The position numbers and the translations under genes were made by a program. Below are positions 1 to 64,000 of a DNA stretch of 64,000 nt, one piece after another. Positions within the stretch are counted from its first letter, which is position 1. Every line of letters begins with the position of its first letter. The notes under the pieces are model-generated. The model made no database searches and had not been told where the DNA came from. It saw only the letters and a program-made list of their open reading frames with translations. This DNA is from Holosporales bacterium (GTDB lineage Bacteria > Pseudomonadota > Alphaproteobacteria > Holosporales > Holosporaceae). The stretch spans positions 28,442 to 92,441 of the forward strand of contig CANHKV010000002.1 in assembly GCA_947461445.1 (NCBI GenBank), written 5' to 3'.

Positions 1-106
1 ATCTTTATCTGCCCCGAAAGCAGAATCGACGGATTAAAAGGTACGAACCATTTGGGGGTATGCACGATTTGGGGCGATGGAATGTCACCCCTGCCTGTAT
101 GTAACC

Positions 107-1429
107 TTATATTTGTATGTTCGCGATGACCTTATCCGTAAGGGCTTTGATATGCTGTTGAACCATGCTGGCTTGATCTGCCCCTTGGGCCATTGGTTCA
201 TGACCTGTGGCATTGGGTTGGGCAGATTGGGGTGTGTTTTGGGATGAGGCTTGGGCCAAACGTTGGGCTTGCTCCAGTACGCGCAATAAGTGATCACAGG
301 CCTGATCCAAGCAATCCTTACTTAAAAACAATCCACTGGTATGGGGGTCCAGCAACGCTTGAAAATGGTCCAAACCGCGCAGGGGATGGGATACCATCAA
401 CACCAAATGATTTTTTAACCTATTGATTTGATCCAACAGTGCGTTGCGCTGGGCAGGAACACGTTTTGATTGCGTCTGCAATTCATTCAAACAATTCTGC
501 CATAACATCACAGCCGTTTTTTTACATAATTGATCCAAAGTTATGCCATCTTTTTCCAGTAATTGGGAATGAATATCCGACAATTCATCAATGGCTTTGC
601 GCATCATTTCCCACTTTAATCCCATGACTTTGTTGGCATATGGGGTCATACCCAAATGGGCATCGGAAAAAATGGTTTCTATTTTTTCATGCATGACTTG
701 GTTCAAGTTGTGTAATAATTGACCATGGTGCAACAGCGCAGGCAAATAGTTTTGTAAAGAACGCCAATCTTGTCGCAAAAAAGTCAGACGATCATTCAGT
801 TTTTTACGTGCCACAATATGTGGAATACCAATAAATGCTTTTAATATGGATTCGTATCGGCCATTCAATTCATCCACCATTTTTAATAATGCGGCTTCAA
901 TGCTGTAATCGTCTTTTTCAGTGCCGTCATTGAACTGGAGCACCAGGTCTTGCAGCGCATTCATTTTTTCAGAGCATTCTTTTTGGTGTAAACGATTTTC
1001 TTGCAATAACCCACGTAAATTTTTGGGTGAAACCTCTTCTAAATCCAGATGTATGGGGTGGGTCAACACGGCACTTTGGGCTTGTTTACGGGCCAGTTCC
1101 AATCTGTGGAAAATGCCTTTTGCATGATAGGCTATGCGATTGATGATGATGGAGGGGGAAAAAAGATATCGCTTTTCTATTTGATAGGCCAAACGTAATG
1201 CCCATTTGCGCAAGTGCTCATTGCTGCTGTGAGATAAGTTGGCCTTGATGGCGGGATTTTTTTCTAAAAAAGCATCCACGTATTCGGCCAAAACCCCATC
1301 GCGCACCAGATGCATTTTCAAGGGTATACGCTGTTTTTCTGGGGAAAAACCTGGTGCACATTGTGCCGTGCTTAAAACTGCGGACATGATCCATGCCACA
1401 AACATGGCTTTTTTATAACGCATCATCAC
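107..1429 (-). CDS. Hypothetical secreted, probably all-helical protein (440 aa); no family recognised
   Basis: Long uninterrupted ORF. N-terminus MMMRYKKAMFVAWIMSAVLSTAQC resembles a Sec signal peptide. Q/A-rich C-terminal tail. No catalytic motif recognised. Confidence 0.55.
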   Translation of the reverse strand: MMMRYKKAMFVAWIMSAVLSTAQCAPGFSPEKQRIPLKMHLVRDGVLAEYVDAFLEKNPAIKANLSHSSNEHLRKWALRLAYQIEKRYLFSPSIIINRIAYHAKGIFHRLELARKQAQSAVLTHPIHLDLEEVSPKNLRGLLQENRLHQKECSEKMNALQDLVLQFNDGTEKDDYSIEAALLKMVDELNGRYESILKAFIGIPHIVARKKLNDRLTFLRQDWRSLQNYLPALLHHGQLLHNLNQVMHEKIETIFSDAHLGMTPYANKVMGLKWEMMRKAIDELSDIHSQLLEKDGITLDQLCKKTAVMLWQNCLNELQTQSKRVPAQRNALLDQINRLKNHLVLMVSHPLRGLDHFQALLDPHTSGLFLSKDCLDQACDHLLRVLEQAQRLAQASSQNTPQSAQPNATGHEPMAQGADQASMVQQHIKALTDKVIANIQI

Positions 1430-1561
1430 TTTTTTTACGGATATATGACGTTAACTTTACGACCAGTATCCTAAAAAAATCCTCTACAAATCAATGGGCT
1501 TTCAAGGAATCATCCCACTCTGGATGGCGTGCCATGATTCAATGTCCATCCCAAGGGGGCG

Positions 1562-2992
1562 CTATACGGCAACGCCCTTTAAACTGTTGTGGGATGAGGA
1601 TTGGATTTGAATGTTTAATAGATCGCCCACTGCGCAAAATGGGTGAGTAAAATGCACGCTATGCATGTACTCACTGCGCCCCGTGCATCCATGATCTTCG
1701 TCCACGCGTTCCACTAAAACAGGGATGGTTTGATCTTGAAAGGTTTGGTTAAAAGCCAATCGATGGCGATCCAAAACCCCATTCAAGTGCTGTAAGCGCT
1801 CACTTTTGATGGCTTCATCCAATTGTTTGACCATGGCTGCAGGTGTACCAGGCCGCGGACTATACATAAAAGAAAAGGCTTGGGCAAAATGAACCTGATC
1901 AATCAAATGGCATGTGTCTTGAAAATCCTCGTCACTTTCCCCAGGATATCCCACAATAAAATCTGATGAAAAAGCCATTTTTGGATTGTAGGTCATAAAT
2001 TTTTCAATGATGTTCAGATAAAATTCACGGGTATATTGTCGATTCATACGTGCCAAAACCCGATTAGAACCCGATTGTACAGGCAAATGCAAAAAGGGCA
2101 TCAAAATGTCGATATCTCTGTGGGCGCACAATAAATCATCGTCCACATCCCGTGGGTGGGATGTGGTGTATCGCAAGCGCGTTAATCCAGGAAATTCTGC
2201 CAGTGCCATAATCAATCGCCCCAAGGATGTTTCCTTGCCACCCGCATCCAATCCATGATAGGCATTAACGTTTTGCCCCAACAGCGTGATTTCCTTGGCC
2301 CCCAAATCCACCAAACGTTTGGCCTCTTGCAATACGTCTGATAAAGGGCGGGAATATTCTGGACCGCGGGTATAGGGCACCACACAATACTTACAAAATT
2401 TGTTACAGCCCTCTTGGATGGACAGAAAGGCCTGTGGCCCCTTTAATCCCCGTTCTTGGGGCAATTCATCAAATTTTTCCATTTTTGGAAAACCCAACGA
2501 CACCTTTGGTTGATCGGGTTGAGCCCACAAAATACGCATCACTGTTTCAGGCAATGTATGGTATGTCTGAGGCCCCACCACCACATCCACATAAGGGGCA
2601 CGCTTTAAAATATCAGCACCCAGTGCTTGGCCCACACATCCAGCCACAATAATGATGGTGGATTTCCCCCCATCTTTACGCTTGTTTTTTACAATACGAA
2701 ATCGGCCCAATTCGGAAAACAGTTTGTCTTCTGCTTTGGCTCGGATATGACAGGTGTTAACGATGATCAAATCCGCCGTATCCACCTGATCTGTGGCTTG
2801 AAAACCCAGGGGAACCAAGGCCTCTTCCATACGTTCAGAATCATAGACATTCATTTGACAGCCATAGGTCTTGATGAATAGCCGTTTGGTAGGAGCCGTT
2901 TCTGCGGGCAAAGTGGCAAAGTGTTCTGCAGCATCCAGAGGATTGGTGGTCTGGGCAAGACTGGAAAAAGTGCTCATAGGTCCGCATGTCAA
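1562..2992 (-). CDS. miaB: tRNA-i6A37 methylthiotransferase MiaB
   Basis: MTTase N-domain motif TYGCQMNVYDSE, radical-SAM CxxxCxxC (GCNKFCKYCVVPYTRG) and a TRAM-like C-terminus. The true start may be the internal ATG at 2977. Confidence 0.9.
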   Translation of the reverse strand: MTCGPMSTFSSLAQTTNPLDAAEHFATLPAETAPTKRLFIKTYGCQMNVYDSERMEEALVPLGFQATDQVDTADLIIVNTCHIRAKAEDKLFSELGRFRIVKNKRKDGGKSTIIIVAGCVGQALGADILKRAPYVDVVVGPQTYHTLPETVMRILWAQPDQPKVSLGFPKMEKFDELPQERGLKGPQAFLSIQEGCNKFCKYCVVPYTRGPEYSRPLSDVLQEAKRLVDLGAKEITLLGQNVNAYHGLDAGGKETSLGRLIMALAEFPGLTRLRYTTSHPRDVDDDLLCAHRDIDILMPFLHLPVQSGSNRVLARMNRQYTREFYLNIIEKFMTYNPKMAFSSDFIVGYPGESDEDFQDTCHLIDQVHFAQAFSFMYSPRPGTPAAMVKQLDEAIKSERLQHLNGVLDRHRLAFNQTFQDQTIPVLVERVDEDHGCTGRSEYMHSVHFTHPFCAVGDLLNIQIQSSSHNSLKGVAV

Positions 2993-3082
2993 ATTTTTAT
3001 GATCATAAAATAAAAGCAGTGATGTATCAAGGTCAAAGGCAAAAAAGCATCCTGTATTTCTCTAAAAAATGGTATAAACTGG

Positions 3083-4453
3083 ATGTATGGTTATCCCGTG
3101 GGTACAGTTTTAATGGGCAATTTATTGGCATATCCAGACACCCCATTGCCCTTAACCATCACTCAAATTTCAGGGTATTTAAAACAACACATTGAAAAAG
3201 GGTTTTCTGCGGTCTGTGTGCAAGGCGAAATTTCTGGATGCAAACAGCACACCTCTGGACATACGTATTTTGCCCTAAAAGATGATCAGTGCGTCATTGA
3301 TGCCATTTGTTGGCGCGGAACCAAACTTCAAACCCCGCTGCATGATGGGGCTCTGGTGATTTGCAGGGGACGCATTACGACCTATGGGGCGCGCTCTAAA
3401 TACCAATTAATCATTGAAAGTGCAGAGCCAGCGGGGCAGGGGGCATTATTGTATTTGATCGAACAATTAAAGGCCCAACTGACCAAAGAGGGGCTGTTTC
3501 AACTGGAACGAAAAAAACTATTGCCTCGATTTCCTGGGTGTATTGGCCTGATTACATCACCCACGGGTGCTGTGATCCAAGATATGTTGGTGCGTTTTTC
3601 TGATCGTTTGCCCTGCCGATTGTTGCTCTTTCCTGTGGCGGTGCAGGGCAGCAATGCTGTGCCTGATATTTTAAAGGCGTTGGCATTCTTTCACCAACAC
3701 CATCCACGTCCCGATGTTTTGATCATTGCCCGTGGCGGGGGAAGCATCGAAGATTTGTGGGCCTTTCATGATGAATCGGTGGTTAGAGCAGTGGCCGCAA
3801 GTGAAATCCCCATTATTTCTGCCATTGGTCACGAGACCGACACGACCCTGATGGATTATGCGGCCGATTGTCGAGCCCCAACCCCCACAGCAGCAGCCGA
3901 AATGGTGCTGCCACTGATTTCTGATTTGCAAGATCATATTCACAGCTGTATGACATTATTGCGCCGGGCCCTGTATCATGAATACAGTTTAGGGCAAACC
4001 CGACTGGGTCATTTGGCCTATCGTTTACAATCCATGAAACTGGCTCCTTTACCTGCAGAGCAACGCTTGGATGATTTCTTTGATGGACTGGTGAAATGCA
4101 TCTCCCTCTTTATACATGAAAAAGAATACCTCTGGAAATTAATAGGACAAAAACTGGGTCAAGGTCCCATCAGAGATATTGCAAGCCATCAGAACCACAT
4201 CATACGTCTTGGCCAACATGTAACGCGATTGATGGCTGAAAAAATGCATACGCTTGAATCTCTGTTGGGGAATTATGATCGATTATTGGCCCAATTGTCC
4301 TATCAAAAAACCCTAGAACGTGGCTTCTCGTTGGTCTTGGATGGGGATGAAAAACTATGCTCTTCCAGGGGCATGGCCGTAAACACAGAAGCCCTGTCCA
4401 TCCAGTTTTATGACGGCAGGGTCCTTGTTTCTGTCAACAAAAATTCTGCTTAA
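3083..4453 (+). CDS. xseA: Exodeoxyribonuclease VII large subunit
   Basis: N-terminal OB-fold signature (ISGYLK...VQGEISG...SGHTYFALKDD) and the central RGGGSIEDLWAFHDE motif typical of XseA. Confidence 0.85.
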   Translation: MYGYPVGTVLMGNLLAYPDTPLPLTITQISGYLKQHIEKGFSAVCVQGEISGCKQHTSGHTYFALKDDQCVIDAICWRGTKLQTPLHDGALVICRGRITTYGARSKYQLIIESAEPAGQGALLYLIEQLKAQLTKEGLFQLERKKLLPRFPGCIGLITSPTGAVIQDMLVRFSDRLPCRLLLFPVAVQGSNAVPDILKALAFFHQHHPRPDVLIIARGGGSIEDLWAFHDESVVRAVAASEIPIISAIGHETDTTLMDYAADCRAPTPTAAAEMVLPLISDLQDHIHSCMTLLRRALYHEYSLGQTRLGHLAYRLQSMKLAPLPAEQRLDDFFDGLVKCISLFIHEKEYLWKLIGQKLGQGPIRDIASHQNHIIRLGQHVTRLMAEKMHTLESLLGNYDRLLAQLSYQKTLERGFSLVLDGDEKLCSSRGMAVNTEALSIQFYDGRVLVSVNKNSA

Positions 4454-4518
4454 CCCAAGGTGGTATGCAAAAACTTGGCGATTTTTATGCAATGGTGTAC
4501 TATATATTAAATAGATAA

Positions 4519-6087
4519 ATGATAGAGTCCATGGCTACTGAGCCTTTGTCGATCCCTGAACGATCTCTTTCTTCATTTGATTGGCCGTCTTTTCATGCCC
4601 GCACCAGACTGCATTTTCAAGAGCACGAGTGTGTTCAGGATATGGTTTTTTTTGATACAGCCGATCAAGTTGTTTCGGCATTAAAAGAACTGTACCAACG
4701 TCAAGTCACCCAGGCGCGGCAAACCATATTTTCGGATCAACGATCTGTGGGGTCCCACAGTTATCCCTATTTGGGCATTTACGTTCCCGTATGCGATTCT
4801 AGTGGGCTGCAATCCTATGACCTATTCAGTCATCCTGGATTTTATGGCACCACCATTACCCAGCCGGTTCTGTACGAGGGATACTTGCACCAACAACTCA
4901 CACTGTTGATGCAATCCCACAAGATTTTAGTAGGGATAGGGACCAGTGCGCGCCATATACCCGACTCTTTTTTACCCAGTATACCGGCCATGGACTTTAT
5001 AGCTTCTGCAGAGACCAAGCCAAAGACGCTGATGCCTGCGTCAGATGCATGGATGGATACCAGCATGCGCGTGAACCTGCCATCTCTATACGGTCTGGAT
5101 CAAAATTGGGAAGATACAGCCAAAGATTGGGATACCTTGCCCACAAAACCCTTGGGTTTATTTTCTGCACCTCGGATCGATTATTCTCTGGCCCGATTGC
5201 AACATTATTGTGGAACGTCGGCCGATCAATTTCAAAATTTTATCCTGTTAACCAACTATTCCCATTACGTCGATTCTTTTTTGGCCTATGCCCGTGATCC
5301 AGAGCGTTTAAAGCAAGGGTATACCTCTTGGTCAGGACCTATGGGACGGTGGCATCGTCTGGATCGCAGCATTCCATCAGAATATGTGGATGAGGGCAGA
5401 ACTTTTCAAATGCCGGCCTATCACTTGCAAAAATCCGATCGCCAAGGCATCACCCTGATTAATATTGGAGTAGGCCCCAGCAACATGAAAACCATAACGG
5501 ATCATTTGGCCGTGCTGCGGTCTCATTGCTGGATTATGTTGGGCCATTGCGGTGGATTGCATCATACCCAACGGTTAGGGGATTTGGTCATTGCCAATGC
5601 CTATATGCGCGAAGATCGGGTGCTGGATGAAGAGTTACCTCTCAATGTACCCATTCCTCCTGTATACGATGTACAGCATGCTTTGTATCAAGCTGGCGCT
5701 CGGTTTTTTCCGGATCAGGATCAGTTGCATCGCTCTTTGCGATCTGGAACGGTTTTAACCACGGCCAATCGCAACTGGGAGTTACGCATCAAGTCATTTT
5801 CTCCTCTGATCCATCGATCCAGAGCCATTGCCATTGATATGGAATCGGCCACATTGGCGGCCAACGCTTTTCGATTTTCCATTCCTTATGGAGCATTGTT
5901 GTGTGTATCGGATCGTCCGTTGCATGGGGATTTAAAAATGCCGCAATCGGCTCAGAATTTTTACAAGGATCGGGTCCACGAGCACATGCTGATGGGCATT
6001 ACAGCCATGGAAATTTTGTCAACCTATTGTCCTTTGGCCTTGCATTCTCGTAAATTGCGTGGATTTCAAGCTGCCCCATTTCGATAA
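4519..6087 (+). CDS. amn: AMP nucleosidase
   Basis: About 250-aa N-terminal domain followed by a nucleoside-phosphorylase fold (INIGVGPSNMKT, GHCGGL, AIDMESAT). This is the Amn architecture. Confidence 0.7.
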   Translation: MIESMATEPLSIPERSLSSFDWPSFHARTRLHFQEHECVQDMVFFDTADQVVSALKELYQRQVTQARQTIFSDQRSVGSHSYPYLGIYVPVCDSSGLQSYDLFSHPGFYGTTITQPVLYEGYLHQQLTLLMQSHKILVGIGTSARHIPDSFLPSIPAMDFIASAETKPKTLMPASDAWMDTSMRVNLPSLYGLDQNWEDTAKDWDTLPTKPLGLFSAPRIDYSLARLQHYCGTSADQFQNFILLTNYSHYVDSFLAYARDPERLKQGYTSWSGPMGRWHRLDRSIPSEYVDEGRTFQMPAYHLQKSDRQGITLINIGVGPSNMKTITDHLAVLRSHCWIMLGHCGGLHHTQRLGDLVIANAYMREDRVLDEELPLNVPIPPVYDVQHALYQAGARFFPDQDQLHRSLRSGTVLTTANRNWELRIKSFSPLIHRSRAIAIDMESATLAANAFRFSIPYGALLCVSDRPLHGDLKMPQSAQNFYKDRVHEHMLMGITAMEILSTYCPLALHSRKLRGFQAAPFR

Positions 6088-6744
6088 ATGGGCTGTACAT
6101 CCACCACCTGCTGCAGGGGGTTCCCCAACGTGCAAAAGCCCTATAAAAGCCACAGAAGGGGGTGTACGGGTTTGTGATGGTAAACTGGGGTCAACTGATG
6201 GGCTTTTTTCCAAAATAGAGGATTATAGGCTTGAAATAGGGGTGGGGATGGCTCCTCCGATGCATCAAGTCACAGCCTAAGTCCGAAACAAGGGGTGATC
6301 CAAAGAGAGGCTGCTGTTTTAACCACCCCAGTTCATGATCATGGCTTCCATCAGGATATTGCCATTGAAAACCCTTGCACCATCGTATTCCTGTTAAAAA
6401 TAATGCAAAAGCGGTTGTTTTCGTGATCACAGACATACACATCGATACATAAGGGGGGGGGCGTAACAGTACGTGCGCTTTTTTCTTTATCCTGGGACCT
6501 TTTTATGGCAACAACGGCAATACTCAATCATCAGGATTGCCCACCTATTCCCCTGGTTCACAGAGGAAAAAACCCTTAGGTTGTGCCGATGATGTTATGT
6601 CAAAAGACGTATACAGAAAGGATGTTTCTGTCCTCAATAGAAGAGAGCTGATGTGTTATCAAAAGAGGTAAAAATGCATATCTGTGGGCGACCAACGATC
6701 CAACCCCCCCACACCGATGGTCCCTAGTAAAGAAATCCCATATG

Positions 6745-8010
6745 CTATACCCCTAAAAGGGTTTCCTTGGATTTATCATGAGGGGTTACACGAATGAGGG
6801 TAATTTGATGATTGTGTTTACGCAAAATCTTTAACGTAAATCCGTTCAGTGTTAAAACAGATCCAACATCTGGGATGGATCGTGTTTCATTCAAAATCAA
6901 CCCCGCCAGTGTGGATGCTTCACTGTTGTCCAGCGACCAGTCATATTGTCTTTGCAAATCGCGCAATGTAACCGATCCTTGGATGATGTAATCCCCGTTT
7001 GTGGTTGTGCGAACGCCAGGCAAGGCCGCATCATGCTCATCCGTAATTTCACCCACAATTTCTTCTAAAATATCTTCCAGCGTAACCATGCCCAATAATG
7101 ATCCGTACTCATCCACCACAAAGGCTTGATGACTGCTTTTGGCCTTGAACAACTGCAATTGATCAAACAGGGTACTGGTATCAGGGATAAACCAAGGTTG
7201 TGTCATCATTTCAGAAATAACAACCGCTTGATCCGACTGGTGACTGGCACGAGCCAAATGCTTGATGTTCACCACACCAATAATATTGTCAGGAGTGTCT
7301 CTCCACAATGGAATGCGCGTATAGGATGCATTAAAAATTTTTCGATACAGCTCGGCTGGGGGTAAATCAATATTAAAGGACAAAATGTTTTTACGATGCA
7401 CCATGACTTCATCCACTGTGACCAAGGATAAATCCAACACGCTGCGCAACATGGCGCGTTCGTGCAAGGCCATTTCTGCCCCAGTATGCAAATCAATGGC
7501 ACCACGTAAATCTTCGACCGTATCCTTTTTTAAGGATAAATTCACCCCTAAAAATCCTATGATTTTGTGGGCAAAGGCATCCATAAACCGGGTAACAGGC
7601 CTTAAAATGGTGCGTAAAAATTGAATGAATCCCGCCAGAAACAATCCCACTTGCTCTGGAAAGTAATAGGCATACACTTTAGGCAAAACCTCTAGGCACA
7701 AGGTCATGCATGCCCCCATAACCAACGATGCCACAAACACGCCCCATTCGCTGAGTACAGAGCTCATCATCTGAGAAGTCAGCGCAGCCATACCCGAAAA
7801 CAGACAGGTGTGGGTTAAAATAATGGTGCTGATCAAGGTGTGCATGTTTTCTTGCAACGACAACAGCAAAACCGCCCGCTTTTTTCCTTTTTTTGCCAAT
7901 TGATTCAAACGCAGTCTTGATGCCATGGTTACTGCGGTTTCACTGGCCGATAAAATCGCAGACATCACACAAATGGTAACAATGATACAAATAGAAACAA
8001 AAGAGTTCAT
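6745..8010 (-). CDS. TlyC/CorB-family membrane protein (DUF21 TM domain, CBS pair, CorC_HlyC domain)
   Basis: Hydrophobic N-terminal third, central CBS-like region, C-terminal transporter-associated domain (ITDEHD...GDYIIQG...TLNGFTLKIL). Its start overlaps the aroK stop (ATGA). Confidence 0.8.
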   Translation of the reverse strand: MNSFVSICIIVTICVMSAILSASETAVTMASRLRLNQLAKKGKKRAVLLLSLQENMHTLISTIILTHTCLFSGMAALTSQMMSSVLSEWGVFVASLVMGACMTLCLEVLPKVYAYYFPEQVGLFLAGFIQFLRTILRPVTRFMDAFAHKIIGFLGVNLSLKKDTVEDLRGAIDLHTGAEMALHERAMLRSVLDLSLVTVDEVMVHRKNILSFNIDLPPAELYRKIFNASYTRIPLWRDTPDNIIGVVNIKHLARASHQSDQAVVISEMMTQPWFIPDTSTLFDQLQLFKAKSSHQAFVVDEYGSLLGMVTLEDILEEIVGEITDEHDAALPGVRTTTNGDYIIQGSVTLRDLQRQYDWSLDNSEASTLAGLILNETRSIPDVGSVLTLNGFTLKILRKHNHQITLIRVTPHDKSKETLLGV

Positions 8011-8573
8011 GAGGCTGGGTATACAGGATACAAATGTTCTTTTAGGGCACTGATGATGCGATTGACGGCTTCTTGATAAAACTCATCATTACTTTCTACG
8101 CAAATATCGGCCATGCCATAAATGGGGTATCGTTCTTTGACCAATGATTCTAGAACGGCCTCGGTATTTCCATCGATCAGCTGTGGGCGCATTTTTCTTT
8201 GCACACGATTGGCCAATGTTGTAATATCCGATTTCAACCATACTGTAATGGTGCGATCTTGTAACAGGGTGCGCGTTTGATCATGAATAAACGCACCTTC
8301 TCCTGTGGATAACACATGAACAGGTTCCGTGTCCAGTAATCGGGCAATAACTCTGTTTTCCGTCATTTTAAAGGCGGCTTCCCCCCATTGCTCGTAAATG
8401 TCAGATACGCTGCACCCGCCAGCAGCCCTTTCAACCTCTTGATCTGAATCACAAAAAGGTTTTTTCAAATCTCTGGCCAATCGACTGCCTATTGTGCTTT
8501 TTCCAGCGCCCATCATGCCGACAAGAGCAATGGTTTTTGGAATATAAAATGACGTAAAATTATAACTTGTCAT
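8007..8573 (-). CDS. aroK: Shikimate kinase
   Basis: Walker A GMMGAGKSTIGSRLA, 188 aa, typical AroK length and layout. Confidence 0.85.
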   Translation of the reverse strand: MTSYNFTSFYIPKTIALVGMMGAGKSTIGSRLARDLKKPFCDSDQEVERAAGGCSVSDIYEQWGEAAFKMTENRVIARLLDTEPVHVLSTGEGAFIHDQTRTLLQDRTITVWLKSDITTLANRVQRKMRPQLIDGNTEAVLESLVKERYPIYGMADICVESNDEFYQEAVNRIISALKEHLYPVYPAS

Positions 8574-8625
8574 TGCTTTTTCTCATTGTTTCCGATACAA
8601 AAGATTATACTTCAATTAGGTTACC

Positions 8626-8868
8626 ATGCTCAACAAGTTTTTCATATCCCATTGGAAAATTACCCTAATGACTTTCACCGCAGGCCTTATCGCCCTTGTC
8701 ATTATTGCTGCAATGTATTGGATGCCACCCATGGCACGTTTGGTGGAAATCCCCATTTCCGTGGAACAATTGACCCAAAGTCCTGGGGATAAACCCTCAT
8801 CCAATGCCACAAAGACCATCGCCTTTTCCACCAAAAAAGACACGCCCACCCCCCACGCACAATCCTGA
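8626..8868 (+). CDS. Possible small single-pass membrane protein (80 aa)
   Basis: ORF with one hydrophobic helix (LMTFTAGLIALVIIAAMYW) and a polar tail, divergent from aroK. Only a weak SD; no homology recognised. Confidence 0.25.
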   Translation: MLNKFFISHWKITLMTFTAGLIALVIIAAMYWMPPMARLVEIPISVEQLTQSPGDKPSSNATKTIAFSTKKDTPTPHAQS

Positions 8869-9047
8869 TCTTTTAGCAAACATCTTTGCGATATAAATCA
8901 TAATAAAAATTACATTATACGATGTTTATCGCATAGTAAAAACCATGCCCTATTTTAATATGTTTTATTTTTATTGACAAATCGTGAATTTTGAATCATA
9001 TTAAAAGGATCATTTTGAAAATTATAAAAGGCTGGCATACTGTGCTT

Positions 9048-9734
9048 ATGATCTCTGGACCAGAAGGTTCCCTAGAAGCGTCCTATCACTGTTCACCCAT
9101 GGACCCCAGGGCACCTATGGTGATTCTAATGGCCCCCCATCCCGAACAAGAAGGCACCATGGATCATGCTGTAATGCAGGCTCTGTTTCGTGTTTTTGCC
9201 CGTCTGGACTTTAATATTTTACGCTTTAATTATCGTGGTTCTGGGAAATCTCAGGGCACCTTTACCAACGGAGAAGGCGAAGTATCTGATGCGGCTGCCT
9301 GTTTGGATTGGATGCAAAACAAAAACCCAAATCCAGCCCAATGTTGGGTTGCTGGGTTTTCTTTTGGGGCCTATATTGCCTTGCAATTGCTGATGCGTCG
9401 TCCGGAATGCCACAGCTTTGTGGCCATCAGTCCCCTGGCCAATATGTATGACTTTAACTTTTTGGCGCCATGTCCTGCCCCTGGATTGGTGGTTCATGGG
9501 GATATGGATGAGGTCACACCAAAAGAGTCGGTTATTCGACTGACCCACCAGCTATCCATGCAAAAAAGAGGCCATAAAATTGCCCTTCATCTGATTCCTG
9601 GGGCGGATCATGCCTTTGCAAGCCATCTGAAGAGTGTGGAAACCACAATCCAAGAATACGTTCTAAGCAAGCTGTCCCCACCGGTGCGTCACGCAGAAAG
9701 AGGGTGGGCTCAAAAGGCTGCTTTGGTCGGCTAA
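9048..9734 (+). CDS. Alpha/beta-fold hydrolase (COG2945-like)
   Basis: Nucleophile elbow GFSFGA, later HGDMDEV and GADHAF motifs, about 228 aa. The ORF is open back to a TTG at 8991; the ATG at 9048 is preferred. Confidence 0.7.
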   Translation: MISGPEGSLEASYHCSPMDPRAPMVILMAPHPEQEGTMDHAVMQALFRVFARLDFNILRFNYRGSGKSQGTFTNGEGEVSDAAACLDWMQNKNPNPAQCWVAGFSFGAYIALQLLMRRPECHSFVAISPLANMYDFNFLAPCPAPGLVVHGDMDEVTPKESVIRLTHQLSMQKRGHKIALHLIPGADHAFASHLKSVETTIQEYVLSKLSPPVRHAERGWAQKAALVG

Positions 9735-9887
9735 GGAATTGTGTCTTAACATCCGCCTGATTCATCACTGCAAGAATACCTATGATGGGTATGAATGGGG
9801 GTATCTTGAGCAGAGCCCCCATCCATTATTTCATGGGTTTTTTTTATTCATTATGGCGTACTTTGTTGTATTTTTTTAATTTTTCTC

Positions 9888-10271
9888 TTAAAAGTTCAAT
9901 AAAAACCATTTCCATTCCATTTTTTTTAATTCTTCTCTTGATTCGCGTTGAATAGTCCATGTCGATAATTTATCTTTAAGTTTTCCTTTTACTGCTCTTG
10001 CTTTCTGTTCTTCTGGGGTGATATTAGAGTTCTCCTCTTTCATAATATGGTCTGTGATTGGATCAAAATTATTTAATTTATTTTGTTCTCTTTGGATGGT
10101 GGCATTAATAACAGGATTTTCGGGGGCTGTGCTTTGTAAACTCAGTCCCCCATATTATGGGTCAACTCATCCTTCAAAAGCTTGTCAATCTTTTTTCCAT
10201 CGAGAATTAATTCCATTTTTTGTTTGGTTTTTTTTAGGCAAGATTTCTTCCGGGGTGGCAGTATAGATCAT
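9888..10271 (-). pseudogene. Degraded 128-codon ORF (K/E/L-rich) interrupted between a T8 and a C5 tract
   Basis: The frame starting at ATG 10271 is open to the stop at 9888-9890 except for three stops clustered in about 45 nt. That stretch is open in a second frame bounded by homopolymers at 10228-10235 and 10147-10151. Confidence 0.35.
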
Positions 10272-10289
10272 AAGATCCACTTCTTCACA

Positions 10290-11060
10290 TCAGGCGCCTG
10301 TATTGTTACCGGAATGGTGTTCTAATAACTTTTTTAGAAGTAATTGTGTGTAAAGTATTTTACAATATTCGAAGCTTGTATCAAATACGCGGTCAACCAT
10401 TCTTTGCTTTACATCTAAAGTCAAGTTTATTGGAACGGATTCTTTCATAACCGCTGTTTTTGCTGATTCACACAATTCGCTATACAGCGCTCTTGCATAA
10501 TTAAACTTGCGAGCAATGCCAAAATCATTTGGTATCTTACGGCTAACTGTGAATAAAGAGGACAAATTTTTAACCATTTGGTTGGTAAATGTCACCCCAG
10601 GTTCCATTCCATGGATTTCTTTGTTATTCAGAATTTGAGAGAACTTATGTACAAACAGATCGCCTGCACATAAAGAAAGTAATTTCCATCTTCCGATTTC
10701 GCTATGATTTTCAAACATATATTTTTCAAGAGAGCGGACCTCTCCATTTTTTTCAATAGATGATGGACCACGTATCTTCAAACTAGGATCTATTGTTGCC
10801 TTAATTATTTGCTCTATCATTTGTGGAGTAATACCGCTGTCAATTAAAATATAGTCAAGTCCATCGCTCATTGCTCTCTCAATTTTACCCAAGTTTTTTA
10901 TCTTGTGTTTTTGACACAATTCAAAAAATTTACGTTCTTTGCTTTTTGAAGATTGAACATGTTTTACTGCGACTTCATCCTTTGTTTCTTCTACACATTG
11001 AACATGGTTTGCTCCTGTTAATAACGCCATAAGGGCCATAGTTTTCATCCAATGTTTCAT
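10290..11060 (-). CDS. Hypothetical secreted protein (256 aa from the MKHW start), AT-rich island
   Basis: ATG at 11060 is preceded by SD AAAGGTG. Signal-peptide-like MKHWMKTMALMALLTGANHVQC. The ORF track starts 9 codons upstream. No family recognised. Confidence 0.55.
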   Translation of the reverse strand: MKHWMKTMALMALLTGANHVQCVEETKDEVAVKHVQSSKSKERKFFELCQKHKIKNLGKIERAMSDGLDYILIDSGITPQMIEQIIKATIDPSLKIRGPSSIEKNGEVRSLEKYMFENHSEIGRWKLLSLCAGDLFVHKFSQILNNKEIHGMEPGVTFTNQMVKNLSSLFTVSRKIPNDFGIARKFNYARALYSELCESAKTAVMKESVPINLTLDVKQRMVDRVFDTSFEYCKILYTQLLLKKLLEHHSGNNTGA

Positions 11061-11162
11061 ACATACACCTTTTTGTTGATTGTCCAATTACTTTAGGCCA
11101 AAAATTGTTTTTTTAAAATATTTTTAGCCACTTTTTTAAATTGGGATTTATGCCATCCAATG
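11021..11162. repeat. Copy A of a 142-bp repeat (dnaE 3' end fragment, intergenic region, SD and signal-peptide coding)
   Basis: 3 mismatches in 142 nt against 12616-12757 by manual alignment. Confidence 0.9.
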
Positions 11163-11174
11163 GTGTCGTCAAAG

Positions 11175-11216
11175 GACACCTCGGAAACCACGGGTTGAGG
11201 TGTCTGTGATTTTTTA
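11175..11216. terminator. Terminator-like hairpin (8-bp GC-containing stem) flanked by an A-tract and a T-tract
   Basis: GACACCTC-N14-GAGGTGTC followed by TGTGATTTTTT on the + strand. It lies just downstream of the minus-strand 341-aa ORF, so the functional direction is uncertain. Confidence 0.35.
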
Positions 11217-11261
11217 ACAATATGACATTTAATCGTTGTGGCGCCGTAGTAATGCCTTAGT

Positions 11262-12287
11262 TCATTCTTTTTTCGGCGGAATCATAGCCTTAGTTAACTC
11301 TTCTTTCGGCGGAATTGTTAGCGCCATATCTATACCATAACCACTAGGTTTACCAGTTGATTTTTCTTTCAACGGAATACTTACTGGGTGTTTTAAAAAA
11401 ACACCATCATAGTAGCTAAACAGTGCTATTCTCAGCATTCGTTCAACGAAATAGAGCTCAGTCATACTTAGCTTATTCATACTTGGCTCAGTCATACTTA
11501 CTGAAGTTTTTGACATTAAATGTGTAAGATCTGGGACATTTTTATCTTCTTTAACGATGCTAGATACATCATAAAGATCAGGATAGTCTATATAAAAATT
11601 TTTATAATCCAGAATTGGCACATTTATAATTATTATAACACGAATTGACTCATTTGCACCTGTTTCAATACTTTTGGCATTGGATTGAGTAAATTGAATA
11701 GTGTATTTTATAGACTCTTCTTGAGATTCACTAGATGGTACATAAGATCTTATTGATACGGTTTTAATTTTTTTGAAACTATCCATACAACGTACAAAAT
11801 TAAGTAAAGTGCGCACTCTTTCAGTTGAAAAATGTTTTGGTGATTTGTAAAAAAACAAATGTTTATTAAAATCATCTAATGTTTTAAACACTCCATTTGG
11901 GCAATCATTAATATTATGTAAAAATTCTAACAACACACCTAGTATTAATTCTTTATAAATTTCCTTAATATCTTTAGAATCTATGTTTGTAAATTCTTTT
12001 CCGGATTTATTTTCGCATTCTTTTTTTAAATCATTAACATCTATTAACATTATGCGGGACATTGGTTCCATACTCTTTTTATCGAACATACCCAACTTTT
12101 TTTCATAACCATTATTATCAATTTTGTCATTCAGAGATTTTTGTAATTCTTCTAGATACTCTTCCCGTGTTAAGGTAAGGGTGTTTTCACCATAAAGGAA
12201 TGAACGCTTTTCAAAACAATTGCCACCATATTGGTAACAATCAGGATGATCTCCCCTAGCATACCCTTCCTCCGTATGCTTCTTCAA
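11262..12287 (-). CDS. Hypothetical protein (341 aa), AT-rich island, no signal peptide
   Basis: Long ORF in very AT-rich DNA. The only in-frame start is TTG and no SD is seen, so it may be 5'-damaged. No family recognised. Confidence 0.45.
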   Translation of the reverse strand: MKKHTEEGYARGDHPDCYQYGGNCFEKRSFLYGENTLTLTREEYLEELQKSLNDKIDNNGYEKKLGMFDKKSMEPMSRIMLIDVNDLKKECENKSGKEFTNIDSKDIKEIYKELILGVLLEFLHNINDCPNGVFKTLDDFNKHLFFYKSPKHFSTERVRTLLNFVRCMDSFKKIKTVSIRSYVPSSESQEESIKYTIQFTQSNAKSIETGANESIRVIIIINVPILDYKNFYIDYPDLYDVSSIVKEDKNVPDLTHLMSKTSVSMTEPSMNKLSMTELYFVERMLRIALFSYYDGVFLKHPVSIPLKEKSTGKPSGYGIDMALTIPPKEELTKAMIPPKKE

Positions 12288-12412
12288 AGGAAAAAAATTA
12301 ACATGTTTGCTATCAGTATTTTTTTACGCTCAATAAAACAATTGGAAAATAATTCTTTAAAAATTTGATGAATTTGAAAACTAGCATATTCTTTAATTTT
12401 ACATTCTTCATT

Positions 12413-12655
12413 TTAACGTTCTTTATTTTTATTTACCAAGTTTTTTTCATTGCTGTTAACATCTTGTATATCCGATTTTTCAAGCTCCACACCTTTCATA
12501 GGATCGTCGCTATTTTCATCAAAAGTATATTCATCAAAAGTATATTTTTTATTATATTCAGATTCCGCAGTATCGATGGTGCTATCTACGCAATAAATAG
12601 AACCCGCATGGCATGATAACGCCATAAGGGCCATAGTTTTCATCCAATGTTTCAT
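12413..12655 (-). CDS. Small hypothetical secreted acidic protein (80 aa from the MKHW start)
   Basis: Same SD and MKHWMKTMALMAL signal-peptide start as the gene at 10290-11060. The mature part is unrelated and contains the YTFDE-YTFDE duplication. Confidence 0.45.
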   Translation of the reverse strand: MKHWMKTMALMALSCHAGSIYCVDSTIDTAESEYNKKYTFDEYTFDENSDDPMKGVELEKSDIQDVNSNEKNLVNKNKER

Positions 12656-12757
12656 GCATACACCTTTTTGTTGATTGTCCAATTACTTTAAGCCAAAAAT
12701 TGTTTTTTTAAAATATTTTTAACCACTTTTTTAAATTGGGATTTATGCCATCCAATG
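12616..12757. repeat. Copy B of the 142-bp repeat; includes the genuine dnaE stop and last codons
   Basis: Aligned by eye to 11021-11162. The repeat ends 15 nt into the dnaE ORF (12743-12757). Confidence 0.9.
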
Positions 12758-15700
12758 TTGTAAGTGAGAGCGCAACGATGGGGTTAAACGATATCTGTTG
12801 GGCAATAGGATGCGTAGGGCAAGGATTTTTTCCTCTGCTGAAATGGTCACACACACGGTTACGCGGGTATTCCCGGACGGTGCTTTGCTTAACAACCCAC
12901 ACACAAAGGCTACTTGGTCTTCTGGCAGATGTAACACCACAGAATTTTCTCGAGTATACACATCAATAGGGTATAATTCTGTGGCAGATAAACGAATGCT
13001 TTCCGCCGCCACGCGCCCTGAAATTTTTAAAGCAATGGCCGCACCAGGAACCAACATGGATCTGTGTTGGGTCAATAGTTCAGAAAACAGCGTAACCTCG
13101 TAACTGCCTGTGGGATCTGATAAGTGCAAAAAAGCATATTTTTTTCCGGTTTTACTGATTTTTTCAGTCATTTCCAAAACCATGCCCATCATGGGAAAGG
13201 TTTTTTTCTCTGTGACCATTTCCTGAGTAATGCATTCGGATAACACAAAATTTTCTGATGGATAGCCTTCTAGGGGGTGTGCCGTAAGGTAAAATCCAAT
13301 GGCTTGACGCTCGTAATCCAAGGCTTCGTACATGGACCAGGGCATGACGTCTTTTAATACACACGTGTTTTCTATGGGAAACAACAGACTGGTTGTTTGC
13401 ACCGGTACGCCTCCACGCAACAGGTTTTCCACGCTGGCCCACAATGCCGCCCTTTGTCCAGGGTGCACAGAATCAAACGCCCCCGCAGCAATTAAACTTT
13501 CCAGATTCTTTTTATTTAGCCCCAAAGGGCCAATACGCCGTATACAGTCAGAAACCGATTGAAAAGGTCCGTTTTGTATGCGATTTTCCACCATTTTTTC
13601 CATCACCACTGTGCCGACACCCTTTAATGCTGACAGGCCATAACGAATACAATCCCCCTGTTCTATGGAAAACAGAGCATTGGATGCATTAATATCTGGG
13701 GGGAAAATGTCTATTCCCATGCGCCGTGATTCGCGTACAAACAAACGTAATTTATCCACATTGTGGGCATCATGAATCATCAACGCTGTCATAAATTCCA
13801 CGGCATAGTTGGCTTTTAAATAGGCCGTTTGATAGGAAATCAAAGCATAGGGTGTGGCATGGGCCTTTGGAAAGGCATAGCTGGCAAATTTGGCAATTTG
13901 ATCAAATAATGTCGTGGCACGCGTGGGATCACCGCCATAGGTTTTGATCACGCCATCGACAAAGATTTTTCGCTGCGCATCCATTTCTGATTTGATTTTT
14001 TTACCCATGGCCCGACGCAATAAATCGGCTCCGCCTAGGCTGTAACCCGCCAACGTTCGAGCAATTTGCAATACTTGCTCTTGATAAACCATAACACCAA
14101 AGGTTTCTTTCAAAATGTCTTCCAGACAGGCGTACGGGTATGAGGCGACCTCTTTACCGTGACGACAGGCCAAATAACGGGGAATATCATCCATGGGACC
14201 AGGACGATACAAGGCCACCAATGCGATAATTTCATTAAAATGTTCGGGTTGTAATTGCCTTAACACATCGCTCATGCCCGCACTTTCTAACTGGAACAGC
14301 CCAACCGTTTCTGCTCGAGCCAACAATTGAAAGGTGGCAGGATCATCCAAGGGAATGGCCGTCAGCACCACATGAACGTGACGTTTCCGCAACAATTCCA
14401 CCGTTGTTTGCAATACGGTCAAGGTTTTTAGACCTAAAAAATCGAATTTAACCAACCCTGCGCTTTCCACATATTTCATAGAAAATTCTGTGGCGGGCAG
14501 AGCAGAGCCCTCGTCTTGATACAGCGGAACCACGTCGGTCAACGGATTCTTGCTGATGATCACACCCGCCGCATGGGTAGAGGCGTGACGATACAGTCCC
14601 TCTAGTTTCAAGCCGATGTCCAGTAATTTTTTAACCTGATCATCCTCTTCAGCCATGGCTTCCAATTGGGGTTCCAGCTTCAGGGCCTCTTTTAAACTGA
14701 CGGGGGCAGCCGGATTATGGGGGATTAGTTTACAAATCTTATCCACTTGACCATAGGACATCTGCAACACACGCCCCACATCGCGCAACACGGCCCGAGA
14801 CTGTAGGGTACCAAACGTAATGATATGGGCCACATGGGCGGCACCATATTTATCGCGGACATAGGCAATCACCTCGTCTCTGCGTTCTTGACAGAAATCC
14901 ACATCAAAGTCGGGCATGCTGACACGATCTGGATTCAAAAAACGTTCAAAAAATAATTCGAATCGAATGGGGTCAACGTCGGTAATAGACAGGGACCACG
15001 CCACCAAAGAGCTCGCCCCTGACCCACGTCCCGGCCCCACGGGAATGCCGTTATTTTTCGCCCATTGAATGAAATCTGAAACGATTAAAAAGTATCCCGG
15101 AAAGCCCATGCGCACAATCATATCGCATTCGTAATCCAGACGTTTTTGGTAATCATCACGCAATGTGTCGTGACTGGATTGGGGATGCAGTGGGTACACT
15201 TCGTTTTGCAGCCGTTGATTCAGACCAGATTGGGCTTGATGGGATAATTCTTTGGGTTCGGGTTGCCCACAGGGAAAGGAGGGCAAGGTGGGGGGTTGGG
15301 CACGCAACAAAAAAGAACAGCGTTGCACCAGATGTTGGGTATTGGTTATGGCCTCTGGCACATCGGCAAAGAGTTGCACCATATCGGCTGGACTGCGGAA
15401 AAATCGATAGGGACTGACCCGTGGCCGGTCTTCTTCGTAAACGTATCGCCCCAACGCCACACAGCGCAGCGCGTCATGGGCCTCGTGATCTTCTGGATTT
15501 AAAAACATAACCTGATTGGTGGCAATCAAGGGTAGACCCAAATCAAAGGCCCATTGTATCAGGCGCTCTTCGCTGTTTAGACGTTTATCCGATAATTCAG
15601 GGTCAATGCATCCCTCTTCGGGCAGAGCCTCTTCACGCTGTAATTCCACATACAGGCGTTGATCAAACTGTTGCACCAGATCGTGTAAAATGTCTTTGGC

Positions 15701-16147
15701 CGTATCCAAACGATCGCGCTCTATGTGTTGATTAATGGCACCTTCTATACCGCCCGTCAGCACCAAGATATGTTCACCATACTGTTTTAATTGATCCCAT
15801 GTGACAGAGCCACGCAATGCAGAGGGTTGATTTACCGTGGATGCACTGACCAGGCGGCATAAATTTTGATACCCCTGGTGATTTTGTGCAAAAACAACCA
15901 AAGGATAGGGGGTCATACTGGATGAATGGATCCAGGACAGTTGCGTCCCTATGATGGGGTGAATGCCCTTTTTTTGACAAGCCAGTGAAAATTCTAAGGC
16001 CCCAAATAAATGCCCGGTATCCGCAATACCCAGGGCCATCATGCCGTATTCTAATGCTTTTTCAATCAATGTTTTGGTGGGTATGGCGCCTTCTAGCAAG
16101 GAATAAGGGGTGTGATTGCGCAAGGCATAATAAGGGCAGGTCATCAT
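12743..16147 (-). CDS. dnaE: DNA polymerase III alpha subunit
   Basis: 1134 aa. N-terminal PHP domain, conserved polymerase core (GPGRGSGASSLVAWSL, PDFDVDF) and a C-terminal OB-fold region. Confidence 0.95.
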   Translation of the reverse strand: MMTCPYYALRNHTPYSLLEGAIPTKTLIEKALEYGMMALGIADTGHLFGALEFSLACQKKGIHPIIGTQLSWIHSSSMTPYPLVVFAQNHQGYQNLCRLVSASTVNQPSALRGSVTWDQLKQYGEHILVLTGGIEGAINQHIERDRLDTAKDILHDLVQQFDQRLYVELQREEALPEEGCIDPELSDKRLNSEERLIQWAFDLGLPLIATNQVMFLNPEDHEAHDALRCVALGRYVYEEDRPRVSPYRFFRSPADMVQLFADVPEAITNTQHLVQRCSFLLRAQPPTLPSFPCGQPEPKELSHQAQSGLNQRLQNEVYPLHPQSSHDTLRDDYQKRLDYECDMIVRMGFPGYFLIVSDFIQWAKNNGIPVGPGRGSGASSLVAWSLSITDVDPIRFELFFERFLNPDRVSMPDFDVDFCQERRDEVIAYVRDKYGAAHVAHIITFGTLQSRAVLRDVGRVLQMSYGQVDKICKLIPHNPAAPVSLKEALKLEPQLEAMAEEDDQVKKLLDIGLKLEGLYRHASTHAAGVIISKNPLTDVVPLYQDEGSALPATEFSMKYVESAGLVKFDFLGLKTLTVLQTTVELLRKRHVHVVLTAIPLDDPATFQLLARAETVGLFQLESAGMSDVLRQLQPEHFNEIIALVALYRPGPMDDIPRYLACRHGKEVASYPYACLEDILKETFGVMVYQEQVLQIARTLAGYSLGGADLLRRAMGKKIKSEMDAQRKIFVDGVIKTYGGDPTRATTLFDQIAKFASYAFPKAHATPYALISYQTAYLKANYAVEFMTALMIHDAHNVDKLRLFVRESRRMGIDIFPPDINASNALFSIEQGDCIRYGLSALKGVGTVVMEKMVENRIQNGPFQSVSDCIRRIGPLGLNKKNLESLIAAGAFDSVHPGQRAALWASVENLLRGGVPVQTTSLLFPIENTCVLKDVMPWSMYEALDYERQAIGFYLTAHPLEGYPSENFVLSECITQEMVTEKKTFPMMGMVLEMTEKISKTGKKYAFLHLSDPTGSYEVTLFSELLTQHRSMLVPGAAIALKISGRVAAESIRLSATELYPIDVYTRENSVVLHLPEDQVAFVCGLLSKAPSGNTRVTVCVTISAEEKILALRILLPNRYRLTPSLRSHLQHWMA

Positions 16148-16324
16148 GGGAGAAAAATCACAGAATAGGTGCAGTTTAACACGATCCTGGTGCCAGGCCC
16201 AAAACCCTTTAACACACCCATTTTGGATCCTTTTTGCCCCGGTTTTCGTACCAATGGGGGTGGTATTGGCGATTGTTTTCAGGTATTATAGATCACAAAT
16301 CTGGTATAAAAATGTGATTTAATC

Positions 16325-16486
16325 ATGGCAAAAAGCTCAAAGAAAACGTTAATTCGTTTGGTCAGCACAGAGGGGTCTGGCACATTTTATGTCGCACGGA
16401 CCAAGGGAAAAACCAATTTAATGTTGCGTAAATACGATAAAAAACTCCGCCGTCATGTGATGTTTAAAGAAGCCAAAATGAAGTAA
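16325..16486 (+). CDS. rpmG: 50S ribosomal protein L33
   Basis: 53-aa ORF below the ORF-track cutoff. MAKSSKKTLIRLVSTEGSGTFYVARTKGKTNLMLRKYDKKLRRHVMFKEAKMK matches the L33 pattern. Confidence 0.85.
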   Translation: MAKSSKKTLIRLVSTEGSGTFYVARTKGKTNLMLRKYDKKLRRHVMFKEAKMK

Positions 16487-16858
16487 TCTGGATTCCCTTG
16501 GTCGATCTCTTCATTGATCGGCCGGTGGGTTTATCTGTCCGTCTTTTGGTCCGTAAAGACGTTTTTACCGTACCAAATTCCTTTGGCCATCAGGTTTAAG
16601 GTGTTTTCTGAAATCATTTAGACGTGTATTTATATTCCTTTGATCAGCCCATAAGGATCATCTAAGAGTGGGGTATGGAATCATTGTCAGATAGACCCAC
16701 TTTTTCCTTACATCCTTAAACACCCTTTGAAATCCCCATCTAAAGACTTGATTTAGGTCATCCGTTTTTTCTTGTGATGACGGGCACAGACGAAAAATGA
16801 GCCCACCATTGTGCCTCAAAAGGGATAAAAAGTCGTGTATAGATCACAAATATGATTC

Positions 16859-17758
16859 TTATATCGCTGTGCTGTATTCACCCCAACGCACAATTTCCCA
16901 CCGTAATGTTACGCCACTTTGATCAAAAACGGCCTGTTTGGCTTGTTCCGCCAATGTTTCCAGGTCCTGGGCGCTGGCGTGACCAAGATTGATTAAAAAG
17001 TTACAATGTTTTTCTGAAAACATGGCTTGTCCCAGCTTTTTCCCACGAAATCCCGCTTGATCAATCCATTTCCACGCGGAACCATTCTGGGGATTGGCAA
17101 AGGTGCTCCCTCCTGTTTTCACCATGATTGGTTGGGTTTTTTCTCTCTGCAGATGCATTTCTGCCATGGTCAGCGCAATACCATCGGGTTGACTTGGGGT
17201 ACAAAGAAATCGCGCACCCAGAAAAATCCACCCCAATGGCAACCCGCAAGACCGATATCCGTAATTCAACTCTTGGGGCAAGAGGAGGTGGGTCTTTCCA
17301 AAAGGATCCATGACCTTGGCATGCACCAAGCGATCGGCAAAACCTGCCCCATAACAACTGGCATTCATGGCCAAACCGCCGCCAATGGTTCCGGGAATGG
17401 TGGTCATAAATTCCAGACCAGATAAACCGAATTTTTGGCATTGATCCGCCACATACCGATCTAGCAGTCCAGCGCCTACATCAATATGGGTATCGGTGGC
17501 ATGAAAGGCACGAAATCCTTTGCCTATTTTAATGACGCATCCAGAAACACCGCCATCTCTGACCAAAAGGTTGGATCCTGCACCCAAAATATAGGTGTTT
17601 TCTTGGGGAAATTGCTGTAAAAAAAGGGATAAATCTTGTTCATCTTTGGGATGAAACATACACGATGCTTCACCACCGACGCGCAGCCATGTCATCTTGG
17701 ATAGGGGAACATTGTGTTCTATTCGCCCCGAAATCTGGGCATTTTTTCCAGGAATCAT
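16859..17758 (-). CDS. murB: UDP-N-acetylenolpyruvoylglucosamine reductase
   Basis: FAD-binding N-domain (RVGGEA...ILGAGSNLLVRDGG) and a GGSTFANP motif, 299 aa. Confidence 0.9.
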   Translation of the reverse strand: MIPGKNAQISGRIEHNVPLSKMTWLRVGGEASCMFHPKDEQDLSLFLQQFPQENTYILGAGSNLLVRDGGVSGCVIKIGKGFRAFHATDTHIDVGAGLLDRYVADQCQKFGLSGLEFMTTIPGTIGGGLAMNASCYGAGFADRLVHAKVMDPFGKTHLLLPQELNYGYRSCGLPLGWIFLGARFLCTPSQPDGIALTMAEMHLQREKTQPIMVKTGGSTFANPQNGSAWKWIDQAGFRGKKLGQAMFSEKHCNFLINLGHASAQDLETLAEQAKQAVFDQSGVTLRWEIVRWGEYSTAI

Positions 17759-17915
17759 GAGGGCTGTGGATTCAACGTTTTCTGAACCCAGTGTAACCGA
17801 TGTGCGTCCATAAAAAAATGGCTTTGCCCACCTTGCTTTATTCTGCAGGGCTTTTCAAAACACGGTGATATCCCTATACTTTCTAACAAGTCTCTTTGTA
17901 AAAATGGGGTATTTT

Positions 17916-18203
17916 ATGTCTGCAACACTTGCGATAAATCAAATTGCCACCATGCAACGTTTGGCTCGATTGTATTTAACCCCAGAAGAATCCGTATCCT
18001 TGAGCCAAGATTTGGCCAAGGTTTTGTCTTGGGTTGGACAATTAGAAGGCGTTTGTGTGCGCGGCATTCCAGAATCCGAACAACCGGCCATGGCGCTACG
18101 CCAGGATTGCGTAACAGAGGGTGAGCAAGCCGCATGGGTGTTAAGCAACGCCCCTTGTCCAAAAGATTCCTTTTTCACCGTTCCAAAGGTTTTGAAATCA
18201 TGA
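17916..18203 (+). CDS. gatC: Asp/Glu-tRNA amidotransferase subunit C
   Basis: 95 aa from ATG 17916. Directly precedes gatA with an ATGA overlap. Typical GatC length and position. Confidence 0.85.
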   Translation: MSATLAINQIATMQRLARLYLTPEESVSLSQDLAKVLSWVGQLEGVCVRGIPESEQPAMALRQDCVTEGEQAAWVLSNAPCPKDSFFTVPKVLKS

Positions 18204-19654
18204 GCTCCTTACTGAAATTATCCTTGGACCATGTTCTGAGTGGTTTACAGAGCAAAGCATTTTCCGCAACAGAATTAACCCAAAGTTATCTGGATCAAAT
18301 CGACCGCACCAGTGAGCATAATGCGTATATTACGGTTACAAAAGAGCGAGCGCTGCAAGACGCGAAACGCAGTGATGAACGTTTGGCCAACGGAACCGCA
18401 GGGGTACTAGAGGGTGTCCCCATTGCGGTAAAAGATGCCTATTGTACCAAAAATATTCGGACCACGGCGGCATCCAAAATACTGCATAATTTTATCCCGC
18501 CCTATGAATCCCATGTGACCCAAAAAGTATCGGATGCGGGGGCTGTTTTATTGGGAAAAACCAATCTAGATGAATTTTGCATGGGATCCACCACCACGCC
18601 TATTCATACAGGAGCCACCCAAAATCCATGGAATCCGTCTTGTACGACAGGAGGATCTTCTGGGGGGTCGGCCGCAGCCATTGCCAATGGATCTGCCTTG
18701 TTGGCACTGGGAACCGATACGGGCGGATCTGTACGTCAACCTGCAGCATTTTGTGGTGTTGTTGGCGTAAAGCCCAGTTATGGACGCTGTTCTCGTTGGG
18801 GAGTTGTGGCCTATGCATCATCTTTAGATACCCCTGGGCCTTTTGCACGATCGGTCAAGGACTCTGCGCTCTTGCTGAACGTAATGGCCGGATATGATGC
18901 CAAAGATGCAACGTCTTTAAATCTGCCTGTGCCTGATTTTACACGACATATTGGGCAATCCTTGGTGGGTAAAAAAATTGGCATTCCAAAAGAGTGGTAC
19001 GAAAACAGTCAAATGGATCCAGAAATAATGGATTTATGGAAAAAAGGTCAAGAGTTGTTTGAAAAAAATGGCTGTGAAATTGTGCATGTATCCTTGCCCT
19101 ACAGCAGCTATGCCTTGCCATGTTATTATATTTTAGCCTGTGCAGAGGCGGCATCCAATTTACAGCGTTACGATGGTGTGAAATACGGATTTCGTGCCGA
19201 AAATATTGAAAATTTAGAGGACATGTATTTCCAAACCAGGGGTCAGGGGTTTGGTCCAGAGGTAAAAAGACGTATTCTATTGGGCACGTATGTGCTTTCT
19301 CACGGGTATTACGATGCCTATTACAACAAAGCACAGAAAGTGCGCGCCATGATCCAACACGATTTTCGTCAAGTGTTTCAGCAGGTTGATGTGGTATTAA
19401 CCCCCACAACGCCCACACCAGCATTTGCCTTGGGTGCAGCTGCATCAGACCCTGTGGCCATGTACTGGAACGATGTTTTAACCGTTCCTGTTAACGTGGG
19501 CAATGTGTGCGCCATTTCTGTGCCAGCTGGCCTGTCGAATACAGGATTGCCCTTGGGATTGCAACTGATTGCACCATCGTTGGCCGAAGATCGCTTGTTC
19601 CAATTTGGCCACATCATTGAATCCAGTACATCCATGCCTGATTTACCCTTTTAA
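18200..19654 (+). CDS. gatA: Asp/Glu-tRNA amidotransferase subunit A
   Basis: Amidase signature GGSSGGSAAAIA...GTDTGGSVRQPA. The start MSSLLKL at 18200 overlaps the gatC stop. Confidence 0.95.
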   Translation: MSSLLKLSLDHVLSGLQSKAFSATELTQSYLDQIDRTSEHNAYITVTKERALQDAKRSDERLANGTAGVLEGVPIAVKDAYCTKNIRTTAASKILHNFIPPYESHVTQKVSDAGAVLLGKTNLDEFCMGSTTTPIHTGATQNPWNPSCTTGGSSGGSAAAIANGSALLALGTDTGGSVRQPAAFCGVVGVKPSYGRCSRWGVVAYASSLDTPGPFARSVKDSALLLNVMAGYDAKDATSLNLPVPDFTRHIGQSLVGKKIGIPKEWYENSQMDPEIMDLWKKGQELFEKNGCEIVHVSLPYSSYALPCYYILACAEAASNLQRYDGVKYGFRAENIENLEDMYFQTRGQGFGPEVKRRILLGTYVLSHGYYDAYYNKAQKVRAMIQHDFRQVFQQVDVVLTPTTPTPAFALGAAASDPVAMYWNDVLTVPVNVGNVCAISVPAGLSNTGLPLGLQLIAPSLAEDRLFQFGHIIESSTSMPDLPF

Positions 19655-19667
19655 CCGGAATAATGCC

Positions 19668-21152
19668 ATGTCATCTGTTTCCCTTATGTCGTCACCCGGA
19701 TCTGAAACCTTTGAAACGGTTATCGGATTAGAAGTTCACGCCCAAATCGTTTCACAATCCAAATTATTTTCTGGATCCAGCAGCCAAGTATTTGGAAAAG
19801 AACCCAATACCTGCGTGTCCTTTTTAGATGTTGCTATGCCTGGCATGTTGCCAACACTGAATGGAGAATGCGTGGACCAAGCCATACGATTGGGGCTGGC
19901 CATCAGCGGCACCATATCGTTGGTTTCTGTCCTGGATCGCAAGCATTACTTTTATCCAGATAATCCGGCAGGTTATCAAATTTCACAATATCAAAAACCG
20001 GTGGTTCAAGACGGTACATTGCAGATTTTAAATGCTGAAAAAGCTTGGAAAACCATTCGCATTCAACGCATTCATATCGAGCAAGATGCGGGTAAAAGCA
20101 TGCATGACCAAGATCCTCACAAATCCTATGTGGATTTTAACAGGGCAGGGGTGGGGTTAATGGAAATTGTTTCTCATCCTGACTTATCCAATCCAGACGA
20201 AGTGATTGATTATGTTAAACGGTTGCGTTGCTTGATGCGTTACCTGGGCGTTTGTTATGGAGATATGGAAAAGGGGCAATTGCGTGTTGATGCCAACGTT
20301 TCTGTACGCCGACCAGGAGAAGGGTTGGGTACGCGCGTAGAGTTAAAAAACATGAACTCCTTACGGTTTCTGCACAGTGCCCTGAACTATGAAATCCGTC
20401 GCCAGATTGGCGAAATTGAAAATGGGGGACGCATCGTACAGGAAACGCGCACCTATGATCCTGCATCAGGAAAAACACGCCCTATGCGTACAAAAGAAGT
20501 CGCGGATGATTATTTCTATTTTCCAGATCCAGATCTGACACCCGTTGTTATTTCCTCTGAGCACGTTCAAGCCATCGCATCCTCATTGCCTGAAACGCCC
20601 TGGGCAAAACATGCTCGATTTGTTCAGGTGTATGGATTATCAGACTATGATGCAGATTTATTGGTCCAGGACTTGGATGTTTCACACTTTTTCGAGCACG
20701 TTGTGTCATTTTTATCCGATCCAGCATGGGCAAAATTGGCCGCCAACTGGATCTTAGGTGAATTCTTTGCCACATTAAATCGTACAAATACACCATTTTC
20801 TGATACCCAAATTCAACCTGAAAACATGGCGGCGTTAATCCAAGCTGTGGCAAATAAGACGTTATCCAATCTTTTGGCCAAAGAAGTATTCGGGATCATG
20901 TTTGAAACTGGGGAAAATCCGGAAAAAATTATGAAACAGCGTGGGTTGGTTCAAGTATCCAATCAAGAGGACGTTCAAAACTGGATTTGTACCGTTTTAA
21001 ATCGAGAAAAAGACAATGTGAGCGCTTATTTATCCGGAAAAGATAAGTTGTTTGCCTTTTTTGTTGGTCAAGTCATGAAGGAATCCAAAGGCAAAGCCAA
21101 TCCTCAGGCAATCCAAGAGCTGTTGGTTGAATCTTTGGAAAAACTGAAATAA
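19668..21152 (+). CDS. gatB: Asp/Glu-tRNA amidotransferase subunit B
   Basis: N-terminal FETVIGLEVHAQ, DRKHYFYPD and RIHIEQDAGK motifs, with a C-terminal GatB/YqeY tail. Confidence 0.95.
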   Translation: MSSVSLMSSPGSETFETVIGLEVHAQIVSQSKLFSGSSSQVFGKEPNTCVSFLDVAMPGMLPTLNGECVDQAIRLGLAISGTISLVSVLDRKHYFYPDNPAGYQISQYQKPVVQDGTLQILNAEKAWKTIRIQRIHIEQDAGKSMHDQDPHKSYVDFNRAGVGLMEIVSHPDLSNPDEVIDYVKRLRCLMRYLGVCYGDMEKGQLRVDANVSVRRPGEGLGTRVELKNMNSLRFLHSALNYEIRRQIGEIENGGRIVQETRTYDPASGKTRPMRTKEVADDYFYFPDPDLTPVVISSEHVQAIASSLPETPWAKHARFVQVYGLSDYDADLLVQDLDVSHFFEHVVSFLSDPAWAKLAANWILGEFFATLNRTNTPFSDTQIQPENMAALIQAVANKTLSNLLAKEVFGIMFETGENPEKIMKQRGLVQVSNQEDVQNWICTVLNREKDNVSAYLSGKDKLFAFFVGQVMKESKGKANPQAIQELLVESLEKLK

Positions 21153-21288
21153 CGCTCCTGTGACATAACACCTCAATCGAGCCCCTGGCCAAATGGTTTA
21201 GATAAACGGGCTCTATGAGGGAGGCCGAAACCACCCGATCAGGATAGGTACATGGCACACCTGAAAAACACACACACACAGTTCAAAA

Positions 21289-21317
21289 AAGAGTGCTATT
21301 GACTTTTGTTAACCGCC
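21289..21317 (+). promoter_or_regulatory. Sigma70-like promoter candidate (TTGACT-17 nt-AATAAT)
   Basis: Hexamers read directly from the sequence, about 70 nt upstream of ATG 21389, which itself has a GGAG SD. Confidence 0.35.
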
Positions 21318-21388
21318 CATCAATAATGATCTTGAAAACATAAACCAGGAGGATTTTTATTTGAAAAACCAATCAACCGGAGATTATT

Positions 21389-21960
21389 ATGATAATAAGC
21401 AGAACCTTTGTATTGCCAGCCATAATTTTAATTGCAGCTTTTAACAGTATTCATGGAAACAATCCAAACATTGATTCCAGCGCCATAGAGACTGATGAGA
21501 TTACAACGATGTTCCAAAACATTAAAGATAATGTTTCCGACATTAAAAATAAAACACTTCTTATTTTAAAATGCATTTCAGATTCAAATTTGAATAAAGG
21601 TTTGAATAAAAACTTTTTTAAAAGCAGTATGGAAAATTATACACAATTAGATTTACACAATTAGATTTACACAACGATCATAACAGCCCATCAATAAGCA
21701 TTGACTTAAATGATGAAGATGTAAGTGAGTTGAAAAAAACTGTGGGTGAACTGTACCAAAAAATCAGAAAACAACGCAAAGAATTCGCAGATTGCTCTTC
21801 TGTATTTTTGAATAGTGGTATTCAAATTGATCAAACCGATCAATATATAATGGCAAACAGCATAGCTTTATTTCAATTACACATGGATTGCAATAATTAC
21901 GAAAAACACCTGTCAAAAAAGAACCATAAAAACAAAAATGAAACAGAGCTGAATGGCTGA
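21389..21960 (+). pseudogene. Secreted-protein gene split into two ORFs by a 14-bp tandem duplication
   Basis: ORF 21389-21664 has a signal peptide (MIISRTFVLPAIILIAAFNSIHG). ORF 21730-21960 is open back to 21676. Deleting one copy of TTAGATTTACACAA fuses them in frame. Confidence 0.55.
21647..21674 (+). repeat. Perfect 14-bp tandem duplication (TTAGATTTACACAA x2)
   Basis: Copies at 21647-21660 and 21661-21674, read directly. The premature TAG at 21662-21664 lies in copy 2. Confidence 0.95.
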
Positions 21961-22094
21961 TCATCCTGTCTGCCATGGCATCTAAGTTACTAGACGGGGA
22001 GAGCACGGAGCAGGAATGCATCCCCCGTCACCATTTTTGTCTGTCCGCCATTCCCCAGATGTTCTGTACACCACAATACCGTAATGAGCATCCT

Positions 22095-22617
22095 ATGATG
22101 AACAGGATGACTCTGGTTGATCTCGAAGGATTGGCAATAGGCAGTGGCGAAAAAGTGGCTGTGCATCAAGAAGGATTGTTGCACTTGGCCTTTTCCATCC
22201 TGTTGGTGGATTACATCAAAAATCCCAAAAAAACCATCCTGCAAAAACGTGCTGACCACAAATACCACAGTGGAGGATTCTGGAGTAATGCCTGTTGAGG
22301 TCACCCTATGCCCCAAGAAAATACGGCTTATGCGGCCAAGCGTCGTCTTTTTGAAGAGCTAGGCATTCACGGGATTGATCTGATTCCATCAGGTACCACC
22401 ATGTATCGTCTGAATGGGAGCAATGGATTAATCGAACACGAGTACAATCAGGTATTCATGGCTGAAATGCCGTTGACATGGAGCATTCCCTAATCCAGAA
22501 GAATTAGACCATTAGAAATGGATGGCTCTAGAGGAACTGACTCCAGATCTTGCCCATCATCCCCATTCCTATAGCCCTTGGTTGCCCCATGTATTGCAGA
22601 CCGTTCATTGGATCTGA
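22095..22617 (+). pseudogene. idi: Isopentenyl-diphosphate delta-isomerase (type 1, Nudix fold) pseudogene
   Basis: The pieces match the IDI layout (HLAFS..., FWSNAC*GHP, RRLFEELG, EHEYNQVF, SPW...). Lesions are an in-frame TGA at 22296-22298, a frameshift near 22477-22492 and an in-frame TAG at 22513-22515. Confidence 0.7.
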
Positions 22618-22688
22618 TGATGGAAAAAGTTTTCTAAGGGGCAGGCCAGCAGGGGAAACCAAATCCCATAGAAATTCCCACAGGGGCT

Positions 22689-25070
22689 CTATAACAAGGA
22701 ATAAGGATCCCGGTCAATATCGATGCCCACACCACGAGGCCAATCTGTGCTATGCAACCATTGCTTTAAAAAGGCATATACGGGCGCTCTGGGCTTGGTT
22801 TTTAATAAAAAACGCCACCGGTATCGGCCACGCAAGGGGTTCAGTGGGGCTGGTGCTGGACCAAAAACATGAATGTCAGGATGGTGTGGACAGCTTTTTT
22901 TCAAGGCTGCGGCAATCTTTTCAACCTCCCACTGTTTTGCATGAGACACAATAACGGCCGTTAACCGTGTAATGGGTGGGCAATCCAAGAGACGTCGTTT
23001 TTCCAATTCTTGCTGGACAAAATCGTCCCAATTGTAATGGCGCAAGTATTTAAACAATGGGTAATCCGGTTGCATGGTTTGCAAAAATACGTGTCCGGCG
23101 CGATGCTCTCTGCCCGCTCTGCCTGCGACCTGATACAACAATTGAAACAAGCGCTCACTGGCCCTGAAATCCATATCACTCAGCGCAAAATCCGTATCTA
23201 CAATCCCAATGCATGTTAAATGGGGGAAATGATACCCCTTTGCAATTAATTGCGTCCCAATTAAAATATCAATCTCTTGCCGTGCAATGCGATCCAAAAT
23301 ATAGGTCATGGCCTCTGTTGACCCCACATGATCACTGCTGAGCAAACACGTTCGAGCATTGGGAAAAACAGTCGATACTTCTTTGGCAATACGCTCTATT
23401 CCTGGCCCCATCAACAAGACGCCACTTTGATCATGACATCCTGGGCAGGCATCAGGAATGGGCAAGGCATATCCACAATAATGGCACAACAATCGTGGTG
23501 GTTTTTCATGAACTGTCATCCATGCACTGCATTGGTGGCACGCTGCACGATACCCACATTGATAACACATCCATAAACAGGCATATCCTCTTCGGTTTAA
23601 AAAGAGCAATGTTTGCTCTCCTTTATCCAAGGTTTCTTGAATGGTTTTTCGCAATAATGGACTGATCCAGGCATTCTCTTTTGGGGGATGAGGGCGCATA
23701 TCAATACACGAAAATGTGGGCAATTGAGCGCCACCATAACGATGGTTCAAGCGTACATGGCCGTATCGATTTTGCGCCACATTCATACGGGTTTCCATAG
23801 ATGGTGTGGCCGAAGCCAATACCACAGGAATTTTTTCGCTGGCACCACGTAAAACAGCCATATCACGGCCATGATATAACAGGGTATCGCTTTGTTTATA
23901 AGACATTTCGTGTTCTTCGTCCACAATAATCAGCCCTAAATCGGCATAGGGCAGGGCCAAAGCAGAACGAGCACCAATGATTAGGCGGGTTTGCCCTGTA
24001 ACAATATTCTCAAAACCTTCTTGGCGCATACGCGGACTCATGGCCGAATGCCACAACGTCACCGGCATGTCAAAATACTTTTTGACACGATTACACCAAG
24101 GATAACTGAGCATAATTTCGGGTAACAGCACCAAAACTTGTTTTCCTGCATCCCAAAAAGACTGACTTAACGCCAACAGGACCTCTGTTTTGCCGGATCC
24201 AGTAACGCCTTCTAATAGAACGCAAGGAAATTGACTTAACCCAGATTTGGTTTGATCCAGGGCTTCTGTTTGTTCAGCATTCAGAATCAAGGATTTTGAT
24301 GAACCTATGGGAATAGGTCTAAAAAGCAGGTTGGGGTTTTGACACGGGATCAATTCCTTTTTTTGTACCAATGATCGAACCTTGACCAAGGAAATCCCTT
24401 GTTTACTGGCCCATTGCCGCAACGTTCCTGTATACCCATTGGCAATGGAGGAGTCAGAGTTCACAGTTGAGCAGCCAGATTGTGATAATGATTGCGCGGA
24501 TGGTTCTGGTTCAACGTCCACAGAGTCTTGTATGCTGTTACAGTCCCCACTAGGCCCACCATCATTGACCACATGAACAGATGAAGGCGTATACAGAACC
24601 ATTTCTGCATATTTTATAGCTGGTGGCAAAGTCATTTTCACAATGACGCCCAACGGGCAAACCAGATATCGTGCCATAGACGCCATCCATTGCATCAAGG
24701 ATGGTGCCAATATCAATGGCTGCAAGGCACAGAGCTCTAGAGCACATATAAGGGTTTTTAAAGGCTTTTTTGGGGCGTGTGGGCAGGGTAGAGCCTCTTT
24801 CCAAAGGACTCCCCACATCAATCGTGCACCAAAAGATACCAAAACCACAGCCCCAATGGGAAGATTTTTGGGCGCAAGATAGATGAATTCTTGCCACAAC
24901 GGGGTCGGAACAACCACATGAACAGGCCGTAAATCTGTATAAAGATTTTGTACGCTTTGATTCAATGATTTCTGATCCAACAACGTTTGATCTTTTGGTG
25001 GGCCCCCATTGTTAATGATGATGGCTTTAATGGTTGGTTCAACGTTAGGATGCATAGAGAAATAGGGCAC
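22689..25070 (-). CDS. priA: Primosomal protein N' (replication restart helicase PriA)
   Basis: Walker A LLEGVTGSGKTEV, DEEH box and Cys-rich zinc-binding region (CYQCGYRAACHQCSAWMTVH...CHYCGY...CPGC). The ATG at 25055 is an alternative start. Confidence 0.9.
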   Translation of the reverse strand: MPYFSMHPNVEPTIKAIIINNGGPPKDQTLLDQKSLNQSVQNLYTDLRPVHVVVPTPLWQEFIYLAPKNLPIGAVVLVSFGARLMWGVLWKEALPCPHAPKKPLKTLICALELCALQPLILAPSLMQWMASMARYLVCPLGVIVKMTLPPAIKYAEMVLYTPSSVHVVNDGGPSGDCNSIQDSVDVEPEPSAQSLSQSGCSTVNSDSSIANGYTGTLRQWASKQGISLVKVRSLVQKKELIPCQNPNLLFRPIPIGSSKSLILNAEQTEALDQTKSGLSQFPCVLLEGVTGSGKTEVLLALSQSFWDAGKQVLVLLPEIMLSYPWCNRVKKYFDMPVTLWHSAMSPRMRQEGFENIVTGQTRLIIGARSALALPYADLGLIIVDEEHEMSYKQSDTLLYHGRDMAVLRGASEKIPVVLASATPSMETRMNVAQNRYGHVRLNHRYGGAQLPTFSCIDMRPHPPKENAWISPLLRKTIQETLDKGEQTLLFLNRRGYACLWMCYQCGYRAACHQCSAWMTVHEKPPRLLCHYCGYALPIPDACPGCHDQSGVLLMGPGIERIAKEVSTVFPNARTCLLSSDHVGSTEAMTYILDRIARQEIDILIGTQLIAKGYHFPHLTCIGIVDTDFALSDMDFRASERLFQLLYQVAGRAGREHRAGHVFLQTMQPDYPLFKYLRHYNWDDFVQQELEKRRLLDCPPITRLTAVIVSHAKQWEVEKIAAALKKSCPHHPDIHVFGPAPAPLNPLRGRYRWRFLLKTKPRAPVYAFLKQWLHSTDWPRGVGIDIDRDPYSLL

Positions 25071-25114
25071 AAATAAAATTTAGGATGCATAGAGAAATGG
25101 GGCACAAATAAAAT
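25046..25114. repeat. 35-bp-period tandem duplication covering the priA start region
   Basis: TAGGATGCATAGAGAAAT(A/G)GGGCACAAATAAAAT occurs at 25046-25079 and 25081-25114 with one mismatch. Confidence 0.9.
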
Positions 25115-25186
25115 CAAACCATTTTTTGATTAAAAATTAAATCTTTTCCAAATATAATAACACCAGAAACGCTGGAAAACACATTT

Positions 25187-25336
25187 ATGTTTAAAAAAAC
25201 CATTGCTATTTTTATGTTTACAATATCTTTTTCAACGCTATACGCAGCGCCTTCAATGAGTTCAATATGTACAGCATGTAAGGATAAACTGAGTCCACAA
25301 CACCATAATAAATCACCCATCAAAGACCATATCTAA
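25187..25336 (+). CDS. Candidate small secreted peptide (49 aa, two Cys)
   Basis: Sub-threshold ORF MFKKTIAIFMFTISFSTLYA/APSMSSICTACKDKLSPQHHNKSPIKDHI with a clear signal-peptide-like start in an AT-rich patch. Weak SD. Confidence 0.3.
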   Translation: MFKKTIAIFMFTISFSTLYAAPSMSSICTACKDKLSPQHHNKSPIKDHI

Positions 25337-25796
25337 AGATTTTTCACACAAGAATATAGGGTTTCAATGGCACATATTCCCTATCAGAATCAGCCCCATG
25401 GTGTCATTTGATGATCTAACAGGTGTCCGATATTAAAAGATGGCCCCGTAAACGTAATACCGGAAATATTTCGAAAAAGACAGGACATCTAATGCACACC
25501 CTGTATTAATTACAGATCTACCCAGAAAAAGACTCTATAATTACATTAATGTAAACACCCATGGATTGGACCAACAGTAAAACTCTGCCATGATGCTGTA
25601 TCACAGCCAATGAAAAACAAGACACCTCAGCACCAACGCCACCATTTTTTGTTTGGTGTTGTGCCCCCCCTGCCTTTGTAAAAGGCACACCCCTCACATT
25701 TGAGTGGATTTTATGAACTGGCTCTGGTTTAAATGTGCGGATTAACGGTTAGGAATCCCGTTAAAAGGGCACCCAAACGCCTTTACATACCCCAAA

Positions 25797-26597
25797 TCAT
25801 ATTCCCATCTCTCCTTTGGGATAGACGTTCTCAGATAAGCCCTCTGCTATGGCCCGTTTACAATAAAATGGTCGATGCTGTTGGGATAATCCATACTGTG
25901 CTATGGATTTTTGATGGGCTTGGGTACCGTATCCTTTGTTTTTATTCCAGGAATACACAGGGTTTTCCTGGTGTAATTCATTCATATTTTCATCTCTTGC
26001 CACTTTGGCTAAAATGGATGCCAATGCCACGCTGTAACTTTGACCATCACCACCAGGACATGATTTTTGTACCCATTTTGCGGGCAATCCATGTCGACCA
26101 TCCACAACCACCCCTTGAATGGTGTGTAGAAAGGGGGTGGATGCGCCCTTTTCTCTCCAATAAATCCAAGATCCAGAGTTCAAACCCTGTAATGGCTGTG
26201 GCAATACCCCGGATAAATAACCATCTAAACATTGAACAGCCTGCACCATGGCTTGCAGTGTGTGTTGCAATCCCAATCCTTGCACAACATCTTTTACAGG
26301 CACATACGCAAGGGCATAGGATCCCCATGTCTGGTTTTGAATAAAAGCTTGACATAAATAGAGACGTTTTTTGGAACTTAATCTTTTAGAATCATTCAAT
26401 TCTTTTAAGAATTCATCCGATACCAGCTGGCGATTAATCCAAACGGCCGCCACCACAATGGCTCCAGCCCATGCGCCATACCCCACTTCATCCACCCCCA
26501 CAATGTAAGGGGCCTGTTGCACAGGGTCAAGAATCGTGGTCAAGCTGTCCTCATGATCAAAATGTAATGATGCTTTGATGGATGGGGTTCTGGCCAT
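25797..26597 (-). CDS. rnhB: Ribonuclease HII
   Basis: VGVDEVGYGAWAGAIVVAAV (DE-G-G motif), later VVDG and ASILAKV motifs. Longer than usual (266 aa) with an internal insertion. Its ATG overlaps the upstream stop by 1 nt. Confidence 0.8.
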   Translation of the reverse strand: MARTPSIKASLHFDHEDSLTTILDPVQQAPYIVGVDEVGYGAWAGAIVVAAVWINRQLVSDEFLKELNDSKRLSSKKRLYLCQAFIQNQTWGSYALAYVPVKDVVQGLGLQHTLQAMVQAVQCLDGYLSGVLPQPLQGLNSGSWIYWREKGASTPFLHTIQGVVVDGRHGLPAKWVQKSCPGGDGQSYSVALASILAKVARDENMNELHQENPVYSWNKNKGYGTQAHQKSIAQYGLSQQHRPFYCKRAIAEGLSENVYPKGEMGI

Positions 26598-27664
26598 TAT
26601 CGTGAAAAAATCCCTGTGGATGCAGGATAGGTAAATAAAACGATGTGTAAAAGATTAAACAAAAAATGAACGGCCCAAGCATACTGGATGCGCCCTGTTC
26701 CATCATAAACAGCCCCATAAAACAAACCGACCAGCATGGCCAATGCTCCATAAACCGGACCGCCTTTGATGGCGTGATCCATGCCAAAAATCACAGATGC
26801 AGCAAGTATATGTGGTCTGTAACCCATTATATTTGGGCTGAGCAATCGCGTAAACCCCTGCTTTATTCGACCTTGCAAAAATCCACGGAACCAAACTTCT
26901 TCAATAAAACAAACGAAAAAGATGTTGTTTAGGGACCACAAACCCAGAATGCTTGGCCACTTGATATCCCATTCTATGTATCCAATACCCAGCCCACACA
27001 AGACCACCACCGTTACAGTGGCCGCAAAGCCTGCGCTTATCCAGAATACCCTGTCCTTTTTTCTGTGAAAAGATTCAGAGGGTTTGGGGCAATGCGCACC
27101 ATACATACACAGCATCATGGCCAATACCGTGCGATCAAAATTAAACCACATGGTATACGGCACAGAGTGTTCCGAAACTGTATACTGGGATAACACGCAA
27201 ACATTGAAAAATCCTGGCCATTTATGGTGTAAAACACCAAAAAAAATAATCACTATGCCGAAGAAAGCCATGGCTGAAACAATGGATACATCTCTATTTT
27301 TTACCGTTTTATGGTATAAAACCCCCTGTTCAAAGGCACCTGCCGCGTGGAACAGCCCACAACACCAGGCAAATAAGCCAAAAATCACGGCCCCATACCC
27401 ATTCATTAGGCCAGAATACAACCCCAAGGTGCACCCCAATGCCCATACGCCTATGGGTACAATAAAACGGTCTGACACCCAACCATTTCCTGGCAATGCA
27501 TTTTTAATCAACAATCTGGGATAAAAAACAGATGCCGTATTAATCACAGCAATAATTCCAAAAGATAGTGTGACTAAAATGCTTTTCAAATCAATCATTA
27601 TAAATTTCTTAATAAAAACAATTGAATAAAAAAACACTTTTTTTGAACCCCAAGGTTTTTTCAT
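26597..27664 (-). CDS. CPBP-family (CAAX/Abi) intramembrane glutamic protease
   Basis: Polytopic membrane protein with the three CPBP motifs EEVWFRGFLQ, FGMDH and HFLFNLLH. Confidence 0.75.
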   Translation of the reverse strand: MKKPWGSKKVFFYSIVFIKKFIMIDLKSILVTLSFGIIAVINTASVFYPRLLIKNALPGNGWVSDRFIVPIGVWALGCTLGLYSGLMNGYGAVIFGLFAWCCGLFHAAGAFEQGVLYHKTVKNRDVSIVSAMAFFGIVIIFFGVLHHKWPGFFNVCVLSQYTVSEHSVPYTMWFNFDRTVLAMMLCMYGAHCPKPSESFHRKKDRVFWISAGFAATVTVVVLCGLGIGYIEWDIKWPSILGLWSLNNIFFVCFIEEVWFRGFLQGRIKQGFTRLLSPNIMGYRPHILAASVIFGMDHAIKGGPVYGALAMLVGLFYGAVYDGTGRIQYAWAVHFLFNLLHIVLFTYPASTGIFSR

Positions 27665-27753
27665 CCATCATGATCTAAACAGACTGTTTTAACTGTGCCT
27701 TCCCTGATCCTCTGGATCAAACCAAGAGACAGGGATTTCTTGGCATCACACCT

Positions 27754-29085
27754 TTATACGGCACGAGCCTGATTAATGGCCGTGATGGCGCGACTCTGCT
27801 GATCTTCGTCTGGGCCAAAAAATCGGACATCGGTATGCATGCGTAAAAAACCTCGAATTTTCAGGGCATCTTCATTCGTCAGAGACAGACGTACCTCTAT
27901 AACCCGTAAATCCTGGTTTTTTTTAGGATCTGGTTCCTGTAAGGTGTTTGATCGAACAATGCTAGAAATGTAATGCACATGTCCTATAATGGGCTGCATT
28001 TTGTTTGGAAAAGAAATTTCGGCTCTTTGACCCATAAAAATTTTAGAAATATCATTTTCATGCACTTCCGTCACAATTTCCAACCGAGTCAAATCGGCCA
28101 TCAGTAACAGACCTTCATTTGGCCTGCATTGTTCTCCTACCTTGCCATTAATCATCAGAATCATGCCATCCATCGGTGCGCGAATTTGACATTGCTCTAA
28201 AAGTTCCTTGCACAAGACTATTTTTTGCTCTGCAATGTCCAGCACAATTTTTTGCTTTTCTACCAATAAATCTGCCTCGGCAGAATCTTTTTGGATGTTT
28301 TCAAATTCTTGACGAGATACGGCCTTACTGGCGAGCATTTTCTCATGGCGCGCTAGCTTTTCTTTACACTTTTCGGCCTTGTTTTTTGCAATCTCTAACT
28401 CTGTTTTGGCCAATCTGTATTCCAATTCTGCCACGATTTTTTGATTTTCTCTAACCTTATAATGACTAGAAACCACCAGAACATCATTTTTTTGAACACT
28501 CTGCCCCTCTAAAACAGAAATGTCTGATATCACGCCCATATTGGCTTCTTGGTTTGACATGGTAAGGGTTACGATTCCATGGACAGATTCAATGTACCCT
28601 TGGGCACCAACACCCAGTGACAATGGGGTGGATGACGCGTGGTCTGATGATGGGGGTGACGATAGACCAGCGCCTATGGGTTCTGGATTGTGTTGCACCA
28701 TGGCAGGACTTGAGTGTTCAGCCCCTGCCTTTCCTTTTTCGTCAGATGCGTCGCCAGAATCTTCCCGTTTCTTTTTATTGCTCTGGTCGTCCTTGTCATC
28801 CGTTTTTTCATCTTTTTGGTCTTTACGACCTGATGCAACAGTATTGGCTGCCTTTTTGCCTGATGATTTTTGGTCGGATCTGGACTTTTCTTTTCTGGAT
28901 TTTGAAACGGAAGACTTCGAATCAGAGCCCTTCTGGGGTGTGCTGTTTCCAGCATTATCCTCTTGGGACTTATCTCCATTGACACAAAAAACAGACATGA
29001 CTATCGCAAAAAAAACAACCTGTTTCGGCACGACACGGTGACGCCCCATAATCCTTAAAAACATGTTATTTTTACAGACAGCCAT
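27754..29085 (-). CDS. HlyD-family membrane-fusion / periplasmic adaptor protein with a long disordered N-terminal linker
   Basis: N-terminal TM anchor, then about 130 aa of K/S/D-rich low complexity, then biotinyl-lipoyl-like, coiled-coil hairpin and beta-barrel segments (IRAPMDGMILMINGKVGE). Confidence 0.65.
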   Translation of the reverse strand: MAVCKNNMFLRIMGRHRVVPKQVVFFAIVMSVFCVNGDKSQEDNAGNSTPQKGSDSKSSVSKSRKEKSRSDQKSSGKKAANTVASGRKDQKDEKTDDKDDQSNKKKREDSGDASDEKGKAGAEHSSPAMVQHNPEPIGAGLSSPPSSDHASSTPLSLGVGAQGYIESVHGIVTLTMSNQEANMGVISDISVLEGQSVQKNDVLVVSSHYKVRENQKIVAELEYRLAKTELEIAKNKAEKCKEKLARHEKMLASKAVSRQEFENIQKDSAEADLLVEKQKIVLDIAEQKIVLCKELLEQCQIRAPMDGMILMINGKVGEQCRPNEGLLLMADLTRLEIVTEVHENDISKIFMGQRAEISFPNKMQPIIGHVHYISSIVRSNTLQEPDPKKNQDLRVIEVRLSLTNEDALKIRGFLRMHTDVRFFGPDEDQQSRAITAINQARAV

Positions 29086-29114
29086 GATTATTTCTCCCTG
29101 TTTTGAAAAAAGCC

Positions 29115-29480
29115 CTAGCGCGATACCCGCTCTTTAATTCTGGACTTTTTACGGCTAAGTGTCCGCACATAATACAATTTATTTCTGCGCACCTTTCCGC
29201 GCCGTGTGCACTCGATGTGATCAATAACCGGGCTGTAGAGAGGAAATACGCGCTCTAGACCAAACCCGCCTGTTACGCGACGCACGGTAAATGATGAGTG
29301 CAAACCGGCATTACGTCGGGCAATGCATAACCCTTCGAATCGCTGAATCCGCTCTCTTTTACCATCCAAAATACGAACATATACAGTCAAATTATCACCA
29401 GGCCCAAATACAGGTATAGGTTTTTTTCCTGTGGTCAATCGTTCAATTTCTCGACTATTAAAATCTAACAGGCATCCCAT
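29115..29480 (-). CDS. rplS: 50S ribosomal protein L19
   Basis: 121 aa. FGPGDNLTVYVRILDGKRERIQRFEGLCIARRNAGLHSSFTVRR matches the L19 core. Confidence 0.9.
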   Translation of the reverse strand: MGCLLDFNSREIERLTTGKKPIPVFGPGDNLTVYVRILDGKRERIQRFEGLCIARRNAGLHSSFTVRRVTGGFGLERVFPLYSPVIDHIECTRRGKVRRNKLYYVRTLSRKKSRIKERVSR

Positions 29481-29784
29481 GAATTTATCATTTTTAGAAC
29501 AAAATATGATTATTTATACCATGCTATTGCCCCCATGGGTAGACCATAGGCCCCTATTTTACGACAATATTGCACATCAGGCCGTACCAAGTTATAATGG
29601 ATCAATATTAAAAGTCCACATGGGCATTTATCGCAACAACCACACCATCTGACTTTTTACAGATTTGGGTTGGTTTTTCTATCTTTTTTCGCGAAAAGCG
29701 CTCCTTTTTGTAAAAAAGAGACATTGTTTTTGCTTGAAAAATGCATCGTTTGGCCACCCCCTTGAACAAGGAAAAGGTAGAATT

Positions 29785-32424
29785 ATGCTGGGAAAATTTC
29801 TGCTCATTGATCAGCGCTTGAACGAAACCCGTTTGGCCATCGTCAAGGACATGGTCCTAGAGGATTTTGATGACGAGCTGTCCACCAAAAAGTTAAAAAA
29901 AGGCAATGTTTATATTGGCCGCATTATGCGCATAGAGCATTCTTTGCAGGCTGCCTTTGTGGATTTTGGCTTTGAAAAACACGGATTTTTAGCATTTTCC
30001 GAAATCATTGGCCCCGACACACCAGCCACACGACCAACACCGGTCAATCCAGCAGAGCCAGAAATCAACGAATCCTCTATTACACTGGCTCCGCCCATTA
30101 ATCCAGATCCCATACCAGAAATCAGCGTCACCGAGGATGACGAGCGTCCAGCACGCCTCTTGGGCATACACGGAAAAGTACACGATTTTATCAAGCGCCA
30201 GCAACTGATTATGGTGCAAGTCATCAAGGACGAGAGAGGCAGCAAAGGCGCGGCGCTGACCACCTATATCTCATTGCCCGGTCGTTACGGTTTTTTCTTG
30301 CCCAACACACCAAAAGCCAGTGGTATTTCTAAAAAAATCACAGATTCAACAGAGCGCGATGCCCTGAAAACCATTTTGGGTACATTAGACGTTCCTGATG
30401 GCATGAGCTTTATTTTACGTTCTGCCGCCATTGGCAGAAAAAAGAGCGAAATCAAAAGGGATTATGATTTTTTGGTAAAAACATGGAACACCATCACCGC
30501 GCATCCTGTGACCGCCATTGGCCTGATTTATGCTGAACAAGACTTGCTGATCCGTGCCCTGAGAGATTTTTACAGCCATGATGTTCAAGAAGTGGTGATA
30601 CAGGGAGAAGAAGCATTTAAACGGGCGCGATCCTATATTCGGGCTGTTTTCCCCAGTTACGCCAAAAAGATACAATTGCACAGTACCACCTGTTCTTTGT
30701 TTGAAAAATTCAATATAGAATCCCAGATCGAGGCCATTTATAACCACACGGTTTTATTACCCTCTGGGGGATCGATTGTTTTGAATCAGACAGAGGCCCT
30801 GGTATCCATTGATGTCAATTCATCCAAATCAACCCAAGAAAGAAATATAGAAGACACAGCCTTGAAGACGAATCTAGAGGCGTGTATTGCCATTGCTAGG
30901 AACTTGAAATTACGGGATTTATCTGGATTAATCGTCATCGATTTTATCGATTTACACCCCAACAAACGCCCTGTCATAGAAAAAGCATTAAAGGATGCGT
31001 TGGCCACAGATCGTGCGCGATTAAAAATTGGAAAAATCAGTGAATTTGGCTTGCTGGAAATGTCCCGCCAGCGTTTGCGCCAGAGCTTGATGGAAAGCAA
31101 TACCCATTTGTGCACCACGTGTCACGGGGCAGGACGTTTGTTGTCATTGCCCATGCAATCCATGCGGGCGTTACGTGCCATAGAACGCATGGCCGCAACC
31201 CAGGATTCCAAAACCATTGAGGCATCTGGATCGGCGGATTTGGTGCTGTGTTTGCTGAATACGCATCGTGGGTTTTTATGGGAAATAGAGAAAAAGTATG
31301 GAACAACCATCATGATTTCCGTGGATTCAGCAGCCGATTCTGGGGGCTTGAATATTGTAAACCCCACCCCGCTGGCAGACGTTAAATCCACAGAAATTCC
31401 TGCTGCACCAAAGAAACGCCGTCGAAATCGATCGAAATCTGGAAAAAATGGGGACAGTGCTGTTGTTCAAAATCCATCAGATTTGACCAATACCCCCAGC
31501 AATTCTGGAACCCATCTGGGCAGCAGTGAGGCCCATGATACAGAAGAATCCCATGATTCTGGTCCAGTATCCATCACCGCCGCCGCGATGATTCCCTTGA
31601 ACCAAGAGGTTTTAACCCCATCATCCCCAGCCTTACCGGTGAAAGAATCCCGATGGGCCAGATTGCGCAAACGGCGTCAAGCAAAAATCCAGGCCAATGC
31701 GGCTGGGGATGGACCATGTGTACTAACCAATGCCATAGGAATGGATGGGGTTTTGGATGCCGTACAGGGGCAAGAAATAGAGTCCTCAACAATCCCAGAA
31801 TCCACAGAAAAAATCCTGTCATCTGTCATATATCCAGGAAAAGAAACTCCATCTGTATCAGAAAAACCCCTAGTCAAACCAAGGGAAAAAGGCAAAAAAC
31901 GTACAAATCAAAACCCACGATTGAATACGCCCATGAAACAGAATCTGCTCCGAGACGCTGAACAGAGTGCGTCCCCAAAAACACCTGATGCAACACCACA
32001 AAGGGTACCCCAAACAAAGGCTGTAACACCCCAGGATAGTACTCAAAAGGTTCCCAGCAACCATCGCAGACGAGTCCATGCTAAAAAAGATCGACCAAGC
32101 CCTGTGACGACCAGCGCACCGATTCATGGCCTCTCTGTCCCTGTAGTAAGCACATCGATGGCTATGCCAGAATGCAAAGACACGATCGTAACGCCGCGCA
32201 ATCCATCAGAAGACCTGACCCGTCAGAAAAAACGTTCAAAAAGCAAGAAGTTTTTATCCAAAGAATGTGCATCACAAACATTGCCCGCACCCCTTGGAAA
32301 AGCCAAACCTGTCCCAGTCAAACCGTCTGGGGCCATAAAAGCCAATGGCACCATAGAAAAGACCTCTCCTGTTCGCGTCCAATCCTCTGGTGGCATCGTC
32401 TTGCTGCCCACCCGTTTACGATAG
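29785..32424 (+). CDS. rne: Ribonuclease E
   Basis: S1 domain GNVYIGRIMRIEHSLQAAFVDFG, catalytic core, Zn-link CTTCHGAGR and a long basic/Pro-rich disordered C-terminus. The ATG at 29785 has an AAGGAAAAGG SD. Confidence 0.85.
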   Translation: MLGKFLLIDQRLNETRLAIVKDMVLEDFDDELSTKKLKKGNVYIGRIMRIEHSLQAAFVDFGFEKHGFLAFSEIIGPDTPATRPTPVNPAEPEINESSITLAPPINPDPIPEISVTEDDERPARLLGIHGKVHDFIKRQQLIMVQVIKDERGSKGAALTTYISLPGRYGFFLPNTPKASGISKKITDSTERDALKTILGTLDVPDGMSFILRSAAIGRKKSEIKRDYDFLVKTWNTITAHPVTAIGLIYAEQDLLIRALRDFYSHDVQEVVIQGEEAFKRARSYIRAVFPSYAKKIQLHSTTCSLFEKFNIESQIEAIYNHTVLLPSGGSIVLNQTEALVSIDVNSSKSTQERNIEDTALKTNLEACIAIARNLKLRDLSGLIVIDFIDLHPNKRPVIEKALKDALATDRARLKIGKISEFGLLEMSRQRLRQSLMESNTHLCTTCHGAGRLLSLPMQSMRALRAIERMAATQDSKTIEASGSADLVLCLLNTHRGFLWEIEKKYGTTIMISVDSAADSGGLNIVNPTPLADVKSTEIPAAPKKRRRNRSKSGKNGDSAVVQNPSDLTNTPSNSGTHLGSSEAHDTEESHDSGPVSITAAAMIPLNQEVLTPSSPALPVKESRWARLRKRRQAKIQANAAGDGPCVLTNAIGMDGVLDAVQGQEIESSTIPESTEKILSSVIYPGKETPSVSEKPLVKPREKGKKRTNQNPRLNTPMKQNLLRDAEQSASPKTPDATPQRVPQTKAVTPQDSTQKVPSNHRRRVHAKKDRPSPVTTSAPIHGLSVPVVSTSMAMPECKDTIVTPRNPSEDLTRQKKRSKSKKFLSKECASQTLPAPLGKAKPVPVKPSGAIKANGTIEKTSPVRVQSSGGIVLLPTRLR

Positions 32425-32505
32425 GGGTTAAAGAGATCATGGCTTGGGGCAAAGGCATGCCCCAGAGTGGGCTATTGAGATCATCTCTTAGATTTGATAA
32501 TCTGA

Positions 32506-32597
32506 ATACAGAGTGTTTGGGCAAAATATCGATTCACCTGGTCAGGTTTGAAAAAAAGCAGCCAAAATCGAACCATTTTGGGTCAAGCACTCTATTT
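32506..32597 (+). ncRNA. ffs: Signal recognition particle RNA (4.5S / small SRP RNA)
   Basis: Conserved domain IV CTGGTCAGGTTT-GAAA-AAAAGCAGCCA (compare E. coli CAGGUCAGGUCC-GGAA-GGAAGCAGCCA). The flanking arms pair (AGAGTG...CACTCT, ATCGATT...AATCGA) and a T-run follows. Ends are approximate. Confidence 0.65.
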
Positions 32598-32621
32598 TTT
32601 CTTTCAAAATTGGTCTAACTG

Positions 32622-34313
32622 ATGTCTATGGGGCTGGCGCGCAAATACAGGCCAACGTTATTTCGCAATGTGGTTGGACAAGATTTATTTGTGCGCATTT
32701 TACGCAATGCTCTGGCCCAAGGGCGCCTGAGTAGCGGCTTGTTGTTAACGGGCATTCGCGGGGTAGGGAAAACCACACTGGCACGATTGGTGGCCAAGGC
32801 TTTGTCATGCACTGCTCGGGACACGGATCAAGAACCGTGCAATGCGTGTCCATCCTGTTTGGCCCTGATTCAAGACAAGCATGTCGATATTTTAGAAATG
32901 GATGCCGCCAGTCATACAGGTGTCGATGATATTCGGCAGATTTTAGACAGCTGTTCGTACAAACCATTGCTGGGAAATTGCAAGATTTACATCATTGACG
33001 AAGTGCATATGCTGTCCAAGAGCGCCTTTAACGCCTTGTTAAAAACCCTGGAAGAGCCGCCAGCCCATGTGACATTCATTTTCGCCACCACGGATGTGGC
33101 AAAGGTGCCGCTGACGGTGGTATCGCGGTGCCAACAATTGCATTTGCATCGTGTCAAATCAGACATTTTGGCCGAACACTTGAAAGACATTGCCCAGAAA
33201 GAAGGGTATTCCGCGGAACAATCGGTGTATGATTTACTGGCCCGATACAGCGAAGGGGGCGTACGGGATGCCCTGTCCCTGCTGGAGCGTGTTTTGCTGA
33301 TCGCATCCCCACAATCCCCCATTACTGTGGACGATGTGTTGTCTATTTTGGGTTTGCCGCATACACAGTGGCTGGATCAATGGTTCCAATGTTTGTCTCA
33401 TGGGGATGGACCAGGCATGGTCTCTTTGATTAGACAGCAATATCATCACGGATCAGAGCCCATCACGTTGCTGTCGCAATGCATGCAATTGATTCATGAA
33501 AAAACCATGGCATCTTTAAATAGCCCGGAACACCATTCCCCCATAGCACTGGATCGGTATGATCAATGGTGGCAATTGGGGCAAAAAGGATTATCAGAGC
33601 TGTCGGCATCACCTTTCCCCTTGTTGGCACTGGAAATGGTGGCTTTGCGTATGGCCTATATGACGCTTTTTCCTACTCAATCTCAAATTTTATCCTTCAT
33701 AGAACCGGTTGGCAACAAAGCCAGTTCAGGATCCGCTTCTGGACCATCGGCACATAAAATCACAGAACCCCACGGTGCGCGCATCAGCACCCGTTATACC
33801 GCAGAACCCACCAGCAGTCATCAGCAGGCCCTGCCCCACACCAGAAACCCTTATACTCCAGAGGAATCGTCGGGGAATGGTCCTCCTACTGGTGATTCTG
33901 ATGCTGAAAGAAAGACAAAATCATCTCTGGTTATATGGGATAAAGCCAGTATGGCATCATTAGATGACCTGTTATCGGCGCTGGCCCAGGCACGCGAAGG
34001 CTTGTTGCACGCCCATGTTCGATCCAATGTATCGTGGGTGGGCTGGGATGATGACGCTTTGGTTTTACATTGGGACAAGACACGCGGTGCAATGCCCAAA
34101 ACGTTTTCTGGTGCGTTTGACCAATTTTTTAAACAACACATTCAAAAAGGCCACCGTATCCGTTGGAATGATACGGCTCAGGGCATGTCACAACTGGCAC
34201 AAGAAGAACAGGAAAAAGACCATTACCATGCCTTGGCCAAACAGAATCCGGCGGTACAAACCATTTTGAAAACCTTTCCCGATGTGACAATTGAACAAAT
34301 CACCAGGTTGTGA
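32622..34313 (+). CDS. dnaX: DNA polymerase III subunit gamma/tau
   Basis: AAA+ clamp-loader motifs GIRGVGKTT, IIDEVHMLS and SRCQ, a Cys cluster CNACPSC, and a variable tau-like C-terminus. Confidence 0.9.
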   Translation: MSMGLARKYRPTLFRNVVGQDLFVRILRNALAQGRLSSGLLLTGIRGVGKTTLARLVAKALSCTARDTDQEPCNACPSCLALIQDKHVDILEMDAASHTGVDDIRQILDSCSYKPLLGNCKIYIIDEVHMLSKSAFNALLKTLEEPPAHVTFIFATTDVAKVPLTVVSRCQQLHLHRVKSDILAEHLKDIAQKEGYSAEQSVYDLLARYSEGGVRDALSLLERVLLIASPQSPITVDDVLSILGLPHTQWLDQWFQCLSHGDGPGMVSLIRQQYHHGSEPITLLSQCMQLIHEKTMASLNSPEHHSPIALDRYDQWWQLGQKGLSELSASPFPLLALEMVALRMAYMTLFPTQSQILSFIEPVGNKASSGSASGPSAHKITEPHGARISTRYTAEPTSSHQQALPHTRNPYTPEESSGNGPPTGDSDAERKTKSSLVIWDKASMASLDDLLSALAQAREGLLHAHVRSNVSWVGWDDDALVLHWDKTRGAMPKTFSGAFDQFFKQHIQKGHRIRWNDTAQGMSQLAQEEQEKDHYHALAKQNPAVQTILKTFPDVTIEQITRL

Positions 34314-34348
34314 TGTAATCAAGTATCACAGGAAAACAATCAAAAATT

Positions 34349-34648
34349 ATGGATTTTTCAAAATTAATGAAGCAGGCCCAAGGTTTACAAAAACAAATGG
34401 GCGAAGCGCAAAAAAAGATCGATGTGCTGGAAATCCAAGGTGTGGCTGGTAATGGGTTGGTCCGTATTTCCATCAGTGGAAAAGGCCATTTGCTGAATAT
34501 CCGCCTGGATTCCTCTTTGCCCAACGACGAGGTTCTGGAAGATTTAATTGTTGCTGCCCACCAAAATGCCATCAGTCAATTAGAGCAAGCCAAAGCAGAT
34601 ATTATGGGCCCAATGAATGGGTTGGCCAGTCAAATCCCAGGATTTTAG
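34349..34648 (+). CDS. ybaB: Nucleoid-associated protein YbaB/EbfC
   Basis: 99 aa. MKQAQGLQKQMGEAQKKI...GNGLVRISISGKG is typical of the family, and the position after dnaX is conserved. Confidence 0.85.
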   Translation: MDFSKLMKQAQGLQKQMGEAQKKIDVLEIQGVAGNGLVRISISGKGHLLNIRLDSSLPNDEVLEDLIVAAHQNAISQLEQAKADIMGPMNGLASQIPGF

Positions 34649-34744
34649 GTTTTTTGACATGTGTACGGGTTCCAGTGGCAACATAAGCACGCGTTCATCA
34701 TATGTGGGTTGGCCAATCCTATTGCGCAAGGGTAAGCGTTTGAC

Positions 34745-36901
34745 ATGAGTATGCCTTCAGAAAATCCATCAGAAATCCCTAGCCTGTCACAGGATGGGGA
34801 ATCAGATTCCCCTCTTTCTGGCTCCCCTGTTCCGCCTGCATTACGAGCCCAGTGGAAGGATCTGCAGAAACACATTGCGGACCACGATTGGGCCTATTAC
34901 CAAAACCAGGCCCCCGTGTTATCTGACGATGAGTACGATGGTTTACGCCACCAATTGCAAACCTTGGAACAGCAATACCCTGCCTTAAAAACCAAGGACA
35001 GTCGATCCCAACGTATCGGTTATGATCCCAGCCCTGTATTTTCCAGTGCGGCCCATTTATGGCCTGTGTATTCCTTGGAAAAAACCACTGATTTTCAAGG
35101 ATTTTTAGACTTTTCTGACAAAGCAGCACGATTTTTAGGGATTTCTGGGGATTCTTTGGGCCCATGGATTGCGGAGCCAAAAATTGATGGATTAACCTTG
35201 ATATTGCGCTATGAAAAGGGGCATTTGGTTCGTGGTGCCACCAGAGGAAATGGCGTTATGGGGGAAGATGTTACATCCAATATCTGGAATATTGCCACCA
35301 TTCCTCACGAATTATCTGGATACGATGGTCCAGATGTCATAGAAATCCGAGGTGAAATTTATATCCTCTTAAAAGATTTTCATCAATGGAATGCAGAGCG
35401 TCTGGAGGCAGGGTTGCCTGCCCTATCCAATCCTAGAAATGCCGCTTCTGGTTCATTGCGTCAACTGGATGCCCGCATTACGGCCAGTCGCCCCTTGTTG
35501 TTTATGCCCCACGGCAGCACACTAAGCGATGAGTTGTATCCTGGGGTTTCGACATACCGGGATATTTTATTGGCTCTGAAACAATGGGGGTTTCAACAAC
35601 AAATGACCTGGAAGGTTTGTGAAAATCCTCAGGATATTCAGGATTATTTTGAATGGATTACTGTGCAAAGACCCACACTGGGGTATGAAATCGATGGCGT
35701 GGTATATAAATTAGATGCCTTAGTGGATCAAAAACGTTTGGGTCATTCTGCCAGAGCCCCACGGTATGCTGTGGCTGCAAAATTTCCAGCCCACGACGCC
35801 ATTACCCATATTGTATCCATTGATACCCAGGTTGGTCGTACTGGTGTCATTACACCGGTGGCGCATGTTCAGCCCGTTTGGGTGGCTGGCGTGATGATTG
35901 CCAAGGCCAGCATTCATAATGCGGACGAATTGGCGCGAAAAGACTTACGCATTGGTGACCGGGTTTTGATTCGGCGTGCTGGCGATGTCATTCCTCAAAT
36001 TGTAAAAGCGTTTACGGATCAACGTACGGGCTATACGGCCCCCTTTGTTTTTCCTACGCACTGCCCATCGTGTCAATCCCTTTTAATCCGAGAAGAGGGT
36101 GCGGTGGCGTGGCGTTGCATACAGGGATGGCGTTGTAGGAGCCAAGCCATTGGACGATTGCGTCATATGGTGTCGCGTGATGCCATGGATATTGATGGAT
36201 TGGGTATAAAACAGATGGCTTTTTTATACGAACAGGGGTTGGTACGTACTCCTGGGGATTTATTTCGATTAACCGTTGATGATTTAACACCGCTAGATGG
36301 CTGGGGAGAACAATCCGCTGCTCAATTAATCACAGCGCTGCATCATGGGCGAACATTGTCTTTGCACCGTTGGATTTATGCTCTGGGCATTCCATCCGTG
36401 GGGTACGTTTCTGCAAAATCCTTGGCCGAATATTATCAAACACGGGATCATTTTGAAGAGTGCATTCAAAGATGTATGACGGAATGTTGTCCCATTGTAT
36501 CCAATGCTGGGGCTGTGCAGTCTTCTGCCTATAGAGATTTATTGAATATTTCTGGTATTGGTCAGGATACGGCTCAAGGGTTAATGACGTTTATGACCAA
36601 TGAACAGGAATGGGTCAAAGATCTGGCGCAATACATAGAAATCGTTGCTGCACCAGCACCCACCACAAAAAGCACACCGCTTTCTGATAAAACCATTGTT
36701 TTTACGGGAACATTGCCTAACATGACACGGGCAGAGGCGAAGAAACGGGCAGAAGATGCTGGTGCCAGAGTTCTAAGTGGCTTGTCTCAACGGGTGGATT
36801 TTTTGGTTTGTGGGGAAAAAAGTGGTAAAAAAATAGAGCAGGCCCGGTCTTGGAATATCACAGTTTTGGATGCAGAGCAATGGCAATCCTTATGGGATTG
36901 A
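34745..36901 (+). CDS. ligA: NAD-dependent DNA ligase
   Basis: Adenylation lysine in EPKIDGLT, OB fold, Cys4 zinc finger (CPSCQS...C...C), HhH region and a C-terminal BRCT domain. Confidence 0.95.
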   Translation: MSMPSENPSEIPSLSQDGESDSPLSGSPVPPALRAQWKDLQKHIADHDWAYYQNQAPVLSDDEYDGLRHQLQTLEQQYPALKTKDSRSQRIGYDPSPVFSSAAHLWPVYSLEKTTDFQGFLDFSDKAARFLGISGDSLGPWIAEPKIDGLTLILRYEKGHLVRGATRGNGVMGEDVTSNIWNIATIPHELSGYDGPDVIEIRGEIYILLKDFHQWNAERLEAGLPALSNPRNAASGSLRQLDARITASRPLLFMPHGSTLSDELYPGVSTYRDILLALKQWGFQQQMTWKVCENPQDIQDYFEWITVQRPTLGYEIDGVVYKLDALVDQKRLGHSARAPRYAVAAKFPAHDAITHIVSIDTQVGRTGVITPVAHVQPVWVAGVMIAKASIHNADELARKDLRIGDRVLIRRAGDVIPQIVKAFTDQRTGYTAPFVFPTHCPSCQSLLIREEGAVAWRCIQGWRCRSQAIGRLRHMVSRDAMDIDGLGIKQMAFLYEQGLVRTPGDLFRLTVDDLTPLDGWGEQSAAQLITALHHGRTLSLHRWIYALGIPSVGYVSAKSLAEYYQTRDHFEECIQRCMTECCPIVSNAGAVQSSAYRDLLNISGIGQDTAQGLMTFMTNEQEWVKDLAQYIEIVAAPAPTTKSTPLSDKTIVFTGTLPNMTRAEAKKRAEDAGARVLSGLSQRVDFLVCGEKSGKKIEQARSWNITVLDAEQWQSLWD

Positions 36902-37092
36902 TCCATTTGATTGGCCTGAATCCGCTGGTCTGAAAGGGCGCAGACAATCATTCCATCAGGCATCAAACAGGATGCTCTGTTGATGGGGAGCCTTGGCCGT
37001 AATGATTCTCTTGTAAAAGACAGGCCGTCCATCGCCCCCATCCTTTAGGATCAACCCTGGTGGCGCCTTGCCAAAACAGCTGGCGGTGTGAC

Positions 37093-37461
37093 ATGATCAA
37101 ATCAAGCATATTTTTTAAGGTATGGATCATGTCTCTGACCAGCGCATTGGGGTATGGGTCGTTGTTTTCTGAAGTCAGCGTACAATCGGTTTTTATTATG
37201 GTTTTGTGTACGTTCATCGGGTTTTGGTCGGCCTGTCGCGTTAATTCCGCCTTTCACGCCCCATTGATGGGGTTAACCAACGCCATGTCCAGCATGATTC
37301 TGTTTTTAGCCGTTACATTTTATGGAGCCCTTACCGGTCCAGGCACTGGATTTTTACGGGCATTAACCACCATAACCATCTTTTTTCTAGCCATGAATTT
37401 AATGGGTGGATTGTTCATTACCAGACGCATGTTGTCCTTGTTTTCCAATAAAACACAATAG
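37093..37461 (+). CDS. pntAB: NAD(P) transhydrogenase alpha subunit part 2 (membrane piece)
   Basis: AFHAPLMGLTNAMSS and MNLMGGLFITRRMLSLFSNK align with the conserved HTPLMSVTNAISG and INIFGGFTVTQRMLKMF motifs of the PntA C-terminus. The start is uncertain (37060, 37093 or 37129). Confidence 0.75.
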   Translation: MIKSSIFFKVWIMSLTSALGYGSLFSEVSVQSVFIMVLCTFIGFWSACRVNSAFHAPLMGLTNAMSSMILFLAVTFYGALTGPGTGFLRALTTITIFFLAMNLMGGLFITRRMLSLFSNKTQ

Positions 37462-37486
37462 GTACAGAAATTTGGAACATACGCCT

Positions 37487-38707
37487 ATGGGCCAGCACGA
37501 AACAGGGCAAGACATTTTGCAACCGTTGGCCATTTATATTCACTGGCCCTTTTGTCGATCCTTGTGCCCCTATTGCCATTTTAATCGCTATGTGGTGGAT
37601 AATGTGGACGAAGATGCTTGGGAGCGTGCCTTTATTTCCGAATTAAATTATTGGAAAAGTCGCGTAGGAAACCGCAATGTTGTCAGCATCTTCTTTGGTG
37701 GTGGCACCCCATCCTTAATGTCTCCGGATTTGGTTGAGCGTATTCTGAAAACCATTTATGCCTTGTGGCATGTGGGGGACGGTGTGGAAATCACCCTGGA
37801 AATGAACCCCACGGATCAAGAAAAAGCAGGCCATTTTTTCCATGCCGGCATCAATCGAATCTCTATGGGTGTTCAATCCTTTCATGATGAAACCTTGGTA
37901 TTTTTGGGTCGAAATCACAGGGTTTCTGATATTCAGGCAGCACTGAATCATTTAAAACATGTGGGGTTACGGTATTCCTTTGATTTGATTTATGCCCACA
38001 AAAATCACCAAGATCATCAGCAGTGGGGCACAGAATTAATGCTGGCCACCCCTTGGATTGACGATCATGTATCCATTTATCAATTGACGTATGAAATGGG
38101 AACCCCCTTTTATAAAAAACGTCATCAAGAATTATCCGATGAATTGGTTTTACATCTGGAATCCATGACCGACAAAGCTTTTGCACCTTTGGGATTACAG
38201 CGTTACGAGGTTTCTAATTATGCAAAGCCGGGTGCAACCAGCATTCACAACACCATGTATTGGACGTACCAAGATTTTTTAGGTCTGGGGCCGGGGGCTC
38301 ATGGACGCATCAGTACCATAGACGACCAGGGAAAAGCAATTAAAATAGCCACCCATAACAGAGGATTACCCGATCAATGGATGGACAGCGTTCATGCCCA
38401 TGGACATGGACTGATGCTGGATCAGGCGTTAACACGATCTGACCGGTTACAAGAACAATTTTTAATGGGATTGCGTCTGAAAAGCGGCTTGGATTTGAAT
38501 GCCGTATTGGATGCTGGCGAGTGTCTTCATCCCGAATTGATTCAGCGCATTCATCACTGTATACAGGCAGACTTGGTTATGGCACCCGAAACGCCTTTTT
38601 CTGTCGATGGGGCTTTGCCTTACCTGATTTTATCAAACAAAGGGTATTGCGTTCTGAACAGTGTGGTGGAGTTTTTATGCCGTGGCCCGATGGTGATGGC
38701 TGCTTGA
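37487..38707 (+). CDS. hemW: Radical-SAM heme chaperone HemW (HemN-like, oxygen-independent coproporphyrinogen oxidase family)
   Basis: YIHWPFCRSLCPYCHFN (CxxxCxxC), GGGTPS motif, HemN C-terminal domain, about 406 aa. Confidence 0.85.
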   Translation: MGQHETGQDILQPLAIYIHWPFCRSLCPYCHFNRYVVDNVDEDAWERAFISELNYWKSRVGNRNVVSIFFGGGTPSLMSPDLVERILKTIYALWHVGDGVEITLEMNPTDQEKAGHFFHAGINRISMGVQSFHDETLVFLGRNHRVSDIQAALNHLKHVGLRYSFDLIYAHKNHQDHQQWGTELMLATPWIDDHVSIYQLTYEMGTPFYKKRHQELSDELVLHLESMTDKAFAPLGLQRYEVSNYAKPGATSIHNTMYWTYQDFLGLGPGAHGRISTIDDQGKAIKIATHNRGLPDQWMDSVHAHGHGLMLDQALTRSDRLQEQFLMGLRLKSGLDLNAVLDAGECLHPELIQRIHHCIQADLVMAPETPFSVDGALPYLILSNKGYCVLNSVVEFLCRGPMVMAA

Positions 38708-38987
38708 TGGTTTGGCTCAACCCTGCCCCCTCCCTTGCATGACAGAGTGTGGTCAGGTGATCCATTTCCAGATGGCACAGGATGGGCAGCCAAAAGTTTT
38801 CTAGATCCATCGACTTTATCAATGGGAATGATTGACCCCTTAACCGTTGGGACGGCCATGAATTTTGACAGTGTAGGGGGACATTCTTTTAAACATTGAC
38901 GTTGTTTCGCAGCGCGCATTGAGAAGGTTTTGATGCCATATCCTCTTCGTCCTGCTCTTCCTTCAGACCTTGCAACAGAGTATATTC

Positions 38988-40529
38988 CTATGCCATAAAA
39001 TGTTCTGCTTTGGCCTTCTTTTCAGCCATAGGTTCTTCCAGAGGCTCAGCAGACACCATCTCATTGTCCAATCCCGCGCCACTAAATGATGCATCTCCTT
39101 CTAAATCCAGGCCCGTGGCATCTATTTTGTCAGACAACGTACTCGGGCTGAACTTATCACTGGATTCAGATAAACTGATCCCATCACGCTGGGATTCCTC
39201 CGCATTGGTCTCTTGAAGAAGATGACGGTTTTCCTGTCCTGCCTCTGTTAATTCTGTCATTTGCGTAATGATGTCCGCATCTGGAGCATCTGTATCTGGA
39301 ACAATGGATCCCAGTTTTTCCACCGTGGGCACAATGGTATCCTGAAATAAACCAAGGGCAGATTGATAGGCCAAATGACCATTTTTTAGGGCTTTTCCCA
39401 CGCTCAACAAATGGCCTTGAAATTTTTCTAATCGAACAGACAGATCTTGACTCATGGCGATAATGCGATGGGTTTTTTGAGAAAATAGGTCTTGACGCCA
39501 TCCTTGGGCAATGGTTTTTAACAGGGCAATGCAGAGCATGGGTGTGGCTAAAATAATGTTTTTTTCCGCAGCCAACTCTAACAAATTGGCATCTCCTTCC
39601 AGTGCAGCGCTTAAAAAAGCTTCTCCCGGGACAAACAACACGGTTAACTCCACGGCATGTTCTTGATACGACCAGTATTTTTTATCCGATAAAGCCTTGA
39701 TATGCACCCCCAAAACACGGGCGTGTTCTTTAATTTTGGCTTGATATTCGGTGGATGTTTTTGCGGATGTTGATTCCAGATAATGGGTCATTGGCGCCTT
39801 GGAATCCACAATAATAGATTTTTTACCGGGCAATCGAATGACCATATCTGGTCGAACACCATGCTTTTTTTCCGTGCTCAAAGTGGGATGCTGTTGAAAA
39901 TCACAATAGGGCAACATTCCGGCCAGCTCGACCACACGACGCAATTGCATTTCCCCCCAACAGCCACGAATGTGCGGTGTACGAAAGGCATTCATCAGAG
40001 CGTTGGTTTCCAAGGATAGAACTTTTTGCCCCTCTGCCAAATGTCCGATTTGTTCCTTTAATCCCGAATATGCTCCCACACGGGTTTGTTCCAAGGCATG
40101 AATATGCTGTTTCATATCTTGTAAATAATGTTCCAGTGGACCAACCAATTGGGTCAAAAATGAGGATTGTTCCTTTAATTGTCCAGTGGTGGATTGCTGG
40201 AATTGGGATAAAATGGGCTGCAGATGAGATAAAAATGTTTTCTGAGCCCCAACCAGTGTTTGACTGCAAATCCCCTGTAATCGATGTTCTATGTCTTTTC
40301 TGGAATCCTGCATGGCAGAGGCTTGTTCTTTGAAAACCGTTTGAAGGTGGGCATTCATTTCGCGCAAATGATGGACCTCTTTTCGACTGGCATTCCATTC
40401 TGTTTCTAGGATTTGATACCGTTGCCGTAAATGATGATGCTCCAATTTTTTGCGATACCCCAAAAGCTCTCGAAAAACCCAACATGCCACAACACCAGAG
40501 CCAATAACAAACGACATATTTATATCCAT
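38988..40529 (-). CDS. rmuC: DNA recombination protein RmuC
   Basis: N-terminal TM helix, long coiled-coil, then an RmuC nuclease-like domain (IIVDSKAPMTHY...FVPGEAF). Acidic C-terminal tail. Confidence 0.85.
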   Translation of the reverse strand: MDINMSFVIGSGVVACWVFRELLGYRKKLEHHHLRQRYQILETEWNASRKEVHHLREMNAHLQTVFKEQASAMQDSRKDIEHRLQGICSQTLVGAQKTFLSHLQPILSQFQQSTTGQLKEQSSFLTQLVGPLEHYLQDMKQHIHALEQTRVGAYSGLKEQIGHLAEGQKVLSLETNALMNAFRTPHIRGCWGEMQLRRVVELAGMLPYCDFQQHPTLSTEKKHGVRPDMVIRLPGKKSIIVDSKAPMTHYLESTSAKTSTEYQAKIKEHARVLGVHIKALSDKKYWSYQEHAVELTVLFVPGEAFLSAALEGDANLLELAAEKNIILATPMLCIALLKTIAQGWRQDLFSQKTHRIIAMSQDLSVRLEKFQGHLLSVGKALKNGHLAYQSALGLFQDTIVPTVEKLGSIVPDTDAPDADIITQMTELTEAGQENRHLLQETNAEESQRDGISLSESSDKFSPSTLSDKIDATGLDLEGDASFSGAGLDNEMVSAEPLEEPMAEKKAKAEHFMA

Positions 40530-40552
40530 TGTAAACGATAAGAGAACAGTGT

Positions 40553-40570
40553 TGGTACTCTAGAGTACCA
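40553..40570. promoter_or_regulatory. Perfect 18-bp palindrome TGGTACTCTAGAGTACCA (operator-like)
   Basis: Read directly. It lies 24-41 nt upstream of the rmuC ATG, in the divergent rmuC/secretin intergenic region. Confidence 0.4.
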
Positions 40571-40827
40571 GGATCTGGCTTTTTTTCAAAATATTTTTCA
40601 GAATAAAATAAATAAAAAGTTAAAAAATCTTTTTCAAATGCGTTAACCCCAATGTGGTTTTAAAAAATCTTTAATATTTTGCTTAAATCATCATTTTTAC
40701 GATTTTTTAGTAAAAATAAACTATTCAAAAATACAAAACCAGAAAAGCATACTTTTTATTCATTGACTTAAATATCGATTGCCGATAGGTTTTAAAATAA
40801 GTTTTCTAGGGAAAGGCCGATCGGCTT

Positions 40828-42663
40828 ATGAAAAGATGGTATTGGGCCAACATCCTGTGTCTAATCGCTGCTGGATGCTCTCAAAAATCAGAAAAAGCAG
40901 TATCAAAAAGATCACTGATGTATACCGAGAAAATGTCTTTTTTAAAGGACTTGCACTCTCAGTTTCCCAGCTCCTTTTCCTTGGCGCTGCTGTTAAGTTT
41001 TATTCAGAAAAACCAACTCAGCGAAGCATCTGGCTATATCAATAAAACACTGGAAAATTATCCAAACTGTGCGGCCTTGCACATTGCCCAGGGATTCATC
41101 TGGGAAGCGAGAGCACTGTTGGGAGAGAGTAATGCTGGAAAAATGGCGACTGTGGCGTATCAAGCGGCTTTAACTGCGGACCAGTCCAATCCCGCAGCCC
41201 ACTATTTGCTGGGTCAACAATATTTATCCCAGGGGGATGCCTTTATGGCGCAACGGCATTTTGCCCAAGGTGTGATGATGCGCCCAGATGAGCATAAACT
41301 ATTGTATGTATTGGCCTGCGCGTCTTATCGCAATGGGGACATTAAAACGGCCTACTGTTCTATTAAAAAAGCATTATCATTGTGCTCGAAAAATCCGTTG
41401 TATTACCGTACAGCCTCTATGATTTACGCTGCCAGTGGACATTTTCAAGACAGTCAGGTGGCCTTTGATTGCTATGCCAAGTTAACAGGAAAAGCCAGTA
41501 CAGGTGATTTGCAGCACATCAAAAACAGAATCGAGTATTGGAAAGGATTGCACGCCAATACCAAAATTACTCGGATGGCGGACGATGATCAGAGCAAAAA
41601 AGATGATAAAAGTGGCGAAAAAAAAGACGATGAACTGCCCAGCATTATCTTGAATGGATACATTTTATTGGTGAACCAAAGCAATAATCAGCAAAAAGGC
41701 AACAACGTATTTAACGCCTATGATCAAGTCAAAAATGTAACCGCCCCCCTATCGGTGGTTTTGGGTGGGTCAACGGCCAATTCAACAGGCAACAAACCTT
41801 TATTTTGGTGGGGCCGTCAACAAGCCACCGATTTTTCTAAGGCATCAGCCACCCTAAAGGGACATACTTTTAATTACAATATCACACCATCTGCCTTGAA
41901 TTATGCCCTTAATATTGCCAATGCTTCTCGATCCATTGCCACGTATTCTGCTCGGCCAACCATTTCTACCTTAATGGGTAAACCGGCTGCCTTTTTTGCT
42001 GGCAGCATTATCCAGGCGGCTCCGGCTGGTGGATCGTTGGTGACCATTGATGCAGGAGACAAATTAGAGGTTAAACCCATCAATATTACAGAAGATGGAT
42101 TAATTACCCTGGATATTACCATGACCTCGGCAGCAGCTGTGGGTGATGGGGGAACCCGAGTGTTGTCTCAAGCTGCATTGTCCCAAGGGCTGAATAACCA
42201 ATTGGTTCAAGTCAACAGTTCTAAAATATCGACCATTGTCAAAGTATATGCTGGTCAAACCATCGTTGTTGGTGGATTAAAAACCATCGTGAAAAAAGTG
42301 GCAGACTCTAGGTTCCCTGTGCTGGGTAATATTCCTATTTTACAATATTTCTTCTCTGCAGTGAACAATAATACTTCGGAAGCCACCATTTTATACCTTC
42401 TCAGTGTTCAATTGGGTGGTCAAGCCAAAACAGCGTATACCAAAATACCGGATCAAAGTGAGGTCTTTAAAGAACTCCATAAAGCCGATCCATCTGGATT
42501 TACCTATTCTGGTCCATCCACATACGCCTTGATTTTAAAACATTTGGGCAAGATGTCTCTGGTTAACGGTTTTCAATCGGGGGATGCATTGGTTATTCCT
42601 GAATCGCAGTTAGAACCATTGTCAGATCGATTGAGCAACCTATCCAGCTTTTTCTATTTTTAA
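40828..42663 (+). CDS. Lipoprotein-like TPR-secretin fusion protein, paralogue 1 (611 aa)
   Basis: Signal peptide plus lipobox-like LIAAGC, about 200 aa of TPR-like helical repeats, an acidic/Lys linker, and a secretin core (ALNYALNIANASRS..., GQTIVVGGLKT...SRFPVLGNIPILQYFF). Aromatic C-terminus FFYF. Confidence 0.7.
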   Translation: MKRWYWANILCLIAAGCSQKSEKAVSKRSLMYTEKMSFLKDLHSQFPSSFSLALLLSFIQKNQLSEASGYINKTLENYPNCAALHIAQGFIWEARALLGESNAGKMATVAYQAALTADQSNPAAHYLLGQQYLSQGDAFMAQRHFAQGVMMRPDEHKLLYVLACASYRNGDIKTAYCSIKKALSLCSKNPLYYRTASMIYAASGHFQDSQVAFDCYAKLTGKASTGDLQHIKNRIEYWKGLHANTKITRMADDDQSKKDDKSGEKKDDELPSIILNGYILLVNQSNNQQKGNNVFNAYDQVKNVTAPLSVVLGGSTANSTGNKPLFWWGRQQATDFSKASATLKGHTFNYNITPSALNYALNIANASRSIATYSARPTISTLMGKPAAFFAGSIIQAAPAGGSLVTIDAGDKLEVKPINITEDGLITLDITMTSAAAVGDGGTRVLSQAALSQGLNNQLVQVNSSKISTIVKVYAGQTIVVGGLKTIVKKVADSRFPVLGNIPILQYFFSAVNNNTSEATILYLLSVQLGGQAKTAYTKIPDQSEVFKELHKADPSGFTYSGPSTYALILKHLGKMSLVNGFQSGDALVIPESQLEPLSDRLSNLSSFFYF

Positions 42664-42674
42664 AAAGGAGCGTT

Positions 42675-44555
42675 ATGAAGCAGTCTATGATGGATCGTGT
42701 ATTTTGGAAGACAATGGTCACACTGGCCTTGTCTTTGCTGGTACAACAAGGGTGTCAAAACCGAAAATCGCGATCTGTTTCTGTGCCATCGGCTAAGCCC
42801 AGCCCCATGGATTTCTTGAAACAGGGTCCCATTTCATTCCCATCTTTTTTTTCCCTATCCAAGGTCAAAACTTTTATCCAGCAAGGCCAGTTAAAAGAAG
42901 CCTCTCTGTACGTCAATCAATCCATCAATATCGAGCCCCGAAACGCGGCTCTGCATTTATTAAATGCCTTTATTTATGAATCTTTGCTGGACACGGGCCA
43001 AGATGATTGCAAAGAATTAATTGAAATCGCCTATCGAACGGCCATGGATTTGGATCCATCCTTGTGGCTGACCCATTATTTGCGTGGATTGAACGCATTA
43101 AAAATGTCGAAATACCGAGAGGCTCAAAAATACTTCGTAGAAGCCTATGCCCTATGTTCCGTTAACCCTGATGTGGTCTATTCCTTGGCGTACGCGTCCT
43201 ATTATGCCTATGATTTACCCGTAGCATTGACGTTTATTGAAAAAGCCGCAAAAATGTGTCCAAAAAAACCCGAAATCATCCGGTCTGCAGCCATGATTTG
43301 TGCCGCAGCAGGGGAAAAAGCAAAGGCAGAACAGTACCTTAATGCATACAGTCAGCTGGTTGGAAAAAACCAGTCGGATATTGCCACGATGAAACAGCGC
43401 TTGAACCAGTGGGAAAAAACAGGCACGCGTATTCAGTTAATGGGGTCCGCACCAGGCACAGAAGCCTCTGGTTTACGGGCCAACTCTGAGTTTTCATCCT
43501 TTGAAAGTAAAAAAGGTAATGATGAAAAGAATTTAGAGACAAAAGAAAGTACGGATTCTCCGCCATCATTGATTTTTGACACGACACTGATCAGTTATTC
43601 TGATCAAAAAACAGAAAGCAGAGGGCAAAATATTTTTAACAGCTTGCAAGTTATTTTGGGTGGGGCCGCGGATTCATCTGGAAACCTCAACGCATCCCCC
43701 CAATGGAATATTTCTCAAAAATTTGCCAGCACCAATGGGATTAGGGACGTTGCCAGCACCATTAGTACCTTGGCTTATGGCATTACGCCTTTTGCCATGC
43801 AGTACAGTCTGAATATTGCCAACTCTGGACGATCAAAAGTAGAACTGCTATCGCGTGCCAGCTTGTCAACAACCCTTGGTCACTCTGCCTATTTTCTGCA
43901 GGGGGCTCAATATACAGGTTCGACGGCAGGAAACCTGACGGGTGCTGCAACCGCATCCATTGACGCTGGTATGAAAATTGAAATTCGCCCGGTATCTCTG
44001 TCAGAAAAAGGAGAAGTTGTGCTGGAAATCACCCTCGTGGGTTCGGATTTTTTGAATTTACCCAATTCTGGAATCGGAATATCCAACCAGCTGATTCAAA
44101 TCCAGCGTTCTAAGGTATCCACCACCGTCAAAGCCATGCTGGGTCAAACCATTGTGATATCCGGTATACAAACCCAACAACGCAACGAAAGCAGAGGCGG
44201 GTTCCCTCTATTGCAAAGCATACCTTTGCTTCAATACTTTACCTCTAATTTCCAGAAAAATGATAACATCACGTCTGCCATCTTTTTGATGACCCCACGA
44301 TTGGGTGGAAATTCTCCATTATCACCTGCTCAAACCCAACAGCAACGCTCTATTGCTCAACAATTGCAAAAAAGAGGCATCATATCACAGCTGGAATATT
44401 CCAATATTTATCATATCCTGCGAACCATTCAATCCTTTCAATTGATGGCATTTTCTCAATTGCGATCAGGTGATTTACCCTCCCCTGTTCGGGCCTATGA
44501 TCGAAAAGATTGTCGTGAAAAAATATCTCAACTGGGGTCTTTTTTGTGGTACTAA
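42675..44555 (+). CDS. Lipoprotein-like TPR-secretin fusion protein, paralogue 2 (626 aa)
   Basis: Strong AAGGAG SD. Signal peptide with a weak lipobox (VQQGC). Collinear similarity to paralogue 1 in both the TPR part and the secretin core (GQTIVISGIQT...GGFPLLQSIPLLQYF). Ends in FLWY. Confidence 0.7.
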   Translation: MKQSMMDRVFWKTMVTLALSLLVQQGCQNRKSRSVSVPSAKPSPMDFLKQGPISFPSFFSLSKVKTFIQQGQLKEASLYVNQSINIEPRNAALHLLNAFIYESLLDTGQDDCKELIEIAYRTAMDLDPSLWLTHYLRGLNALKMSKYREAQKYFVEAYALCSVNPDVVYSLAYASYYAYDLPVALTFIEKAAKMCPKKPEIIRSAAMICAAAGEKAKAEQYLNAYSQLVGKNQSDIATMKQRLNQWEKTGTRIQLMGSAPGTEASGLRANSEFSSFESKKGNDEKNLETKESTDSPPSLIFDTTLISYSDQKTESRGQNIFNSLQVILGGAADSSGNLNASPQWNISQKFASTNGIRDVASTISTLAYGITPFAMQYSLNIANSGRSKVELLSRASLSTTLGHSAYFLQGAQYTGSTAGNLTGAATASIDAGMKIEIRPVSLSEKGEVVLEITLVGSDFLNLPNSGIGISNQLIQIQRSKVSTTVKAMLGQTIVISGIQTQQRNESRGGFPLLQSIPLLQYFTSNFQKNDNITSAIFLMTPRLGGNSPLSPAQTQQQRSIAQQLQKRGIISQLEYSNIYHILRTIQSFQLMAFSQLRSGDLPSPVRAYDRKDCREKISQLGSFLWY

Positions 44556-44649
44556 AAACAAATCCTGCTGGCCCTTGGCGTAACCATTGATCACAATATA
44601 CACCATGTTATTTTACAGGATGATTTGCAAAAAACCCTGAAAAAAGCCT

Positions 44650-45333
44650 ATGCTGAATAAAAAGGACGCATTGAATTTTATGACGATAAAACCAGACCGT
44701 TTGCCCAGAGCCGTATTATTTGATTGGGATAATACATTGGTGGATACCACCCATGATACCTTGCGGGCATTGAATGCTGTATGTGCTGCTTTTAATCACC
44801 GGCCCATGACCCTGGATGAATTTCAAAAAAAACCATCCCTAACCATTCGATCCTTTCTTTCCAGTATTGTTGCGCCATCTGACATCAGCGCAGCAGAATC
44901 TGTGTTTTTTCAACACACCACCCATCTTGAATTGGTGTTGATGCCCCACGCCCACGCCGTTGTGACGTGGTTACATCATCAAAATATTCCTATGGCCATT
45001 GTCAGCAACAAAGGTGGAGATCGACTGCGCAAAGAGATTAAACATTTGAATTTATCCCATGCGTTTTATTGTGCCATTGGATCTGGGGATACCCATGAAG
45101 ACAAACCATCCGCTACTCCCTTGCTCCATGCATTGGCACAAAACAATCTGTCGGCGTCTCGTAATATTTGGTTTGTCGGAGATTCTGTTGTGGACATGAT
45201 GTGCGCCCATCATGCAGGATGTTTGCCTGTTTCTGTCAGCCAACAAGCCGATCATTACGAGCACCCAAAAGTCAAAGCTGGAAATTGTGAAGGCCTGTTA
45301 CAGTTGCTGGAAGGATTTCATAAAAAGGCCTAA
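44650..45333 (+). CDS. HAD-superfamily hydrolase (phosphoglycolate phosphatase-like)
   Basis: Motif I VLFDWDNTLVDT (DxDxT), motif II VSNK, motif III/IV K...GDSVVDM. Confidence 0.75.
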   Translation: MLNKKDALNFMTIKPDRLPRAVLFDWDNTLVDTTHDTLRALNAVCAAFNHRPMTLDEFQKKPSLTIRSFLSSIVAPSDISAAESVFFQHTTHLELVLMPHAHAVVTWLHHQNIPMAIVSNKGGDRLRKEIKHLNLSHAFYCAIGSGDTHEDKPSATPLLHALAQNNLSASRNIWFVGDSVVDMMCAHHAGCLPVSVSQQADHYEHPKVKAGNCEGLLQLLEGFHKKA

Positions 45334-45751
45334 AAAATCCGGCAATCCAAAAATGTATACGGTATAAGCTATTCTGACAATCTGTAAGGTACTGACTTAA
45401 ATGCACACTGTACTTTGAACCTTGGTATCGTTTTATTTGATGTTGCCATGGCCCACAAACACGTGTACTGAACCTGAAATCATGTGTATGGCGGGCCCTA
45501 TCTGGGGACCCTTAATCGCCCTGTTCTGCCAAGATTTGTGGGCCCCCCAGGATGTTTGGGTATGGTGCAAGGACGCAACGATGGTGTGCGTGCCTTATTC
45601 GTGTTTGATTGGGTTCATCCGATCTCCCAGCTGTCGGAACCCCTCTTTCTCTGCTCTCTCAGCTGTCGCCACGTAAAGACCGAGGCATTCAAAACGCGAT
45701 TCCAGCAAGATTGGTAGGCTCTTGCCAGAGCCCCACCAAACAGCCCCAGCC

Positions 45752-47290
45752 TCATGCTTTGCCCTTGTTTGTCTCTGACTTGTCACCATCCAAATGGGCT
45801 TGGCCATTGGGTTGATCCGGCTGAACAAGCTGTTTCAGATTTGATCCATCAAAAAAATGTCCCTGACGCAGAAAATGTATGGCTGAAACCAATTCTATAG
45901 CACGTGTCATTTGATGATCATAAGGCGTGTCGGATTTTAGACCGTTTTGATGGGATGGGCTGTGATTTTGATCCAGATTGCCATCAGAGGGCAAACCGGC
46001 GCCTTGACCCATGGCACGTTCGGGTTGATCAGGTTGTACAGGGGTGGCATTGGACAACGCTTGTGGGCGCAACGTTCCAGATACATTACGCTCTCTGACC
46101 ACCAAATCATGGTTTGGCACAGATTGTGCCGATTGCATTTGCTCTATGATGATATCAGGGATAATGCCATGACCCTGGATTGGTCTTTGGGTTAATGGCG
46201 TATACCAACGGGATATGGTTAATTTTATGGCGCCAGCATGATCATCCAATGGAATAACCTCTTGGGTGGATCCCTTGCCATAGGAACAAACCCCTAGAAC
46301 AATGGCTTTTTTATGATCTTGCAATGCACCGACCATAATTTCTGCAGCCGAAGCCGTCCCCTCATCAATCAAAGTCACCACGGGTGTGTGGTGCACAAGG
46401 GCCAATCCTGGTACAGCATAGGTTACTTCTTCTGGCATTTCAGGGCGCCCCTTGGAACGCACCAAAACCCCCTTATCAATGAATAACTGACAACATTTAA
46501 TGGCGGCATCAAACATACCTCCAGAATTTCTTCTCAGATCAATCACATACCCTTTCAACGTGTTTTTTAATGTTTTTTGAATGTCTAAAATGACTTTTTT
46601 AAGCAAATCTGGGGTTTGATCATCAAAACTGGCCATACGAATAATGGCAACACCATTGGTAATATGATGTTTGACAGAAAGACCAGATATGATATTGGTG
46701 CGTTTTATTTTGAAATTCAGTCGTCTGGAATGGCCTTTGCGTTCTATGGTTAATTTAACAGTGGTACCTGGTTTACCACGCATGCGTTCAGAAACCTTGG
46801 CAAATCCATCCAATTGGCCCAAAACCACATCATCAACGGCAATAATAATATCTCCTGATAAAATACCCGCTGTGGCTGCCGGTGAATAATCCAGACAAGA
46901 CACAATTTGCATTCGATTTAAACGATCCACATTCATCACCACACCAATACCCCCAAAAGCCCCCTTGTACTGTTCTTGTAACCGGGTAAACTCCTTTTCC
47001 GTGAAAAAGAAAGAATGGGGGTCAGCCGCATAACACATGCCTCTTATGGCTCCATTGATTAATACCTCTTGATCAATAGGGTCAACATAATGCTTTTGTA
47101 TGATTTTCATACAGCGCATCAAAAACTTTATAAACTTGTCTTCTGATCGATTGCTTGATTGTGGGCCATCACCCATGGGTTTTTCCACCATTGCTGGTTT
47201 TTGAGCGGTGGGTCCAGCATTGCAAAAAAGAGGATAGGAAAGCAAAAAAAGAAGGGCACAGCACCCCCGTTTTAAAACAGAATTTTTCAT
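45752..47290 (-). CDS. ctpA: Carboxy-terminal processing peptidase (S41 family) with C-terminal extension
   Basis: Signal peptide from ATG 47290 (MKNSVLKRGCCALLFLLSYPLFCNA), PDZ domain, and S41 motifs DLRRNSGG and GTASAAEI...K. The ORF track starts 28 codons upstream. Confidence 0.85.
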   Translation of the reverse strand: MKNSVLKRGCCALLFLLSYPLFCNAGPTAQKPAMVEKPMGDGPQSSNRSEDKFIKFLMRCMKIIQKHYVDPIDQEVLINGAIRGMCYAADPHSFFFTEKEFTRLQEQYKGAFGGIGVVMNVDRLNRMQIVSCLDYSPAATAGILSGDIIIAVDDVVLGQLDGFAKVSERMRGKPGTTVKLTIERKGHSRRLNFKIKRTNIISGLSVKHHITNGVAIIRMASFDDQTPDLLKKVILDIQKTLKNTLKGYVIDLRRNSGGMFDAAIKCCQLFIDKGVLVRSKGRPEMPEEVTYAVPGLALVHHTPVVTLIDEGTASAAEIMVGALQDHKKAIVLGVCSYGKGSTQEVIPLDDHAGAIKLTISRWYTPLTQRPIQGHGIIPDIIIEQMQSAQSVPNHDLVVRERNVSGTLRPQALSNATPVQPDQPERAMGQGAGLPSDGNLDQNHSPSHQNGLKSDTPYDHQMTRAIELVSAIHFLRQGHFFDGSNLKQLVQPDQPNGQAHLDGDKSETNKGKA

Positions 47291-47548
47291 CGGCGTTATG
47301 CGCATCACCATGATTTGTCTAAAAAAAACATGTCCCAGTATACTCTGTTTTATAACAACTTTCGAATCCCGCACTGTTTTTCCAAAATCATTAACAGGTC
47401 AGGGTGCCATATTCAGGATTTTGGGGTGTATTTACAAAAAAGTGAAATCATTTTTTAACAAAATATACAAAAAAATGTATTTTATATTTTTCCTAGACGT
47501 TGTTTACACAAAAAAATAGTATTGATTTAAAATAAAGTCAGGATTGCG

Positions 47549-47621
47549 TGCCCGAGGCCGGAATCGAACCAGCGACACAAGGTTTTTCAGACCTTTGCTC
47601 TACCAACTGAGCTACTCGGGC
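47549..47621 (-). tRNA. tRNA-Phe (anticodon GAA)
   Basis: Manual cloverleaf: GCCCGAG/CTCGGGC acceptor, GCTC/GAGC D-stem, AAGGT-CTGAAAA-ACCTT anticodon arm, GCTGG-TTCGATT-CCGGC T-arm, discriminator A. CCA is not encoded. Confidence 0.9.
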
Positions 47622-48042
47622 AATCTACTTCAAGAATATAAATCATCTAGACACCTCTTGTCAACACAAAATGAACCCAATATGCCATTATTCCTGTTCT
47701 TTCTTTTTGTTATCGGCCAGTCTCTTGATTTTTTATACAACTGGTGCACAATTAAAAAATACAGAAAATTAAAGGACCTGACTTTTAAAACTAAAAACTT
47801 TTACAAAAAAATACAAATGCATAAAAATAAGTTTAAAACTCTGCACCTTTAACAGAAAACAGTCTAAAACGTAAAAAACCATGAAAAACAATGGGTTGTG
47901 GAGAAAAAAATACAAAAAACTGCATTTTAAACGTATTGACCTGATGATAGAATGCGTTTAAAAAAAGAGACCATGATTATATTAAACCTTTTGAAAGAAT
48001 TCGTTTGCTATAACATAGATAACACTTACTAAGGAAACAAAA

Positions 48043-48816
48043 ATGAAAATTCTTTTGGTTGAAGACGATCAAGTCACTGGCGAGCTAATTACCCGATTTT
48101 TGCGTGATGAAAATCTGTTCTGCGACTGTATTACAACAGGAGAAGAGGCCTTTCAAATCGGTAAAATTTACGATTATGACGTCATTGTTCTCGACATTGG
48201 TTTGCCAGATATGAATGGCCATGAATTGTTACAAAAATTACGCGATTCGGCCATCAGTTCTCCGATTTTGGTGTTATCTGGATTGCAATCCATTCAAGAT
48301 AAAGTCAAAGCACTGGGATTTGGTGCCGATGACTATATGACAAAGCCTTTTGCCAGCGAAGAATTAATCGTGCGCATCAAAGCCTTGGCCAGACGTGCAG
48401 AAGGCCATTCATCTGCCATTATTCGTGTTGGTGAAATACAGCTGAATCTGGATACCCAGCACATCGAAGTGGCTGGTCGTCCATTACAATTAACAGGTAA
48501 AGAGTATCAAATTTTAGAATTTTTGCTGGTGCGGAAAGGGGCAACCGTAACCAAAAACAATTTTCTGAACCGTCTTTACAGTGGCATGGATGAACCAGAA
48601 GAAAAGATCATCGATGTCTTTATGTGTAAAATCCGCCGAAAATTACAGGATATTTTGGGTCCTTCGGGTCGTGAATATATTGAAACCATTTGGGGTCGGG
48701 GTTATGTTTTGCGTGAACCCAATAAACAAAACCAGGTGCCAAGCAATGTGATTTCTGTTCATCCCAGCATTGCCAGTATTTCTCCATTTTCAAAAAACAA
48801 CCTTCCAAGTGCATAA
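48043..48816 (+). CDS. ctrA: Cell-cycle response regulator CtrA (OmpR family)
   Basis: High collinear similarity to Caulobacter CtrA as recalled (GKIYDYD..LD..LPDM, GADDYMTKPF, LTGKEYQ.LE.L..RKG.T.TK..FLN.LY.GMDEPE.KIIDVF.CK.R.KL, ET.WGRGYVLR.P). Confidence 0.9.
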   Translation: MKILLVEDDQVTGELITRFLRDENLFCDCITTGEEAFQIGKIYDYDVIVLDIGLPDMNGHELLQKLRDSAISSPILVLSGLQSIQDKVKALGFGADDYMTKPFASEELIVRIKALARRAEGHSSAIIRVGEIQLNLDTQHIEVAGRPLQLTGKEYQILEFLLVRKGATVTKNNFLNRLYSGMDEPEEKIIDVFMCKIRRKLQDILGPSGREYIETIWGRGYVLREPNKQNQVPSNVISVHPSIASISPFSKNNLPSA

Positions 48817-48937
48817 ACGTAAAATATGATGTAATCAATCCCAGAGAGGGGTCTCTCCTCTTCTGGCCCCCCCTGCCCTGTGAAAAAGTGTGGTACCCTG
48901 TAATGGGTAGTATTCAGGCAGGGCGCAACACACCATA

Positions 48938-50974
48938 ATGACCGATTGTTTAGAACTTTTCAGAGGGTATGGCAAAACCATACAGCGTCGTCCAGGCATA
49001 TTTCAATTGCATGCCCCTTTTCAACCCGCAGGTGATCAAGCAGGAGCCATTGCAGCACTGACATCGGGCATAGAAAGAGGTGAAAAAAACCAGGTTTTAT
49101 TGGGTGTTACAGGATCTGGAAAGACCTTTACCATGGCCAATGTCATCCAAAATGTTCAACGCACCACATTGATTTTAGCACCAAACAAAACGCTGGCTGC
49201 CCAACTGTACGGAGAAATGAAATCATTTTTTCCCCATAATGCGGTGGAATATTTCGTATCGTATTATGATTACTATCGTCCAGAAGCCTATATGCCCAGC
49301 AGCAACACCTATATTGAAAAAGAAGCCACCATTAACGAACACATTGAGCGCATGCGCCACAGTGCAACCCGCGCCTTGCTGGAGCGTCAAGATGTGGTGG
49401 TCGTGGCCAGTGTATCGTGCATTTATGGATTGGGCGCCATTGAGTCCTATCAAGGGTTGGCTGTACCCATCGTTCGGGATCAACACGTTCCCTTGATGGG
49501 GTTTTTACGTCAATTGTCCGATTTGCAATACAAACGCAACGACATGGATTTCAAACGGGGAACCTTTCGTGTTCGTGGAGACAGAGTAGACGTTTTCCCA
49601 GCCCATTATGAAGATCGTGCCTGGAGCTTTTCCTTTTTTGGATCACACATTGAAAGCATTCATGAAATCGATGTATTAACTGGCGGAAAAATTGCGGCAC
49701 TGGATAACGTCACCATTTATCCCAATAATCACTTTGTTACCCCAGGGCCCACCGTACAGCAGGCCATTATCCATATTGAAAAGGAGTTGGCACAGCGCAT
49801 TACCCAATTACGCCAGGAAAATCGACTGATAGAGGCCCAACGTTTGCAAGAACGTGTCACCTATGACCTAGAAACATTACGAACAACAGGCATTTGTGCA
49901 GGGATTGAAAATTATTCCTGCTATTTAACGGGTAGACCTTTTGGTACACCGCCCCCCACACTGTTTGAATATTTACCCCAAAATGCTCTGGTCATTGCCG
50001 ATGAAAGTCATGTCGCCATTCCCCAATTACGTGGCATGTATCTGGCGGATCAGACCCGTAAGAACACCTTGGCACACTATGGATTTCGCTTGCCATCGTG
50101 TTGTCATAATCGTCCGTTAAAATTTGAAGAATGGGATGATATGCGTCCACCGACCCTGTTTGTATCCGCCACGCCTGCTCCTTGGGAGCTGGAACAATCG
50201 GAATGCATTGTGGAACAAATTATTCGACCAACGGGATTGTTGGATCCAGAATACACCATTCATCCCAGCCATAATCAAATGGAACATTTGCGTTCTGAAA
50301 TTGAGAAAACCATTGCCCAAGGGGGCCGTATATTGGTCACCACATTAACCAAACGCATGGCCGAACAGTTGTCAGAATATTTTACAGAAGTTGGATTCAA
50401 AGCACGTTATATGCACGCCGATATTGATACGTTGGAACGCATTGCCCTGATTGCGGATTTGCGTAAAGGAGTTTATGACATTTTGGTGGGCATTAACTTG
50501 CTGCGCGAAGGTCTGGATATCCCAGAATGCCAACTGGTGGCCATTTTGGATGCCGATAAAGAAGGATATTTGAGATCCAAAACATCCTTGATTCAAACCA
50601 TGGGCAGGGCTGCCCGTCATGTGCGTGGTCATGTTATTTTATATGCAGACAAAACAACCCTGTCCATGCAGGCGGCTTTGGGAGAAACCACACGACGTCG
50701 ACAAATCCAGTGGGAATACAACATTAAACATGGCATCACCCCCAGATCGGTGAAATCGCCATTATTACACATTGAACACAGTCATTCTGACCATGACACA
50801 TGGGCGACGTTGTCCGATGCCCAGTTGTATCAAGCCATGACAAAAGCGGCATCCGATATGGCTTTTGAACAGGCTGGAAAAATCAAGCGGGCTCTGGAAT
50901 ATCGTGGGTGGACTGCTGCTGATATAACATTGGGGTGTAAAATACCTGAACATGCTGATGAAACAAACAGCTGA
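48938..50974 (+). CDS. uvrB: Excinuclease ABC subunit B
   Basis: Walker A GVTGSGKTFTMA, DESH box (ADESHVAIPQ), helicase motifs and a C-terminal UVR domain. Confidence 0.95.
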   Translation: MTDCLELFRGYGKTIQRRPGIFQLHAPFQPAGDQAGAIAALTSGIERGEKNQVLLGVTGSGKTFTMANVIQNVQRTTLILAPNKTLAAQLYGEMKSFFPHNAVEYFVSYYDYYRPEAYMPSSNTYIEKEATINEHIERMRHSATRALLERQDVVVVASVSCIYGLGAIESYQGLAVPIVRDQHVPLMGFLRQLSDLQYKRNDMDFKRGTFRVRGDRVDVFPAHYEDRAWSFSFFGSHIESIHEIDVLTGGKIAALDNVTIYPNNHFVTPGPTVQQAIIHIEKELAQRITQLRQENRLIEAQRLQERVTYDLETLRTTGICAGIENYSCYLTGRPFGTPPPTLFEYLPQNALVIADESHVAIPQLRGMYLADQTRKNTLAHYGFRLPSCCHNRPLKFEEWDDMRPPTLFVSATPAPWELEQSECIVEQIIRPTGLLDPEYTIHPSHNQMEHLRSEIEKTIAQGGRILVTTLTKRMAEQLSEYFTEVGFKARYMHADIDTLERIALIADLRKGVYDILVGINLLREGLDIPECQLVAILDADKEGYLRSKTSLIQTMGRAARHVRGHVILYADKTTLSMQAALGETTRRRQIQWEYNIKHGITPRSVKSPLLHIEHSHSDHDTWATLSDAQLYQAMTKAASDMAFEQAGKIKRALEYRGWTAADITLGCKIPEHADETNS

Positions 50975-51260
50975 CCGTGAATGGTGATCCAAGGGTGGGT
51001 GAATGGGGATTATGGTCCAGAGTGGTTCAGAAGGGGCGTTTTTTGGCTTTTGGGCAAAGGGATTGGATTATAAGGGATATAGACGTGCAGAGGATTGGTG
51101 TTCATGGGGGCAGACACGGCTTTGGTTGGCATTCTTATACAAGGTTTTCCAGCCCACCAACGCCTATGGCCCCATACCCTTGATGGTTCATACTCCAGCA
51201 GATGCAACAATCTGAGGTACGGTTTTATACCCTACACCTCTCCCATCACACCAGATGGGC

Positions 51261-52091
51261 CTATCCTAAATACTGTTGATACTCCTTCAAGACTTTTTCA
51301 GAACAATGGCCCACCAAAATAACACGATATACGGTTTTTCCTTTGATTTTTGCTTTTTGAATCATGGGGCGCATATGGGGTGGGATACGGCCTTTTTTCC
51401 GTATATTTTGAATAATTTTTTCTGCTTTTTGTGATTCTGATTGAATGGTTCCGATTTGCAAGCGCAGACTGACGCCCGTTTGTTTCGTATTTTTGCTTGA
51501 ATCAAGCTTACCGCCATTGTGTTTACTGGAAACAGAGGCTTGGGGCTTGCCCATTGGTTTCAAAACAGGCGTTGGTTTTGCAGGGACTGATGGTTTTGTG
51601 CTGGCTTTTTTATCCGTGTGGGGGGGTTGAGTTTTTTCCGTCTTAACATCAGAACCCTTGATGGGCACCACAGGCCTATTCGCCCTTTGATCAGAGGCAT
51701 TACTGATTGGATTGGTTACAGGGACGTTGCTGATTTGATGATGTGCGGCGGTATGACTGATTTGATTGGTTACAGGGGGGGTAACGGGCTTTTCTTCTGA
51801 TTCCATGGGATTCCAGTCTGGAACTTCATCTGGCGGCAACAATCGTATGGCATCGTGTTTCGATTGTCCAGCCAAACGATCATAAACGGCATAAGTGGTT
51901 TGTTTTACAGGAACTCCGCGTGTGCGTTTTGGGTAATCTCGCCCCTGAATAATGGGAATAGAACTGGATTGAGGACTGAAATAACAATATGCGGCCAAAA
52001 CAAGAACAAAGCATCCCAAAAAACCAATGAGTTTAGGGTGCCAGGATGATTTTTTCGCTCTTTTACCCGATGATTTCTTCTTTTTAGCCAT
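51261..52091 (-). CDS. SPOR-domain (septal peptidoglycan-binding) membrane protein
   Basis: N-terminal basic segment plus TM helix, a Pro/Thr/Lys-rich linker with an internal 22-nt repeat (51702-51723 and 51756-51777), and a C-terminal SPOR-like fold (LRLQIGTIQS...YRVILVG). Confidence 0.65.
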   Translation of the reverse strand: MAKKKKSSGKRAKKSSWHPKLIGFLGCFVLVLAAYCYFSPQSSSIPIIQGRDYPKRTRGVPVKQTTYAVYDRLAGQSKHDAIRLLPPDEVPDWNPMESEEKPVTPPVTNQISHTAAHHQISNVPVTNPISNASDQRANRPVVPIKGSDVKTEKTQPPHTDKKASTKPSVPAKPTPVLKPMGKPQASVSSKHNGGKLDSSKNTKQTGVSLRLQIGTIQSESQKAEKIIQNIRKKGRIPPHMRPMIQKAKIKGKTVYRVILVGHCSEKVLKEYQQYLG

Positions 52092-52297
52092 AATCCTGTA
52101 TTGTGATAATTGATTTTATGGACCATGGTATTGAACCTCAGCGGTTACCAACACCCTATTTTACTCATCATACCTGAATTACGTTCCGATGGAAAAGATT
52201 GTTAATGGCCGTTGGGATATGGGTGTTCAGAATGTTTTGACCATAACAATGGTGCAAACAATCAAGCATCCATTGTCCTCACCCTCTTGAGGCAGTA

Positions 52298-52534
52298 TTA
52301 TAGTTTAAATTTTATTAAAAATAACAAAAAAGATACTACAGCTAAAAATAAAAATATTAAATAGCACTTAAACAATGTAAGTACTAGTTTGCATACTATT
52401 CGTGCCACGTGTACCGCTGGATGTTCTTTGTCGTCCCTTTCAATAGGGGTGTCTTTTTCTATGTTGGAACGTTTTACAGGGTCAGAGGCATCAATGGTCT
52501 CCCTTTTTTCTTCTTTCTCCTGATCTGGTGGCAT
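52298..52534 (-). CDS. Small tail-anchored membrane protein, paralogue 1 (78 aa)
   Basis: AAGGAG SD 8 nt upstream. Acidic/basic N-terminus, conserved DDKEHPAVHVAR motif, C-terminal TM helix. Paralogous to 52574-52858. Confidence 0.5.
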   Translation of the reverse strand: MPPDQEKEEKRETIDASDPVKRSNIEKDTPIERDDKEHPAVHVARIVCKLVLTLFKCYLIFLFLAVVSFLLFLIKFKL

Positions 52535-52573
52535 GACTGGATACTCCTTAATATACTGCTTTTAGATTGTGGT

Positions 52574-52858
52574 TTAAAAATAATTAAAAATTGGTTTAAA
52601 AATAATTAAAAAAAATAAAAAAGCTGTTAAAGATACGAATAAAAACATTAAATAGCATTTAAACAGTGTAACGACCAGTTTGTACGCCATTCGTGCTACG
52701 TGTACCACTGGATGTTCTTTGTCGTCCCCTTGTTTACGGTGTTCATCTGTACCCTTGTGACATCGGGAACACGAGTCATAGCGTTTGACATCATTGCTTT
52801 TATCGATTTTTATGATTAAAAACAGTGTGGCAAGTGCAATCAGAAATAAACACAGCAT
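52574..52858 (-). CDS. Small membrane protein, paralogue 2 (94 aa from Met-35 of the ORF)
   Basis: AGGGG SD. N-terminal TM helix, CSRCHKGTDEH (CxxC plus His), DDKEHPVVHVAR motif, C-terminal TM helix. The ORF-track start at 52960 would overlap the upstream gene. Confidence 0.5.
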   Translation of the reverse strand: MLCLFLIALATLFLIIKIDKSNDVKRYDSCSRCHKGTDEHRKQGDDKEHPVVHVARMAYKLVVTLFKCYLMFLFVSLTAFLFFLIIFKPIFNYF

Positions 52859-52946
52859 GACCAATACCCCTTTGACTCTCTGGATACGCTCTGGCACCAG
52901 AGGTCGAGAAAACCTCGGTGCAGCAAGAGCAATTATGCACGTAACA

Positions 52947-53684
52947 TTAAGCGCGCGCAATTTCCTTTTCTTTGCGATGCAACATTTCTTTTAATGCATG
53001 CCATTGCATTTTTAACCCTTCGGCCATGGCAATGACGCTGGGGTCGATGTGCTTGCCAAATCCACCAACACAATGATAAAACGCTTCTTTGCTGTGGCAA
53101 ATGACTTCGGACACTTTTTCGACTTGATGCTTGATGTGCTCTAATTCCTTGACGGTTAAATCAGCAGAATGTAGTGCACTCATTTTGTTGCCAAGGCAAT
53201 CATAGGCCAACAAGAAGGATTCTTTGAACAATGCAATTTGATGCATCGAATCGGCTTTGTGAATCAGTTTTGTTTTCAATCGGCACAATTCCAACTTTAA
53301 TTGCATGATTTTTTGGGCCACAATTGGACCGAACTGCACATATGGATTGTGCAGAGCCACATGGTGGGCGCCAAATTCATGATAAAAGTGGTGCAAAGCG
53401 TGCTTGACGCTGTTCTTGTGGTGCTTGTTGGCACCCAACAAGGCAACCTCTGCGCGAATGACTTGCAATTGGGTGTGGCTGAGTTCTGGGCAATGCAATT
53501 GACCCATTACACGTTCCACCTGACGCCATTTTGGACCAACAATTTCTCTAAACAGATTAATGGATCTGTGATGGTGCTGATGGTTGTGGTGGTGATGGTG
53601 GTGGTGACCTGTCTCGTGACAATGGGCCTCACTGTGATGATGACCGGCTGCCTCAAAAGCGCCACCAAATAAACAATGTTTCAT
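52947..53684 (-). CDS. Histidine-rich helical protein (HHHSEAHCHETGHHHHHHHNHQHHH N-terminus); no family recognised
   Basis: The ATG at 53684 has a GGAGA SD 6 nt upstream. The N-terminal 40 aa are about half His, with many further His/Cys in a predicted helical body. No signal peptide. Confidence 0.55.
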   Translation of the reverse strand: MKHCLFGGAFEAAGHHHSEAHCHETGHHHHHHHNHQHHHRSINLFREIVGPKWRQVERVMGQLHCPELSHTQLQVIRAEVALLGANKHHKNSVKHALHHFYHEFGAHHVALHNPYVQFGPIVAQKIMQLKLELCRLKTKLIHKADSMHQIALFKESFLLAYDCLGNKMSALHSADLTVKELEHIKHQVEKVSEVICHSKEAFYHCVGGFGKHIDPSVIAMAEGLKMQWHALKEMLHRKEKEIARA

Positions 53685-53813
53685 TTTCAATCTCCATTTT
53701 TAGTTTTGTTTGCTCTCTAAAATGATAGATCTAAATGCTTATTAAAAAGTTAACAAGATTCTTAATTAATGATTATTGGAATTTTTCGGTTTTTAGTCTA
53801 GGTTTTATTTTAA

Positions 53814-54389
53814 TCAATCCCCTTGCTTCACATCCAGGGAATGGTGTTTTAATGCGTCCCATTGGGCCAGTGCCAATGATTTTTGCCATTCATTGTGATC
53901 GCGATGTTTTTCCATGGGGAAAACATAATCCCAACAGCCCGCATAATTCATTTTCAAATAGGCAAACGTCTTTTCAAAAGGCATTTCAAAACCATCTGGC
54001 TTGCCACCGCTAGAGGACACCATCACAGCGGCCGTTTTGCCCCGTAATTGGTCCGACAATTCTTTATGATGATACAATAAGTCCGTAATCCGGTCCCAAA
54101 AGGTTTTCATGCGTCCGCTCATGCTATACCAATACACGGGTGTGGCAAAAACCAAGGGATTATGGTTGACCAGCAGGCGAATCAGGGGTAAAAAATCATC
54201 TTCTTCGTGGGCACTTTCATAATGATACGGTCCAATATTTTGTTCACATAAATGCACCATGGGGACATCACCCAATATATCTTGGACCGTGTGCAGGGTG
54301 TTGCCCTCTTTGTGGGCGCTCCCACAAATGACCAAGGGGCAAAAACCGTGGCCTGTCCATGGGGTGGTTAATTCTTTTAACAACACCAT
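53814..54389 (-). CDS. Flavodoxin-fold NAD(P)H-dependent FMN reductase-like oxidoreductase
   Basis: LVICGSAHKEGNT (FMN phosphate-binding loop) and LVFATPVYWYSMSGRMKTFWDRI are typical of the family. The ORF is open to 54497, but ATG 54389 is preferred. Confidence 0.65.
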   Translation of the reverse strand: MVLLKELTTPWTGHGFCPLVICGSAHKEGNTLHTVQDILGDVPMVHLCEQNIGPYHYESAHEEDDFLPLIRLLVNHNPLVFATPVYWYSMSGRMKTFWDRITDLLYHHKELSDQLRGKTAAVMVSSSGGKPDGFEMPFEKTFAYLKMNYAGCWDYVFPMEKHRDHNEWQKSLALAQWDALKHHSLDVKQGD

Positions 54390-54514
54390 TGCGTTTCTCG
54401 TTAAAATGGATGATTCAGTATACCACCATTGGCCAAGATTTGGGATGACAAAAATTTTTAACAAAAGGCGCTTGACGCCCACAACAAAGTGGGTCAAAAT
54501 TAGGGAGATTAGAC

Positions 54515-54591
54515 GGGGGCGTAGCTCAGTTGGTTAGAGTGCTGGTCTGTCACGCCGGAGGTCGCGGGTTCGAGCCCCGTCGCCCCCGCCA
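54515..54591 (+). tRNA. tRNA-Asp (anticodon GUC), CCA encoded
   Basis: Manual cloverleaf: GGGGGCG/CGCCCCC acceptor, CTGGT-CTGTCAC-GCCGG anticodon arm, GCGGG-TTCGAGC-CCCGT T-arm, discriminator G, then CCA. Confidence 0.9.
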
Positions 54592-54627
54592 GTCAATCAT
54601 CATTTTATGCAACGTAAATACTCAATG

Positions 54628-54792
54628 CCCATTACTTCCTAGTTTTCCATGCTCTGCTTTAAAAGGGTCTGCGCGATGACTTCCTATTTTACGTCGTTTG
54701 TGCAGCGTAACACTCCATGGTATATTCTTTCCCCCTTGCCCACCACTTCCTGGTTTTCTATGTTCTGCTTTAAAAGGGTCTGCGCGATGACT
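54628..54792. repeat. Two 54-nt direct repeats (period 111 bp) immediately 3' of tRNA-Asp
   Basis: 54628-54681 against 54739-54792 shows 5 mismatches, and the last 29 nt (TCTGCTTTAAAAGGGTCTGCGCGATGACT) are identical. Confidence 0.85.
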
Positions 54793-55082
54793 GCAACGAT
54801 CACGGCCTGCTTTTTCGAATAGTATGGAACTCTTATTGGAATTTTTATCAGAACTGTTGTTTGAATTTGTTCTTTTCAAAGGGTTCAAAGGAATGGTTTT
54901 TTTGGTAAACCGCATCAAAGATGCCATCAAAAAGCGGCCATAGTACTTGCCCCTATGCACACAGGAGGGGGATTCAAACACGGGTTCATGACATGACGAT
55001 GTGGCCCATGTCTGGTCAAATGGGGCCATCCTGTGTAAGCTGATAACCAAGAATCGCATGCTGTTATTGGGAGGTTATTGAT

Positions 55083-56729
55083 ATGTTCGTTGATATTCAG
55101 GACCAAGATTGTGTTCAGCGCAGCAGCATAACCCAAGCGGTTGGCATTGACTTTGGAACGACATTTTGCGGTGTGGCGTTGTGTGAACAGGCCAGAAAAC
55201 CTCAAATGATTGGTCCGTTGATTCCATCCATTGTGGCTTATATGGGTGATCAGGTGTTGGTGGGCGATGCTGCCAAAGGTCCTCAGGAAATTCGATCCAT
55301 CAAGCGCTGGTTGGATTCTTCTGCCTATGATCCCATCGTGGATGACTGTTTTAACGGGCGCAGTCCTTTTCAAGTGGCCGTTGATCTGTTTTTAGGCATC
55401 AAAAAACACCTGATTCATTATTTGGGTCATGATATTTCAGAAGCTGTGGTCACGGTTCCAGCTTATTTTGACGAGAGCCGTCGTCAAATCATCAAGCATG
55501 CCGCCTGTACTGCCGGTTGGCAGGTTTTGCGATTGCTCAGCGAACCCACTGCCGCTGCCCTGTGCCATGACGTAGAAAACGATGGTTTGTATGGGGTATA
55601 TGATTTGGGTGGAGGAACGTTTGATTTTTCTATTCTTAGTTTAAAACAAGGGTTGTTTCGTGTTTTAGGAACAGGTGGGCACGCCACTTTGGGGGGCGAT
55701 GATGTGGATTACGCCTTGGGTCATGTCTGGTTTCCCGATGATCCCATGGGCGCAGAAAAAGCCCGCAGCCTGAAAGAATCTGGACGTGATTTATCATCCA
55801 TTTATGGCAATGATTCCTGGAAAAAAGTGATTCACCCGCTGATCGAATCCACCTTAACGGTGTGTCAAGAAACCTGCGATCAATTGGGCATATCCTGTGA
55901 TGATTTATGCCAGGTATTTTTGGTGGGGGGTTCGACCCATGGCACCTTTGTTACGGATAAAATTACAGAATTTTTGGGACGTCCTGCCAGCACCCTATTA
56001 AATCCTGAAACAGCCGTGGCCTGTGGTGCCGCCATTTATGCCTATAATTTGGTTCATGAATCGTCTTTTTTACTGCTTGATGTCAATCCATTATCCATAG
56101 GCATCGAGACTTTTGGTGGAGTGATAGAGCGTTTGATACCACGCAATGCACCATTGCCGGCAGAAAAAGAGTTGTTTTTTACGACCCAGCAAGACGGACA
56201 AACCTCCATTAAGATTCACGTGCTGCAAGGCGAGCGTGATATGGTATCGGGATGCCAATCCTTGGGAGTTTTTCATTTATCCGGCATAAAGCCACTGCCA
56301 AAAGGTCAAGCCAAGATTAAAATTACCGTATCTCTGGATACCGATGGTTTACTGTGTGTCACAGCCGAAGATGCATCCAGTGGAAAACAGGAAAAGCTGC
56401 ATATCAATGCTGCACGCCATGTAACATATGATCGTATCGAACAGGAAATTTCTCAAAGTGGTGACGATATTTTGGATCGCATTTGGGTTCAAAAATCCCA
56501 TCAATCTCAAGATGCATTAAATGAAGTACGTCGTGTTTTGAATCTTTATCCCGATGAAATCATGGAAAATGCATGTTTGCCCCTAGAGCAATCCATTCGT
56601 TCTGGTGATGTGGTACAACTGACAAAAGCATGGGATGATTTTTCCAATCATGCCCTGCCCTTTTTAGAAACCTATATGACCCACATGTTAAAAAATATGC
56701 CGCCTATTCATGCCCAAGAAAACCAGTGA
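55083..56729 (+). CDS. hscA: Fe-S cluster assembly Hsp70-type chaperone HscA
   Basis: Hsp70 ATPase motifs (GIDFGTT, VTVPAYFDESRRQ, LLSEPTAAAL, DLGGGTFD) and a substrate-binding domain. Shorter than typical HscA (548 aa). Confidence 0.8.
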   Translation: MFVDIQDQDCVQRSSITQAVGIDFGTTFCGVALCEQARKPQMIGPLIPSIVAYMGDQVLVGDAAKGPQEIRSIKRWLDSSAYDPIVDDCFNGRSPFQVAVDLFLGIKKHLIHYLGHDISEAVVTVPAYFDESRRQIIKHAACTAGWQVLRLLSEPTAAALCHDVENDGLYGVYDLGGGTFDFSILSLKQGLFRVLGTGGHATLGGDDVDYALGHVWFPDDPMGAEKARSLKESGRDLSSIYGNDSWKKVIHPLIESTLTVCQETCDQLGISCDDLCQVFLVGGSTHGTFVTDKITEFLGRPASTLLNPETAVACGAAIYAYNLVHESSFLLLDVNPLSIGIETFGGVIERLIPRNAPLPAEKELFFTTQQDGQTSIKIHVLQGERDMVSGCQSLGVFHLSGIKPLPKGQAKIKITVSLDTDGLLCVTAEDASSGKQEKLHINAARHVTYDRIEQEISQSGDDILDRIWVQKSHQSQDALNEVRRVLNLYPDEIMENACLPLEQSIRSGDVVQLTKAWDDFSNHALPFLETYMTHMLKNMPPIHAQENQ

Positions 56730-56806
56730 ACGCATACGGAAAAATAGGATAAAAATAGGTTGAAATTATGCTAGGATGAAAAAACAACCGGCCCAAAAGA
56801 GATTTT

Positions 56807-57121
56807 ATGACAAGTGATGCCCTCTATCTGACCCCAAAGGCTGCCGAAAAGATTGCCAAGACGGATGGGGTCTTGCGTGTACGCGTTAAAGGCGGTGGCT
56901 GTTCAGGCATGCGGTATGTTTTTACCATGGAGCCAAAGGCTTCAGAAAAAGATGTGCTGTTTACCCAGCATAACAGCACTGTCGTTACAGACCCATTGTC
57001 TTTGCATTTTATTGGCGGATCAACCATTGATTATCAAGAAGAGATGATGGCGTCACATTTTGTCATTATCAATCCAAAGGCAATCAATTCATGCGGGTGT
57101 GGAGATTCCTTTTCCGTATAA
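56807..57121 (+). CDS. A-type iron-sulfur cluster carrier (IscA/ErpA/HesB family)
   Basis: 104 aa. VRVKGGGCSGMRY and a C-terminal CGCGDSF, which supply the three conserved Cys. Confidence 0.85.
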   Translation: MTSDALYLTPKAAEKIAKTDGVLRVRVKGGGCSGMRYVFTMEPKASEKDVLFTQHNSTVVTDPLSLHFIGGSTIDYQEEMMASHFVIINPKAINSCGCGDSFSV

Positions 57122-57294
57122 TCCAAAACGGGGGTCACCTGTTGCGCTGTGATACAAACATGGAACCATTCATGCCATGGCGCCCAAGCAATTGACGGTA
57201 AGACATACCCATGGTGTTGGGTCAACAGGCATCTAGCACACGGAACAGAAATTAGGTATTCTGATGGCCAAATGCTCTGCATATCTCCCTATCC

Positions 57295-58119
57295 ATGTAT
57301 TTGATTGACAGCCATTGCCATTTAGATCGTTTTTCAGATATTGACCGCGTGCTGGATCGATCCAAATCCTGTGGCATACATCAATGGCTCAGCATTTCAA
57401 CCTCTCCCCTTACGTTTAAAGCGTTGCTGCCCATTGTCCATCAATATGATGGTGTGTATGGTACCGTTGGTCTGCATCCTCGGGAAATTGACACTCTGTC
57501 AGAAAACGCCATAGGTCATTGGTTAAAAGAAGGCCTTCAGCACCCTAAAATTGTGGGCATTGGGGAAACAGGCCTGGATGCGCAAGAATCATCACCGCCC
57601 ATGGATCAGCAAGAACGGTGTTTTCGTCATCACATTCGTATGGCCATAGAAACCCAGTTGCCATTGGTCGTACACACGCGAAACAGTGATCAGGATTTTT
57701 TGTCCATCATGCGTGATGTGCGGGCCAAAGAATCGGGTGGCAAAAACGTTAAAGGGGTTTTGCATTGCTTTACGGGATCACTGGAATGTGCCAAAGAAGC
57801 CATTGATTGGGGATGGAAAGTCAGTATTTCTGGTATTGTGACCTTTAAAAACGCCCCTGATGTTCACCAATTGGCCACACAGTTGCCCCTATGGGCCCTA
57901 TTGGTGGAAACGGATGCCCCATGGTTGGCTCCAACCCCGTACAGGGGAAAGGATAATGAGCCCGCTTATATGATGGAAACGGTAAAAGCCATGGCCGCAT
58001 TACGGGGATGTTCTATAACAAACATTGCAAAGGCCACAATGCGTAATACTCTGGAATTATTTCATAAAATGCCGGCTGTGCAGCCCAAGGACTGTCCCCT
58101 ATGGGGTGAGGGGGTTTAA
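57295..58119 (+). CDS. tatD: TatD-family metal-dependent deoxyribonuclease/hydrolase
   Basis: LIDSHCHLD start, GETGLD, VVHTR, HCFTG and ETDAP motifs. Confidence 0.85.
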   Translation: MYLIDSHCHLDRFSDIDRVLDRSKSCGIHQWLSISTSPLTFKALLPIVHQYDGVYGTVGLHPREIDTLSENAIGHWLKEGLQHPKIVGIGETGLDAQESSPPMDQQERCFRHHIRMAIETQLPLVVHTRNSDQDFLSIMRDVRAKESGGKNVKGVLHCFTGSLECAKEAIDWGWKVSISGIVTFKNAPDVHQLATQLPLWALLVETDAPWLAPTPYRGKDNEPAYMMETVKAMAALRGCSITNIAKATMRNTLELFHKMPAVQPKDCPLWGEGV

Positions 58120-58180
58120 CCTTTTTATCCACACCAGAGTTTGATATGATCCAATCAAATCCCCACCACCATACAGCCTG

Positions 58181-59611
58181 ATGCCGAATTCTTTACCCCA
58201 TGTGTTGTGGACAGGATCTGATGTGGTAAAAACCATCAGAGGAGAAGGCCCTACTCATTGGAATGCCACGGGTATATCCATTGATACACGCACCTTACAG
58301 CCAGGCGATTTATTCATTGCGTTGCGTGGACCCAGAATGAACGGTCATGATTTTATACAAGATGCTTGGGCTTTGGGGGCCTGTGCAATGGTGGTGGATG
58401 ATATTGGGGCCTTATCCATGGATCCGGCGTACCCAACGGTGGCGGTACCCGATACATTTCAAGCGTTAACACAATTGGCGGTCGCAGCCAGATCTCGCTT
58501 TCAAGGTGATGTTTTGGCACTGACGGGCAGTGTGGGAAAAACCAGTGTAAAGGATGGATTGGCCCATGTTTTATCGGCTCAAGGGTTAACCAGCGCATCA
58601 CGCAGCAGTTTAAACAACCACCTTGGTGTGCCCTTGTCTCTGGCAAGATTGCCCAACCAGGCGCGTTTCGGTATTTTCGAAGTTGGCATGAATCACAGTG
58701 GGGAAATTGCCCAACTGGTTGCCAGCATACGCCCTCACATCGCACTGATTACGCAAGTATCCTATCAGCATGGTGAATTTTTTACAGATTTGCAGGATAT
58801 TGTTTTGGCTAAATCAGAGATTTTTTCCGCCCCTGCCCCACTGATGGGCATTATTCCCAGAGACAGCAACCATTATGATGCCTTGTTACACCATGGGCAG
58901 CACCCAGGACATGTGACACAATGGATTACCTTTGGTGAACATCCTGAATCCAACATTCAATTGCAAGCCATTGAATCTGGGCGAATGCCACAACGTCGCA
59001 TCCACATCACTATAAACGGAACCCCCTGGACCTATGAGTGGTCATTGCCTGGATATCATACGGTGTATAACAGTTTGGCCATTGTGGCCGGTGCCTTTGC
59101 TCTGGGGGCAGATATGGAACACGTCATGCCGGCAATGAAGGGCGTCACCGCCTCTGATGGCAGGGGAAACGTACGCATCATTAGGGGAATTTATGTCATT
59201 GATGATGCCTATAACGCGGCACCTGCATCCATGCATGCGGCGCTCAAAACCTTTGCGAAATCAAAAGAAGGCCCCACAGCCCATAACCCCGAGGGAAAAC
59301 GGTATATTCTGTTGGGTCAAATGCGTGAATTGGGCCATCACAGTTATGCCTGTCATCGCGATTTAATCCCATTCATTCAGGCCTGCGATACGGATGGTGT
59401 CTGGCTGTGTGGCGCGGATTTCATGCCCTTTTTAAGGGAAATCCCAAATCTTTTGGGCTATGGTGACCGAGCGTGCGACATCATTCCTGATGTGGTCAAA
59501 ACCCTTGCACCTGGGGATTCTATTTTGATCAAGGGGGCCAATAGCATGAAACTTTCTGCCCTTATTCCCGCCCTGGAACAGTCTGTGGAACACATGTGTT
59601 TAAAGCAATAG
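58181..59611 (+). CDS. murF: UDP-N-acetylmuramoyl-tripeptide--D-alanyl-D-alanine ligase
   Basis: Mur ligase layout with P-loop TGSVGKTS, DSRTLQPGDLFIAL N-domain and DDAYNA C-domain motif. Confidence 0.85.
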   Translation: MPNSLPHVLWTGSDVVKTIRGEGPTHWNATGISIDTRTLQPGDLFIALRGPRMNGHDFIQDAWALGACAMVVDDIGALSMDPAYPTVAVPDTFQALTQLAVAARSRFQGDVLALTGSVGKTSVKDGLAHVLSAQGLTSASRSSLNNHLGVPLSLARLPNQARFGIFEVGMNHSGEIAQLVASIRPHIALITQVSYQHGEFFTDLQDIVLAKSEIFSAPAPLMGIIPRDSNHYDALLHHGQHPGHVTQWITFGEHPESNIQLQAIESGRMPQRRIHITINGTPWTYEWSLPGYHTVYNSLAIVAGAFALGADMEHVMPAMKGVTASDGRGNVRIIRGIYVIDDAYNAAPASMHAALKTFAKSKEGPTAHNPEGKRYILLGQMRELGHHSYACHRDLIPFIQACDTDGVWLCGADFMPFLREIPNLLGYGDRACDIIPDVVKTLAPGDSILIKGANSMKLSALIPALEQSVEHMCLKQ

Positions 59612-59787
59612 CTGTAAAAAATCAAACAGAGCAAAGGAAAACCATTACTTCATAATAAAATGCAATAAAAAATAGCCCTCATTTTGAATGATTTTTTCAA
59701 TTTTCAACGTTTGTTTTCAAGTATTAAACAAAAAAACATAAAAATCTGCAAAAATTGGATCATTCATGTTTTGGTGGGATTAATGAT

Positions 59788-61236
59788 ATGACAGCATATA
59801 CAGGCAATATGCCTTGGGTTATTTTATGGCTGGGCATTCCCTGGATTGGCAGCCTGATGACGCTGTTGGGTAATCCCAATGGGGTGTATTCTCGGCGCGT
59901 TTTAGGCTGGTCTGTTGGGTGTTTTTTGGTCCTATCCGCGGGATTGTGGTGGGCAAACCCTGCCCTGTTCATGACCGATATGATCGTGGGGTTTCATAAA
60001 TACGATACCACACGGACGTCCCTATTTACGGGCATGATGTTTGGTGCCATTGTATTTTTGTTTACCTGGCCCGATGGAAAAACAGCCAAGGGATTGGCCA
60101 TATTAGGCAGTGGCTTGGCCCTGATGGTTGGGGTGCGTTTGGGTCTGCCCAAACTGATTTATACCGAATTACAGCATTTTTTAGACCCCCTGTATGTTAA
60201 TTTTTTAAACCCTATCTCGTTTGACTTTATCATGATTTTAATCGGGATCACTGGGGCCATTTTATGGGTTTTATCCATACCTTATTTGACAAAAAATGAT
60301 ACGTTGGCCTTTGATCAGGCCCCGTTATTTGGAAAGTTTATGTACTTTCTGCGTTGGTGTGTGGTGTTTTTGCCATTCATCATACTGAAAACATTTTTCA
60401 TAGAGCATTGTCCGACCTATAATGGCAACGTCATGACTGAAATGTCCAAAGTGATGGTTTTTTTCACCCTTTATGCCACGATTGCCCTGACTTTTATTGG
60501 TGTGCAATCGTGGCGTATTCCGGGATTTTGGAGAAGCGTTGGTATGGTGTGGCTGACCCCCATTATGTATTTTGTTAACGCGCGCTATACCTATCGGCCC
60601 CCATTAACACAGGACAAGACGGCCTTATGCGATAATGCCTCGCCCGAACAGATTGCCTTTTGGAATCCTTGGGCCATCATGAATCGCGGTATGATTCAAT
60701 TGTTTTTTCTTAATACCGTATCGTGGCTTCCACTTTTACAGATAACACTGTCTAGGAAACTTTTGCCAGACAGTCTGGTGGTGAGGGAACTTGACATGCT
60801 ATTTTATACAAAAATTGGGTTGTCTCTGATCCTGGCATTGCATGCATACGCCCTGTTTCAACCTCGATGTGTGCCCTATCGGTTTTTGCTGTGGTGTTCC
60901 ATGATTGGGCTGTTCCTCCTTTCTTTTGCCCTACATATGTTCTATAGTTTGCTGCTGAACACAAACCCCATGAGTGTATTATATGTTGTGTGTTTATTTT
61001 TGGTGTCTGCATTTTTGATGTTTCCCTTTATGATCACAGTGATTTTACAGCCCATGGTCAGAGCATACAGGTACAGAGCCCTTTTAAGTACAGACGAAAC
61101 CAACGTTTCGGCTACGCCCGCTTTATCACGGTTTTGGGTGTTATTCTTACTGGGTACGTCTTTGTCTGCAGGTCTGTATTCCCTATTTTTACTGGGTACG
61201 TCTTTGTCTGCAGGTCTGTATTCCCTATTTTTTTAA
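59788..61236 (+). CDS. Polytopic inner-membrane protein of unknown function (about 12 TM helices)
   Basis: Long hydrophobic ORF with no motif recognised. The last 28 residues are a perfect 14-aa duplication. The start is taken as ATG 59788 (the ORF track uses TTG 59755). Confidence 0.55.
   Translation: MTAYTGNMPWVILWLGIPWIGSLMTLLGNPNGVYSRRVLGWSVGCFLVLSAGLWWANPALFMTDMIVGFHKYDTTRTSLFTGMMFGAIVFLFTWPDGKTAKGLAILGSGLALMVGVRLGLPKLIYTELQHFLDPLYVNFLNPISFDFIMILIGITGAILWVLSIPYLTKNDTLAFDQAPLFGKFMYFLRWCVVFLPFIILKTFFIEHCPTYNGNVMTEMSKVMVFFTLYATIALTFIGVQSWRIPGFWRSVGMVWLTPIMYFVNARYTYRPPLTQDKTALCDNASPEQIAFWNPWAIMNRGMIQLFFLNTVSWLPLLQITLSRKLLPDSLVVRELDMLFYTKIGLSLILALHAYALFQPRCVPYRFLLWCSMIGLFLLSFALHMFYSLLLNTNPMSVLYVVCLFLVSAFLMFPFMITVILQPMVRAYRYRALLSTDETNVSATPALSRFWVLFLLGTSLSAGLYSLFLLGTSLSAGLYSLFF
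61147..61230 (+). repeat. Perfect 42-bp tandem duplication (2 copies), in frame
   Basis: 61147-61188 is identical to 61189-61230 and encodes LLGTSLSAGLYSLF twice just before the stop codon. Confidence 0.95.
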
Positions 61237-61251
61237 TCACTATTTTTTAAA

Positions 61252-61635
61252 ATGTCTATAAAATCCAATCCAGCCACATCGTATGCCAAGGGTGTGGCGG
61301 CAGAACATCTGGCCACAAGATATTTACAAAATTTGGGATATGTTTTATTGCATAAACGCTATAAAACACGGTATGGCGAATTGGATATGATCATGCATCG
61401 GGGGGGTGATTTGGTATTTATAGAGGTTAAAAATCGTGAACATTTGAGCGATGGTCTGTATGCCCTGACGTTAAAGCAACAGAAACGCCTGTGGCAAGCC
61501 GCAGAGTGTTTTTTACAACACAATATCCATGATGATCCATGGTCCACCATTCGCTTTGATATGGTGGTGGTTTCTTTATCTAGATCACCAGGAACAATAC
61601 TTGCCCACATGGAAAATATACTAGGCCAAGCCTAG
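61252..61635 (+). CDS. yraN: YraN-family (UPF0102) endonuclease-like protein
   Basis: 127 aa. GE..A..YL...GY.LL..RYKTRYGELDMIM....DLVFIEVK is the restriction-endonuclease-like core typical of YraN. Confidence 0.8.
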   Translation: MSIKSNPATSYAKGVAAEHLATRYLQNLGYVLLHKRYKTRYGELDMIMHRGGDLVFIEVKNREHLSDGLYALTLKQQKRLWQAAECFLQHNIHDDPWSTIRFDMVVVSLSRSPGTILAHMENILGQA

Positions 61636-61650
61636 GTCCCAAAAAATGGT

Positions 61651-61842
61651 TTATTTTCGACGTGAATACAGCAAGGGTACTTGATTGGGGCGCGAAACTT
61701 GATTGGGGCGTGCAGCATGTTTACCTAATTCTTGCTGGCATTTAATCAAGAGGATGCGCTCTTCTTTATCTTTGGAAAAATCTTGTAAGTGTTGATCGAT
61801 TATTTTTTGTAAAACCTGAATAACATTTGGTGAAAAATCCAT
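61651..61842 (-). CDS. Possible small protein (63 aa) with an RPNQVS duplication
   Basis: ORF in the yraN/pepP spacer with no SD. It contains an 18-bp-period repeat (61679-61692 and 61697-61710). Coding status is uncertain. Confidence 0.2.
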   Translation of the reverse strand: MDFSPNVIQVLQKIIDQHLQDFSKDKEERILLIKCQQELGKHAARPNQVSRPNQVPLLYSRRK

Positions 61843-62031
61843 TGGAAAGCATACTTTTCGAATGATTTAGAGTCAGAGTACATCCTGTATTGTAAAAAAA
61901 TCGTAAAAATGCATGGTGTCATTCGTGCCCACGCTCCCACTCTCTGGTGATGATCCGATTCAATGGCCCATGGGCGAACAGAGTGCATTCTGTGCCTTGA
62001 ATCTGTTATTCTAAACATAGCCATTTGCTGT

Positions 62032-63879
62032 ATGACCATGAATTCCAGTTTTTCCCATCCATATGAGCACGTGTTAAACAAGCTAGGCGGTGATGCCTAT
62101 TGCGTCCCACGTCGTACCGCCTTTTTCTTGAATCCATCCCCAAGAACAGACGACATCCTGTACCATTTAACAGGGTTTACGGGATCAAGCGCCTATGTGC
62201 TGATCAAACGTGATGGCTTGTTTTTATACGTAGACAGCCGCTATACCTTACAAGCCCAACAAGAATGCCCAGAGAGCACAGTGATAACGTGCAATAATCC
62301 TTTGCAACAATTACCCAATCAATGTCCCGCAGGAACACGTCTGATTGTATCGCCTTGGACGTACAGTCATTTTGAATTATCTCAGTATGCAGAGGTCGCA
62401 CGAATTCAAGGATGGACACTGGTTTATGATCAACATCAGAATTTAGATTCTGTGATCAAAACGGAATCAATCCCATCCAATTCACCCATTTATGCCATCC
62501 CAAACACCGTATCTTTTCAAGAAAAATGTCGATCTGTACTGACCAACCTGGATCAAAAATATTGGCTGATTTGTTCTGCAGCCGATATCGCCTGGTTAAC
62601 CAATTTACGCAGCAGCGATCATGATTATGTGCCTTTTTTTGATGGCTATTTACTGATCAGGCGTAATGATCAGGCATCCAGCACCCAACCAGGCTATTTT
62701 TCAGGGACACTATACACGTCTATGCCGCGATCTATAGAGGGGTTGGATCCAGATATCCACGTTCACGATTTTAAATCCTTAAACCTGTTAAGCCACCAGC
62801 CATCCACAGCACCAGAGGCTGAAAATCTTTTGGATCAAGAAATCACCTATGATCCGAAAAAAACACCCAAAGGATTGGTGCGCACCCATTGGGTTGCCGA
62901 TGCCTTGGCACAGTTGGAAAAGAGTCGCAGCATTAAAAATGCTTGGGAATTGAGTCATATCACCCAAGCCCACATCTTGGATGGTGTGGCGTTAACGCAA
63001 TTTTTGCATTGGTTATCACAAATCGATGATGCATGCCTTGACCATGGTTTCGAAACAGAGTGGTCCGCTTGTGAAAAGCTGAAAAGCTTTCGCCAGCACC
63101 ATGCCTCTTATAAGGGGCACAGTTTTCCCACCATTTCCGCCATGGGGCCCAACAGCGCCATGATGCATTACACGCCGTCATGTTTGCAATGGGATCCTCT
63201 GACCTCGGGCATTTATTTGGTTGATTCTGGCGGGCAATATTTTTACGGCACCACAGATGTGACGCGCACCGTGTGGTTGGGTTCTAAGAACCCATCCAAG
63301 AGCTGGCAGCAAAAATACACCGCCGTATTGCAAGGACACATTCATTTATCCAGCATGATTTTTCCCTATGGAACCACGGGGTGTCAGTTGGATGCCGTTG
63401 CACGCAGCTTTTTATGGCAAAAAGGGTGGGATTATGCCCATTCTACGGGACATGGTGTGTCTTGTTTTGGTCCTGTCCATGAAATGCCACCCACCATTTC
63501 AGCCAGAGAAACCGGCTCTGTCATCACTGAACATATGATTTTTTCAGTCGAACCGGGGTATTATCAGGCTGGTTTAGGTGGAATTCGTTTAGAAAATCTG
63601 GTGCGCGTTATGGAAAAAGATTCCAAAAAATCTCTGGTAAAAACCCCACATACTGGGCAAGAGGAGGGACAAGAGACTGTACAAGACAGAGATCGCCTTC
63701 TGAATTTAAAGCCATTAACCTTGGCCCCCTTTGACCGTCGTCTTATGGATGTTGACGCCTTGTCTTATGATCATAAACTGTGGCTAAACCAATATCATAA
63801 ACACGTCTATGATGCCTTGGGATCCCAGTTGCCCAAAGAAACCAGAGCATGGCTATACGAGCAAACCCGTCCCCTATAA
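62032..63879 (+). CDS. pepP: Xaa-Pro aminopeptidase (M24B, aminopeptidase P family)
   Basis: Creatinase-like N-terminal domains and a pita-bread C-domain with metal ligands (VDSGGQY..GTTDVTRT, HGVSCFGPVHE, SVEPGYY, RLEN). Confidence 0.85.
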   Translation: MTMNSSFSHPYEHVLNKLGGDAYCVPRRTAFFLNPSPRTDDILYHLTGFTGSSAYVLIKRDGLFLYVDSRYTLQAQQECPESTVITCNNPLQQLPNQCPAGTRLIVSPWTYSHFELSQYAEVARIQGWTLVYDQHQNLDSVIKTESIPSNSPIYAIPNTVSFQEKCRSVLTNLDQKYWLICSAADIAWLTNLRSSDHDYVPFFDGYLLIRRNDQASSTQPGYFSGTLYTSMPRSIEGLDPDIHVHDFKSLNLLSHQPSTAPEAENLLDQEITYDPKKTPKGLVRTHWVADALAQLEKSRSIKNAWELSHITQAHILDGVALTQFLHWLSQIDDACLDHGFETEWSACEKLKSFRQHHASYKGHSFPTISAMGPNSAMMHYTPSCLQWDPLTSGIYLVDSGGQYFYGTTDVTRTVWLGSKNPSKSWQQKYTAVLQGHIHLSSMIFPYGTTGCQLDAVARSFLWQKGWDYAHSTGHGVSCFGPVHEMPPTISARETGSVITEHMIFSVEPGYYQAGLGGIRLENLVRVMEKDSKKSLVKTPHTGQEEGQETVQDRDRLLNLKPLTLAPFDRRLMDVDALSYDHKLWLNQYHKHVYDALGSQLPKETRAWLYEQTRPL

Positions 63880-64000
63880 TGTGATTATGGCTGAATGATG
63901 AAAGATGTTTTGTAAGCGGGGGCAATTCCCCCATACGAAGGCTCTTTTATGGCTCTGCCCCACACGAAGGATACAGTATTTCCTGGATTTACGTGACCCG

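Follow-up and report, generated by a model that had tools for sequence, protein, structure and literature searches.

Arrangements in which genes with differing bodies share a near-identical front end are already known from other bacteria (Borrelia, phytoplasmas, and Helicobacter). In Helicobacter pylori, segmental gene conversion that depends on RecA copies a short 5′ stretch between paralogous genes for outer-membrane proteins (babA/babB, sabA/sabB, and homA/homB), whose fronts thereby stay nearly identical while the rest of each gene diverges. The erp genes of Borrelia burgdorferi (ospE/ospF/elp) carry a conserved upstream region, the “upstream homology box,” and a leader peptide before mature parts of independent origin, and these mature parts recombine often. 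In phytoplasmas, the sequence-variable mosaic (SVM) signal (Pfam PF12113) puts one conserved signal-peptide motif on SAP11, SAP54, and other effectors, which are otherwise unrelated secreted proteins encoded in variable mosaic regions (PMC8026896). Here we describe a locus of this kind next to dnaE in a reduced protist-associated alphaproteobacterium of the Holosporales, a Finniella-like symbiont; since the principle is already known, its value is that of a clean comparative case and not of a new mechanism.

The locus lies in a 64,000-nucleotide stretch of DNA, hereafter the window, from a genome of 835 kb that is probably metagenome assembled, as are those of all of the relatives found. An independent repeat search identified two segments, 11021 to 11166 (copy A) and 12616 to 12761 (copy B), both read on the minus strand, that are 146 nt long, 97% identical, and spaced 1595 nt apart. 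Base-by-base comparison bore out the original prediction that 11021 to 11162 and 12616 to 12757 differ at only 3 of 142 positions (12722/11127, 12691/11096, and 12656/11061); a fourth mismatch (12758/11163) falls at the extended edge, and the longest exact run common to both copies is 40 nt. Copy A carries two T-to-C changes present in no other cassette copy. A count across the whole genome, as had been proposed, yielded these two copies only, both direct. Each carries the minus-strand sequence CAT TGG ATG GCA TAA, the HWMA and stop codon of dnaE, which is genuine in copy B (12743 to 12757) and stranded in copy A (11148 to 11162), and continues with an 87-nt spacer between the dnaE stop and the downstream gene front, a Shine-Dalgarno (SD) sequence, AAAGGTG (12661 to 12667 in copy B and 11066 to 11072 in copy A), an ATG (12653 to 12655 and 11058 to 11060), and in all 13 signal-peptide-like codons reading MKHWMKTMALMAL (12617 to 12655 and 11022 to 11060). 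The predicted content thus stood, including the genuine and stranded states of the dnaE piece, except that this piece comprises four codons and the stop, not about five codons. The label “promoter region” given to the spacer was an assumption, because no sigma-70-like promoter consensus was found within the cassette. Nor did the cassette contain inverted repeats or a credible RNA element (the one Rfam match, to SAM_alpha, was a chance match at an E value of 0.88; fold z = 0.74).

Copy B heads an 80-amino-acid open reading frame (ORF), p80 (12413 to 12655, minus strand), which starts MKHWMKTMALMALSC and has its first 27 codons in common with an 80-amino-acid ORF of L019, a metagenome contig that is the closest relative of the window; beyond about codon 27, p80 is unrelated to that ORF and of low complexity (YTFDE-YTFDE). 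Copy A heads a 256-amino-acid ORF, p256 (10290 to 11060, minus strand), whose sole homologue is the 259-amino-acid gene (p259) that directly follows dnaE in L019, with 66% amino acid identity. For p80 as for p256, the L019 counterpart is the only homologue. The dN/dS ratio between p256 and p259, each of which keeps an open frame, is 1.04; neighboring genes give 0.00 to 0.23. By simple rules only, the N termini of p256 and p80 resemble a Sec-type signal peptide: a net charge of +2 precedes an uncharged stretch of 17 residues, within which the hydrophobic core is short (7 to 8 residues; mean KD, 2.1 to 2.3). The start of p80, in which A-L-S precedes Cys15, may be a signal of the lipoprotein type, and the genome encodes LspA; p256 has no lipobox. 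Both products are probably exported.

Between the two genes lies a 341-codon ORFan, p341 (11262 to 12287, minus strand; 31% GC), whose frame opens with TTG and which has neither a cassette nor an ATG/SD start of its own. We found no homologue of it in a 5.8-billion word search, among 1.84 billion representatives scanned exhaustively with HMMER, or in six-frame translations of 11 family genomes. None of 2000 shuffles produced frames approaching the length of p341 and p256. Searches of Pfam, NCBIfam, and PHROGs offered no credible clue to the function of p80, p256, or p341, the single PHROG match being a noncredible one to p341 (18.5 bits; E value, 0.0032). A PADLOC match of p341 to PD-T4-9_A (20.9 bits; E value, 7.7e-5) is weak, and we distrusted it for an AT-rich ORFan. 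A sequence search of the PDB returned only chance matches to designed repeat proteins, and mean AlphaFold pLDDT values were 36 for p256 and 38 for p341. Between the p341 stop codon and the stranded dnaE tail is a hairpin, GACACCTC-N14-GAGGTGTC (11175 to 11204, minus strand), and the illegitimate junction falls at 11166/11167.

Searches with tblastn agreed with the prediction that the bodies behind the cassette are unrelated, apart from a weak likeness to about codon 30: in the window and in L019, the same upstream DNA and leader-peptide codons precede genes with unrelated mature parts. In this respect the locus resembles both the erp genes and the SVM-bearing effectors, the latter likewise found in a reduced-genome intracellular bacterium. 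However, erp genes are allelic loci, with many alleles in each cell, on multicopy cp32 prophage plasmids and have a conserved operator/promoter, whereas the window has two chromosomal copies next to dnaE in a reduced alphaproteobacterial genome and no recognizable promoter consensus or credible PHROG match. The erp leader is of the lipoprotein type, with a lipobox cysteine; in the window, p80 has a lipobox candidate and p256 has none, and a lipoprotein nature is uncertain. SVM signals reside in PMU-type mobile regions, whereas mobile-element genes were not seen in the window, and a Pfam scan found no match of SVM_signal (PF12113) to p256 or p80 at an E value of ≤1. Another contig, C5, carries four tandem genes with a common SD sequence and signal peptide, M(T/K)KLYSI..., and unrelated mature parts behind them, which, judged from the sequence, is the same design as that of the p256/p80 pair.

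The repeat sits in a 3-kb AT-rich island (26 to 36% GC versus 43 to 50% in the flanks) that is bordered on the left by dnaE (12743 to 16147, minus strand) and on the right by a conserved alpha/beta-hydrolase gene (8991 to 9734, plus strand). No two genomes of the genus have the same content in this interval, whose length ranges from ~230 bp (G003) and ~500 bp (G001), both effectively “empty,” through 1.4 kb (G002), 2 kb (G004), and 2.7 kb (L019) to 3.07 kb in the window. Homology within the genus breaks inside the last dnaE codons. None of p80, p341, and p256 was found in the intervals of G001, G002, G003, and G004, and p341, the only one of the three searched for genome-wide, was absent from these four genomes altogether. 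In G004, the gene adjoining dnaE has a lipoprotein-like start that is faintly p80-like. The cassette was not found in the other 10 genomes of the family, and two metagenome scans, one with an exact 28-mer and one by p256 alignment, revealed no further carriers among the records covered, which may not include those of very near genomes. We consider it fairly likely that the dnaE-to-hydrolase interval is a lineage-specific hot spot of fast-evolving orphan genes whose products are probably exported.

In L019, the gene order is dnaE, p259, a second cassette copy, the 80-amino-acid ORF, a 147-amino-acid ORF, a 228-amino-acid ORF, and the hydrolase gene, so that a cassette copy again heads each of the two gene types, p256 and p80, though their order is the reverse of that in the window. 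L019 positions 446 to 1539 align to window positions 11166 to 10077, with dnaE, the cassette, and p259 contiguous and the 1.6-kb block absent; the dnaE-p256 junction that is interrupted in the window is thus uninterrupted in the relative. The stranded dnaE tail implies that p256 is a former neighbor of dnaE, and this comparison shows that the direction originally read from the tail was right. L019 has no counterpart of p341. Where the window has a specific segment of 242 nt (9835 to 10076, minus strand), L019 has 1623 nt, which hold the second cassette, the 80-amino-acid ORF, the 147-amino-acid ORF, and a 228/248-amino-acid ORF. Beyond this second cassette, which lies downstream of the p256 orthologue, its p80-type gene matches that of the window at 39 of a further 40 nt; the dnaE tail is absent there (35 to 41% identity). 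We rejected the idea that the 1623-bp block is the 1595-bp unit of the window, excised and reinserted, since the two have nothing in common beyond the cassette and those 40 nt and the L019 block has no similarity to p341. Likewise rejected was the possibility that the 1595-bp unit in its entirety was duplicated in tandem recently, the likeness being confined to 146 bp. Relative to L019, the window is new in its gene order, in p341, and in the part of p80 that follows about codon 27. Because a second L019 cassette heads a p80-type gene, the cassette-headed pair predates the split of the two lineages, and a one-step recent capture of new cargo, one of the outcomes originally proposed, is not supported.

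As the relatives are lake-metagenome MAGs and as the alternative arrangement occurs naturally, in L019, one might suppose that the window joins in a single contig two strains, one with dnaE-cassette-p80-p341 and the other with dnaE-cassette-p256. The three differences between the copies, with exact runs of no more than 40 nt, mean that ordinary k-mer sizes resolve them, and an assembler would have had no repeat edge from which to fabricate the join of the hairpin region to the dnaE tail at 11166/11167. Independent assemblies of the relative show duplicated cassettes as well: the L019 gene table is repeated on a 102-kb contig from another sample, and L019 568 to 1649 recurs as a Logan contig in a third data set, running from inside the repeated 30-mer of the first cassette to just before the second. 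We therefore regard an assembly chimera as very unlikely.

Comparison of individual sites between the window and L019 copies separated homogenization from orthology. At 13 spacer sites the two copies from one genome agree with each other, in the window and in L019 alike, and at a single spacer site the orthologous copies agree instead; 3′ of codon 13, every informative site follows orthology. The spacer core is 96.9% identical between the window copies and 63 to 76% identical between genomes. The stranded dnaE tail and 5′ spacer match the window's own copy at 36 of 37 positions but those of L019 at 82 to 85%, and the stranded tail has the derived bases of the window (GCA TAA ATCCC) rather than those of L019 (GTA TAA ATTCC), from which it follows that it was copied after the split. 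Codons 1 to 13 are 97 to 100% identical across all four copies in both genomes. High identity stops sharply past codon 13, as originally noted, although a weaker likeness persists to about codon 30: in the 54 nt after codon 13, 24 of 54 positions are identical in register, a count not attained at any of 240 other in-frame offsets (14.5 ± 3.3; the test was chosen post hoc). This residual identity is why p256 and p80 look like old paralogues over ~30 codons. Thus, the copies are alike within a genome, the tract edge is sharp, and the orthologous signal resumes right after codon 13, a pattern that dates the p256/p80 pair to before the split and the recopying of the 146 bp to the recent past of the window lineage. 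The near-identity of the window copies is, on this site pattern, a matter of recent recopying or homogenization within the genome. As in H. pylori, a copy resembles its partner in the same genome more than its counterpart in another; the H. pylori bodies, however, are clearly homologous, whereas those in the window are unrelated beyond ~30 codons, and genes changed place in the event as well.

The conservation of codons 1 to 13 in four copies and two genomes, together with bodies that evolve at a roughly neutral rate, could also be read as a plain duplication in which purifying selection held the regulatory sequence and signal peptide while the bodies drifted. That selection does not hold the spacer constant is clear from its 97% identity within the genome versus 63 to 76% between genomes, and the stranded, nonfunctional dnaE tail is equally well conserved. 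The reading is contradicted for the spacer and possible for the 39 coding bases; as an account of the locus we judge it highly improbable.

We think it probable that the 146-bp stretch served as a recombination handle in the fast-changing gene island adjoining dnaE. On this account, the p256-type and p80-type genes would be old paralogues that kept a common front end (the ribosome site and the first 13 to 14 signal-peptide codons), and the ancestor would have had the p256 gene directly 3′ of dnaE. After the split, one rearrangement in the window lineage would have put a p80-type gene and p341 between dnaE and p256, with the shared front end as the homology for RecA-type recombination and one illegitimate join at 11166/11167. 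A dnaE-cassette-p80-p341 allele could have been integrated or acquired by unequal exchange, or the whole island could have been duplicated and then cut back by cassette-by-cassette deletion; either route would duplicate the 146 bp from the last four codons of dnaE to codon 13, and only two or three differences would have accrued between the window copies since. The repeat, the gene order in L019, the homogenization within the genome, the presence of recA, and the lack of matches to the two recombinase families searched are observations; the exact route is inferred, as are the exported state of the proteins and any transcription that starts in the cassette. A 1595-bp unit between 146-bp direct repeats recalls Campbell-type integration or unequal crossing-over, except that no episome or integrase is involved and one end is an illegitimate join. 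Counting against the proposal, no single simple event converts the L019 order into that of the window. The p80 bodies differ completely after about codon 27, p341 has no counterpart, and 242 nt stand opposite 1623 nt; between these two genomes at least three events separate the islands. The spacer core also differs by 24 to 37% between genomes against a neutral expectation (dS) of 0.07 to 0.2, an excess that hints at further, unseen exchanges. Other points against it are the probable metagenome origin of the assembly, the lack of a promoter consensus, and the short hydrophobic core of the leader.

If instead the window order dnaE, p80, p341, and p256 were ancestral and the two 5′ ends were old tandem paralogues, concerted evolution alone could suffice: a recent conversion tract of ~146 bp would have copied dnaE-proximal sequence over the front of p256, and L019 would be the rearranged genome. 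A deletion between the 146-bp direct repeats yields its dnaE-p259 junction in one step, recA is present (intact; E value, 1.5e-138), and the 13:1 spacer pattern, the residual similarity to about codon 30, and the p80-like gene start next to dnaE in G004 all fit. Conversion, however, needs homology at both ends, and upstream of copy A there is none (the hairpin region stands opposite dnaE coding sequence); the second L019 cassette without a dnaE tail and the L019 block without p341 similarity are further points against it. We consider this account unlikely. The sharp end of identity and the different gene orders might, alternatively, recall a site-specific or mobile cassette system (integron-like, a shufflon, or Mycoplasma vsp/Vis-like), with the 146 bp as the site for a dedicated recombinase. 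Neither Phage_integrase (tyrosine; PF00589) nor Resolvase (serine; PF00239) had a match in the whole genome, whereas both were matched in 12 to 14 of the control genomes. There are only two copies, both direct, without inverted repeats or RNA structure, and the other 10 genomes of the family lack the cassette; such a system is extremely improbable. There was no sign that the cassette moves as an autonomous unit, whereas its originally proposed role as a recombination substrate was supported, the cassette being located at the recombination junctions.

A more speculative view, which we hold to be quite doubtful, is that the cassette acts as a gene-birth platform, in that AT-rich DNA placed in frame behind its ribosome site and 13 to 14 signal-peptide codons would at once be translated and exported. 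If so, the ORFan bodies behind the leader, namely the two differing p80 bodies and those of the four C5 genes, would represent exported proteins of recent birth or capture that selection tests at the host interface, and p341, which lacks a cassette, would be island DNA that came along with them. Taken together, the results provide a case, with both a date and a direction, of a very small genome of an intracellular symbiont that still reshuffles and renews a few orphan proteins that are predicted to be exported. Such renewal would need only RecA and a short shared 5′ segment, with the edge of the hot spot cutting into the last dnaE codons, and its fast-evolving products (dN/dS of ~1, with frames kept open) are candidate host-interaction proteins.

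A repeat search of the window identified a direct repeat at 11021-11166 (copy A) and 12616-12761 (copy B), 146 nt long with 97% identity and a spacing of 1595. Base-by-base comparison confirmed the three mismatches in 142 bp of the original prediction and found one more at the extended edge, and the longest exact run common to the two copies is at most 40 nt. On the minus strand, both copies of this cassette comprise the end of dnaE (CAT TGG ATG GCA TAA, HWMA-stop; the true gene end in copy B, a stranded fragment in copy A), a spacer of 87 nt, an SD (AAAGGTG) 7 bases upstream of the ATG, and 13 codons (MKHWMKTMALMAL). Copy B heads p80, an ORF of 80 aa, and copy A heads p256, an ORF of 256 aa; between them lies p341, of 341 aa. 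The cassette occurs just twice in the whole 835-kb genome. An assembly chimera could in principle create such a two-copy arrangement, but this is unlikely, given that three spaced mismatches separate the copies and that the hairpin-to-dnaE-tail junction is unique sequence. The cassette contains no sigma-70 consensus, no Rfam family, and no stable fold, and its labeling as a promoter is therefore an assumption. By simple rules, the N termini of p80 and p256 look like signal peptides (net charge +2, then an uncharged stretch of 17 residues that includes a short hydrophobic core); p80 carries a candidate lipobox, ALS-C15, and LspA is encoded in the genome.

The repeat is housed in a 3-kb island (~9800-12750) of 26 to 36% GC, compared with 43 to 50% in the flanks, that is bordered on one side by dnaE and on the other by a convergent alpha/beta-hydrolase gene. 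The window's genome falls in a genus of lake-metagenome MAGs, one member of which is labeled Candidatus Finniella inopinata. The synteny of dnaE and the hydrolase gene holds in all relatives, but what lies between them varies: the interval is “empty” and of normal GC in G003 (about 230 bp) and G001 (about 500 bp), holds a different, 340-aa ORFan in G002 (1.4 kb) and a lipoprotein-like 308-aa ORF in G004 (2 kb), and reaches 2.7 kb in L019, a metagenome contig of the closest relative, and 3.07 kb in the window, where it holds p80, p341, and p256. Comparison of the dnaE C termini (window 12743-12765, L015, L016, L017, L019, and L023) showed that the residues after SLRSHLQ differ genome by genome in the genus (HWMA, HWMV, QWMTLMP, KWMVRS, KFLISEA, and TFLAPLL), which places the left edge of the island within the last codons of this essential gene. 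In G004, the genus member most distant from the window, the ORF adjoining dnaE (L017 430-1356) has a lipoprotein-like start, MKKSKKLGMFRIFSLAVMALTLSCEKSIAVES, whose faint likeness to the p80 start, MALMALSCHAGSIYCVDS, is not significant by tblastn.

L019 encodes the sole p256 homologue (p259, of 259 aa), and its conserved genes are 91 to 94% identical to those of the window. The contig carries, in order, dnaE, p259, a second copy of the cassette, 80-aa, 147-aa, and 228-aa ORFs, and the hydrolase gene; a 102-kb contig from a different sample has the same gene table, and a Logan contig that derives from a third data set matches L019 568-1649, beginning in the repeated 30-mer of the first cassette and stopping just before the second. 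The fact that p259 directly follows dnaE, without the 1595-bp unit, supports the direction of the event originally proposed. However, the idea that a portable module captured new cargo in a single step proved too simple, because L019 also has a cassette-headed p80-type gene, located downstream of p259, with 39/40 identity over the 40 nt past the cassette. The cassette of this gene lacks a dnaE tail, and beyond about codon 27 the gene body shows no relation to that of p80 at the DNA level. No counterpart of p341 was found in L019, and 242 nt in the window replace 1623 nt of L019. This window-specific segment, downstream of p256, includes a 51-codon ORF (MKEENSNITPEEQKARAV..., 9888-10043, minus strand) with no counterpart in L019. 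At L019 540-570, the SD ahead of p259 is lost (AAAGGTG to AAAAATT) and the first ATG frame is closed (TGG to TAG, giving MKH-stop), so p259 must begin at the second ATG (MKTMALMAL); in public annotation, the window's own genes are called as starting still later, at MALMAL.

In a four-way cassette alignment, 13 spacer sites grouped the copies by genome (window pair versus L019 pair) and 1 by orthology, whereas straight after codon 13 all informative sites followed orthology. The spacer core is 96.9% identical between window copies A and B, 63 to 76% between the window and L019, and 73% between L019 copies 1 and 2; codons 1 to 13 are 97 to 100% identical in all four. Likewise, the dnaE tail and 5′ spacer of copy A match copy B at 36/37 positions, and those of the window and L019 are 82 to 85% identical. 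Over the 54 nt after the cassette, p256 and p80 are identical in register at 24/54 positions (chance, 14.5 ± 3.3). From these patterns we infer that p256 and p80 are probably old paralogues over about 30 codons, that the gene pair predates the window-L019 split, and that re-copying of the 146 bp took place in the window's lineage, long after that split. A recent plain tandem duplication was ruled out because nothing is alike outside the 146 bp, and purifying selection alone was ruled out for the spacer because it diverges freely between genomes.

The genome has an intact recA (contig C2, 15352-16140) and, throughout, no Phage_integrase or Resolvase family member, although the same searches matched 12 to 14 of the control genomes. 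There was no PF00589 match in this genome, rated 98% complete, and thus no XerC/XerD-type recombinase was detected. We therefore favor ordinary homologous recombination, which would act at the front end common to both cassette genes, together with a single illegitimate join at 11166/11167; a hairpin (11175-11204) lies just upstream of this join. Either a dnaE-cassette-p80-p341 allele could have entered a dnaE-cassette-p256 chromosome by integration or unequal exchange, or the whole island could have been duplicated and then reduced by cassette-by-cassette deletion; both routes would yield dnaE-cassette-p80-p341-[dnaE tail]-cassette-p256. By this two-genome comparison, the islands of the window and L019 are separated by at least three events. 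The recombination role that the original prediction gave the cassette holds up.

p341 had no homologues in a word-indexed search, an exhaustive HMMER scan covering 1.84 billion representatives, or six-frame searches of the family's 11 genomes, and by these searches is an absolute ORFan; p256 and p80 each had a single relative. The lengths of the p341 and p256 frames far exceed those in all 2000 shuffles, and p256 and its L019 orthologue, both with intact frames, gave a dN/dS of 1.04 (dS 0.20), compared with 0.00 to 0.23 for neighboring genes. This looks like the pattern of fast-evolving, still-coding, host-facing or surface proteins. Profile libraries returned nothing credible for the products, and their AlphaFold models were of low confidence. 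p341 has no ATG/SD start, its frame being opened by a TTG at 12287 (minus strand); on the same strand but in another frame, a strong SD (GGAGG) at 12273 and an ATG at 12262 head a 30-codon ORF whose start, MLGEIILIVTNMVAIVLKSV, is hydrophobic. The gene may once have been longer and have undergone a one-base frameshift. The 3′ end of p341 (11254-11315) carries a 29-nt sequence directly repeated at a spacing of 33 nt (…IPPKEELTKA MIPPKKE-stop), an in-frame microduplication that includes the stop codon.

The genome holds 121 repeat pairs, the 40 longest of which are all direct and mostly local. On another contig (C5:100-2150), four tandem small ORFs, starting at 162, 770, about 1393, and 1813 in an array that abuts the contig end, have a common 80-nt core (91 to 100% identity) consisting of an SD, GGAGAAAAA, and a putative signal peptide, M(T/K)KLYSI(F/L)FLA(L/F)IGA..., beyond which the mature parts are unrelated; a pair among them has in common 155 nt of upstream sequence and precisely the 23 codons of the signal peptide. 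The design therefore recurs habitually in this genome. Segmental conversion of paralogue 5′ ends occurs in Helicobacter outer-membrane protein genes and matches the homogenization of the window's cassettes. The nearest described case to the cassette genes is the Borrelia erp/“upstream homology box” family, which is reported to derive from one promoter/leader/localization sequence and many diverse bodies (PMC10016077). In phytoplasmas, effectors within variable mosaics have the SVM signal motif in common (PMC8026896); a Pfam scan of p256 and p80 gave no match to that motif. The kind of arrangement is thus already known, and the cassette provides a clean, dated comparative example of it in a very small symbiont genome.

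Follow-up and report, generated by a model that had tools for sequence, protein, structure and literature searches.

Introduction

To our knowledge, all secretins characterised so far belong to a larger machine, be it a T2SS, T3SS, T4P, Tad or filamentous-phage assembly system, of which they form the part in the outer membrane and to which they are coupled via their N-domains. Protein export by a secretin in the absence of a pseudopilus, a needle or a phage filament is, as far as we know, without a demonstrated example. In known systems the link from the secretin to GspC, PilP or RcpC is made by the N0 domain. The liposecretins HxcQ, BfpB, TcpC and PilN of R64, which have their own N-terminal lipobox, keep their N-domains and are encoded within complete T2SS or T4bP operons. 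XqhA of P. aeruginosa is encoded by an orphan gene away from secretion operons; it carries the canonical domains N0-N3 and serves the Xcp T2SS. HxcQ of P. aeruginosa relies on its lipid anchor for piloting and does not need a pilotin (Viarre 2009, cited in PMC12475490), and BfpB of EPEC is a lipoprotein secretin (PMC12531336). In other systems secretin assembly is aided by a separate polypeptide, a TPR protein of ~220 aa with a lipid anchor, as for PilF/PilW/Tgl with PilQ and TadD with RcpA, whose final residues are bound in the TPR groove of TadD (PMC10499894). PgaA, BcsC, PelB and AlgK/AlgE also combine a periplasmic TPR scaffold with an outer-membrane channel, within a single protein or a complex, and the channel there is a monomeric beta-barrel porin.

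Results

A conserved tandem of paralogous genes

The genes described here lie in a 64-kb stretch of DNA (the window) from a relative of Candidatus Finniella (Holosporales), a Finniella-like intracellular symbiont, in agreement with an initial annotation that had proposed a host-associated bacterium. Gene A (40828..42663, plus strand), identified from its open reading frame and its Pfam Secretin and TPR matches, encodes a predicted TPR-secretin lipoprotein of 611 aa, and a protein from public MAGs (P0001) is 99% identical to it. Gene B (42675..44555, plus strand; ORF, Pfam, paralogy to A) encodes a TPR-secretin of 626 aa. The two had been described as paralogous, co-directional and 11 nt apart, and this was borne out: the proteins are 31% identical over 586 aa (E 2e-83) and the genes form an operon-like tandem, with a spacer (TAA-AAAGGAGCGTT-ATG; 42664..42674, plus strand) that carries the reported AAGGAG Shine-Dalgarno sequence for B. 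The flanks were as annotated, with rmuC (RmuC; 38988-40529, minus strand) beside A and a HAD hydrolase gene (44650-45333, plus strand) beside B, and all the described features of the tandem were found at the positions given for them.

The same tandem was sought in relatives, as the initial annotation had proposed, and was found at identities down to 52%. Tandems with gaps of 8-11 nt occur in L001, L002, L094 and the P0012 contig, and the tandem together with the gene order rmuC, A, B, HAD is kept in L001, L002, L094, L095 and the P0012 contig (52% identity). The dN/dS values were 0.075-0.098 for A and 0.075-0.090 for B, compared with 0.13-0.20 for rmuC; both genes are under strong purifying selection. 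The low dN/dS and the conserved tandem and synteny indicate that A and B are probably functionally retained. Orphan genes in a reduced genome might otherwise be taken for functionless remnants, either decaying secretin genes or a domesticated filamentous-phage pIV, to which the proteins show weak similarity (28% identity to If1 pIV over the secretin domain). However, the ORFs are intact, their spacing is fixed and they are conserved down to 52% identity; the pIV similarity is generic and no better than that to any other secretin, and no phage genes were seen near A and B in the 64-kb window, so that an assignment to phage pIV was rejected. With dN/dS below 0.1 for both genes the selection analysis effectively refutes the remnant reading, which we consider extremely improbable.

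Domain organisation of A and B

Signal peptides ending in a Cys, as claimed for both proteins, are present in both, but the strict PROSITE pattern PS51257 holds for A and not for B. In A (40828..40878, plus strand) the signal peptide and lipobox read MKRWYWANILCLIAAG followed by Cys17, and LIAAGC satisfies PS51257. The B signal peptide (42675..42755, plus strand) ends in an atypical lipobox, ..LSLLVQQG before Cys27; LLVQQGC failed the strict rule, yet L001 and L002 keep it in their B orthologues. Across the wider family described below, the Cys is invariant in a 54-sequence alignment (A4), and among 135 family representatives a lipobox was found in 79% by the strict and in 93% by the loose definition. 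Judged by its lipobox, with an invariant Cys at the predicted cleavage site, A would be classed as a liposecretin.

The signal peptide is followed in both proteins by about 200 aa of TPRs, as annotated. In A the module spans residues ~37-243 (40936..41556, plus strand; AF2, Pfam, Foldseek) and has at least 10 helices (pLDDT 70-88), with Pfam matches to TPR_2, TPR_17 and TPR_19 and Foldseek matches to CTPR and OGT TPR structures; in B it spans residues ~46-252 (42810..43430, plus strand; AF2, Pfam), with helices at 61-252 (pLDDT 81-93) and matches to TPR_2 and TPR_19. TPR_2 exceeds its cut-off in both. The proposal that this module is pilotin-like was not supported, as its similarity is generic: the PilW model (TIGR02521), with a cut-off of 154, gave 26-31 bits, on a par with MamA, PrsT and SycD, the Tgl model (NF033762) scored 20-24 bits against 225, and PilF, PilW and TadD were not among the best 60 PDB matches of the TPR profile. 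The charged linker is present and disordered in the AF2 models of both proteins, covering residues 244-271 of A (DDDQSKKDDKSGEKKDDE; 41557..41640, plus strand; pLDDT <50 at 245-268) and 253-297 of B (43431..43565, plus strand; pLDDT <50 at 251-294); its length varies across the family from ~25 to >100 aa.

The presence of a secretin core was upheld, with Pfam PF00263 at residues 368-525 of A (67.5 bits) and 386-543 of B (69 bits) against a gathering cut-off of 27.5. In A the core comprises residues 272-530 (41641..42417, plus strand; AF2 strands, profile alignment, Foldseek, Pfam), the beta-strands starting at residue 272, and in B residues 298-544 (43566..44306, plus strand; AF2 beta-strands at 298-544, Pfam). 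Positions 274-541 of the family profile align to GspD chain residues 290-583. Foldseek matched the core with probability 1.0 to T2SS, T3SS, T4P, Tad and pIV secretins, with E 1e-15 to 1e-11 to GspD, InvG, PilQ, RcpA, pIV and BfpB, although the pLDDT of the monomer model is moderate. On these models A and B are predicted to carry the secretin fold, with its double beta-barrel core. The core is not, however, at the C-terminal end where it had been placed, for a separate conserved helical module of ~80 aa follows it.

This family-specific module occupies residues 531-611 of A (42418..42660, plus strand; conserved columns, AF2), ending SFFYF, and 545-626 of B (44307..44552, plus strand; conserved columns, AF2 model), ending SFLWY. 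Its conserved columns include SGD and a terminal F-[LF]-[YW]-[FY], the aromatic motif that ends 82% of 135 full-length family representatives. The aromatic C-termini noted earlier (FFYF in A, FLWY in B) were present, but their proposed BAM type finds no support in the two models, where the motif ends a predicted helix of low pLDDT, ~80 aa past the barrel and outside it, and not a terminal beta-strand. No confident contact between the TPR module and the C-terminus (pLDDT <50) was seen in the AF2 models of A and B.

Absence of canonical N-domains

The initial annotation held that canonical N-domains were missing, and searches of the domain borders agreed, finding the secretin domain and no ordinary N0/N1 where the TPR module lies. 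No Pfam match at E<=1 to N0-N3, AMIN, STN or BON was obtained in A or B, PF21305 and PF03958 (GspD N0-N1-N2-N3) likewise gave none at this threshold, and PF13629 (T2SS-T3SS_pil_N) and Secretin_N were absent from both in Pfam. In the AF2 models the last TPR helix leads into the disordered linker (28-45 aa) and this directly into the secretin strands.

Assignment to the known classes failed in each case. T2SS GspD was rejected as TIGR02517 matched the C-terminal core only, at 36.0 (A) and 33.4 (B) bits against 351; T4aP PilQ with TIGR02515 at 41.5 and 48.7 bits against 284 and AMIN, N0 and N3 absent; T3SS SctC with TIGR02516 at 40.1 and 34.6 bits against 238; and Tad RcpA/CpaC by the lack of PF13629 or BON and of a TadA-type ATPase nearby. 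The best sub-threshold NCBIfam matches of the core were MshL and PilQ, and HofQ models matched weakly.

A distinct family

An exhaustive HMMER search returned 580 family representatives at E<=1e-30 with full-length matches. A word-indexed search gave generic secretins at most 79 bits, against more than 450 bits for family members, and a neighbour-joining tree of the secretin core, a placement that had been called for, separated the family as its own monophyletic clade. By these comparisons A and B belong to a distinct and sizeable family, as yet without a name, that comprises hundreds of clusters, and are not a one-off fusion. Members share a lipobox, ~5-6 TPRs, a flexible linker, the secretin core and the ~80-aa helical C-terminal module; in source annotations some are labelled GspD, CpaC or TadD.

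Genomic neighbourhoods

The absence of cognate machinery from the 64 kb, noted earlier, was confirmed: neither a secretion-ATPase Walker A nor a prepilin motif occurs in any frame of the window, and its ORFs of >=150 aa encode solely housekeeping functions apart from six without a Pfam match. The survey was extended to 67 family loci with 806 neighbouring ORFs, using the ATPase motif G.[TS]GSGK[ST]; no GspE/PilB/TadA-type ATPase was found among these ORFs or in the window, and no gspC-M genes, including the GspE ATPase, were seen in the 64 kb or around the 67 loci, which include genes on large free-living-type contigs. As no secretion or pilus ATPase adjoins any of these loci, the pores may work in an undescribed way. 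Alternatively, A and B could be the secretins of a T4P, a competence pseudopilus or a T2SS whose other genes, for the ATPase, platform, peptidase and pilin, lie dispersed over the reduced Finniella genome; the TPR module would then simply stand in for a separate PilF/PilW/TadD pilotin. Incomplete type IV pili were reported in most Holosporales and Tad pili in some (TXSScan; PMC9992710), so that a dispersed machine may use A and B, and Bdellovibrio offers a documented case of dispersed Tad genes (bioRxiv 10.64898/2026.07.08.737194). The MshL and PilQ matches, the source labels and two prepilin-like ORFs 0.6-1.3 kb downstream of the family gene in L021 point the same way. However, prepilin-like ORFs occur in just 2 of the 67 loci, no ATPase lies near any family gene even on the large contigs, the type-specific models reach only 36-49 bits against cut-offs of 238-351, and N0 is absent, as are N1-N3 (Pfam, AF2); moreover, the calls of incomplete T4P may themselves be triggered by secretins of the A/B type. 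We regard a scattered machine as possible but somewhat doubtful.

In higher-GC relatives the family gene has recurrent partners: a predicted secreted jacalin-lectin protein of ~900 aa (U900) adjoins it in 25 of the 67 loci, and in 11 its neighbours are TAXI-like binding proteins together with pentapeptide-repeat proteins. All are encoded adjacently on the same strand and have signal peptides. A member on an Asticcacaulis plasmid sits among consecutive hypothetical genes, three of them with N-terminal signal-peptide-like sequences. Neither U900 nor the pentapeptide partners occur in the Finniella window, and inferences about cargo are thus not directly transferable to Finniella.

GGDEF-EAL and histidine-kinase regulators are frequent neighbours of family genes. 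These, together with the fusion of a periplasmic TPR to an outer-membrane channel, the weak TPR matches to BcsC and PgaA, and the need for secretins in slime secretion by cyanobacteria and myxobacteria (PMC12475490), might suggest an exporter of exopolysaccharide or slime like PgaA, BcsC or PelB, but built on a secretin barrel instead of a porin barrel; the lectin partner could bind glycan. But the annotated clusters of recurrent neighbours included no glycosyltransferase or synthase genes, the similarity of the TPR is generic, and slime would be of little obvious use to an intracellular symbiont; polymer export seems to us very unlikely.

In a Holosporales-like sister clade (6 loci) the family gene stands divergently beside comF(DZR_2+PRTase)-folD-yggT, and in L005 ComEC lies 2 kb downstream. 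Along with the weak HofQ matches, this would fit a HofQ- or PilQ-like pore for uptake of DNA or nucleotides, feeding ComEC/ComF in a nucleotide-auxotrophic symbiont. The divergent orientation and the intervening housekeeping genes indicate, however, that the com link may be mere synteny within one clade; it is missing in the window, which has rmuC and HAD in this place; neither competence pilins nor ComEA were seen, and in the higher-GC relatives the coupling is to secreted proteins. We hold an uptake pore to be very improbable.

Discussion

On the reading we prefer, for which the case is evenly balanced, A and B would be functional, paralogous, self-targeting liposecretins of the outer membrane that operate with no pseudopilus machine encoded alongside them. 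Exported by Sec and lipidated, the proteins would be directed to the outer membrane via Lol by their N-terminal lipid anchor, a self-piloting step like that of HxcQ and BfpB. The TPR module would then lie beneath the outer membrane and serve for assembly or docking within the protein itself, perhaps holding the conserved C-terminal tail in the way TadD clamps the C-terminus of RcpA. Subunits, homo- or hetero-oligomeric, would form a gated multimeric pore, which may release Sec- or Tat-exported periplasmic proteins with no dedicated pseudopilus machine in cis; in free-living higher-GC relatives the jacalin-lectin protein of ~900 aa or the pentapeptide-repeat proteins are candidate cargo.

Such proteins would differ from each of their closest counterparts. 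Unlike the known liposecretins, the family has a TPR module and disordered linker in place of all N-domains and no co-encoded machine, and unlike the TPR pilotins it holds the TPR module and a conserved aromatic C-terminal tail in one polypeptide. Like that of XqhA, its genes lie away from secretion operons (67 loci), but its members lack N-domains and form their own clade. Compared with PgaA, BcsC, PelB and AlgK/AlgE, the channel is of the secretin type and no synthase genes are nearby. The cyanobacterial pentapeptide-repeat protein NIES39_A07680 co-purifies with PilQ (PMC12475490), and some family loci likewise encode an adjacent, same-strand, secreted pentapeptide-repeat protein; the PilQ nozzle, however, is canonical with N-domains present, and the pentapeptide association is absent from the Finniella window.

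A bolder reading, which we hold tentatively and think unlikely, is that the family represents a minimal, ATPase-less secretin pathway in which the TPR module replaces N0-N3 as a receptor for Sec/Tat-exported proteins that would cross the outer membrane without a pseudopilus. In free-living relatives the passengers would be the co-encoded jacalin-lectin giants or the pentapeptide-repeat proteins, and in Finniella they would be effectors; there the ancient A/B duplication may have given a hetero-oligomer or two channels at the symbiont-host interface.

The family would offer a natural model, with a pilotin fused in cis, for secretin biogenesis, and a cultured carrier of a family gene, Asticcacaulis sp. 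AND118, makes the question open to testing. N-domains have been given up for a lipid-anchored TPR module in hundreds of clusters, and both copies are kept in a streamlined endosymbiont genome; the family would represent either a new coupling of secretin to machine or a machine-independent route across the outer membrane.

Two paralogous genes encode lipobox-bearing secretins with a TPR module

The tandem genes A (40828-42663, + strand, 611 aa) and B (42675-44555, + strand, 626 aa) were present as two adjacent, co-directional ORFs separated by 11 nt, and this spacer (AAAGGAGCGTT) carries the AAGGAG Shine-Dalgarno sequence that had been read for the second gene. Their products are clear paralogues (31% identity across 586 aa, E 2e-83), as the initial annotation had concluded, and the genes named there as flanks were identified on either side of the pair: RmuC (38988-40529, − strand) and a HAD hydrolase (44650-45333, + strand). 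A scan for promoters and terminators gave no signal exceeding shuffled expectation.

The signal peptide ending in Cys was seen in both proteins. The N-terminus of A, MKRWYWANILCLIAAG followed by Cys, passes the PROSITE lipobox rule; that of B (LSLLVQQG, then Cys) does not satisfy the strict form of the rule, and its sequence is kept in B orthologues. The lipobox Cys is invariant across the family in an alignment of 54 sequences. Pfam placed a Secretin domain at residues 368-525 of A (67.5 bits) and 386-543 of B (69 bits; gathering cut-off 27.5), with TPR repeats in the N-terminal third of each. In AlphaFold2 monomer models, where the two proteins look alike (overall pLDDT 59.9 for A and 62.6 for B), an all-helical TPR module is predicted at about 37-243 of A and 46-252 of B with pLDDT 70-93, followed by a charged disordered linker (A 245-268, B 251-294) and by long beta-strands beginning at A272 and B298. 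Pfam and the models of both proteins thus bear out the proposed succession of TPR module, charged linker and secretin core. The models have no globular domain between the TPR module and the barrel, and the profile search, which found the Secretin domain, gave no Secretin_N, N0-N3, STN, AMIN, BON or CpaC-type N-domain in A or B at E<=1 in Pfam. Positions 274-541 of the family profile align with GspD from chain residue 290 onward, and Foldseek matched the C-terminal half with probability 1.0 alike to T2SS, T3SS, T4aP, T4bP, Tad and phage secretins. The observation of the pair was therefore real and its architectural interpretation right: A and B are lipobox-bearing secretins in which the TPR module stands in for every known N-domain.

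Beyond the barrel, the family has a module of its own of about 80 aa, with conserved columns and a terminal S-F-[LF]-[YW]-[FY], that is predicted with low confidence to be helical (pLDDT <50 at the C-terminus in both models). The suggestion that the aromatic C-terminus acts as a BAM beta-signal was not supported, because in the models the motif closes this helical extension and not the last barrel strand.

The TPR-secretins form a large and distinct family

Searched exhaustively with HMMER, a set of 1.84 billion representatives yielded 580 proteins at E<=1e-30, of which the best 150 all scored E<=1e-97; most of these 150 are 570-790 aa long, and most match through the TPR module, secretin core and C-terminal module. 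Word-indexed searches had recovered only about 20 members, and the tiny family that they suggested was overturned by this result; indexed searching badly underestimates family size here, probably because TPR words fill the 8000-candidate prefilter. Among full-length representatives (n=135), a lipobox is found in 79% by the strict rule and in 93% by a looser rule; the C-terminus is F-[LIM]-[YWF]-[YF] in 82%. The type-specific NCBIfam secretin models all fall far under their cut-offs (33-49 bits versus 238-351), and members are variously named ‘tetratricopeptide repeat protein’, ‘GspD’, ‘CpaC’ or ‘TadD’ by their sources. The searchable literature yielded no account of such a family. Two other TPR-plus-secretin proteins, P0051 and P0052, both on short contigs that gave no informative gene context, are unrelated to it.

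The tandem is old, conserved and under selection

The nearest genomic loci, at 88-91% identity, come from MAGs of Candidatus Finniella inopinata (Holosporales, family Paracaedibacteraceae), Holosporaceae and unclassified Alphaproteobacteria. The same tandem, with a spacing of 8-11 nt and the gene order rmuC-A-B-HAD-ctpA, occurs in four related loci (L001, L002, L094 and L095), and tandem, spacing and synteny recur on a contig where the identity of the A copy falls to 52%. In a neighbour-joining tree of the secretin core the A and B clades are sisters, adjoined by a single-copy Holosporales-like clade (P0014-P0021), with generic secretins outside; on this phylogeny the duplication is old yet lineage-specific. 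A further Finniella-like lineage has, between B and HAD, a 65-aa ORF with no Pfam match that overlaps the B stop codon by 4 nt (L094:11842-12039, L095:5984-6181); no counterpart was obvious at that site in the window.

Nei-Gojobori estimates of dN/dS were 0.075-0.098 for A and 0.075-0.090 for B, equal to or lower than those of the flanking genes (rmuC 0.13-0.20, HAD 0.08-0.17), and these ratios indicate that both copies are functional and under selection. That the pair might be a pseudogene or phage remnant is effectively excluded by the low values and by the generic level of similarity to pIV, which also led us to reject a phage origin.

Family genes lack a neighbouring secretion machine

No secretion-type ATPase Walker A or prepilin motif was detected in any frame of the 64-kb window, in agreement with the reported lack of secretion machinery there. 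Among its other annotated ORFs, those of 150 aa or more comprise housekeeping genes (dnaE, murB, gatAB, priA, RNase E, dnaX, ligA, hemW, ctpA, uvrB, murC and others), one HlyD-family gene and six without a Pfam match. For the ORFs at the window's ends no exact match was found among proteins on record, probably owing to start codons being called differently. The HlyD-family membrane-fusion protein is encoded side by side with RNase HII and an Rce1-like CAAX protease-family membrane protein (25797-29085, − strand), and no ABC transporter or TolC partner for it was found among the annotated ORFs of the window. Rfam gave gathering-level matches to a small SRP RNA (32507-32599, + strand) and two tRNA genes (47549-47621, − strand; 54515-54588, + strand). 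The lowest GC content in the window (0.334, versus about 0.44-0.47 elsewhere) is at 10001-12300, which may be acquired or fast-evolving DNA; two ORFs there (10290-11087 and 11262-12287, both − strand) have no Pfam match.

When the 806 ORFs around 67 family genes were clustered, none had a Walker A motif of the GspE/PilB/PilT/TadA type, and prepilin-like ORFs were present in only 2 of the 67 loci. ‘Orphan’ status belongs to the whole family and not just to the window. As the main rival explanation, A and B could serve a T4P, competence or T2SS machine whose genes are dispersed elsewhere in the genome. N0 is the usual coupling domain of secretins, and its absence from A and B argues against such a machine, as does the family-wide lack of a nearby ATPase; on the other side, a TXSScan survey reports incomplete type IV pili in most Holosporales (PMC9992710), a general statement that was the sole relevant item found in the literature on Finniella or Holosporales secretins or pili.

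Recurrent partners were found in some branches of the family. In 25 loci with GC 0.51-0.67, the secretin gene is accompanied by a co-directional neighbouring gene for U900, a protein of about 900 aa that is well conserved (for example L061:3851-6748, L061:6875-9700, L024:6655-9399 and L044:11802-14489, with about 20 further loci), the gap being typically 3-160 nt where the genes are adjacent; some loci have it twice. U900 begins with a Sec signal peptide and ends in a jacalin-like lectin domain (PF01419 in 16/16 members; PDB matches to griffithsin and ZG16), and most of its length has no Pfam or PDB match. Its motifs include an N-terminal APEITPSLKKMLGGLPIAGMKD, internal HW..G..EGR repeats and a lectin end ..DQLxFSSTGPR. 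In 11 loci (GC 0.43-0.61) genes for TAXI/NMT1_3-like periplasmic binding proteins and for secreted pentapeptide-repeat proteins flank the family gene; an alternative module of three genes, encoding a TAXI/NMT1_3-like protein, the TPR-secretin and a secreted pentapeptide-repeat protein, is seen at L020:1369-5175, L032:8757-12608, L062:8675-12697, L084:3694-5484 and L035:2386-4262. A pentapeptide-repeat protein is reported to co-purify with PilQ in a cyanobacterium (PMC12475490), an association that the three-gene module recalls.

A cultured member of the Caulobacterales, Asticcacaulis sp. AND118, carries a family member in the region 38344-45239 of plasmid NZ_CP084912.1 (WP_226746377.1; 277 bits against the family HMM), called just ‘tetratricopeptide repeat protein’ in NCBI and lacking the F-L-Y-Y terminus. 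It lies in a same-strand run of five hypothetical genes, three of which have N-terminal signal-peptide-like sequences, one Tat-like and two Sec. One gene of the run combines TPR with a possible N-terminal DNA-binding motif, as judged by eye.

No homologues of these partners were found in the window, and the low-GC, Holosporales-like loci showed no recurrent same-strand partner. Six such loci (L005/L017, L010, L030, L034 and L040) have a divergent comF (DZR_2+PRTase)-folD-yggT directly upstream of a single-copy family gene. A role in DNA uptake, for which divergent comF synteny in one clade is the single point in favour, is less likely than the dispersed machine.

Other neighbours were confined to individual loci. 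L005 has ComEC 2 kb downstream of the family gene. In two Holosporales-like loci of one sample (ERZ25039503; L008:1-20923 and L013:1-21977) a TraA/MobA-type relaxase-helicase-Toprim gene and TraD precede the family gene; additional copies lie among IS elements. L008 has two full copies (68% identical) and a fragment amid IS66 and DDE transposases, so in this lineage mobile elements may carry the gene with them. A cluster of portal, S78 protease, capsid and head-tail connector genes, either a prophage remnant or something like a gene-transfer agent, lies at L009:8212-13256, some 5 kb downstream from a family gene.

The TPR module as a possible built-in pilotin

The TPR module had been called pilotin-like. 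Against NCBIfam models and in a profile search of the PDB it showed generic TPR similarity alone, and the similarity to PilW and Tgl was no better than that to MamA, PrsT or SycD; the term is therefore an analogy and not a demonstrated relationship. Mean-field DCA of the TPR block against the C-terminal block (212 sequences, Meff 181) yielded no credible contacts between TPR and tail, and the top pairs were discarded as artefacts of hub columns at indel-prone positions.

From what is established for liposecretins and pilotins, and from the binding of TadD to the RcpA tail (PMC10499894), we infer the following scheme. Sec export and lipidation would be followed by Lol-dependent targeting to the outer membrane, making the protein self-piloting. 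Tethered below this membrane, the TPR would give the protein its own assembly or docking module, possibly binding the conserved aromatic C-terminal tail much as TadD does that of RcpA, and the multimeric pore, conjecturally a heteromer of A and B as the initial annotation suggested, would release periplasmic proteins delivered by Sec or Tat. Polymer export, suggested by the single analogy of architecture with PgaA and BcsC, is likewise less likely than the dispersed machine. A self-piloting orphan secretin serving an unknown cargo, as first proposed, is a plausible function that the context at 67 loci strengthens, if unproven. More broadly, the TPR-secretin family might represent a machine-independent secretin pathway, a reading that we put forward tentatively, as less likely than not yet of appreciable probability.
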